A stretch of 55,246 bases of DNA, counting the filler, from Bipalium vagum (Eukaryota): NCBI GenBank assembly GCA_037834085.1. It is 3 parts of 3 records of this genome, joined end to end, with 100 filler letters (N's around TTAATTAATTAA, not from the genome) between each part and the next. Parts side by side here need not be neighbours in the genome. Positions count along the whole stretch, not along the records: positions 16,370 to 38,231 come from JBBMKC010230851.1; 2 more parts are not named here. One strand, written 5' to 3'. A program made the translations under genes and the position numbers. How positions within the stretch are numbered: the first letter of the stretch is position 1; each line of letters begins with the position of its first letter. The notes beneath the pieces are model-generated. The model saw only the letters and a program-made list of their open reading frames with translations, was not told the DNA's origin and made no database searches. Of this stretch, positions 1-55,246 are shown piece by piece.

Positions 1-158
1 ATGTAAAGTTAATGGTGTTTTGAAAAAATATATATTTTACCGGTTCACAATACATAGCATTTGGCCAATTTTTACTCCTGCCTTATACTCGCGTTTTGCA
101 TTTTTAATACTTTTTTACCCAATTTTGTATATCTCGCGTTATACTCGCGTATCTACGG
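1..158. mobile_element. Right end (TIR plus subterminal repeats) of a pogo/Tc2-type DNA transposon or MITE, truncated by the window edge
   Basis: Ends ...TTATACTCGCGTATCTACGG|TA (reverse complement TA|CCGTAGATACGCGAGTATAA). TTATACTCGCG is repeated. Same terminus style as the pogo element at 23805-24663. Confidence 0.55.
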
Positions 159-3100
159 TAAATGATGAAAATTATTTTAAATTGAGGTATGAATCTAGAA
201 TTGAAAATTGATTTAATTCGATGTTGTTATGACAATAGAAATTCTTCTAAAGCTGCAATTTTGGAAATCAAACACCAAAGAAATATGATTAATTAATTAA
301 TCCACATTATCCAAACATGTGGGGAAACTTGAGAAAACTGGAAGTGTTTTTTATATACCTAATGAGCAGTAGTGAACGTAAAATCGCCATTAAATGTTAA
401 ATTTCTTATATGGATGATAAGACGTGTACATTCGAAGATTATCACAATATTCTGTTTCCTGAGTTCAACGAATTTTAAAAGAAAAGAAGTTAAAACTTTT
501 AAAATACAGTTTTTCACGTGTTTGGGCCTCACATCAGTTTATTATTGGTTATAGAATACTGTTAAATCAAGGGTTTTTCATTACCAAAAACCGTAAAATC
601 TCCTTGAAATGGGAAAACAAAGAGGAAAGAAAAAAGAACAACCAGAGACTTGCAAACTACAATATTGTCCTTCTGACGAAGAATTGAGTTAATGTTATCT
701 GTTATAGGAAATCATTTTCGAGATCATAATATAGGGACTACTAATGTTTTTCATTTACTGTATATGTTAATTTTCATTAATAATAAAATATTTTTTGTGT
801 ATTTTATTTCTAATTTATTTTTTCCCTCGATTTTGATACAATCGCTTATAATTAAAATCTTTCTTTGATCAACGCTACAATGTGATTGGTATATATTTAC
901 AAAATTCTGTGATATAAATATTTATTTACTTTAAATATTTAAAATAATTATTAGAGTAAACCTTTTTAAATTATTAAAATGTATTAAAACAAAAATATAA
1001 AATAAATTAAGATATAAATCATATTTCACCTTGTAATTCAATAATTTTTATTTTTGATTCAACATTTTATCTTTCGGATAAAATTACTATTTTAATCTCA
1101 AAGTAGATTATTATTAATACATGCTTAAAAGGAATTAATTCACTTTCTTTCTTAATGTAATTGATTTGAAGAAAAGTGATGAAAATTTTGCGAATGATAG
1201 GCTCGTATGATTTCAGAGCTTATATTTAAATTTTTCAAAGGAAAATTATATAGGAGAATAAATTATTAATAATTAATATGAATATGGAATTATTGACAAT
1301 TGTTGACAAAACATTATTGATTTCAGTTATAATTATGTTATTGACATTATTTTTTGAATCTATTACTTTTTTAAAATCAAAAATGTCCTAGGCAATACTG
1401 CTAATCACTTTAAGTACATATGGTCAAATTATTACTAATCTTGATCACTTTCCTCAATTTAGTCAATTTATCTATGCTTTTGTAAGATTTTTTAAAATAT
1501 TTATTTTAATATACTTTTTTTAATAAATCATGTAAAGAAAAATAATGACATTTGGAAAAAGTCTATTTCAAACATGAATATGTTTTGCTGCAAATAAAGT
1601 TGAAATTATTCAATAATTTTTTGAGCCATTTTTCTAAACTATGATTTTGAATTGATAAGTTTGAGCTTTATGTTAATTTATCATAAATGTAATTATGATA
1701 AATGCCCATTTTATATTTTTGTAAAAAATACTTGGTTTACTAGAATTTTTAAATTTTTCTGTTAAAGGTTAGTTTGGATTTAAAAATGTTTGCTCATTAT
1801 GAAATCAAAATTTTTTTGATATATTATACTGTATATTCTTACTATCATCTTTCAACTACTTTATTTCTAGTTTGTAAAAATTAAGAGAAGAAAACATGTC
1901 AATGTGACTTTAACGGACTTCTTTTCAATGAATATTTTCCAGTTCATGTAATTATGTAGTGATCGAAATAAAAAGTAATGATAGGATCTAAGATCGGTGA
2001 CTACAGAGGATGAGGAAACACATTCAACTCAAATGCCAATAATTTGTTCTGAATGACCAATGATATGAGTTAGAGCATTTTCGTATTGCATATCTTGATC
2101 TCCATATTGTTAGTAGAATTTTCCTATAAACTATATTATTTAACCAACTGAATAAGTTTATTGTGAAAAAAAATTAAAAATTCTTTTATTGAAAATCGTA
2201 TGAATTTATTTACCAGTTTATTCACGAATTCTGTAATTATTCATTTTTTTTCTGTTTAATATATTTATAACTTTCTCTGATCTTGAAAATTTTATAAAAA
2301 TCAAAAATATAAATAATAATCCGAACAGAACCAAATGCGCAATTCTCAGCTTTAATATTGGAACTAATATCAGAATAGATCAACATTGAGTTTTTATGTG
2401 AATTAATGTAAGGTTTTGTATTAATAATGAATGAAATAAAATTATTCATCTATAAACCGATTATCATTAGAACATCAGTTCAAACAAGATCAAATGGTCT
2501 TGAATGAGAGTCAGCTTAACAAAAGAAAAATGGTAACCAATCTAAGAATAGATTCCAAAATACACTTGTTAGAAAAAAAACTATTAAGTCATTATTTTAA
2601 AAAGATTGCAATTACATATATTTTATATTTATATAAAATATTTATTGTGTATATATATATATTGTAAATATTGTATATTTATTATAACTTAACAAAACCT
2701 ATTAATGAATTATTTTAATTTCTTCAAATCAAGTCGAAATTGTAAGCATTAAATAAGTATTGCAACTTTATAAATTGATCTTTATCTTAATTGAGAAACT
2801 AATTTTTGTATGTTGTATTGAAAAAATCTTCGAGTTGCAAAATTCTTTTCAATAAATTTCTTTTCATGTTATCTTCAAAAAAATAATTATGTTATCACAC
2901 GTTATGGGAGTTTTTGTATGAATAATAACTGTGATTTTTTGTTATTTTTATTTTTTTCTGTTATTATCTTTTTAAAGAATCTTTTATACTTTTAAAATGT
3001 AGACTTTTTTTACTTCTTATTTTTCATTTGAATTTTTAGTTTAAGTGAAAAATAATTTTTATTCATCCTGTTGTAATGATATTAATAAAACCATTTTTTA

Positions 3101-3542
3101 AAATTTTAAAAATGATTGTAATAATTTTTATGGTAAATTTACAATTTTTAAAATGCTAAAGGCTTTTTTAAATTAATCAAATAAAGGTTTTAAAATAAAT
3201 AAATAAATTTTATAATTAATTTTTGTTAAAAATATATTTCAAGTAATTAATTTCCTTCAATATTAAATTAAAGGTTAGGGCATTCACACTACCAAACAAT
3301 ATTCCATGAAATAGAACAAATTTCTGGTTGAATAAATTGATTTTAAATCAGTGTAACTAATTTTTGTTTTTATCAATTTTTATTGATTTTCAAATTTAAA
3401 TTTAATTTCAAAAATAAAAAACTAATATCTCGTATTTTGAAGTTATCAAGTTTTATCGATTTTTTTCAAAAAATTGTTTTGTAATGAAGTTTTATTTTTA
3501 CTTATAATAGAAAAAACCTTTTTTGATTAGGAATATATTTAG

Positions 3543-5061
3543 ATGACACAAAGATTATATGTTCATGGTATTCAAGATAATTCAAACCTTCCTTCTGTTT
3601 CCACCAGACAAAATTTTAACGGTTTCCATGTGGATAGAATTAAAAATGTGACTTCTTATGGATCATCATTTATTAACAATACTAATCCTCAGACAATGTT
3701 CTCTGCTCAGAACACACAGTCTGGTGAGTATAACAATTACCGTAATAATCCAAAACAAATTAGATCACAAAATGTATTTTATTCCCAACAAATTAATGAA
3801 GCAGCTAATGATAAGAACCACAACGGAGATTTTCATAATGTAAATTCAGAGAATGCTAAAAAAGTCAATTTAAACAAACATAACAATAATATATTATTAT
3901 CTGAAAATAATAAAGTTCAGTTTGCAGAGAACACTAAATTGTCTGTTCCTAATTCTGCAAATCGCAAAGAGGCCGTGTTTATCCAACAACCTGAATGTTT
4001 TGAAAGCGACGTGTCTTCCAATTTGAAAGAGATGTGTTTGGAAAGCTTACCCAATAATTCTGCATCTGAATCTACTGAAACCGGAAACTCTGGTATAACG
4101 AGAGAACATGTGATACCTATTGATTACATTTATTCTAATAATTATTATGGTCAAGCACTTCCTGTCCATGACAACAGAAAAAATATTTCCTATATAAGTC
4201 ACCAAATGCCTATTCAATTGATTTCGGTTCAAGGGCCCGTCGTTCTTAATAACAGTATTAATCCGAATCTCAGAAACATACATACTTATCCTCATTATTG
4301 CTTAGCCCCAATAGTCGATTACCAAAATGATAAAATGAAGCAACAGGATTCCGTTGCACATGAATCTAAAAACCAAGACTCAACAGTTACAAATAATTTG
4401 GAACCAATTCACCAGAACAATGATCTAATTGATGAATCTCATGTATTTTACAGTTCAGATCCAATTAAATCACAGCAAAACATTTATCAATATCCACACA
4501 ACGGAGATATAAATTGTTTGACGAACTTCCCATATGGCGCAACAAGTGAACCAAATCTGTCTAATATCTCGTTAACAGAGCAAACTAATTTTCAAAATCA
4601 TTGTCAACCAAATAATCTGTTCAAAGAAACTGGTAACATAACCGAAAAACAGAATGACAAAGATTTTTCGACAAGCTCCCATTCTAAACTAGAAGACAGT
4701 AATCCAGATGCTCCACGAAAGATTGGTAAATTTATCGTAACAAATGTGATCCAAACCAGTGAACCGGTGACAACAGTTTTGAAATCTAAAGAAAACACTG
4801 AAAACTCATTAAATCGTACTCCCAATTTGGACTTCGTGCATGAAGATCCTCCGAAACTTGCAAGACCTCAACAAAACTCGAGATTCAAGAAAACGAGAAT
4901 TAGAGAAACCGTTGAACGGTGGTGTATGAATGGTCTCAATGCGTACGATTGCAGATTTAAAATCATTCCTTCTAAGATTATGGCTCTGTATAATTCAAAA
5001 CCTGATTATCTGTCAAAGGGGATCGACATGGATTTAAGTTGCACGAAATGTGAAACTCATG
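3543..5061 (+). CDS. Large coding exon (506 codons) of an N/Q/S-rich protein, possibly a TSC22/Bunched long-isoform-like gene
   Basis: Long ORF with more GC than its flanks, AG immediately before the ATG, donor CATG|GTAAAA at 5061/5062 (phase 1). The ORF tail after 5061 is intronic ATT repeat. Motifs RKIGKFIVTNV and SRFKKTRI...RW. Confidence 0.75.
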
Positions 5062-6394
5062 GTAAAAAAATTAATTTTGAAATAATAATCAATTATTATT
5101 TATTTATTATTATTATAATTACTATCATGTGTATTATTATTATTATTATTAATTATTATTTTTTCTACTAGTAATAATATATAATTCACAAAATATTTTT
5201 CATATAAATTTACTCAATAAATATGGAAGTGACTAATTAATCTTAAATAAATATAATTTTCTTGGAAATACTTTTATATAATTTAATTTTTCTTATCTAA
5301 CTCTAATTAAAACAAATAACTGTTGACATTAGATTATTTTTTATTTGAAATATTTTCTGTCGATCAGGATATTTTTATTTTTTATTAATTTTAATTTTAA
5401 ATTTATAATCCACAGAAATATTTTTTAAAAATTATTAACAATTTTAGAAAAATATTTTTTTCAGTAAATAAAATATTAATATCATTAATCAATTAAAGAG
5501 GATAAATATATAAATTTTCTTTCAATAATTTAAATCTTCCATGACAAATCGTCACTGATTATCAAATTGATAAAAATGGCTATTGTAATAATAGTTATGA
5601 TATAAATTATAAAAATAGTTAAATATTCTTATCGATGTTATTATTTTATTTCATTATATCCCTGGCTTGATCAATTATTATTATTAGTTTATTAATAATA
5701 TTATTACTATGTAATATTTTAGTTGTATTATTTTAAGTTCTCGAGTAAAAAAACTTTCCAATTGATTTTTTGAAAAAAGTATTTAAGATATTTTTCTTAA
5801 TTCTTAAATTAAATTTTTCTTAGTTTTCTCATTTCCAATTTCGAAAAAGTATAACAAGTTTATTATTTTTCTGTTACTGAAAATGTTTAGATATTGGAAA
5901 ATCATTGGTGTAAACGTCAAGAAATGTAATTTCTTAATTTAACTGTTTTTAAAATAAATTAAAAATCAATTTTAAAAATAAAATTTAAAATAAATTATTT
6001 TACTTTGTTATTAAAATATTTTTCAGTAATCGATTCATATTTGATTTATATTTTTTCTTAAAAGATGCCGTTTTCTTTTTAAAATGTAATCTCTAATATT
6101 ATTTTGGTTATTTTAGAAACTATTTGTATTTATGTGTATTATAGGTTTTTAAGTATCACTCCGCTTTTTAGTATTTATGAATTTTATTTTCAAATAAAGA
6201 AAGTTTTATAATATGGATTGTTCTTTATCTGAAGTACTGTTAAAGTACTTTTTCATCTTTTCAATGTTCAAAATAAAAAAAACGGTTATACAGGATTTAG
6301 ATGACAAAATTCACACCTAAAAATACAAATTTTGTACAGTTTTACTTTCCATATTCAATTTGAAATAAATGGATATTGGTGAGCATAAATTACT

Positions 6395-6545
6395 TTAAAG
6401 GCCTATGCAAACGTGCTTTAGCTGAAAAAAATTCCAAAAATGGCATCAACGATTTAAATTGGAGATTTCGATGTGAACGATAAAAAACGTAGAAAACAAT
6501 TAAAAATATTTAAATACGGATAACTGCAAGAACAGATTGATGCTT
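6395..6545 (+). mobile_element. Mariner transposase N-terminal relic
   Basis: With frameshifts it reads ..KWHQRFK.GDFDVNDKKR.., like Mos1-type WFxRFKSGDFDVxD. Confidence 0.5.
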
Positions 6546-6564
6546 CTCTGAATGTTAATCTTAG

Positions 6565-7502
6565 TATCAAACGTCCAGGAAATATTTCATCAAGCCATTA
6601 TCGAACATCTTTGGTGTAGTGCGCAGGTGCTCCATCTTGTTGAAAATAAAGATCACCAAAATGAAGGAACTCATTAAAAATAGGAAACAATTTAGTCTTC
6701 ACCATTAACAGTTCCTTCAAAGAAGAATGAGCCAACTAGGCCAGTGCTGCAGATTCCACCCCAGACTGACTCCACAAACATTGACTTCCGTTTCAATAAT
6801 CTTCAATACGATGGGGATTCTCACTGTCCCAATAAACACAACTGTATCTGTTAACACCCCCATTAAGCTTCATCACTCCATAAGATGCAATGCAAAATTG
6901 TACACAATTTTCTCAGCATTCTAATCGTTTATCCGGTTCATCCTCATTTTGGGACATGTCGAAGGCGAGGTAAATATGGTTTTAGACCAATGTCATGCAA
7001 GATGAGGTTCTAGAAATGTTCAGGTCTTTCGATGCCTGACGGAAAAATTTTTTTGGAGAGCGAACAAATTCAGCTACCACTAGATCCTTGTTTTCTTTTG
7101 AAAGAAACTGTTTTCGGACGACTTTCTTGAGGAGCATTTGACACACTTCCAGTTAATTCAAATTTGTACAGTTGTTCTGAAGTTTGTTTCTCGTCATTCT
7201 TCAACTTGCTTGTAGCTAATCTTTGTATAGTAATTCCTAATAAAGAAAATACGTTCGTTGTAATCTTAAGTCCTTCCCTGCATTTTTAAGAATGGGGGTT
7301 CAGAAGCGAACGCTGAACAAAAATCAAGCAATGAAGTCAGAATGAAATTAATTATATCACGCAACGAAGGTATATCACACACCACAGAAGAAAACGAAGT
7401 TTCAAAAATAACAAAATATTATAAAAGAAGAAAATACATTAGTCGTTTATGATATCTAATTTTTATTTAAGTTTGCGGTTCGGTCACTTTTGGGACACCC
7501 TG
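6565..7502 (-). mobile_element. Decayed Tc1/mariner element of the DD41D (rosa)/maT-like type; left TIR intact, 3' part missing
   Basis: Terminus TA|CAGGGTGTCCCAAAAGTGACCG at 7502. Minus-strand peptides MQGRT*DYNERIFFIRNYY, KFELTGSVSNAP and GDLYFQQDGAPAHYTKDVR*WLDEIFPGR. Confidence 0.75.
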
Positions 7503-7759
7503 TATATTTTTATGGACGTTATGATTATGAAAACCACATAATACAAGTTTAGTATTATTATTATTATTATTATCATTATCATTTTTAATGAAATTATTCA
7601 TATTCTTAATATTTCAAAAATATTTTAATATTTCCAATGCCAAAATGTAATATCAGTTTCATGTAAAAATATTTCGTACTATTGTTAACAAATTATAAAT
7701 TTAATAATATAAATTCATTAGACAAAACAATTTATACATGAATAATGAGCAAATGTCCA

Positions 7760-8100
7760 ATGATTCATTCGTTCTTGATATTTATTTCGGAAAAAAAGGA
7801 AGGTAGCTTGACATTTGACTGCTGACAAAGATAGAGATAACATTTTTTCCAAAGCCCTTTCGAGTTGTTTATTTTTGTTTGGGTGTTGCATTTATCCCGT
7901 GAAATGTCTACTTATATTTTTAGAATTTTCAAATGAAAAGATCATCGAATTATTGAATCATTCTCGACTTCTTTTTTCATTTGACATTGTGCACTTTTCC
8001 ATTATGACGAGATACATTTTTTACAATTTTATTTTACAATTTTATTTATTGGCTGTAGCCGTTTGGAATAGCTTGGTTGTAATCGCGCCAGATAACTTTT
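7760..8100 (-). mobile_element. Possible hAT transposase C-terminal (dimerisation) relic
   Basis: The minus frame reads QLERALEKMLSLSLSAVKCQATF..RNKYQERMN, loosely like hAT LLSIPxTSVxCERxFS..RxRL. Contains stops. Confidence 0.3.
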
Positions 8101-11100
8101 AATTCTGTAAATTCTTGAAAGGTGAATATCAGTCTATCAGTGGCTGTCTGTCTGCAAAATAGATAATTCCTGCAGTGTAATCGTGTCACTTAGTCTTAGT
8201 CTTCTTAGCATTGCAGAATATTAATATTTCTCTACTGATTTTATTCATCATTTCCAGATTAATCTGTTACTTAATAATCAAAATATCATTACTAAACAGA
8301 AAATGTCATTTTTTCCACCCAATGATTTGTAATATCTATGGTGTAGGTTGCCCTAGGATAATAATATTTTTTTGAAGTGATTATCTACAAAATCAAATTC
8401 ATATTGAAAAAATCCTTGATAAAAATTGTATGAATAAAATCAATAAAAAATTAATTATTAAATAAATATAATTAAAATTCAATTTGTACGCAATCAATTG
8501 GACATTTTTAAAAATATCTTTCTTTTACAGATCCATGTCTGACTCTACTGCAGTTTTTATTTACCTTTTATTATGTTTTCTTTTAATCATATTTTAATTT
8601 AATAATATTACAACACAAAGATAATATTTTATCTAGTAATCAATATTGTTCTGATTCTCTTGCAATTCTCATGTCACATCCCTAGTCTCTTAAAAATTTT
8701 GAACAAAAATTTTATTGCATTCTTTTCTATGCACATCTTTGTTATATTTATATGTAATGTAATCAGATTGGAAATATGTCACTTCACTCTGTTAAGCATT
8801 GAAAGTACTTATAGATTTGTAAAATTTTTAAAAGTAAATTTGTGAAATGATGGTGAAATGGTGTCGCAAAAAATCAGATATTTTCTACGAGTTTATTAAA
8901 TTGTAAATCAAGATATTGTGCGACGAAAGATTAAAATCCCAATTCTTTAATTGATGTTGAAAGATTAAGTGAAAAATTTTTATCCATCTATAGTTCTTGG
9001 TTGATTCGATGGGAGGGGATAATTTTGTAAAAGACAAATAATTATTCCTTTATATCCTTTTTCCTGGTCCCTGGCTTTGTAATTCTGTAATAATATTGAT
9101 TTCATATTGATTGAGTTCATAGAACCTATATATTAAAAATTGCACTTTGGAACTAGTTAATCCTATAAATAAATTAACTGAAAACCATTTTATAAAATTT
9201 AAAGCAAACAAATGTTTAATCAAAAATTTATTATAGATAACTTCTTTTGATTATTGATTTTCAAAGGATCGACTTTAATCGTTCAGGAAATTATTGTCGG
9301 CTTTTAGGAATGTCTTTTATTATCAAATAAAGATCCATAAAACTCGTGTTATTTCGTCAGATAACAAATTGACCAGGGTGGGGTTTATTTGTTTTATGCC
9401 GAAAACTAGAAAAGTTTCATGTCACTATATGCATGGAAAACATGTAGTTCTGTCTGAAAATATTTCAGATAAAATATCTCTATCCATAAATATTTTATTA
9501 AATCTTTTAAATCAATTTAATTTTCGCTGATATGCAAAGGGATGGGATATTTTAGAGCTGCATTTTTAGAATTCCAATAGATTAATTAATTGATTTGTTC
9601 ACAGTTGTTTATGTTCTTAGTGCTTATTTCGTCAAATTTCTATCTAATTTTCTTTTTTGAGGGGGATAGATTTCTTATATTATGACAAATATCTATTTAA
9701 AAATATTTTCTGAATTTCATTCTAGTCTATTATAATAAATACGAGATATTTATTGATAAAATGAAGCCATATGAGAACAATTTTAATCGGTGTTACTTTT
9801 ATACATTTTCGTAATAAATGGTTTAATAATTATTATTTTCAGCTCCTAGACGAACAAGGAGACATTTTTCGTTAATAATATTTCATTTCAATAATTAAAT
9901 TAACGGATTAAAATCGACTTGATATTTACAGATATTTCAATTACTGTTTTATATATCAATCTTTTCTCCATAACATTTTGGAAATTTAATAAAATTTGTA
10001 TATAATAAAATATAATAATTTATCTTTTATTTTTTATAAGAAATATTTGTCGTTAATGTTTAATTATATTAATTTACGGTTTTATTATAAGTAAAGATAT
10101 ATTGTTATGTATATTTTTAAATACTTTCAATGTTCATTTTTCAATGAAACAATTTTTGAACATATGTATTTTATTTACACATTATAATATATAATTTTTT
10201 CTTAAATAATTTAAAATTTATTAAAATAATATATTTTTTGGAAAGGATAAAATTTTCTTTTTTTATCATAATTCTTCCGAATTCATAGAAACCCAAAAAA
10301 TTTTTTTAATCCATTTATACTTTCCCAATTGACATTACAGAAAGTAAATAAATCATAAATAAAAGATATTCCAAAAAATAGCTAATCAATTGGGAATAAT
10401 TTCTCAAATTAATTTTTTTAATGTTCGTATTAGTAATTTTTGATAATTTATATTGATTTTTAAATTCATTACATTAAATTCTAAAAAATTTTGAAAAAAG
10501 TAATAAATTATAATAATGATAGTAATAATAATAATAAAAGATATATATTAACTAATTGTTTCATTCTATGATGTTTAATTTTGAGACCGGAGTCTTTCAT
10601 TTATTTTTTTCTAGAAAATCATTTTAGAAAAAATATTGATAATCATTGTCTAATAAAAATGAAAAAAACGTTGGAATTCTGTTAATAATCAGTTAAATAT
10701 TTCGTAAATGTTTTATTAAAACATAAATAAAATGTATATCAACTATTTTAACTTTTAAAATTTTTAAAAGTTAAATGAATTAATATTACTTAATTATCAA
10801 TTTCGTATCACAGTGTTTCAGAAAAATGAATTTAATTTATTAATTATCTTTTGTAACAGTTTTAAGTTATTATTTTTTTAAACATTAATTTATTAATGAT
10901 AAGCATATACCCGTTGGGTTGCAATGATTGATTTTTATAAAAAAATGATAAAAATCATTTTGGGGTGCACACAATTATACATTATTTTTATTTTAACTAC
11001 ACAAATGAACCAACATTATTGAACCAGTTAACTTTTAAATTATTTATCTGGCATTTAGAGATTCATGGCACAGCGACCTGAAGTAAAACACATTGATCTA

Positions 11101-12299
11101 AGAATTAATAATTTGGTTTTCATGGGACCAAAATGTAAATGGATAGGTAGAGGTACAGTTAAAATAAGATCAGTAAAGTAAATGTCTTTGCAGTTGGTAA
11201 ATAATAAAGTACTTTCAAAAGTATGGCAGATTTAAATTTAGTAGATCTGATCATAAATGGAGTTCAAAAATCTGACCATACATTAGATATGGTACAATTT
11301 AGAGATGTGTAAGAATAAAAGTTTGTAGTAGAAAAGTGTCAAGAAAATACAAGTTAAGAGAGGTAATTGTCAAAACAGGATTACTTGTTTGAAAAAAATC
11401 TGAAAAAACCCATAGGTTTTTAATAATTACTTCTTAGCAAATATGTTTCTTTAAGTTTTGATTTATAATTAAATTAATTCCAAAACTAAGTAAGAAATAA
11501 AGTTAAAAGTAAGAAATAAAATTATTTCCAAAAAATTTTCAAAATCTTCTCGTATTTTTATGATGAAGTAGTTCGTTGAGTCCACTGTCAAAATTTTTCA
11601 TTAGATTTTTGATTAATTGTAATCTAGCTTAATTATCATATTAACTCAAACCATAGAATCGTATTTTTTCGTGATCGATTCAATAATTATAATTGATGAT
11701 TATTCTTTTCACACGAGCTTTGTGTTTCCGGCTTACCCTTGTAAAATTTTTAAACATATTTTGAATTATTCCCAAAAAGTCTCTTGATCGTTTAATGTAT
11801 TGTATTAGATAAAGAAAAGTACTGCCACGACGTGGATTATCACAAGAAAGAGTTCAAGTTCTGGCACAATGGTAATCATATTGATCTGTGCAGTGAATTG
11901 GAAGAAGATATCGAAAACTATTGTCGCTTTCATGCTAAAATTCTTAAACGTACGTTCTTTATCGTTTCATCAATAATTTATATTGGTTTGAATGAAAGTA
12001 AAGTATTTCACATATCGAGAATTATGAATTCATTGATCTCTGAGATCAGAGAATAAAATTTATTTGCGTTTCTTAAAGTTATTCTTCTCACGTTTTCTGT
12101 CATATAATTAGATGGATTTTAATAACAGATTTGAGAGAATTTACATTTACAGGAAAATAATTTGGTGTTTCAAAAATGCAGATTTTATTATTGTTTCATT
12201 TATCATCATTTATATCAAAATTTTATTTTAAAAATCGTCTATAATCTATTTTCTAAATGTTTTGATTTGTGAATCGAAAATAAACGTTCAGTGTGAATA

Positions 12300-13140
12300 C
12301 GAAAGTGGATTGATAAGTAAGCTACCTTACAAAGTAGTGTCGTCCAAAAATAAAATAAACTTTATTATTGAGAAGTATGATCAACGAATTTAAAAATATT
12401 AAATTTTTATATTAATTCATGCGTTAGGTTTTTTGGTTTAAATCGTGTGAAATAAGCAATGAAAAATGTTGAAAAAAATTTCTTGTATTGATTAAACAAT
12501 ACTTTAAATAGGAAAGTAGCTAAAGAAACATCCAGGTAAGCTCAAGAAACATTACGTTGAATCTGCTTCATCAGATTTCATGGTGAAATATTGGTTCGCT
12601 GAATTCAAATGTGGTCGATCAAGCTCAATTGACGAACAACTATGATGTCGTCCGAAGAGATGACTACGCCAGAAATGATCAATAAAATTCACGATATTGT
12701 TTTGGAAGATCGTAGAGTGAAAGTTCGTGAGATAATCTCAACGAAGAATTAAAGAAGGATCGACCTTGTTTGCCAACGAAAAATGCTTTTCAATCATGAC
12801 AATGCACCTGCTCATAGAAACTGTAAAACTGAGCCAAGATTGCATGAATTTCGTTTCGATTTGCTTCTATATCCAGAGTATTTTCCAGATTTTGTGTCGC
12901 TTCATCTTTTTTTTTGTTTACAGAATTTAAAAAATGACTTGGAGGAACAGATCCCAGTCAAACGATGACTTTATAAGCTATAAAACTGAGTATTTTGAAG
13001 TTTATGATAAAGGCTACTTTTCCAATGGTACCATAAAGCTCGAACACCTTTGGAAAAGTGCATAAACCTAAAAGATTATTGTTGAAAAATAAAAATAAAT
13101 TGATTTTTACTTAGGTTTCTTACTTATCAATCCCTCTTCG
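12300..13140 (+). mobile_element. Internally deleted mariner (irritans/Himar1-like), 841 bp, with both TIRs and TA TSDs
   Basis: TA|CGAAAGTGGATTGATAAGTAAG ... CTTACTTATCAATCCCTCTTCG|TA. Peptides WFAEFKCGRSS, MTTPEMINKIHDIVLEDRRVKVREI and HDNAPAH. Confidence 0.9.
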
Positions 13141-13646
13141 TATAAGCACTGTGTTTGAATTTTTTTTACTTTTAATTTTTGAAAATCTTTTATAATCTAA
13201 TTCATTGTTGGTAATGCTTCTTAGTATGTGTGATTTTATTGATAAAGTAAATCATTTTAATTTGAACCATGGTTGACAAAGATTTTTGCCGAATATTGAC
13301 TTTTGTTTCAGATAAACACAGTCATTAGAACTTTGTTTCGATTCCAAAATTACAGGATGCCCAGTTTGACAGTGCTTTAATATTAATCTTACTATAACAA
13401 TTTCAAAACGATTTAGATAAATTTAATTATCATCTAAGGATTTTCTGTGATTATATTTTCGTAATTTTACTACATATTGTTAAATACGAGTATTAAAAAA
13501 AGAATTTGTAATTTAAGTTTGACATAATCATAGGGGACATTTTTAAAGGTGACCAATAATTAGAAAATTACACCTGCTTATCGAAAGCATGAATGATTAA
13601 TTTTTCATTATGTTTTCATATTAATAAAATTTTTTAAAAATTGTAG

Positions 13647-14022
13647 TGTTAAACCAAAATCAAAACCTGAGTCTTTCAAAATATTCAAATAACTCTTTCG
13701 ATATTTCCGAAAATACCAATTTGGCAACATCTCAGTTATTCCAAACGGTTTTAATCTCATCCCCGGAACACGAAAATTACTTTATCAATACCCAGGCTCC
13801 GCATGTTTTATTGTCAGCCCCTCCCGTTAGCCCATCGGTAATGAACACGGCTGCGTCCATATCCAATCTGCCAACAAACATCCAAAGTCCACGTTCTGCC
13901 ACTACAATGGTGATGTTGAAATGTGCAACGCCAGTATTATTATCAAATGCAACCCGAAATGCCACCTTGATAAATGAATCAATATCTATCGAAAAACTCA
14001 ACCACATACCCGGATCGAATAT
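13647..14022 (+). CDS. Internal S/T/P/N-rich exon, probably a downstream exon of the 3543 gene
   Basis: Acceptor TTGTAG| at 13646 in phase 1 matches the donor at 5061 (ETH-V-LNQN). Donor AT|GTAAGA at 14022. Open frame throughout with coding-like composition. Confidence 0.7.
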
Positions 14023-15676
14023 GTAAGATTTCATAGATTATTAATTTTTCAAAATTACCAATTTTATTTTTAAAAAATGATTCATTGATTCATTAAAAAT
14101 TCTCAAATTTAAAAAAAAATTATTCCAAAATAATTTAATTAATTTAGTAGTGGGGCACTTGATCTTATTTTTTCATAAAACAGAAAATTATTATCACGGA
14201 AAATTAGTTTGAAAAATATTATCATTTAAAAATTATAAACGGTCTGCTGAAAAGTGAAACTGTAACTATAAATGCACTTGTTCTTTTGACATAGTCTGAG
14301 TTTTAGGTATGTCTCAATTTAAGGAGTCACATTAAAAGTGGGGTAATTGATAATTAGAGGCAGAAATATTATTAGAAATTTTTTTAGAAAAACTTTTGTT
14401 AAATTACAGAAATAGTTTTACTTGATTCTTGCGAACAGGAAATTTGAGATTTGTCATTTTGTGGTGGATAATCTTTCATCGGAAAACTAATATAAAAGAA
14501 AATGACTCTACAAACTATCAATATCATCACATAATCTTATCCACAATTTCTTTCGGTTGACGCCCGCTGTGGCCTCAAGAGTCTACAGATCATTGTTCCG
14601 TCTACATTTATATCTGAAAGTAAATTATTGTTTTATAAGATTTAAGTCTGAACATTGACATCACATTTGAATACTTTTCAATCCCTATATTCCTGAGAAA
14701 TGGTAATGTTAGTGACTCTTTAAATCGGTTTTGGTTTAGTAATGATCTTTGAAATCCCAATATTGATTGTAGAAACACTTTTTCAGTATCAATGCTCTTA
14801 CATCAAATAATAGAATTGTTTATTGATAATTTTATTAATCAATGTAAGAAAGTAAAAACAGAGATCGATCAAAAATTGTGTAAAAATATAAAATAGTTAT
14901 ATTGAATATCATTTATGATCTGTGAGAGTAATTGGTTTGGTCATTAATTTTCAGGAATGTCATCCTTTTTAAATGTTATTTTCCTATCCAAATATCGAAT
15001 TTGTGACCGAATTATAGCATACCGGAGTGTTATTTTATAATCTAAATTCTTACCACATATTGGAAAAATAATTTATTTATCTAATAAAATTAATAATCAA
15101 TCATTTTTTGATTGTTTTAATTTTTTTTGTTAAGTGGGTGGGAATAAAAATACTTAGTGCCAAATAAAAGATATTTTAAAATTGTTTCTTAAGGCATTTG
15201 GAGGCAGTATCTATTTGTTTAAGGAAAGAAACAAGCCAATCAGTTTTTCTTCACTATGGCCAATCAATTTCTAAATATTTACACATTATCATTTAGAGAT
15301 ACCATAGGCAATTAAAATGGTAATCAAAAATAATGAGATATTCCAAGAAAAAAATTAATTATTATGATATGTCATAAAACTGAAATGGTCTTGTAGGTTG
15401 TCAGTGATTTGAGTCCTAAGTTTCAGAATTAATTTACAACGTGTGAAGATTATTAACACAGATCACCACAATTTCCAAATTATATTAATTTAATCTCTGA
15501 CGAATGTGATTTCCTCGTACTTCTTGTGTATGGAAAAGGAATATTTTGAAAGAAGAAATTACTTTTTGATGACTAAAAAATAATCAATTAGTAATGATAT
15601 TTGATTTCCCTGCAATACCTTAACAATATTTCGTCAATATTTTCTAAAAGCTTAGTAATTATTATAATTTCGACAG

Positions 15677-15722
15677 AGATTGTCTACTGGCCATTCAACA
15701 CCGACTTGTTTCCTTCAATGTT
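15677..15722 (+). CDS. Candidate small further exon of the 3543 gene (..IDCLLAIQHRLVSFNV)
   Basis: Acceptor CGACAG| is phase-compatible with the 14022 donor. Possible donor GTTTGT. The 3' end of the gene is unresolved before the gap. Confidence 0.25.
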
Positions 15723-16197
15723 GTTTGTTTCGACCTTATGTTTATTTAAATTTATTTATATCGATTTTAGTTCAAATTGAATATAAGGTGAAAATAAACT
15801 ACATTCGTTGTGCAAGCGATTTTCATGTTTTTATTTTTATATTAAATACTTATAAAATCGATGATTTAGAATTTTAGAGATTGAATCCTTACAATCTGAA
15901 ATCATTTTTATTTGCTTTTTAAATACTGACGTCTCAAATAAACATTTTAAACCAAACGAAGTTATAGAGATTTTGTTACATTCAGATAGCAATCTTACAA
16001 ACCACTTCATTTAATGTTTTTGAAAGTTATGACAACCGGATATTTTTAATAATTTTACTGACCGTTTTACTTTCTTTAATCTACTTCCATCAAGTTATTC
16101 TGTTATTAATCGCCAGTTTGTAGAACTAATGATCAATCACCTAAAATTAGTAAACGAAAACTCATTTTAAAGTAATTAAATCATGAAATAATAATGA

Positions 16198-16259
<62 letters not shown>

Positions 16260-16269
16260 ATAATAATAA
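16198..16269. repeat. (TAC)n then (TAA)n microsatellite at a contig end
   Basis: Read directly from the sequence. Confidence 0.95.
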
Positions 16270-16369
16270 NNNNNNNNNNNNNNNNNNNNNNNNNNNNNNN
16301 NNNNNNNNNNNNNTTAATTAATTAANNNNNNNNNNNNNNNNNNNNNNNNNNNNNNNNNNNNNNNNNNNN
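16270..16369. other. Assembly gap spacer N44-TTAATTAATTAA-N44
   Basis: Exactly 100 nt, identical in design to 38232-38331. The 12-mer has stop codons in all six frames. Confidence 0.97.
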
Positions 16370-16716
16370 CAAACCAATGCACACACCCAGACCGTTGAAA
16401 ACATGTGGATGAGGTTCAAAAAGAAGGTTAAGAAGTCACATGGCCTTTGTGGAGAGAAAAATTTGGTGAACGCTCTCAAATATTTTACAATTTTTGGAGC
16501 CACGTAATAGAATTTTACCCCATGTGAATATGAAATATGTAAATTTTGTGTTAAATAAACATTAAAAATTTCTTACATTTAATTATATATATATATATTA
16601 AAAAATAATCATATATAAAATAATAAGATTTAAAAAAATGATTTATTACTATTAGAAATAAGTAGTAAATTAAAATTAAAAAAATTTTATTTTTTTACGT
16701 TAAGTACAACAGTACC
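16370..16716 (+). mobile_element. 3' end of a Merlin (IS1595/IS1016-related) DNA transposon
   Basis: QTNAHTQTVENMWMRFKKKVKKSHGL then, after a frameshift or deletion, LWREKFGERSQIFYNFWSHVIEFYPM*. Candidate TIR CGTTAAGTACAACAGTACC (reverse complement GGTACTGTTGTACTTAACG) ends at 16716. Confidence 0.75.
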
Positions 16717-16800
16717 AAATATTGACCATTATTCCACCTTCATAAAATCCTTTATCTTTTCCAGCAAAGAAATCGTCCAGACATTTTTTGCTCATAACAC
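16717..16800 (-). mobile_element. Mariner transposase C-terminal relic abutting the Merlin end
   Basis: Minus strand reads KCLDDFFAGKDKGFYEGGIM and NGQY, like mariner FFASK..FYExGI..NGxY. Confidence 0.6.
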
Positions 16801-16993
16801 GGAAAGAACTCTTTTGCTTACCGAATACTCTTAATTTTTAAAAAATTATATACTCTCAGTACTGGTGGAAACCTTGCTCACTTACTAATTACTACTACTA
16901 CTATTAATTATTATTATTATTATTATTATAACGCTAAAATCTAATTAAAACTATAAAAAGCTCTATAAATAAAAGTCAGCAAAGGGATCTATT

Positions 16994-19900
16994 TTAATCT
17001 TTAATAAAAATCTTTTTGACTTGTCTCCACCATTTCGGTGACATGAGAGAGCCGACCAATTTCGTGTTGTCGTTAAACTTAACCCTGACAATGTCCATAT
17101 GGACCATGTCGTAAACCCTATTGATTTTCTTCCAGGCCAGAAAGGTGGACCCTGTCATGATGTAATTGGTTTTGTATCGCTTTCCAAAATTGCACGAGTC
17201 ACCTACCTCACATTTATTGAGACAGATCAAGTGGTGGCACTGTTGCATACTGCGGCTATAGCAATACTCCCAGCTTGCTCTGCCGACCTCAAATGCCAAC
17301 TTCTGGTACTTCTGGGACAGAGTAGCAAGATCTATCATTTTTTCGGCAAAATTGGGAGTGATCAATCTAAACGTTTCATCCTTTTCACAGATAACTAGGC
17401 CCAGAATCGTTATGTTTTTTTCCTTAATTATTAAAAAAAAATTCTCATCTGGATTCTTCAAGTACATTTTCTCAGCCTCTTCCCAGCTGACCCCTGGGAA
17501 GATGTTGGTTACCTTATGAATTTTTATGTAATCTACCGGATTGATATGTATGATTTCCGGTTCGTCTCGGAATATGTTATCATTGTCACTTGTCAAATCT
17601 CTGATGCCATGGTCGAACTGGTTATACCTTTTGGCATTATTTATCTCGACCTCCATGAGATCCAAAAAGTACTGGAACAGAGCATTCTGAATATTGATTT
17701 CAATACCAAGCAGTCTGTTCAAGAACTTGGTCACACTCAGATCTCTGTGGTCTTCCATCCCGACACTTTTCAAAGCCTTCAAGCTGGCCCTTCTGAAATT
17801 TTCGCTATCGTTGTCGAAATTTTTCATGTGGGTTTCCGGATATGGAGGCAAAGGCTTTTTGATATTGTTAATGTTGTCTACCAACTTTTTCAATGCCCTT
17901 GCTCCGAATTTTGTGTCAAAGTTAAATTGGCTCAAGTCTTGGGTTTCGCCACAGCGACGATCTCCGTGGGTCAAAGCACCTAGAGATTCAAGTCTTTTGG
18001 CAACGGTTGCCGCAAATCTTCTTTCTCCAGCAAGGTCTGATATAAGAAAGAGATAGTGTGGTTGGTTGACTTGGTTTGATCTGTGAGTTCGACCAAATTG
18101 TTGTATAGCTTTGTCCGCAGACCACGGCAGTTCGAGGGTTATGTGGAAACGTTCCGACTGATTAGTAAACTTTTTGTCAGAGTGCAAGGAAATCCCAGTA
18201 CTGGCTGCGTCTGATATAATGGCGACTATCTTTTGTCCATTGTTAAATCTGTCCTTTTCCAATAAATTGATCAGGTCCAAGTCGATATCACCTTCTCTTC
18301 TCGGTTGGTAGACAATTTTACCATCAACCTCAACCATTCTTCCTTTCCTTCCGGTCAGTTCAGCAACAAAGTCTGGCCCCCCAAATTCTTGAATCAGCTG
18401 ATCGAGAACATTGGGCGGAAACATGTCGCTCATTTCCTCAACCCTCTGAAGCAAGTTGTTTAGGTCAATGTTATCTTCAGAAAAGATGTTTTGGTCATCT
18501 TCAACATTCGACTGGTAGGAATCAGGGTATTCAAACTCCTTGACAGCGTCCTCCATATCGGAGTCGCTGCACTCAGAGCTGCTAAATTCGGAATCCTCAT
18601 CGTTTGGATTCTTGCCCATTGCTTTGTAATTCTTTTCTTCATTGACAGTCTTATTATCTTCGTTTTTTTTCCAAAAGCTAATGCTTTTCAACAACCTTTT
18701 TTCTTGAAGTCTCCTTAAGTTCTTCATGCTCGGAAATTGGGTCTTTATCATATTTTTGAGGATGGTCTTTGCATTGGACACATAGTCGGACAGTTCTCCA
18801 CAGTTCTCTTCCAGAACATTGTTGAGACTGGATTCTCCAGTCGACTGAAGACCGATTACAATACATTTTCCCTCCTCGATCTTTTCCATGGCAATCTGAA
18901 CACAGTCTTCTATCTTTGATGATATACAGAGGCATCTGAAAAACCTTTGGTGAGCTGCCCAAAATTGAGCCTGAAACATGCTTTCTTCTTTTTGAAAGTG
19001 TATTTTATTTCTTCTATATGCCCTCTGGAACACCTGGAAGATATGATTCCACAATTCCACACACTTATTGTATACATCTTCAAACTTGTGGCCATTAATC
19101 TTCAGATTTTCGTACTTGGTTTCTTTGATTTCAAATTTGATATTTTCAAAGCTCAATTGTCGAGCTAGATACATTCCTTTTTCCTTCATTTCCATGGCTA
19201 TCAGTTCCATGGCTCCCACCCCGTGTTTAGTCAAGGTACTCTCGAAATCTTCAAACTTAGTAAATGGCTTGCCAGGACCCCACAAGCCTAAGCGAACCAT
19301 ATAGACCATATGTTTAGGTTCTGAAGCACCGGTAGCACTAGCATAAACCACTCGGGATTCTTGGAGGATGTCCTGCAACCTTTTAACAAGAGTTCCGGTT
19401 TTCGTTTGCCTTCCATGATACACATTCTTGGCTTTATGACATTCATCGAAAACAATGACCCCGTCATAATTTCTACCAAACCATTGTATAATTTGATCAA
19501 AACGCGATTTGAAATATTTTGTCATGGGCCTTTTACAATTGCTAATTAACGAGGAATATGTTAGAAATAAAACCCCATCATTAAACCTTCCATTTGCTTT
19601 GGAATCGACCTTCAAGTATGACATCTTTTTCAATGATCGAATTTTTATTTCATGACCGATTTCTCTTCCAATATCTTTCAGATCTCTTTTGGCATCCTCT
19701 TTCAAATCCTTAGAAACCGATATCCACAAGGCTTTCTTTCTACCCCTCAAATAATTTTCATAAATTATACCGGCAACCGTTCGACCTTTACCAATTCCAG
19801 CTCCATCTCCAATAAGAAATCCCGCTCTTCGACCATCATTCAAATGCTCCTCGTGTTTCTGACAAGCATAAACCACTGCTTCAAGCTGAACCTTCGACAG

Positions 19901-20686
19901 AATACCCTTATTAATTACAATCCTTGGTATTTTTAGCTGATAATTGATTGCTGGACCTTGAACTGTGGATAAGGACTTTGATTCCACCACTTCATTGGGA
20001 TGGTCGCTTCCTATTTTCAATCTTGCCGACTCGTAATTAGAATACGCCTCACTGTACGTCAGTTGTCCGAATTCTGAGTTTTTTAAGCCCAAATCGTAGG
20101 CCACACCAGAATTGGGTTTATTAATCTGAGTAAGATTCGTACAAACCCTTGGAATGATGTCTTTACTGAGTTCAGTGTTCATTCTTTTGATTTCCGGCAA
20201 TTGATCGTTTACCGACATAGGATGATGGCGTTTTCTTTCCTGGACCTCTGTATTACGAACCGGGACAATTTTGATGATGTTATTTATTGGTTTACGGTCT
20301 TTTGAGTTGATTATTATAGGGGATCTTAGCTCAGTTTTAATCGAACTAATCATGGGACTTGAACTTACTATTGGAAACCTTTTATGTTCCTGTAATTGAT
20401 CTTTGGCGGTGGCCAGAAGGCTTGGTTTTTTCTCTTTGGTGTCTCTATTACTTACAAGGACTTTGGAGTTGTTCCTTTCTGGTCTAATTATTATAGAACC
20501 CTTTGGAATAGTCTTAATCGACCTGGCATACAGCACTGGAATTTTAAGGACATTCTGCACATTACTCGGATTAACATACTTCGTCTCTGTGCTGATTCTT
20601 TGCTCTTCTTCTTGAAGATCTGATTTCACTGAGAACTCCGTGTTCTCATTTGGTTTAAGTGTCAAATACTCGTAGAAAAAATCCAT
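16994..20686 (-). CDS. sbno: Strawberry notch family protein (SF2-like ATPase domain plus helicase C-terminal domain), intronless, 1230 aa
   Basis: Uninterrupted ORF with LKIGSDHPNEVVES, QLEAVVYACQKHE, GFLIGDGAGIGKGRT, DECHKAKN, YASATGASEP, GLQSTGE, VAELTGRKGR, HITLELPWSADKAIQQFGRTHRSNQ, RLESLGALTHGDRR, FLNRLLG and the C-terminal CHH..C...C..G motif. Confidence 0.96.
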   Translation of the reverse strand: MDFFYEYLTLKPNENTEFSVKSDLQEEEQRISTETKYVNPSNVQNVLKIPVLYARSIKTIPKGSIIIRPERNNSKVLVSNRDTKEKKPSLLATAKDQLQEHKRFPIVSSSPMISSIKTELRSPIIINSKDRKPINNIIKIVPVRNTEVQERKRHHPMSVNDQLPEIKRMNTELSKDIIPRVCTNLTQINKPNSGVAYDLGLKNSEFGQLTYSEAYSNYESARLKIGSDHPNEVVESKSLSTVQGPAINYQLKIPRIVINKGILSKVQLEAVVYACQKHEEHLNDGRRAGFLIGDGAGIGKGRTVAGIIYENYLRGRKKALWISVSKDLKEDAKRDLKDIGREIGHEIKIRSLKKMSYLKVDSKANGRFNDGVLFLTYSSLISNCKRPMTKYFKSRFDQIIQWFGRNYDGVIVFDECHKAKNVYHGRQTKTGTLVKRLQDILQESRVVYASATGASEPKHMVYMVRLGLWGPGKPFTKFEDFESTLTKHGVGAMELIAMEMKEKGMYLARQLSFENIKFEIKETKYENLKINGHKFEDVYNKCVELWNHIFQVFQRAYRRNKIHFQKEESMFQAQFWAAHQRFFRCLCISSKIEDCVQIAMEKIEEGKCIVIGLQSTGESSLNNVLEENCGELSDYVSNAKTILKNMIKTQFPSMKNLRRLQEKRLLKSISFWKKNEDNKTVNEEKNYKAMGKNPNDEDSEFSSSECSDSDMEDAVKEFEYPDSYQSNVEDDQNIFSEDNIDLNNLLQRVEEMSDMFPPNVLDQLIQEFGGPDFVAELTGRKGRMVEVDGKIVYQPRREGDIDLDLINLLEKDRFNNGQKIVAIISDAASTGISLHSDKKFTNQSERFHITLELPWSADKAIQQFGRTHRSNQVNQPHYLFLISDLAGERRFAATVAKRLESLGALTHGDRRCGETQDLSQFNFDTKFGARALKKLVDNINNIKKPLPPYPETHMKNFDNDSENFRRASLKALKSVGMEDHRDLSVTKFLNRLLGIEINIQNALFQYFLDLMEVEINNAKRYNQFDHGIRDLTSDNDNIFRDEPEIIHINPVDYIKIHKVTNIFPGVSWEEAEKMYLKNPDENFFLIIKEKNITILGLVICEKDETFRLITPNFAEKMIDLATLSQKYQKLAFEVGRASWEYCYSRSMQQCHHLICLNKCEVGDSCNFGKRYKTNYIMTGSTFLAWKKINRVYDMVHMDIVRVKFNDNTKLVGSLMSPKWWRQVKKIFIKD

Positions 20687-21863
20687 TGTTAATGTTTTTT
20701 CTCTTGATTGCTATTGGATGATATTTAAAAAATATTATTGCTAATTATAATAGTATTAGAGGAAAAGATCCTTTCAACTACGCACATAAATTAACAAATT
20801 ATTTAAATTTATTAACGAAAATTTATTTCCGTTTCTCAGAAATTAATTAAAAAATTTATTTCCGTTTAATTAAAAAATTAATTTTAATTTTAAAAAATTC
20901 AAATTTTTAATAATTTATAAAACATGATGGTCGCAGCTGACCGGTTTTCTCACAAATTTCTTCATTTTGTTTTTTCAAAAATTTTCTCAATGTCTTTTGG
21001 TCTGAATTTCGTTCTAAATGGATCTAGTGCTCTAGGTTCATTAAAACAAGACCAACCAGGCTATTCATTACTTATTTTTCTCGTTTTGCAAAATTTTGAT
21101 CAAATTTTTTTTAATAAATTCCGTTTTTTAATTTTTTATTATTAATTTCCTTAAAAACCCTTTCCCAGCGATTTTTTTCAACTTTCTCAATTTTCACTTC
21201 AAAATCTTTACAATTGATTATGATAAATATTTATCAAACATCGTCGAAAATCTTTATAATTTTATAGTAAACGCAAGAATTCACATAATACATAAATTCT
21301 ATATTATAAATATAAACAGTGTAATATGAATAATTATTAAAATAATAAAGATAGTTGATGAGGAGCAACCCAACAGTGACAATTGATTATTTCAATAAGG
21401 ATAAGAAGCTCCAAGCTTTAACGTCCTTTTTGCAATAGCTGCACTAAATAAAAGAACGATTATATAAATACAAGCATTAATAATAATATTTTCCTTTTTT
21501 AAGATAGTCAAAATATGATTTTAAAAAATTCTAATGTTAAAAATTAACCAATAAAAATAATGACAATTATGTATAATAAAAAATTTTCTTAAATGAATTT
21601 ACTGTTGGTTCAATTCTTAAAATATAGCTGTAGTTACTTTCTAAATATTGATATATTCTTCTGAACTGAAGATATATTCATTTGTACATTATATCGTAAT
21701 TTCGAATTAAGATAATATACTGCCCGTCCATATTTTTTGCACAGGAAGAATATTTTATAAATTTGACAACTATGTTTCTGGAATGAAATCTAACTACGTG
21801 CGATATAGGACTATGCAGTTGTTATCAGGTTTTTTATGCATATAGCCAAATTTTTCTGATATA

Positions 21864-22595
21864 CACTCCCGTGCAAAAGTATAGGGATACTTAATATTAT
21901 AATGATAAATTAACAAATTCTAATTACAACTTTCTGGTAAGTAAAAAATAAGGTATGGCAATAATAAATTATAGAGACCTTCAACATTTATTTAATTAAA
22001 AGAATTAGAATTTTTAAGAATTTCAGATAAAACCAACAATATCTCTCTTCATCAAAAATGGGCCTTTGCTTTCAATATGACTTTAACGATTCTGAGTATT
22101 CTCTATAAGATTTTGAAATTTAGATGATTCTAAATTATTCCATTCATATATTCCAATATTCTCCAGAGGTGTTCCTGAGAAGAAGAGCATTTTTTCTGAC
22201 CAGACGATCCAACTCATCCGAGAGTAACTTTATTGGATTCAAATCCAGAGACTGTGGCGACCAATCATTATTTGCAGAGTTCCATCTATTTGGTTTTGCT
22301 TTAGACATAGTTTAGCAGTATGTTTTGGATCATTATCTTGTTGCATAGCAAATCCATGTCCAATAAGTAGCTTTCTTGCAGGAACTGCCTTGTGAATCAG
22401 TATGTTATGATATTGCTTATGTTCCAGAATACGTTTGACCCTGTAAAGATGACAGACTTCTTGGAATGAAAATCCACCCAAAACTATTACTGAAAATCCT
22501 CCATGTTTAACAGTTAGAGTTATGCAGTTCAACATCATTTTTTCGTGTTTTGAACGTCTAACATACATCCGTCTGTCACTGCCGAATACTTCACA
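21864..22595 (-). mobile_element. Nested Tc1 (DD34E) fragment: one TIR plus catalytic domain
   Basis: TA|CACTCCCGTGCAAAAGTATAGG terminus. Peptides EVFGSDRRMYVRR, TVKHGG, QQDNDPKHTAK and WSPQSLDLNPI. Confidence 0.85.
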
Positions 22596-23804
22596 CTAAA
22601 GAAGTTAAAAATAAAAATATAGCAAATTAAAAAAGGCAAAATTTTTCGCAAACCTTTTATTTATTAAGAAACAATTTAAAACTTCGCAAATTAATTTTAA
22701 ACTTAGTGATTCATATAAATCAATTATGTTTTGTCCTTTTTCATTTTTTATTATATGGATAGTGTTTGCAATGCTTAAGAGCAAATCCTTCAGATTGTTA
22801 AATTGCAATGCATTACATACCATTATATTATTTATTATATTATATAGTCTGATATTATTTTCCATAGATCATCTACTATTTTCAGATCTGGACTTCTTAA
22901 TGATCACTGGATAGTTTTAATATTTAAAGATTTCAGATACTCTTGAACTAATCGTGAGGTACGACTTTACAAGTATTTTGTTGAAGTTCATCCTTATAAT
23001 TGGTACGATGTATGTCTACAACATGTGTACAAAATCCTTATATGAGAACTTACCAACTTACGAAAAGGAATGATATAAAACCATTTGGAAAAATTATTAA
23101 CCACAGCATTACACCATCTTGTCATGACATTGCCGTTTCTGATGGATATATTTCAAATTTCTTTGCATATATGTCATTCAGTTGTCTGGCCCATCTAAAG
23201 TAAATCTTTTTTCATCCGTAAATATGGTGTTTTCCCAAGGGTGATTACTTGAAATCCAACTGGTTAAAATATTTAATCTAAGTTGTTTATGCTTCTTTGA
23301 TAGAACTATTTGGTTTTTTGATTTCTTCTATTTTTAAAGAAAATTTTAACAAGTGACTATGTACTGTTCTTGGTGAAACGTTGACATTAATTCTCATCAA
23401 TTTTGTTGAATTTAAAATTTCATGTTGATCATTTAAGCTGGATATTTCACGTTATATGGATAAAGTAACACTCTTTGTAATTTTATTTTTGCGGCCACTT
23501 TTCTTTGTATTCTATTTCAAGATATACATAACGAAATAGCAGACAGAAAATTGCTAGATTGCTAAAATACTTTCAATTTGACTGTAAATTTTAATTTCTT
23601 TACTTAATCGATGTGCAGTCAGTCTGACATCTTTTGATTCATATTTTATTACTGTATGTAAAAATTATATTATAAAGTAGGGCAACTAGAAAATTGACCA
23701 AAAACATTTAAAAATTGACCTATAAAATTATTATTATTAATATTTGAAGAAGAGTAAAGATCGACAGTTATAATCTTTTAGAAGAAATTAAAATCACAAT
23801 ATTA

Positions 23805-24663
23805 CTGTAAAATCCCGAGTATAAGCTGCAGCGCGTATTAGCTGCAGATGACATTTTATAAAAATGTATTTATTAGTCGTATAAACTGCCGCACCTATTA
23901 GCTGCATCATTTACGTTGAAAACACATGATCATTAAAAACAAATTTCAACGTGACAATAACCATTTTTGCTTTTATCGTTTCTATTGTTTACATTGTTTA
24001 TTGCACTGTTTTGAATCATTGATTAAAATGGATAACGATTCTGAACAAAAACAAAAGAAACAACGAAGATCTTTTAGTTCAGCAAAGAAAAAAGAAATCA
24101 TTGAATTAGCTTGTCAGTTAGGAAACATACGGTAGGTTGCAAGACGATATGATATTAATGAACCTGTTATTCGACGATGAATCGCTCAAGAGTCCGTTAT
24201 CAAAGCAATGAATCCAAATCGAAAATCTTTGCGTGGTGGTAACGTTAGATGTCCAGAATTGGAAAGGAAATTACACAAATGGATCCTAATTCAACATGAA
24301 CGAGAACTTCAAGTGTCAGTTGTCCGAATTCGTTTACAGGCACAAGTAATTGCCAAAGAGATGAAGATTGAAGGATTTGTCGCGAGCTCTCAAGGGACTG
24401 ATAATTTCATGAAACGCAAGAATATTTGTGTTTGACGAAATAAAATGAATGTGAACGAGTCTGATCCAAACATTGTAGAATTACTGGAAAATTTCACTTT
24501 TATTGACAATGAAAAGTGTGATGTTTTTGAGGACTGTGATGTTGAAAATTGAAATAAATAATCTTATCTTCGATTTGAATTGTTTCTTAGTTGTATTAGC
24601 TGCAATTCAAAAATGTTGCCTTTATGTACGTACTAGCTGCAGCTTATACTCGGGATTTTACAG
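23805..24663 (+). mobile_element. Nested non-autonomous pogo-family (POGK/Passer-like) element, 859 bp
   Basis: Perfect 28-bp TIR CTGTAAAATCCCGAGTATAAGCTGCAGC with TA TSDs. Brinker-like plus CENP-B HTH coding relic (RRSFSSAKKKEII...PELERKLHKWI...FVAS..NFMKRKNI) with stops; DDE domain deleted. Confidence 0.92.
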
Positions 24664-25249
24664 TAAATGTTTTTTAAATTCAATAATCACAAAAAAAAAT
24701 AAATGTTTATTGTTCACAACACTAAAATAAAATGTTTATTGTGGGATGCACCACAGACATGAGATATGCAAAATTCGAGCATTGCACTTCATGTATGATG
24801 CAGCTTCTGTAAGTAATAGGGAAACGTTTTCACGATTTCTTCCGAGAAACGGAATAATATCATTTATAATGCAAATAATAACTGAAGAATCAGCAACGGA
24901 GTCCAAAGGCTAACATTCACATAAATATATTACACTTACAAACTATTAAGCTGTGCGAAAAATGTCAATTTCAAATTATTCAAAATTCTATTTATGATTT
25001 ACATTACTTAAGCACTTATTTTAATATTAATATTAAAATACCATGATGATTAAAGAAAGTAACACGTCTTTTGATATTTTTTATCTATATTAAAAAATAC
25101 TTACTGTGCGAAAAATATTGACGAGCAGTATAGAATAAAAAAACCACTACAATATTTTATCTGAAGAAAAACAAGAGCACCTTAACTAATTATATTTTTT
25201 CTGATCAATATATTGGCCAACCTATTTCCAAAAATTTGATACAAATTTG

Positions 25250-25780
25250 TAATTACATATCCTTTTGTATTGTTAATCTCATCTACAACTAAATTGATCT
25301 TCAGTCATAGTTCTCAGTATAAACCAACTCACTGAAAATTTTCCAGACGTTTCCAACAATGTTGTGGTCTGGTGATTTTGGTTATCAATCGAAGATATTT
25401 TTATCGTTGCACAGATAACGTTCTTGTTCAATTTTATCTGTATGAATCACGCAGTATTCTTGCACTAAGTCTGCTGGCTTACCGATATTCAATCAAATTT
25501 TTTGGCAAAATAAGTGAAATGAATGTTGTTTTGTGTTCCTAATCTTTTTAAAACCCTAAAACCCGCGAAGATTAAACTATTTGGTAAAGTAGTGCTAAGG
25601 TATATGAATCCACCACCTACTTTTGTCACTGCTGACTACTTAAAAGCTATTAATGAGTACCGTATGTAAACATAATTTTCATGTTTAGATATTACAGTAA
25701 CGTTACAAGAATATATAACCAATTATCCAGAACTTATAAGGATCACTGCTTCTCGTCAACAAAATCAATAAATTTTGTAA
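25250..25780 (-). mobile_element. Tc1-like transposase relic
   Basis: Minus strand reads FVDEK, QEYCVIHT and PKSPDHNIVGNVW (compare WPxxSPDLNxIENVW). Confidence 0.55.
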
Positions 25781-27018
25781 ATATCCATGAAATATTTACA
25801 TATTACATTTCTATTTGATTGATAATGAGTTTTGTTTCATTTATGTACTGAAAATCATCTGCAAATAGGTTTCGTGGAAATTCATAATTTTTCATTCCCA
25901 AGAAAGGTAGTGACATCTACCACAATACCATTTTATTTTGCTATATGCGTTAAACATTGTCGATTTTCTTTTTTATTGTTTCCTTTGTGCCATAATTTGT
26001 TATTTCAAAGTAATTGTAGACTTCGGATAAGAATTACGTTACACTCGACTAATTTGACTAAAGTTTAAGCAATTGTGCTTTGAATTAAAGCACTATCAAG
26101 TATTTGATTTATTATTAATCGCTTGATATCAATGATGGTCCTACCTTAGAATTATCTGACTGACTCTGTTACTAAATAAGTGGTTGTCATTACAATACAA
26201 TTACAATTCACAAAACCTTTTAAAAAAATTTTAAAAACATTTATTCAACAACTTTTTAAATAACATTTTTACAATTATTAACGTTTCAATTTACTGTAGA
26301 ATACGAATAATTCTCAATCACAAGTTTCGAATTTTTTATAAACATTTCCTTATGACTATTATTGTTTTCTAAATTAAGTGACTGAGTTATTAAAATCTTA
26401 ACTTCTGTCAGGATCAGATATTCCCTCAATCAATTTAATGAACAACTTACACCTCATGTCACAAAAGTGACAGTGACAACTCACTAATGAAATAGCTTCA
26501 AAATTATATAATTAAAATTCATCAACAAAAATAAACAATAACGATAACACATAGATTGAGAATTGATATAAATCTCACAAAATACTCACTTAACAAAGCT
26601 TTCTGCTCATCACGGACACCTGCAAAAGAAAAAAGCAAAAATTAGATTTGGATCACAAACTATATTGTTTAGTTAGTTAAAAGGATTAGTGATCACACGC
26701 GTGGATAAATCAATCACTATTCCTCATACCAACGTCCACAAAGAGACCCACAAAATTGCCAAATTAAGCGATATATATAATTGCACGAACCAATACCCTT
26801 TTTTCTCTTGCTCTATATCTCTTTTCCCTTTTTTTTCTGTGCATTAGCTTTTTTGATAACCCAGAGTGCACAAATGAAAAGGTTAATCTAAAAATCGCAT
26901 TCCCACACACTTCCAAGAAAAACATCAAATGACAAAAAGTGACAAAAACGAAAAAAACAAAGAAGATTATATCGTCGTGTGTTCAAATAAACTAGAAGCA
27001 AAAGTGAGGGGAATCAGT

Positions 27019-30000
27019 TCATTCAAGAGCACCGAACGACTCCTCAAGAATTTCATTATTTGTACAATTCGTGTACGGATTAGTGGAACAACGTTGTTGC
27101 AAAGATTCATAAGGCTGACTGTTGAGAAAACAAACCAATAAAACGGTCATGTTATCACATCCCAACCCACTGTTTTGGCAATCGGGAGCCAAACATCGCA
27201 TCATCAGCTCCTCACATATCTGCAAAGAAATTAAATATTTTTGAATATATAAAAAATAATATATATAAATTATATTAAATTTTAAAATACAAATTTTGGG
27301 GCTACATTTATTAACATTTATTGGTTAGATTCCAAAAGACTTTTTAATAATTTATTTACTAACATCACAAATCTGAATATTCAAACAAATCTTGTCAAGC
27401 CATCATTTCTTCAAAATATTGATTTTTAGTATTATAAAAGTGAAAAGCATAGGGGAAACCGAAAAAATTGAAAGTATAACCATAAAATACTATGGACACA
27501 ACAGCGACTTTAAACTCTCTCACATCCAAAGTACCATTTTTAAAAAATTTTTTAATTGAACTAAATTGTTTATCTGTAACTTTCTAAGATCTGTTGAGGG
27601 TTCAAAAATACATATTTTTAAGTATCGAATCACTTGTGCTTTGTGCCGGTCTTGTATGTGTATTGTGTGATAAAATATTTATCACTCGTTTCAGAATGCA
27701 GAGATCACCTTATCTCATCAATTGTTATTTATGTCAGATTAATGCACTTTCTTATTGATTTAAACTAAAAATTCATTGGAAAAGCAAATCTGTGGACATA
27801 TTGAGCAGGCCAGTTTTTTGTTACATTACTCATTTTGATGTTTTGGAGATGTTAACTATTGGGTCGGCAGGAAAGTAATTACAGATTTTTTGAACAAACA
27901 AAATACTTCTATAAAATTACGAATTGTCCATTGCTATAGTTATATTCTTGTGTAGTCATTTTAAATAATAATATAAGATCAATGCAATAATAATGTATTC
28001 ATTAAGTCCGATTACTTTAACAAACTTCAAACAAGGACCTCACCTATTTTTTAAAACTAAATTATTTACTTTATAAAAATTTAATAACATTTAAAATATT
28101 TTATTTAAAAAACCGTAACATTATAATTTTTAAAAACTTTAAATTAAAAATATTTAATAATTGTTAATTTAGACGTGTGGTCCTTATTTTAAAAAATTCA
28201 AGAAACTAATTGTTTTAACCATTCAAGGAAGCATAAAAATTCTCGTTCTTAAAACCTATGGGTTTATCCTCAAGAAAGTGCAGAAAGTTGCATTTGAAGT
28301 CATCATAAGTAAAAGTTTTATCATTCTAGATATTTTGTATAGAGAAAAACAAATATAATCGGAATGGAATTGAATAGTGTTTGTAATCCAAACCAAGGTT
28401 CAATAATTTTTGCCGAGTGGTCAAAGTAGTGTGTGATTTCGAGTTGTCATAATGAAAAAATGTGCATTTACGGTTTAGTCAAGTTTGAATGTGTTTTTTC
28501 TGTATTGAATTTTTTCAACTGGACCATGTAATTACCAATAATAGAGAGGTAAAATATGCCTTAAATGCGTGTTCCGATCTTTCATACTGAAGCTGACAAT
28601 TAGAAAACAAAACTTAGCAATCTATGAAATTAAATTATTGATTGAAATTTGAATCCATCGATAATCTTGTAATATTATTTAAACAATGATTATTTTATTT
28701 AAAATACACTTAAACTGAAGTTAAATGATTTTATGTAAAATCGGAAATTAATGTCTTGCCAACGAATTAAATTTTTTAGCTAAAGGCGGCAATTTTCTAT
28801 TACAAAATATGATTATTGAGATCAAATTATTGGTCAATGAACAAAACGAGAAAAGTTCTTTTCAATTTTTGTTAAATAAATATTTACTGGCCAATCGCTT
28901 AAATATTAATAAAATCATTAAACAATTCATTCTGATCATCTATTTATTAATAATTGTGACGTCAATGTCTTCAGGGTGACTGAGTTTGAGAAGAGAAACA
29001 CTCGAGCTTTATTAAAGAGTTGGTCGATTCTCTGTATAAAATTGTTTCGAAATTGATATTTTAATTTATTAATAGAAATATTATTATTATTATTATGATT
29101 AACTGAACAACAAATTCTGTAATCGGAAGGATCAATATCAAGTTAAAAGTAGCGCTGTAAGTCACATGAGCTAAGGAATGACGTCAATGTCTTCAGGGTG
29201 ACTGAGTTTGATAAGAGAAACACTCGAGCTTTATTAAAGAGTTGGTCGATTCTCTGTATAAAATTGTTTCGAAATTGATATTTTAATTTATTAATAGAAA
29301 TATTATTATTATTATTATGATTAACTGAACAACAAATTCTGTAATCGGAAGGATCAATATCAAGTTAAAAGTAGCGCTGTAAGTCACATGAGCTAAGGAA
29401 TTATAATAATTTCTTGACTGTTTATGAATAAAATGACTGAGTGTTGACAAAAATAAGTATAACTTTTGTCTTTTTTCAAATGTGGAAACGGTTGTGTTTT
29501 GCTTTCCACTGTGTTGTAAATTTAAAAGTTTTCTCGTTTGCTAGACCTAACCCAATATTGTTGTGCTCATTTTTAATCGCATCAATTTTGGTCTTCATCA
29601 CTATTATGAAGTAAAATGTCTATCTTATGTATCCTTGAAACATTAATGTTCAAATTTTCACGCCTCAGGCTTCACAAGATGTGCAAAAACTAATTTTCTT
29701 AATTATCAATTACTCCACATCTTAATTTTATTTTGATTGACCTGGATCTTTCTTTCGTGTTAAGATTATTTATTTTAAAATATGGAAAACCACATATTAC
29801 ATGTTGAAATCGAAAGAAATGCCACCGTGACTGACTGGTTTGCATCACCAGATTGTTAACAAAATCTCCTTGAACTACCTTCCAATGGAAAGGAGGCTTA
29901 AGTAGTCCTAAATTAGTTTTATTAATTCCTGACCACTAGTCATGAATGACGTCGCTCATCATACTAACAGCCAATGCTTAAAGAGAAACTGATATTTGTT

Positions 30001-33000
30001 TAACTAGATCAAAAAATTTCTTAATGCAGCACACAATCCACATCGCTTCTGATAAATCTCATCAGGTTTTGGTGAATATCGACTTTTAGAATGGACGTTG
30101 TTGATCCCTTCAAAGTGCTACCCAATATTTGTTCTTTTAGTACTTTCATAATAAGTCCATTTTTCGCCACTGGTACCTATTTTCCATAGAAAAGATTTTC
30201 TGTTCTTTTTATTAAATGGATAGAAGAATTTCTTGAAATAAACGGTAATCCTAATTTTTCACTCGATTTATTTATACAATTTCTCTCTTTCTTTCTCTGA
30301 ATTTTCCTAAATAGCAAACAGATGAGTAAAACTAATGGTTTTGAGATAATCGAAATTTTCACCACGTAGCCATTCTGCTTGAGATGAGCAAATCTTTCGC
30401 AGTACCTGCATATCAACTGGTCAGGTGGTCGATTACGTAAAAGAACAACATCTATTGTTCTTTACTTATCTTTAACACTTTCAATGAGCAAAGTCAATTA
30501 AACTAAGAAAAGTAAGATATAACATGTTTCTCCTCTATATTTGAATTGGTTCTTGATGACAGACCACGAAGAAACCGAGAAAAAATATGTTATTGACTGC
30601 ATTTCAGGTTTTATTGAAGATCAATCAATAAATCTTGAAAAAATCACAAATTTTGTAAAACAATTGTCTGTGACAATGGAGACAAAAAACAAAACAATTG
30701 CGACATGGTCCTGTCCATTCAAAAAAATGAAGCTAGTCTATTCTTGATTGAAAAAAAGGATATAAATAATAATAATAATAATAATATTCGTGAAATTTGC
30801 AGCGGCACTTTTTATAGAACAAATTTATTTCGTCTAAATCTAAGAAGAATAACAAATTAATAAAAAATGAAAAAATCAATTGATTCAAAATTGAAAAACT
30901 AAGGCATTTTATTATGATAATTGGAAATTGCACAAGAAAATAAGATTAGAATTTTCTTAATTTGGGAATAAAAACCAATTTCCATTATTAAAGAAAATTC
31001 AACTAAGCAAGATGGTGTTTTGAACCTCTAAGTGAAAAGAAAAGAAATTGTCAGCTTTGCTCCTTGGAAAGAAATCGTGACAATGGAAAAATCATCAATA
31101 AAAATAAAAATCGAAAAACGTCAAGGTCTTTGATTGTTTTGTACAACTGAAACGATCGATTTTATAATAATGTTCAACAAAAAAGAGATCCTTTGTTGCT
31201 AAACAATTAAAGCCTACTTTCTTCAATGAAAGATAAAGGAAAATATCAATTGAGATTCGATTTTGTTAAAGTTAAATGTCATAGGAGACGAAGAATAAAT
31301 TGCCCGAGTTTTGAATAAGGTGAACAGAAAACAAAAGAAAATGATTTATTATCGATTAATTTTAATTAATATTAAATGAAAACAATTTTAAAATTAAGAA
31401 TGAAATCCACAACTTTATATAGGGTAGCCTAATATTTTAGTAAAATTGATTTTATCTATTGGAAAAATAAACTTGAAGAATCTCTACCGATCTGGGTTAT
31501 AAAAAAGTATCAATAAAAAAATTAATAATAGTAAGAATATATATATATTATCAATAATGATAAATGTTTGAAAAAGAAAATTTATTATCGCGAACGGTCC
31601 CTCAGACTAGAGAAAATTTTATTATATTTACAGAGCTTCTTTAATTATATGAATTCTCCTTTTTATTAATATTTTTAAGTCTCTAAAAGTATGATATCGA
31701 TTTTTTGATATTTCTCTTTTTTCAGAATTTATTTGGTGAACTGTTTGAAATAATCTTTCTCGCAAACCTTTAGCATTTTTAGTTGATTATTTGAATAAAT
31801 AATATGACAGTATTTTCCAAATGTTTTCAATTAAATCAATATCGTTCGATTTGAATGGACACTCAGTTATTTCGAAATCTTGTTTGAAAAAAGACAACCT
31901 CTTGGCTACTTGACTGTTGCAAGTATGTTGTATCACGAGGATTTTCGATTAAATATTTAAATTCATTATTGGCACACACAATGATTTGATTGTTGAAATG
32001 CATGTATAACCATTTTGTTTGTCTTCCATAATTTTCAAACCAATGAGCTCAAAAATGGGCATAATCATATCCCAAACCTTGACATTGTCGCTTAACACGA
32101 TTTAAATTAATTCTCTTGGACCATATGTAAACGTAATATAAGGTACTGGTTATGCATTGCTATTAAACAATTTATTTATCAATCACCGGAATCGACCAGA
32201 GAAAACTGTTTTTAGTCTGTAAACACTGTGGTTTCTTATGGAAAACTTTTTATGAATCCATGACGATATGATTTGAACTCTTAATTTTCTATGGGTTGCA
32301 TGTTTTTTCTCATTTTTCTATTTAAAATCATTTTCTGTAACCAATTGCTTAAGAATCTTTTAAAACGTATTTGGTCCCATTTAAGATTGCATATGACATC
32401 ACCTTAACATTTTGAGATTTTTCATGGCTTATATATCTTTTTAACATCAATGATTACTGTTTATCTATCAGAGTCGTTGATTTAGTTTTCTTCTTGATTG
32501 TTAATCTATTAAGACAAACGATTGTTCCATATGAAAAAATTTTCCACCATTATAGCTGGATATAAGATTTCATAAGATAACCTAATAATCTTGGCAAAAT
32601 TGATGATCAAAAAATTTTTTTCTGTACTGTTTAATTTAAATATCTTATTTAAATTTATATTGATATCGGATCGCCATTGTTTGACTAAATTTGTAATTTA
32701 AAAAAATAAACTGTTAAAAAAATTAAACTTTGAATAAAAATCAATAGGCAATTGATGTACAATAAGAACCCAAATTTGATCTATTAGAATGAAAAATTGA
32801 AAAAATATATATTTATATCAATAAAAAATTAATGATACAAATAATAAAGTATCAATAATACAACCACTAATTGATTATTGAATAAGAATAATTTTAAAAT
32901 TAAAATTAAACATCGGCAATTTTATTTGGAAAAGGTAATATTTTAGAAAATCGATTTTAGATTTAGATTTATTTTTTAGATTTCGATTTGCCAATCTCAC

Positions 33001-36000
33001 CAATAAAGAATTATAATCATTAAAGTAATAATAATAAATAATTTATGAGATCAATTATATATATGGTTATAAATCAAAAAATAATTATTATCAATAATAT
33101 TGATAATAAAATAATCGGTATTACAGAAATTTTTTTATTTTCATATAATAAAAATCATTAGAAAATATATGTCGCTGCTTTGTTTATTTGTTCCAACTGA
33201 ACGAACGTTGAAGTGTCATTTATAGACGAATGAAAATCATTAGGCCATTTGTAACAATGCCAAATTTGTTGAGAAATGTGACAACTCTCGGGTCAATTAT
33301 TATCACCACGCGCGGCGCACTGCCACCGTCATCACCATGGAGATGTTGAGCAGCGACCAACAGAAAATTGCAAAATATAGATTATTGATTAACCGAGCTA
33401 TCAACGGAAAGTAAAGGGAAACGGGAAATGAATAGCAATAAATAATAATAATAAATGATAGGTAAACAATTTTTAGGATCAAAGATAACAAAAGAAATTG
33501 TCTCACGTGAGTCGGTTCCAATCCGTTGGCAATTCGATGCCTGATGAAATTGACCACTTCCTGGTTTGTGAGGACGTCCCAAATGCCATCGCAAGCCATA
33601 ACGATGAACTCGTAGTCCGGAGTCTTTTCCTTCACGATCACGTCCGGATTGGCTGTATCGAACGAAATGAAGTAGGATCATAAATTGGAGAACAAATGCA
33701 TTGTTAACATTTACTAACCGTTTTAATTATCTTTTTATTACTGTTCTTTTGAAAATAATAATAATAATTTATTTTTAATAATATAACATTGATAATCTAT
33801 ATTGATTATTATAATTATAAGTTCTAATTAAAATCAATTATTACATTCAAAATTCAGACTGATTTTTATAATTAATATTATCATTATAAATTTTATTGAC
33901 TGTTGGTTATTTATAAAAATATTTTTTATTTTCATTTAAAATATTTTTGTATTTTTTTATTGATAATATTATTAATTATAATATTTAAAGACACATTATT
34001 GATTTCAGTTAATAACTTTAATTTTCTCAACAACTAAAAATAAAAATAATATAATATTAATTAATTAATAATTATTATTTTACTTAGTGGACCATTGTTG
34101 ATTTTAATTAATATTTATCTTCTCATCCACTAATAATAATTAATAATAATGAAATAACAATCAATAATAACAATAATATATTATTTTCAATTTTCGAAAA
34201 AATTAATTAACTAAAACTTCAGAAATTTTTTTAAGAAAATGAGGAATTAAGATCAATTAATTTTAAAAAGAGATCAATAATTCACAATAAATGAAATACA
34301 AAATCGATCTACCTGTAACGATTTGTTCTTCCGCTGATTTTTTCGTATTCTTTTTGAACACGAAATCGCCCAAGGCTCGAGAGAGTGCCAAATTGCCATT
34401 GACCCGGTTCCAGTCTACCCAACCTCCAGCAGAAATGATCCGTTCTCTTTCAGCTTGAATACTCGGTTTGTGATCAAATGACAAAGAAACTGCTCGACCG
34501 GAAACGCTGGCTACAGCTCTACTGTCACCAGCATTGCCACAATAGATGAGATTGTCTTTAATGAGCACAACAATTCCCGTAGAACCAGCCAATTCGTCTC
34601 TCACATCTTTGTCTTCCAACATGTTTTGATCCAGAGCCAAAAACGATTTGCGAATAGCTTCAGGAACATCTCCCTTTTCTGATTTTAAAATCAGTAAAGA
34701 TTAATAAAATAAATTGAAATCAAGCTAAATATATAATTCGAAACGTGTCCTTTAACACATTGATCGTCAGAAAAATTATTATTATTAATTAATTTTCAGT
34801 TGAAACCAACCACATATGCATTGGTCAAATAGAAGTACATAACTATTAATTTTGGGAGGCAAAAATAAATTTAAATGAGACACAAAATCATACATAACGC
34901 TGTCAAGATAGTGACGAAGGGTGCTCAATACGACAGCCTTCGCGTTAAAGATTGATTAAAATCAGAATTAAACTAATTTGAAGTAGTTTAGATCAAAATA
35001 AAAAGTGCAAAAAATTCCTCAAAAAATAAACAAATGAAATCAACCCACCATACTGATCAATTTTTATTTATTTAATAAATTATTTTCAATTATTGATTAA
35101 TTCACTGTCAATAATTGATCAATATAATAAACTAATTTTAAGGAAATTATTTATATTTGGTTGGGGAAAATTTTTTTCGTATTTTATAAAAACATTGAAT
35201 TTGAATAGAAAAGTTAAATAAAATCTATTTAAAAAAATAAATTTATGATGTTCACAAGATTAGAACTAAAATAAAATCATTTACTTAACTAATACCGACA
35301 CGTCTTTTACGTCGATAATCTTTTTCTTTTTTCAGGTCGATCCATTATTCCATCACTAAAAATTTTCTTGATTATTTTTGACCAAAAAATGTACAATATC
35401 CGTCACATTCCTTCATAGAACTGAACTTTATTCCATTCTAAAGACCTAAATATTAGGATTTACATCCAAAAGAGACAATGCTCACAGAATGATGTCATAA
35501 ATTTTTCGTCAGTAAAACATGATGAAATTATTAACTGTGACAAATATTGTTCTGAAATTGAAATAATGCATAAAGAATTATGCATTAAACAGCGGTCAAT
35601 GATCAATAGAGAAAGATTCATCCTGTTACATGACAATGCACGAACACATGTCAAAGAAGACGTTGCAAAAGCTAAACGACTTAAACATTAAAACTGTATC
35701 ACATCTTCCTTATTCGCCATACTTACCTCAAACTGATTACCATATTTTTAAGCATCTGAATAATTTCTTGGTTCAAAAAATCATAACTGAATCAGGATGA
35801 TGTCGAAACCACCTCATCCGAATTCCTGGACTCCAGAAATTCAGATTTTCATGCAAATGGGATTCTGATATTAGTCCGTACATAAGAAAATGCGTAGAGT
35901 CCAATGGTGAATATTATAATTAAATAAAAATTTTATTTAACTTTTTATTTATTACATAGCTGGACATTTCATGTGACAACCTAATACATGAAAATCTGAC

Positions 36001-37348
36001 TATGCCAAATACGAGATGCACGGAGTATGCATAGTTACTTCCTTGCAAAACCTCCCTGCCGAGACGTCAAAGATTGTCAAGCTGGACACAATATACTTAA
36101 CTTTTATTCAATTTTGTCGTGTTTTTCAATTCTTGTTTTAATCTAGTTTATGGTACAGATCAGAATCAATAGTTTTGTTGAACATCAGAAATTCATAAAT
36201 AATTCCTTTCCTATCCTACGAGATCCAATATAATTAAGTTTGATGTCGATGACCAATTTTTACCATTTGACGAAATTTCCTGACATATACAATGATCTCG
36301 TTCAAACATTATTGACATAGATAACCCATATTTCGTAAAGTTATTTCAGAAATGGCTTACTTTGGGTTTTTAAAGTGACTCCCATTGAAAATCTGTATAC
36401 TCCTTTAAAAAACAAAATCAACTTTTAGCCAACATCAAATGATTTCAATTTATATAAATTATTAATGATAAAAATAATTTTTGAAAAAAAACATTGTTTT
36501 AATAAACAAGTCACGTGACCGTGCTCTCAACAAATTCCAATGTGAATCATGTTGCCAATCAGCGCTCTGACTCCGATCTCACTAATAATCAATAACAATA
36601 TAGTCCTGTAACATGTTCTCGTTTTCCACCAATCAGCTTTAATCAAACATATTTCCATGGTGATCCAGAATCGATTTAATTTGTTCCATTGTTTATTTGT
36701 TTCCGAGAATGTTACATTTAATGCACGTAACAGTTGTAACGGAATCAAAAAAGTGTTATGGGTTTCTTCACAAGACTTGACGGAAGTGCACAGCCGTAAC
36801 AAATATGATCCACCATTATCATCCGTTATCATTGTTAATTAATTAGTGAAGCGTAACATTTTTAACATTACAAAATCAAACAAATCGATTATTGATTTTA
36901 TTTATAGAAAAATTTATGAAAATAACAATTGAAATGTACAATTTAAAACAGCTTTTATAATTTTTGACAGTAATATTATTAAGATTATTATAATCTATAT
37001 TATTATTAAAATAAGTTTCATTAAATCGGTACGAAAAAAAAAAACAAAACAGTCAACATATATTTTAATGATCTTAGCCAAAGAGTAAAAAGTACCATAT
37101 TCGATCTGGTTTGTCAGCAACTTGTGCAAATTGTTTCCGGCATATTGGGCTACTTTTGTTCCACCATGACCATCAAATACACCAAAATATGACGCCGATT
37201 TGTCGGTCGGTAAATTGAGATAGCCTGTATGAGCGTCTTCCATATGAATTCGCCAGCCTTGCATACATGACGAGCTGACTAACAAGTCACTGTTGCTATA
37301 CTGGTTCGTTTCTTTCGAGGTAACCGGTTCTGATAACGTTTGTCCCAT
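27019..37348 (-). CDS. Protein phosphatase 2C (PPM family, MGQTLSEP/Ptc2-Ptc3-like subgroup), 321 aa; exons 37348-37096, 34678-34313, 33652-33507, 27219-27019
   Basis: All GT-AG junctions are in phase (1,1,0). Motifs MQGWRIHMEDAH, FGVFDGHGG, NAGDSRAV, DHKP, RVNGNLALSRALGD, ACDGIWD and GCDNMT. MGxxxS myristoylation-type N-terminus. Confidence 0.96.
28957..29400. repeat. Tandem duplication 2 x 222 bp (28957-29178, 29179-29400) in PP2C intron 3
   Basis: Copies are identical except for one difference I could see (GAGAAG vs GATAAG). Confidence 0.95.
31760..32620 (-). mobile_element. Highly decayed Tc1-like transposase
   Basis: Minus strand reads ECPFKSNDIDLIENIW (compare WPxxSPDxNxIENIW) and KVWDMIMP. 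Confidence 0.5.
35455..35984 (+). mobile_element. Mariner (cecropia/Hsmar1-like) 3' fragment with right TIR, in PP2C intron 1
   Basis: LHPKETML, LLHDNARTH and HLPYSPYLPQTDYHIFKHLNNFL. Ends GGACATTTCATGTGACAACCTAA|TA. Confidence 0.85.
36050..36400 (+). mobile_element. Possible piggyBac transposase relic
   Basis: DVDDQFLPF resembles piggyBac TVDEQLLPF, followed by DIDNPY. Heavily decayed. Confidence 0.3.
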
Positions 37349-37644
37349 GGATTTGACGTTTTATGGTGTCATACACTTTACAAATGAACGTTGGAGAAAG
37401 AAATTCGCAAATGATTTAAATTTCAAATTTATGATTAGATTAAACTACAAAATGATTCATATAAACAAAACACTTTCTTTAGAAAACCTTTGTCATTATT
37501 TTAATTTTAGATTTTTGTACTTATCATTGAATTTTATTTATGAATTTTTAAAATTTCGTAAAATAAAATCAATGATTTTAAATAAAATTCTAGTTCAGTC
37601 TCAACTAAAATTATTTTCAAATTAAAATGTTTAAAATGTATTAC

Positions 37645-37727
37645 TCTAAATTTCCGTAAATAACCCGCGGGTTATATAAAAAAGATGGTTTTTTAATAAA
37701 TAATTATTGCGGGTTATACACGGAATA
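37645..37727. mobile_element. Tiny MITE-like inverted-repeat element about 300 bp upstream of the PP2C ATG
   Basis: TTCCGTAAATAACCCGC ... GCGGGTTATACACGGAA, with an internal 16-bp palindrome ATAACCCGCGGGTTAT (37660-37675). Confidence 0.55.
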
Positions 37728-37859
37728 AATTTAAAAATTTTATTAATTTAAAAGTTCAACAATATTCTCATCGAAATCAGAATCTATACTACCACAATTT
37801 AGTAAATTTATAAATTATTCTGGTACATTGTATTCACTCGGGTATATAATGAATATCAG

Positions 37860-38146
37860 TAGAATTTATTATGTTAAGTTTCTAAAAAGATTAAAAAGAT
37901 ATAAAAATGATTATTAAATTTTAGATGTGTTAAGAAGATCGAAATTGGACATTTTAAGTTCATTGAGTTAAGAATATCGATAATGAACTTTCTAGGAACT
38001 TAACATAAAATTGTTCGGTTAGCCAAGGACACATCCTTGCCAACCCTTGTAAAAGTAGAAGTATGGTAGAAGCCGCAATAGGGTTTAGATTGGTTATTAT
38101 CAATTAATTATTAAGACCGCAAGAGGATCAGAAATAAATTATTATT
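37860..38146 (+). mobile_element. Possible 3' end of an R4/Dong-like non-LTR retrotransposon running into (TAA)n
   Basis: Decayed FLGT..KIVR (compare LLGTxxIxRxVL), then a GC-richer tail ending at a (TAA)n tract. Confidence 0.3.
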
Positions 38147-38160
38147 AATAATAATAATAA

Positions 38161-38231
<71 letters not shown>
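38147..38231. repeat. (AAT)n microsatellite at a contig end
   Basis: Read directly from the sequence. Confidence 0.95.
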
Positions 38232-38331
38232 NNNNNNNNNNNNNNNNNNNNNNNNNNNNNNNNNNNNNNNNNNNNTTAATTAATTAANNNNNNNNNNNNN
38301 NNNNNNNNNNNNNNNNNNNNNNNNNNNNNNN
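38232..38331. other. Assembly gap spacer N44-TTAATTAATTAA-N44
   Basis: Same 100-nt design as 16270-16369. Confidence 0.97.
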
Positions 38332-39457
38332 ATTTTAATTAAAGACGAACACGCACAACAGCAACCTTCAACCGTTGAGACCTAAGATACATTTACGCTC
38401 CGACCTTTGAAATCCTTTTTATCCATCAACTTAGGACCTTAACATGTCTTATTCTATGGCAATCATATTCGACGATCTCTTTTCAAGATATAATAAATGC
38501 AGTACATTTTGTTTCATGTATAATTGTGGTACTTAGAAATGTTTTCTTGATTTAGAACTTCGAAACCAATTGGAGTTTAGTAAACACGAAATAGGAAGAT
38601 ATTGTATAATTAGAGAATGAGGGTGTTTTACTATATAGAGCGTACTATTTTTATCTAACTAAGAATCAGAACCTCTCTCATTGAACGTTGTTAACCAGAA
38701 TAACAATTTTAACCTTACTTAAATATAGAAATTTTCTTACGTTTATATTTCTGCTTCAAGAGATTAAATTTTCGTTTCTTTTTCTGATCAAAAAAGTACT
38801 TTCTGTTGGTTTTAGTAACAATATTGTATCTTGGAAAATTACATATTTTCCATTAATAACCAATGTTTACGTATTATAGTAATACATTGATTTGACATTA
38901 ATTTATGACAAGATTTTAAGCTTTATAGAATTATTTTTGATTTCAACTGCTGTATAACTATTTTTAAAAGACTAAAACCAATACTCAAGGATAAAAAGAA
39001 TAAATAACATCCGAAAAAGGTTAAGGGATTTATTAAAAGTGATAACATTTTTTACAGTTTAAAATAGTTTTCCGCACCAAAATAATCATTATTTTTTCAA
39101 TTTAAACAAAACCAATTCAAAACTGAAATAAATAACGATTTTATAATTATTAATAAACTGCTTAGTGTAATAATGTATATTAATAACTGCTACTTGTATC
39201 ACTTTGGTTGTTTAAAACAAAAAACAAGCGCATAATTGACCAATGCTGGCTACCTAAAATACCATTGATACCAAAATATAATCGACAATAAACCATTATC
39301 TTCCCGTAAAATGCATTAAAAACAGAAAAACCTCATTAAAATTGGTCATAAAGAGATTCTCATCACCTAGAAATCAATATAGAACTTTTTTGAAAGAAAC
39401 TAATAAATATTAACATCAATCGATGGTAAAAAGACAAATTTTATATTTAATCATTAC

Positions 39458-42400
39458 TCAAGAAGCACTTCCTTGATTCTTGTTCTGGATAGCCATTTTT
39501 ACATCTTGACAAAGTTTACGTTGCTGATCTTCAACATTTTTTGAGATTCCTGACCGAAGTGAATCAATAAGGTTCTTTGTAGTACCGAAATAAATGTCAC
39601 TGAGTTGCTTTCTGATCGAGTTTTCCATGTCCTGGTGACATTAGAAATATTTTAAAGTATAATTTATCTCAAACAATTCAATTAAATAACAGTAATCATT
39701 TAAATAAGCAAGTCGAGAAATTCATTGGAAAAAGTTTGTGACACATTACATTTCAACAATAATTTTTGGAACTCAATTTCATTTATAAAATCCTTCCATT
39801 AAACATCCAAATTGATTTAATAATTATATTAATTATATATTGAAAATATTGATTTATTGTAATTCAAAATTTAAATTTATAAATAAATAAATCTTAAAGT
39901 TAGTATATTTTATTTAATCATTAAATTCAAATAATTAATAATAATAAGTATTAAATAAGCTTTCCTTTTAATTTTAATAAAAAATCTCAATTGAAAATAG
40001 ACACAAAGGTAAATTAGAAATTTTTATTCTTGGACTATATTTCATACCTTTTTCAAAAGGATTTTTTTAATTGGTTATTATTTTTGACAAAAATAGTTGT
40101 AAATAATTACTTCAACTAATCTACCGATGTTAACAATGTGGTTGTTAGCATCACTAAGCGGCACATCTTTCTCTGTCATTCGAGTCAGGCTTCCACCAAG
40201 ATTAAAGCAACCAGTTTCAGAATTTTGAGTCTCAAGCCACAGCATAATTGTACTTGTTAGTTTGTATCGACCATTTCTACTCTTTTCCTAAACGAAAAAT
40301 CTTTTTAATTTCGTTACTTTATTGATAAAGCAGAAATAGAAATTCCGAAATAAAATTATAGTTGAAACATAAAATTCAAGATATGCATATCTGAAGTCAC
40401 GCTTAATAAGCACTTGTCTGAGTTCTTAGATGCGATTCAAACTAAGTAGTTGACATTTACATGTTTATTTAGGTAATATTATTTTTCATAAAGTTTGATT
40501 CTATTTATCTAATTGGATGCTTTGATTTCTAAAAAATACCATAGATATGATCGATTTTTCTTCAGCTTTTTAGAAGGATATCTGAAAAAACTTTTTCTAG
40601 TGAATTGATAGTTGAAAAATAAAGATCGAATTTAATATGGGGTGATTATTCAGATTCCAGGGAAAGAGACAACTTTTTAAGACCTTTTTATATATTCATA
40701 AATTCTGTTAATTATATAAGTTTTACAAATATATTTCCTTCAGTCAAATTTTTAATATCGTTTATCAATCGAATAAGTTTCTCAATAAAATATGAAGCAA
40801 ATGTGTTTGGGAGTGCATTTTGAAAATAGATATAACTTCCACTGGTAATTATAAATTGATTAAACACATTTATGATCATAAGTGCTTTAAAGGTTTCTTT
40901 CAATTACATATCCTAGTTGAAATTAGTTTCCATTCATAATGTACCATGGGGAATTATTCTCTTTTGTAAAAAACAGAAATTACTACGTCCAGAAAACCTA
41001 AAGGGTTTTTAATGCTTAATCTCTAAAACGAGCGCTAAAAGAGTAGCAAATAAAAATAAAATCGTAATTATCATTAAGCTTTACTGAAAATAACAAACAT
41101 ATGGCCAATTTCTTCACTGACGTATTTCTATTTTTTGGAATTTTCATTTTCATTTGAAATGGATTCATCTTTTCTTTGATTTGTAATTTAAATAATTCAA
41201 AAAACCAAACCAAAGTTTGTGCCTTTTATATTTCACAAGATAAGTAGTGCAACCAATAAAATAAAACGGCAAAACAAATGAAAAGATAAAGAATTGTAAC
41301 TATTAATTCTGCAAGTATCTTTTAAAGCTGATTTTATATTTTAAATAGCAAGTGTGACAGAATAGAGATTTTATCAAATACTAATGACTTGTAATTATCA
41401 ACTCAAAGGAATTAAAGCCCTGTCAAGGGAATAATTAAAGGGAATTATATTCACTATTTCTGTATCCCAATGGTAAGTGGAACTCAGGAAAAACAGAAAA
41501 CCGGGTACAATACTGAATATCTTTCAGATGACTTGCATGAGAATAATGATTATAGAAAATATTTTGAATACCGAATGGAACTTTTATTTAAAGGATTAAT
41601 TGAAATACGAATAGAAAAATATCAATGAGCTAAAAGGTGACAAATCAATAATTTTAGAAAAGAAAAAAATATATACATTGGTTTTTTCTATATAATTATG
41701 AACCTAGGTATAATTCAAAGAATAAATTTTATGAATCGCCCATCAGAAAATTAATGATTAAAAGGTTAAGATTATTGTGACAGTTTGCAACCATGGTGTA
41801 AATTGTTAATCTTAAAAAATTGGTATACATAATTTATCACAGTATCGATTATTTAAAAAATCAAGAGAATTGTCATAATTCAATATATAGAAGAAAAATA
41901 AAAAATTTTATGTAAAAATGTTCAAAACAAACCAACCTCAACTTCTATCACGTGAATGGAATCCCAACATCCAATAGCGGCCTTCAGCTCTCCAACCTTT
42001 TTGATCAAGACAGCACCAGCAAAACCACTATCCAAATCCCATAAATACACAGAGGACACTCCACCATCATAATACATTTCTCGATACACATCAAATGCCT
42101 TGTTTGCTTCAATTTCTAATGCACGAACTCTGTCACTTGGTAATGATCCATCTTCCAATGGGGGATCATATCGATTCGACCAGGGAGACCTATAAGAATC
42201 ACCATCTCGATTATAGTCACCTAGCAAATAATCTTTTCCAGTCTAATAAAAAGATGAATTAAAAATGATATAATTAAACAGACTTTAGTATCTTTAGCGA
42301 TTTTTAGTGGTTGATCTACTGAACTAAGTAGATCTTCGCAAAGATCTGGAACTAACTCAATGAGATCCTGCAAACTTTTGTCAATTTTTTGTGGTGGCAA

Positions 42401-42486
42401 TCGCCTCATTAAGTCGAGAGCAGAATCAAGTTGGTCACCCTTTAATTAATACATAAAGTTGTTCTTTAAAATTAAAGCAATACCAT
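39458..42486 (-). CDS. cpb: F-actin capping protein subunit beta, 271 aa; coding exons 42486-42484 (ATG only), 42439-42284, 42242-41937, 40287-40111, 39631-39458
   Basis: All introns GT-AG, phase 0. Motifs [76 protein letters not shown] and [14 protein letters not shown]. Confidence 0.96.
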
Positions 42487-42629
42487 TTTCCTAAAATTAA
42501 ATTTCCAAAAATACGTAATAAATAAATTTATTATAGTTAAACAAGTAACAAACTTTAAATTCTTAATTTAATAACTTAAAAATTTTTAATTAAATTTTAC
42601 ATTAATTTATGAAACTTACCTTATTAATG

Positions 42630-42806
42630 CAGTGAAACCTACATAAATGAACACCTTTGTTAGCTGAACACCTCTTTTATTTGAACATTTAATTCCGTAC
42701 ACTGTAAATATAAGTTAAACTTGAACACCTTGATTATCTGAACAACTCTCTAATTTGAACTTTTCAGCAAGGACACTATGGTGTTCAATTTAAGCAGGTT
42801 TTACTG
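42630..42806. mobile_element. 177-bp Tigger/pogo-like MITE just upstream of cpb
   Basis: CAGTGAAACCTACATAAATGAACACC ... GGTGTTCAATTTAAGCAGGTTTTACTG|TA, with several internal TGAACA(CC) repeats. Confidence 0.8.
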
Positions 42807-43639
42807 TACATTTAAAATATAAACATGTATAAATAGTCAAATTATGAATGTTTATCATTTTAAAGTTCTCGGTACTTTTTTATGCCAAGTTTATCCTTTA
42901 ATTAATTAATTAAGATTAATGATATATTTTACAAATAAAGACATAATATTGAATATCCATGTTGCCAAAGTTATGTGTTGTAAATCCACCAAACGTAGAA
43001 CATGTTATTTTTTAAGACATCAAATTTATACTGGAAAAATTAAAACCTTGACCTCCTTTGGACATCTACAGTAATATATAAAGTTTAATCTAAAAAGTTC
43101 ACTAATATTTACTGTTTTATGGAAATATTGAATTGATGTACCTCCACTCCGAGTAGTGTAAAAAACAATTTAATACGGACTATCCTAAAACTTATTTTTT
43201 GATAACTTCGTTACTTTATATAGTAGTATATAAAAAACTAATCTAACCTCAAGATCCAAAATTTAAAAATTCAGTTAAGTGATTTCATGTTTTGAAGTCT
43301 TATCATGTTTATTCATCTACTGATTCTTTTCAATAAAAACAATGTTTTAATATTTTTTTTCATAATTGATACAAATTATATTTTTCTTAATTAAATTAAG
43401 TAAATAAATAATTCGGTAATTGAACTTGTACTAAAATATTTGAAGAATAAAAAATAGGAATGTCTGGGCTATATGGTGGGTGAGCCATAACTTCACATCC
43501 TAAGTCTTTAATTTACGTACCAGCAGATCCAAGTCAAGTACCTGATAAAGAATTTTATTCAGAAATACTTTTAGTGCAATTAGATCCATCACAGAAGATT
43601 ATTAAAAAAGAAAAACATAAAAAGTTTTTAGTTTTCAGG

Positions 43640-44060
43640 CAATTTCTTCCTCGGGAAAAATAAGCTTGCCTTACATTTAGGAAGGTGCAATGAAAAGCGA
43701 TATTTATTTAAAAGAGTGTATTTGGAAAAGATAGGTTCTCTTTATGAAATCTGTTGATGCCTAAAATGTCTTCTTTTGGCGAGATTTGGCCATCACACAT
43801 TATGAATTAGAGAAAAATAACGTCAAATCCTCCTAACTTACCTCAAGCTCGTCCTATCGAATAATTTTGGGGCTTGACTAAAAGAGAATTTGAAAAAAGT
43901 GTTAAGAAAAAATATAATCTTAAAATTTTCAAAACAAATTTGTCTAGAATATCCAAGAAAGTGGCTCAGAATCATGGGAAATCACTATTTAACAATTGGA
44001 CAAAGAAACTAAGCCAGATTTATAATAAAGGTGTCCATCATGTACATCTTTTCTTCGTTT
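43640..44060 (+). mobile_element. ITm DD37E-like transposase C-terminal relic
   Basis: FFWRDLAITHY and NPPNLPQARPIE*FWGLTKR (compare FWPDLASxHY / NPPNxPxxRPIExxW). Confidence 0.65.
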
Positions 44061-45544
44061 TTCATATTAAATAAAAATATTTAAAATTTTATTTATGGTA
44101 TTACAATTATTCTTGTTTAAAGTTCGCGTTACTACTTTAGAAACAAACTATAATTTATTATATTTTAATAACTTAAAAATTTTATCGGAAAAGACTTATG
44201 CAGCAACTTAATATCTAAGTAATTGACGATCAAAAATAAAAACTCCAATTTAAATTGTCCTTATATTCCTTTTAATTTGTAATTTAATTTTTATAAACTT
44301 CTCTTTATTGATTGTCAAAGGCGTAGTTTTCCCTAGTAATCTGACTCGATTCATGCTTTCCACTAAGAAAAAAAAACCATTCCTCTATATCACACAAAAC
44401 TCTTACTCAAAAGCAAAACAATATTTTTCCAAAGCTGTGGAACCTATAATTCTTCTATAAAATAACTTTAAAAAAGTCAGATTAAATTTAATATTTTCAA
44501 GATTAAATTTATAAATAAATTAATAATTAATTAAATAAATTTAAAAAATCAACATGTATTTTAAGAAAATTATATAATTCAAGAATTAGAACATTGAAAA
44601 GTTCATTACTTTAGTACCATTGCAGTGCTTTTTTAAAAAAATTATTTCGAATCAATATAAAAATCATTAAAAACAGAACAAAGAGTTTCTTAAAGATTGG
44701 TAAAATAAATATGAAATTTTCATTTTTAAAAGATATTTTAAAAATTTATTTTAACAAAAAAATAAAACAATGTTTGTTGGTTTTTAAGAAAATTATTTAA
44801 ATTAATAAATTAAATTAGTTTCGTTACTTTTCTAGAAGATTGATGAGGTCACTTTAAAACATGATTAAAATAAGGAGTTTAATACGATTTTATTATACGA
44901 ATAAATAGCTTAATAAATAAAAATTAAAATTAAAAAAGTTATTTTAATAAACACAAATCTGAATAAATTAATAATCACACATTGCTTCAATACAGGTCGA
45001 TAACATTTTTGAGCGATATCTTTTTTCTTATTTTTAAAAATAGATACATTCATATTCAGAATATTATCTCATATTTTTGAGTTTGATTGTACAAGAATAT
45101 AATATTTGTTTAATTTATTAATATAATAATTATATATAATTATTAAGTCATTAAATTATTAAACATAATCTGAAAATAATATAACTACAAAGCAGATATT
45201 ATTTTTCAGTAATCAATCAGGTTCATTTACATAGAAGAAGAATGATGTTCATCATTTCAGAAACTATCTATAATAATATAACAGAAATTTATTTAATACA
45301 TCTTTAAATAATTTTTAAGCATCGTGGCATTCCTACAAAAAATCCATTATTCTAATATAATTTCCATATTTCGAAGGTTTCAGCATTTCTGTGAAATTCA
45401 AACAGATCAATTATATAAATAATTACATTTTTTCACTTTCTCTTCATAAAAAAATTCAAACCATAAATGAAACAATAAATAAATGTTTTAACATTTAATA
45501 CATGCGTAGCAAATGTTTCACAAAAATCACCTGTTTTCATTTGA

Positions 45545-46371
45545 CAATTTAAAAAGGGCGCAAAAAATGAGTCGGCCTTGGATACCGTTTTAAAATCCGT
45601 TGTTTTCCCATTGAGTAATTTGAACAAGAGAAAATCAATACTCATGACAAAGTTGACAATTATGTCATTGGTTGTTGTCTTTTTCAGTATTTGTGTATGT
45701 ATGTTTCCAATGTATTATTTTCAAACATACCTCTACTGATTTGATGTCTATTGATTTGTCTGTCATTGCATTGGGTTGTATTGGATTTACTTGAAACATT
45801 ACCTTCGTATTGGATCCCAATATTATCATCATTCTTGGCTGCTTGGGAGGAGTTGTTTTCATCTGTACGATCCTTGTCATTGTTTGGTGGTATCGGTTCA
45901 AAAGAAAGAAACAATTGCCTTTCCAGCCCACTACTGCTAATGATTTTCGACTTCCAGTTAATCCTAAACATGATATGGGAACTCTGACAGCAAGTATAAA
46001 ACTGTTTGATTTTTTTTTTCAATATTTTTACCGTAATAATAATAATAGCTGTAAATGAGGGATATATTTGTACTGAGTCAATATCTGCTGTTACTAATCC
46101 AACAATAATTTCTCCTTCGGAAAACTCAGATACAATTTTATCAGAAAAACATTTGAAATCATCTAAAGATTTCCAGAATATCTTTGTCAGTCAGCCTAAT
46201 TGTACAATTGTAGATAATATTGAAATTCATGGTTGGTTTTTATGCAGTTTATTAATCATAAATTCTATTTTAGGAAATATTATAAAAAATGCTTTCAATT
46301 TTCTTGATGACTATGATGATACTCCAGATTTAAATGATTCCAATATTCATACTAATCAGTTTAATTTGTGA
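45545..46371 (+). pseudogene. 3' part of a membrane-protein gene, apparently disrupted: TM exon to 45993, then exons 46049-46231 and 46274-46371
   Basis: IIIILGCLGGVVFICTILVIVWWYRFKRKK (TM helix plus basic stop-transfer). In-phase GT-AG introns of 55 and 42 nt lead to a tail TVNEGY...AFNFLDDYDD...QFNL*. In-frame TGA at 45792 with no acceptor AG between it and the TM. Confidence 0.5.
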
Positions 46372-49300
46372 AAAAAATAATATATATTCATATATTTTAT
46401 TAAGTTTTTGCAGTGCATCATTGATAGGCCTTTCTAAATTGAGTAATTTGGCTAGGATAAAACCTATTGTCTCTTATAGCAATGGTTCTCGACCTTCTTC
46501 ACCAACTACTCCAAAAAAATTCATTTTCATTTATAAGTTTGAAGTCCAAAGGTTTTGAGATGGAATTTAATATCAACAATATTAAGGTTACTTTGTCTGG
46601 ATGGCTTTTCGGATTTTTTGGTTTCATTAAGTACTTGGATAAAATGGCGCACTGTAGTTTCCCTTTCACTTTCGTACAATTAGAGTCTAAGTATGCTTCA
46701 TTATAATTATGTTAACGTTGATGATATCATGAAACAGGAGTATACAAACAGACAGTTACTGGGATTCTTTTAATTGTGATCACCTATTTATGGTAGATGA
46801 CAGGTTGAGGACCACTGTGTTTTTGAATATTGAGACATTATGTACTGTATATAGAACTTAGAATAGTCAAAAAGCTTATTTTAATACCGCCAAGAGTATT
46901 CTTTTTGACAGTAATATTTCAAAATAAAACTTAAAATTATATATATTTTTATACAATTCTAAATTAAGATCCCTTTGGCAAATGATTAACATCAAAGAGA
47001 AACTATTATAATGTAATATTTTGATTTTAAGAATAACTTATAGCAAACATTTACTCAGTGGAAATAACTATTATTTATTAATCATATGTAGGGCTTATCT
47101 ATTGAAAAATAAACCGATTTAATTGGTTTACAAATATTATATAGAAAATACATTTTATTAATTTTAATAAACACTTTCAAAAGAAAGAAATACGAAAAAA
47201 TCCATATTGATGGGAAGGATAATGAATGAAATTCATTTTGTTACAAGATTTTGTCTAATAACAATGTTTGATACTAACTCAAAAATAGTGTGATTGCCCC
47301 AATTACTGTTTGTCTATTGGAACAAAAATGTGCTTATCTATTACATTTTTAAGGGAACATATAATGTGACGAACTATAATTTTATGCTAATTTTATATTT
47401 CAAATGTACAATCAATAATAAATATTTAAAACAAGATCATAAAACAGAATAAAGAAAGAACTCAATTGCCATTCCCATCATGATTTTTCAAGGTTTACCT
47501 GTATCAAATAACATTAATACCATTAATTTGATAGGTGATATATTATATTTTTTATTCATATAATATATTATATTTCATCAATTTCTTAATAGATTATAGG
47601 CGTACTTACATTTCAGTCTCGATTTTGGTCATATCGATTGTAATTTCAATCAGTTTGTCGTCAGTAAATCCATTAAGACATTGATAAATTATTCATTCAT
47701 AAATGTAAATATATTTTAGTCAATACCCAATACCAGATAAAAAGTGAAAGCTGTTCACACCAGGAATTAACTTAGGAATAATTGTCATTCACTTGTCAAC
47801 TTCAACGTCTATTCCGTAGGGGAGACACTTTGAGCTGGTGGTTTTTGATGTTAATTGTTATTAAACACTGAGTTGATAAGTGGCAGGTAAATAGCATTTT
47901 TTTATTATAAATTTTGAATTGAAAAATGGAAAATAATAATATTAATTATAATTGTCAGTCAAAAATTCCTCCCGATTTATTTTTTTATAGTTATTTATGG
48001 TGCAAATATTTTCTATTCTAAGTGACTTTGTTGCCGGATCTCAAAATTCGGCATCTACAACTTTCGTATATTTCTGATATTTTCATTTTGATCTTGTGAT
48101 TTTCTGAAATAATGTCAAATTAAAAATAGTGTTAAAACTGAATAATTATATTGATATTATTGAATCTATGTTTGCATTATGTATTGGAACTTATGGATTT
48201 TATGTTTTTTTAACTCAGTATTTATATCATTAATTACAAAATTAATTGTTAAGACACCTAACTATTTATAGTTTTATTTTATGAACATATAGTTAGGCTA
48301 CGAGGCCGACCTGAGACAAAGGTCAATAATGATGAAATGAATTCAACCAAATCTTCCCGTCGGAATTGGTAATAGCATTTTGTGTGATCATCATACAATT
48401 TACCATTTATCTGAAATTGGTAAAATCAAAAAATGGTTCCATGTCTTGAACGATCTAGCTGAATAGTTAATTAGTTTTCTTTCATGGATCTCCCTTCATT
48501 TTTTCTCGTTCCTTTTCCACCCGCTTTCTCTTTTCTCTTAGGTAATGGATCATCAGGAGCTTTAATTATCAAATCCACTCAAACGCCACTGAGGTGAATA
48601 GTTTAATTTATTTTCAACCATCTCTTCAAAAAAATTTCGCTAAAAAATCCATAATCCGGCCAATGATGAAAATAATTTTCTTATGTTTTATTAGTAAGAT
48701 GGTTAATCATAGATTTCCAAAAATTTTATTAGAGTTACTTGTATTATGATCACTATTACTATGTATGATTATTTATGTGTGATATCTATATCTTCTAATA
48801 TCAAAATATATATCATATCTTCTAATATAAAAATAAGCGGGTCAACCAAAATATCTAAGACAGTTGAACATATAATCTAAATTCCTTGAAAAAAAATGGT
48901 TAGAAAACGACTTCTTCATAAAAATTAACAGACAGAATGAGAACCATCTTCATCTTCAAGGTTACCACGGGTTCCCGACAATCTTACTTGGGTTCCCTGC
49001 TTCTCGATTTGTAATACCTATGGGAATTCTGTATTAATATAAATTTAAATAGTGTTCACTATTTAGTGTATCAAATTTAAACCTAACTCCAAATCTTAGG
49101 TGATGCAAATAAAAACAATCAGTAAAGCAACAATTGTATTTATACACAAACACAAAAAACAATACACGGAATTACAAAAGATAATGCAAGAGTCTGGGAT
49201 CACAATTAATGTCTTAAATGTTACACCAATCTCACACTATCTTATCACAGCACAACAATAAAGAATGAATTAAATATATAATAAATCACTATCAATAATA

Positions 49301-49539
49301 ATCAATTTTAGTCTAAATGGGTTAACTGTAGTATTAAATATAATCAAGGGTTAATAAATTATTAAAAATTCGATTAAAAGCAAAATAATACTTTAATAAT
49401 TACTTTAACAAAAGAAGGTAAAATAGAACGAGCTTACGGTTTGTCTTCGGTTAAAACTCCCGGGTTATCGTCTGAGTCCTAACGGTTGCTCACCAATAAC
49501 TCTCTGGTGGGGAATTTTAAACATAGTCCAGTAAGTATG

Positions 49540-50212
49540 TTCAGAACTCATTTTCAGGATAAAAAAGAACCATTTCTTGATCGTCTGTGATGAAAAATGG
49601 TTGCTATAACAATATTAAGCGTTTAGCACAGTGGTTAAACATCTGTGAATGTCCCAAGACCTTCCCAAAACCGAGCCAACACGAAAAAAAGATAATGGTG
49701 GTGTTCAAAATGAATAATTCTTTACGATTACCTGGATAAGAGAGAAATGATAATAGCAGTAAAATACTGCTTAGAAAATGATATTTTACAAGAAAATTTG
49801 AAAAGAATGCATCCAGTATTGATAAATAGAAAAGTCCCAATTCTATTGTATGACAATGTCCGTCCGCACATAGCAAAGCAAACCATGATTAAGTTGAAAA
49901 GTCTAAAATATGAAATTCTGCCATATCCGCCGTTTAGTCCGATATCTTGACAGCTGATTTCCATATATTCAAACATTTACAAAATTATTTGAATTGAAAA
50001 AGATATCAGAACAAAGATTTTCTGAAAATGAATTTGAAAAGTTCATTGCATACAGGTCTACCAAAATCTATCGCATAGCAATGGAAAATCTACCAAGTCG
50101 TTGACAAAAGTTACAAAAGTGTGTAAACGCTAATAGTTTTTATTTTAATCAATAAATCTTTTGCTTTTTTAAAATGAATGTACAAAAACATCAAAACTTT
50201 CTGAAAAACTTA
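49540..50212 (+). mobile_element. Mariner transposase 3' half, decayed
   Basis: IVCDEKW..YNNIKRLAQW, LLYDNVRPHIAK and ILPYPPFSP. Ends ..TTTCTGAAAAACTTAA|TA. Confidence 0.85.
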
Positions 50213-51717
50213 ATAATTTAAGGAAATTTAAAGGGTTATAAAAATAATTTTAAGGATTATCGAGGTAATTCGAGTGCATCCACGTATTCAAGAACTATAA
50301 AAAATATGATATAAAGAGAATGATTTTTCAGTGTAATTGTATACAAAGAAAGCGCTCATATATATTCGAGAAGAATATTGTTTATTATTTGAGAAGATTG
50401 TTATTATTCTGGAGGATCGGAGACAATTATCAAAGGCTATTGCTGATATCGTTAAAGAAGAAAATAAAGAATGACTATGAATTTTCCTCAGGATTGTGTG
50501 TCGTGTTTCACATTAAAAAGCTGTCTCTGAGCAACCACAAGGGCTCAGCTTATAGTTCGGGAATCTCAACAAGGGTTACCTTATAAGGTATTTTTCTTAC
50601 TTATTTTTCATGATTTTTATTGATAACAATTTATTTTCTTTTATTTATTAATTTAATTATTGTTTAATTGATATCTAATTTGATCATTAATTATCATTTG
50701 ATTAATAAATTTGATTGTTGTGTATTGATAACATTTGACTGTTGAAGGATTGTTGATTATTCCATTAGACAATTTGGTAGTTGCTATCATTGTTGTTTTG
50801 ATTCTTTGACGATTTGATAAAAGTGTTATCGTTGTTATTTTACGAGTAACATTCGTAAATTTTGATATTATAAATACTGTTATGTTATTGATTTATCGAT
50901 TGTTGTAAACTGCACCGCCTAATAGAATCTGACTCATTTTAAAATAGAATTACCACTTGAGACTTTAGTAAAATTTGTTTTATATTTTAAAACTTGTAAT
51001 TTTCTTGAATTTTTAAAATGTTAAGTTTAAGAAAATCGATTCTACACCAGACTTAATATTTTATCATTATCTCTGTTAGCCACCGAAATTTCTTCGTCTT
51101 CAGTCATTTAAAAATAACAATTTAAATCTTTTCAAAACATATTTAAACAAAAACATTTCAGATATTAAATTAACCACTTAATAAGAAAATAATTAATTCC
51201 TTATAATCTCTATTATATTAAACCAAAGAAACTAAAAAAGAAAAGAACATATTTTTAAAAAATTAAGATGAATATAATTTAATTTATCTTCTCCATTTTT
51301 AATAAAATTTCTTCACTTTTTTGCTTTGTTTCTGTACTTATGAACTAATTCGATGTAAAGAGAACTATTCGCATTCACCACTTTCATTTTTATTTAAATA
51401 AACCAGGCAAATTTGGTACTTCATCATTTAACTTATATTATTATTATTTTTATATTTTTCCTTTAATATCAGACCAAAGGTCTGAAAATACAATAAAGAT
51501 ACTGAAATGATTCTCAGGTTAAAAATCTTAAAAAATAATTGTAAAACATGTATTTTATATGAAAATATTTTTACGAAATAGCTTCAATAATTTTTTCAAA
51601 ATTCAATGTGTGCTAGAGAATATAAAAACATTTTATACACATTTTTCTGTTTTTATATTTCTATTTGTATGCGTTGAACCCTACAACAGATATAAATATG
51701 TTAAATAAAAAATATAT

Positions 51718-55246: not shown

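Follow-up and report, generated by a model that had tools for sequence, protein, structure and literature searches.

In the genome of Bipalium vagum (assembly GCA_037834085.1), a strawberry notch (SBNO) gene with eight exons is accompanied by five intact, intronless copies that form a clade of their own beside it. SBNO genes are conserved from plants to mammals, essential in mouse and typically present in one or two copies. One of the five, R1, lies in the window, that is, the whole 55,246-nucleotide stretch of DNA analysed here, and is by sequence a complete SBNO SF2 ATPase. A retro-origin of the copy clade is strongly favoured. The reading as a whole, one ancient retroposition followed by later duplication and a predicted role as chromatin regulators, likely in the germline, is probable.

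An intron-containing parent and its copies

Repeated SBNO-query searches, with all candidates scored, returned the identical set each time: five single-frame copies, one gene split over two contigs (C120750 and C210897) and one broken fragment. A preliminary description of the window had proposed R1 to be a retroposed or element-mobilised paralogue, one of a lineage-specific family. R1 is indeed not the sole SBNO gene of this genome: four further intact copies and an intron-containing parent are present. The parent, modelled from the split gene, has 8 exons and 7 GT-AG introns and encodes 1420 aa with no internal stop. At all seven of its intron sites the coding sequence is uninterrupted in all five copies; R4 lacks its 5′ end at a contig edge, and R3–R5 might hold a 5′ intron. 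The AG directly preceding the parent’s ATG occurs in no copy. As proteins, the copies are 51–79% identical to each other.

16994..20686, minus strand: putative single-frame SBNO retrogene, copy R1, 1230 aa, on contig C230851
17309..20019, minus strand: span of seven fused exon junctions matching the parent introns in the parent–copy alignment, at 20019, 19456, 18865, 18767, 18271, 17598 and 17309

As first described, the R1 frame is uninterrupted; it runs from ATG to TAA over 1230 codons. Other genes of the window do bear introns: the PP2C exons are split by them and cpb has four coding exons.

Breaks in the gene models of other animals match four of the seven parent intron sites: intron 1 in macaque and quail, intron 3 in Trichobilharzia, intron 4 in Schistosoma curassoni, and intron 6 in Callorhinchus and crocodile. 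Introns 2, 5 and 7 have no footprint among these models. Being read from gene models, the footprints are indirect; of about 80 break positions, three lie no more than 1 residue from a parent intron, and the fourth was assigned by eye. These four matches suggest that the copies lost the introns rather than that the parent gained them. The inspected flanks of the copies retain neither a poly(A) tail nor a target-site duplication; with synonymous sites between parent and copies saturated, such traces would be expected to have decayed.

The copies could also stem from a segmental or whole-genome duplication of the parent at the DNA level, with all introns then lost from the duplicate via cDNA recombination. 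The genome does hold many old paralogue pairs with common introns (cpb and several chaperonins), and with synonymous sites saturated the parent–copy split could be equally old. An intron-poor chaperonin pair stands alongside an intron-richer third copy; since the pair seemingly retains its first intron, intron loss after DNA duplication may occur here too. However, all seven introns, the 5′-most included, are missing from every SBNO copy together with the parent’s AG, absences that a single retroposition accounts for in one step. Moreover, R1 and R2 are younger than the old pairs, and their assignment to the genome's peak of such pairs was rejected (pS 0.43 against 0.68–0.82). We regard this route as unlikely and prefer retroposition: the mRNA of the eight-exon parent would have been reverse-transcribed once by a host retroelement reverse transcriptase, and the intronless founder would then have multiplied to five copies, presumably by DNA-level rather than RNA-level duplication. 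Reverse transcriptases are abundant in the genome, with 5450 candidates and a match for all 150 of those scored.

Architecture of R1

Domain profile searches with R1 identified AAA_34 (PF13872, aa 228–528, E 6.5e-125), Helicase_C_4 (PF13871, aa 759–1030, E 4.9e-100) and SBNO (PF25373, aa 1066–1170), in the order of the family and each above its curated cut-off; they revealed no methylase or other fused domain.

20051..20686, minus strand: basic N-terminal region, poorly conserved
19103..20005, minus strand: AAA_34, first RecA-like lobe (domain profile match)
19781-19810, minus strand: Walker A GDGAGIGKGR, within AAA_34
19436-19447, minus strand: DECH, within AAA_34
19331-19339, minus strand: SAT, within AAA_34
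19088..19108, minus strand: 6-residue insertion (alignment comparison)
18503..18658, minus strand: acidic linker, low confidence (pLDDT <50), shorter than the parent’s
17597..18412, minus strand: Helicase_C_4, second lobe (domain profile match)
18194-18217, minus strand: ISDAASTG, lineage-specific motif within Helicase_C_4 (ISEAASSG in other animals)
18080-18103, minus strand: QQFGRTHR, within Helicase_C_4
17177..17491, minus strand: SBNO alpha/beta domain (domain profile match)
17183-17239, minus strand: conserved Cys/His cluster at the end of the SBNO alpha/beta domain

The ATPase-like motifs reported earlier were all located, at aa 293 (GDGAGIGKGR), 414 (DECH), 450 (SAT) and 862 (QQFGRTHR). 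Walker A, DExH, motif III and motif VI are intact in the parent and in all five copies, R3 reading DESH where the others have DECH. The 6-residue insertion is shared by the parent, the five copies and all seven neodermatan flatworm SBNOs, and is absent in Macrostomum and 30 other animal rows.

The N-terminal region begins with MDFF, matching the first residues of the parent, and contains NLS-like basic patches, spotted by eye. Its basic character, remarked upon from the start, is borne out by a K+R content of 15.7%, against 7.4% in the parent and 4–12% in six other animals. The C-terminal third had been called strongly diverged. Its identity to chimp SBNO1 is in fact 30%, but this is not peculiar to R1: the parent’s C-terminal third is equally diverged (30% as well), so the divergence is lineage-wide, and R1 retains the C-terminal cysteine cluster of the family.

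Selection and evolutionary rate

The suggestion that selection keeps the frame open agrees with the substitution data. Between R1 and its closest sibling, R2, dN is 0.128 and dS 0.63, giving a dN/dS of 0.20 (bootstrap 0.17–0.24) that stays below 0.3 in six of six regions; a codon model over the five copies yields 0.115. The copies are under purifying selection. No frame remained open in neutral simulations (n = 300 at each of three divergences, 0.1–0.31 substitutions per site), so the open frame of R1 is not due to chance. The broken SBNO fragment, about 5% diverged from R5 and already carrying six frameshifts, is an internal control for decay. We predict with great confidence that the copies are expressed as functional protein.

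Each copy evolves faster than the parent in ten of ten relative-rate tests, and the root-to-tip paths of the copies in a mixture-model tree are 2.3–3.2 times longer. Among 368 columns conserved across animals, 30 are changed in at least four of the five copies and kept in the parent; parent-only changes at conserved sites number about 20, not far below this figure. Both the long paths and the altered columns would suit copies newly recruited to genome defence, with transposon silencing as one possible task, in a birth-and-death arms race, as would the one dead fragment, the repeat-rich genome and the Sno-like ATPases that PMC5512222, in the text available, places in prokaryotic conflict systems. 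The R1/R2 dN/dS is nonetheless below 0.3 everywhere, no domain has been added, and relaxed constraint is an equally good account of the rate, which leaves such a role improbable. Improbable, too, is a retrocopy-founded five-gene subfamily devoted to germline-specific, transposon-aimed chromatin remodelling under birth and death. If true, it would be the first SBNO subfamily specialised for genome defence, and its members would be natural variants of the ATPase that are amenable to RNAi; through a single retrocopy, a chromatin ATPase that is normally low-copy and essential would have escaped its ancestral constraints in a flatworm lineage.

Phylogenetic placement

In the mixture-model tree (25 rows × 895 columns), the five copies form one clade (support 100/100) that is sister to the parent (100/100), and both group with flatworms (98/99). 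FastTree on 91 rows recovers both own-genome clades as well, and in the trees R1 and the other copies group with animal SBNO. Because the copies are one clade, sister to the parent and inside flatworms, one old retroposition with further duplications is the simplest history. The host itself is placed as sister to Neodermata (87/85), as a likely non-neodermatan flatworm. Residues N815, D826 and T830 occur in all six genes and in none of 38 other animals. Large protein searches returned nothing closely related to the copy clade or the parent: the best named matches have 41–53% identity to R1, and a parent exon reaches about 60%. A search with cpb yielded a single unnamed match at 94% and no close relative with a name.

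With the assembly fragmented into 272,664 contigs, the copies might in principle come from co-assembled foreign organisms or be uncollapsed alleles. Yet the intron-containing PP2C lies on the contig of R1, and calpain exons lie on that of R5. In run X1, one contig joins the 5′ half of R1 to its AT-rich flank with no mismatched letter, and another spans the parent at similar depth (X1 being possibly the assembly’s own source). The MCM genes form eight full loci with no near pair, and 51–79% protein identity is too distant for alleles. Altogether, we find both explanations very improbable.

Flanks and genomic neighbourhood

20687..20922, minus strand: non-coding block conserved with R2, containing CCAAT (local alignment)
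16930..16993, minus strand: short 3′ non-coding block conserved with R2 (score 52, shuffled maximum 38)
24181..24432, plus strand: Tc5/pogo transposase HTH fragment upstream of R1 (E 8.6e-9)

The upstream block reaches a local R1/R2 score of 161 (shuffled mean 37, maximum 63; n = 300), and over the next 600 bp upstream the score is at background. Judging from its conservation, it is a candidate promoter or 5′ UTR and would drive transcription of R1. After the 3′ block comes a (TAA)n/(TAG)n microsatellite; downstream of R1 there is no poly(A) run of at least 8.

The neighbouring genes vary with the copy: PP2C for R1, a coiled-coil-like ORF for R2 and calpain for R5, while the parent contigs hold none. 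Neither the PP2C nor the ORF beside R2 has a close second copy in the genome. R1 was said to sit in a transposon-rich pocket; its flanks do contain fragments of DNA transposons and high-copy repeats, but the parent locus likewise begins within a high-copy repeat. With transposase fragments at most 4 kb away, and prokaryotic Sno-like ATPases in existence (PMC5512222, text available in part), R1 could be cargo of a mobile element or of bacterial or phage origin. A comparison of the copies’ flanks found no shared termini or flanking element, the Tc5/pogo fragment is not common to the other SBNO copies, and the resemblance between R1 and R2 extends no further than 236 nt upstream and 64 nt downstream of the frame; mobilisation by an element, as initially envisaged, is not supported. 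A bacterial transfer had been judged unlikely from the outset, in accord with the tree, where the copies nest with the host parent inside flatworms, far from six long outgroup proteins that are probably prokaryotic in type. Nor does R1 group with, or have the build of, the long multi-domain polyvalent proteins with prokaryotic Sno-like SWI2/SNF2 modules. Such origins are the most remote of those considered.

Predicted structure and function

The structure model of R1 (pLDDT 85, pTM 0.81) predicts an intact SF2/SNF2-like fold. Its nearest solved folds in Foldseek are RapA, Chd1, CSB and ISW1 (E 4.5e-11 to about 1e-7), at 9–14% identity and a TM-score by query of at most 0.33; the scores of RIG-I-like RNA helicases are almost as good. 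A PDB sequence search with R1 returned no relevant solved relative, only three spurious antibody matches.

By analogy with mouse Sbno1 and Arabidopsis FGT1, R1 is predicted to act in the nucleus as an ATP-driven DNA translocase and to serve as a transcriptional co-regulator in a restricted cell type. According to the available text of PMC5389439, co-activation by Sbno1 requires the DExH glutamate, and helicase activity is stated there as not known; that of PMC5040591 has FGT1 binding promoters and remodelers. SBNO1 is required in spermatogonial stem cells (PMC6628735, in part), and retrogenes have a testis bias (PMC5470649, in part). Our best guess is that the copies would serve as germline-biased, ATP-driven chromatin co-regulators, the germline bias, suggested by the general tendency of retrogenes, having about even chances.

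Comparison with known systems

The novelty lies in how large the intronless clade is and in its having been kept; the protein is not of a new kind. Six intact SBNO genes, five of them probably from one intronless founder and down to 51% identity, indicate that this gene can amplify and specialise. The copies also show which ‘invariant’ SBNO residues tolerate change. As a comparative-genomics observation, they offer a clean case of a retrogene kept over a long time, in an animal lineage that has been little sampled. The literature, as far as its text was available, contained no description of an SBNO retrogene family, nor of functional retrogenes with secondary duplication in this lineage; supplementary tables of genome papers might list one.

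R1 resembles the strawberry notch family (Drosophila sno, vertebrate SBNO1/SBNO2, C. elegans let-765, Arabidopsis FGT1) in domain order, DExH box, motif VI and C-terminal cysteine cluster, with 56–67% identity across the two ATPase lobes. It differs in being intronless and faster evolving, with a basic N-terminus and a shorter linker; R1 and R2 also lack the C-terminal tail. FGT1 is single-copy and humans have two SBNO genes (PMC5040591, in part), against six intact ones in this genome. The fast-evolving second sno copies of Drosophila (D. serrata XP_020803666.1, D. virilis LOC6635455) are likewise long-branch, lineage-specific duplicates beside a conserved gene, and tables in PMC11309114 and PMC12324250 give CG3491 as a homologue of SBNO2; those copies are of independent origin and were seen as single extras, in contrast to the five-member clade found here. 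The SWI2/SNF2-like translocases RapA, Chd1, CSB/Rad26 and ISW1 are akin to R1 as top structural matches, if distant in sequence. Finally, functional retrogenes with secondary duplication, as presented in the available part of PMC5470649, show the same total intron loss, new upstream region and purifying selection with a faster rate; the copies described here differ in having no poly(A) or target-site duplication left.

A complete strawberry notch protein in a single frame

The window gene R1 (16994-20686, minus strand) runs through 1230 codons without interruption. Its product is a complete strawberry notch (SBNO) protein with AAA_34, Helicase_C_4 and SBNO alpha/beta domains. The ATPase-like motifs claimed for it in the preliminary description (GDGAGIGKGR, DECH, SAT and QQFGRTHR) are all present, and the C-terminal Cys/His cluster is kept as well. 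Every sequence feature examined places R1 in the SBNO family; it has no C-terminal tail and clusters with the ordinary SBNO of animals. One contig of the sequencing read run X1 joins the 5′ half of R1 to its AT-rich flank with no mismatching letter; the assembly itself may have been built from that run.

Residues 213-1230 were modelled with AlphaFold on an alignment of 71 sequences. The model has a mean pLDDT of 85 and a pTM of 0.81; its chief disordered part is the acidic linker. Among solved folds, the model comes nearest to translocases of the SWI2/SNF2 type, with which it shares 9-14% identity.

Five intronless copies and one parent

Repeated SBNO searches of the B. vagum assembly, with all candidates scored each time, gave an identical inventory. 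Five copies consist of a single frame: R1 (contig C230851, window 16370-38231), R2 (C219254), R3 (C17214), R4 (C203805) and R5 (C200397). R4 continues into C37243 via a 77-nt overlap and misses its 5′ end. The remaining loci are one split gene (C120750 and C210897), hereafter the parent, and a broken 1.1-kb fragment.

Once both contigs are joined, the parent comprises 1420 codons in 8 exons, which are separated by 7 GT-AG introns; the last of these, intron 7, spans the gap between the contigs, where an (ATT)n repeat lies. All seven intron sites are read straight through in all five copies. The proposal that R1 is a retroposed paralogue within a family is thus borne out by an intron-containing parent and four further intact intronless copies, and by its main features R1 is a probable retrogene. 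As R1 and R2 start with MDFF, matching the parent's first residues, the founder probably covered the entire coding region. The strongly diverged C-terminal third reported for R1 is real, but equally so in the parent, and hence not specific to R1.

The parent's ATG immediately follows a pyrimidine tract and AG (parent locus L017:835-846), which could be a 5′ UTR intron end or a spliced-leader acceptor; flatworm spliced leaders terminate in AUG.

The broken fragment lies about 1 kb behind R4 and matches R5 at 90% identity; of its 7 indels, six are frame-shifting. This decayed internal piece of R5 (R4 locus, L018:1562-2597) has the same orientation as R4, a hint of present or former chromosomal proximity between R4 and R5.

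A probable single origin within flatworms

A site-mixture tree was built from 25 rows and 895 columns, which exclude the flatworm insert, the linker and the N-terminus. In it, the five copies are monophyletic (100/100) on a long stem of 0.74, and sister to the parent (100/100). Copies and parent belong to the flatworm clade (98/99), not within Neodermata but as its weakly supported sister (87/85). Both own-genome clades, copies alone and copies with parent, were recovered again by FastTree on 91 rows. Bacterial transfer, already considered unlikely, finds no support in this nested position.

Independent characters point the same way. A 6-residue insertion is shared by the parent, the copies and all seven neodermatan sequences, and is missing in Macrostomum and 30 other rows. 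Three residues near what we take to be motif V occur in the parent and all copies, and in none of 38 other animals. The simplest reading would be a single founding event, followed by four duplications.

The introns might instead have been gained by the parent. As a proxy for relatives' introns, we sought exon-boundary footprints in database proteins, across which about 80 break positions were listed, many within the variable linker. Vertebrate models break at the sites of intron 1, where macaque continues with Cys as does the unspliced parent, and of intron 6; a Trichobilharzia model diverges at site 3, and a Schistosoma curassoni fragment ends at site 4. Introns 2, 5 and 7 have no footprint among these protein models. 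Indirectly, the footprints at the other four sites make it more likely that the copies lost the introns than that the parent acquired them.

Purifying selection at an elevated rate

Between R1 and R2, dN is 0.128 and dS 0.63, with a dN/dS of 0.20 (bootstrap 0.17-0.24); by region, the ratio is lowest in the second ATPase lobe (0.08) and highest at the N-terminus (0.28). Most other pairs are saturated at synonymous sites, yet retain 51-60% protein identity; a codon model of the five copies gives a dN/dS of 0.115. None of 900 neutral simulations kept the frame open. The view that R1 was kept open by selection is therefore upheld.

The copies nevertheless evolve faster than the parent: root-to-tip distances in the site-mixture tree are 1.12-1.55 versus 0.48, and all ten relative-rate tests are significant. 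Among 368 columns conserved across animals, the copies retain 286-305 and the parent 329. Thirty such columns are altered in at least four of the five copies and unaltered in the parent; several sit in the stretch from motif III to the helical insert.

R1 has a GC3 of 0.44, against 0.29-0.35 in its siblings. Its terminal branch is longer than that of R2, significantly so with one of four outgroups.

Flanks and neighbours

Outside the frame, R1 and R2 are similar over 236 nt on the upstream side and 64 nt on the downstream side, well above shuffles; no similarity was seen past these blocks. The blocks would fit a constrained promoter or UTR, and do not tell DNA duplication apart from a second retroposition. 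An element-mobilised origin had also been envisaged; comparing the flanks, we found no element common to the copies, and at R1 neither a target-site duplication nor a poly(A) run, hallmarks that would have decayed by now.

The copies have unlike neighbours: PP2C for R1, a 478-aa ORF for R2 and calpain exons for R5. Transposase fragments lie close to R1, R3 and R4, unsurprisingly, given that reverse-transcriptase candidates number in the thousands in this genome.

Transposase-like remnants on the contig of R1
16372-16572: presumably Merlin/ISXO2-like; no Pfam hit; high read depth
22242-22595: presumably Tc1-like; no Pfam hit; high read depth
35425-35688: weak match to mariner, in an intron of PP2C

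R2's neighbour (R2 locus, L011:1167-2600; 478 codons) is single-copy, without a Pfam match and coiled-coil-like by eye. Elsewhere in the window, an N/Q/S-rich frame of 542 codons (3543-5171), also without a Pfam match, probably represents a large exon that reads on at its end into an intronic microsatellite.

Old duplicate pairs elsewhere in the genome

Old pairs with shared introns exist for cpb (window 39400-42450 and locus L020), Hsp60 and at least four CCT subunits (within loci L027-L056; we presume the chaperonin subunit names), in a survey covering 30 of 50 chaperonin matches. Their nucleotide identity is 71-78% and their pS 0.68-0.82, values that are approximate, some frames possibly being counted twice. 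MCM has eight full loci and no near pair; both the SBNO parent and PP2C occur singly. The housekeeping pairs may go back to an ancient duplication, whole-genome or large-scale, after which retention was biased, and such an event may also explain one deep split among the SBNO copies. It leaves the R1/R2 split unexplained, as this is younger than those pairs.

One CCT subunit, which we take to be CCT1, has an intron-poor pair (L027, L028; more than 520 codons in one frame) and an intron-richer third copy (L042, L045, L047), echoing the SBNO pattern.

Predicted function

Mouse Sbno1 is described as a nuclear co-activator that requires its DExH glutamate, with FACT, Yap/Tead and Notch/Rbpj as partners (PMC5389439). 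Arabidopsis FGT1 is reported at promoters together with SWI/SNF and ISWI remodelers (PMC5040591). The copies retain the ATPase motifs and the predicted fold, along with basic NLS-like patches, so a similar activity is predicted for them: they would hydrolyse ATP, translocate on DNA and help promoters open or stay open.

With a new upstream region and a faster rate, the copies would probably act in a narrower setting than the parent. Our best guess is the germline, where a retrocopy must arise: retrogenes are described as testis-biased (PMC5470649), SBNO1 as supporting spermatogonial stem cells in mouse (PMC6628735), and tapeworm strawberry notch as modestly up in mature strobila (PMC6225667).

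Comparison with other animals

Altogether, it is well supported that the copies make up a lineage-specific SBNO subfamily of retroposed origin, maintained by purifying selection; their role is so far putative. In the literature searched, we found no five-member intronless SBNO clade kept beyond synonymous saturation. Extra SBNO copies as such are not unique to B. vagum: a tardigrade and Steinernema have two SBNO genes each, and Drosophila serrata and D. virilis carry long-branch, fast-evolving sno duplicates (1168 aa, P0162, and 3325 aa, P0169, respectively), a possible parallel to the copies described here.
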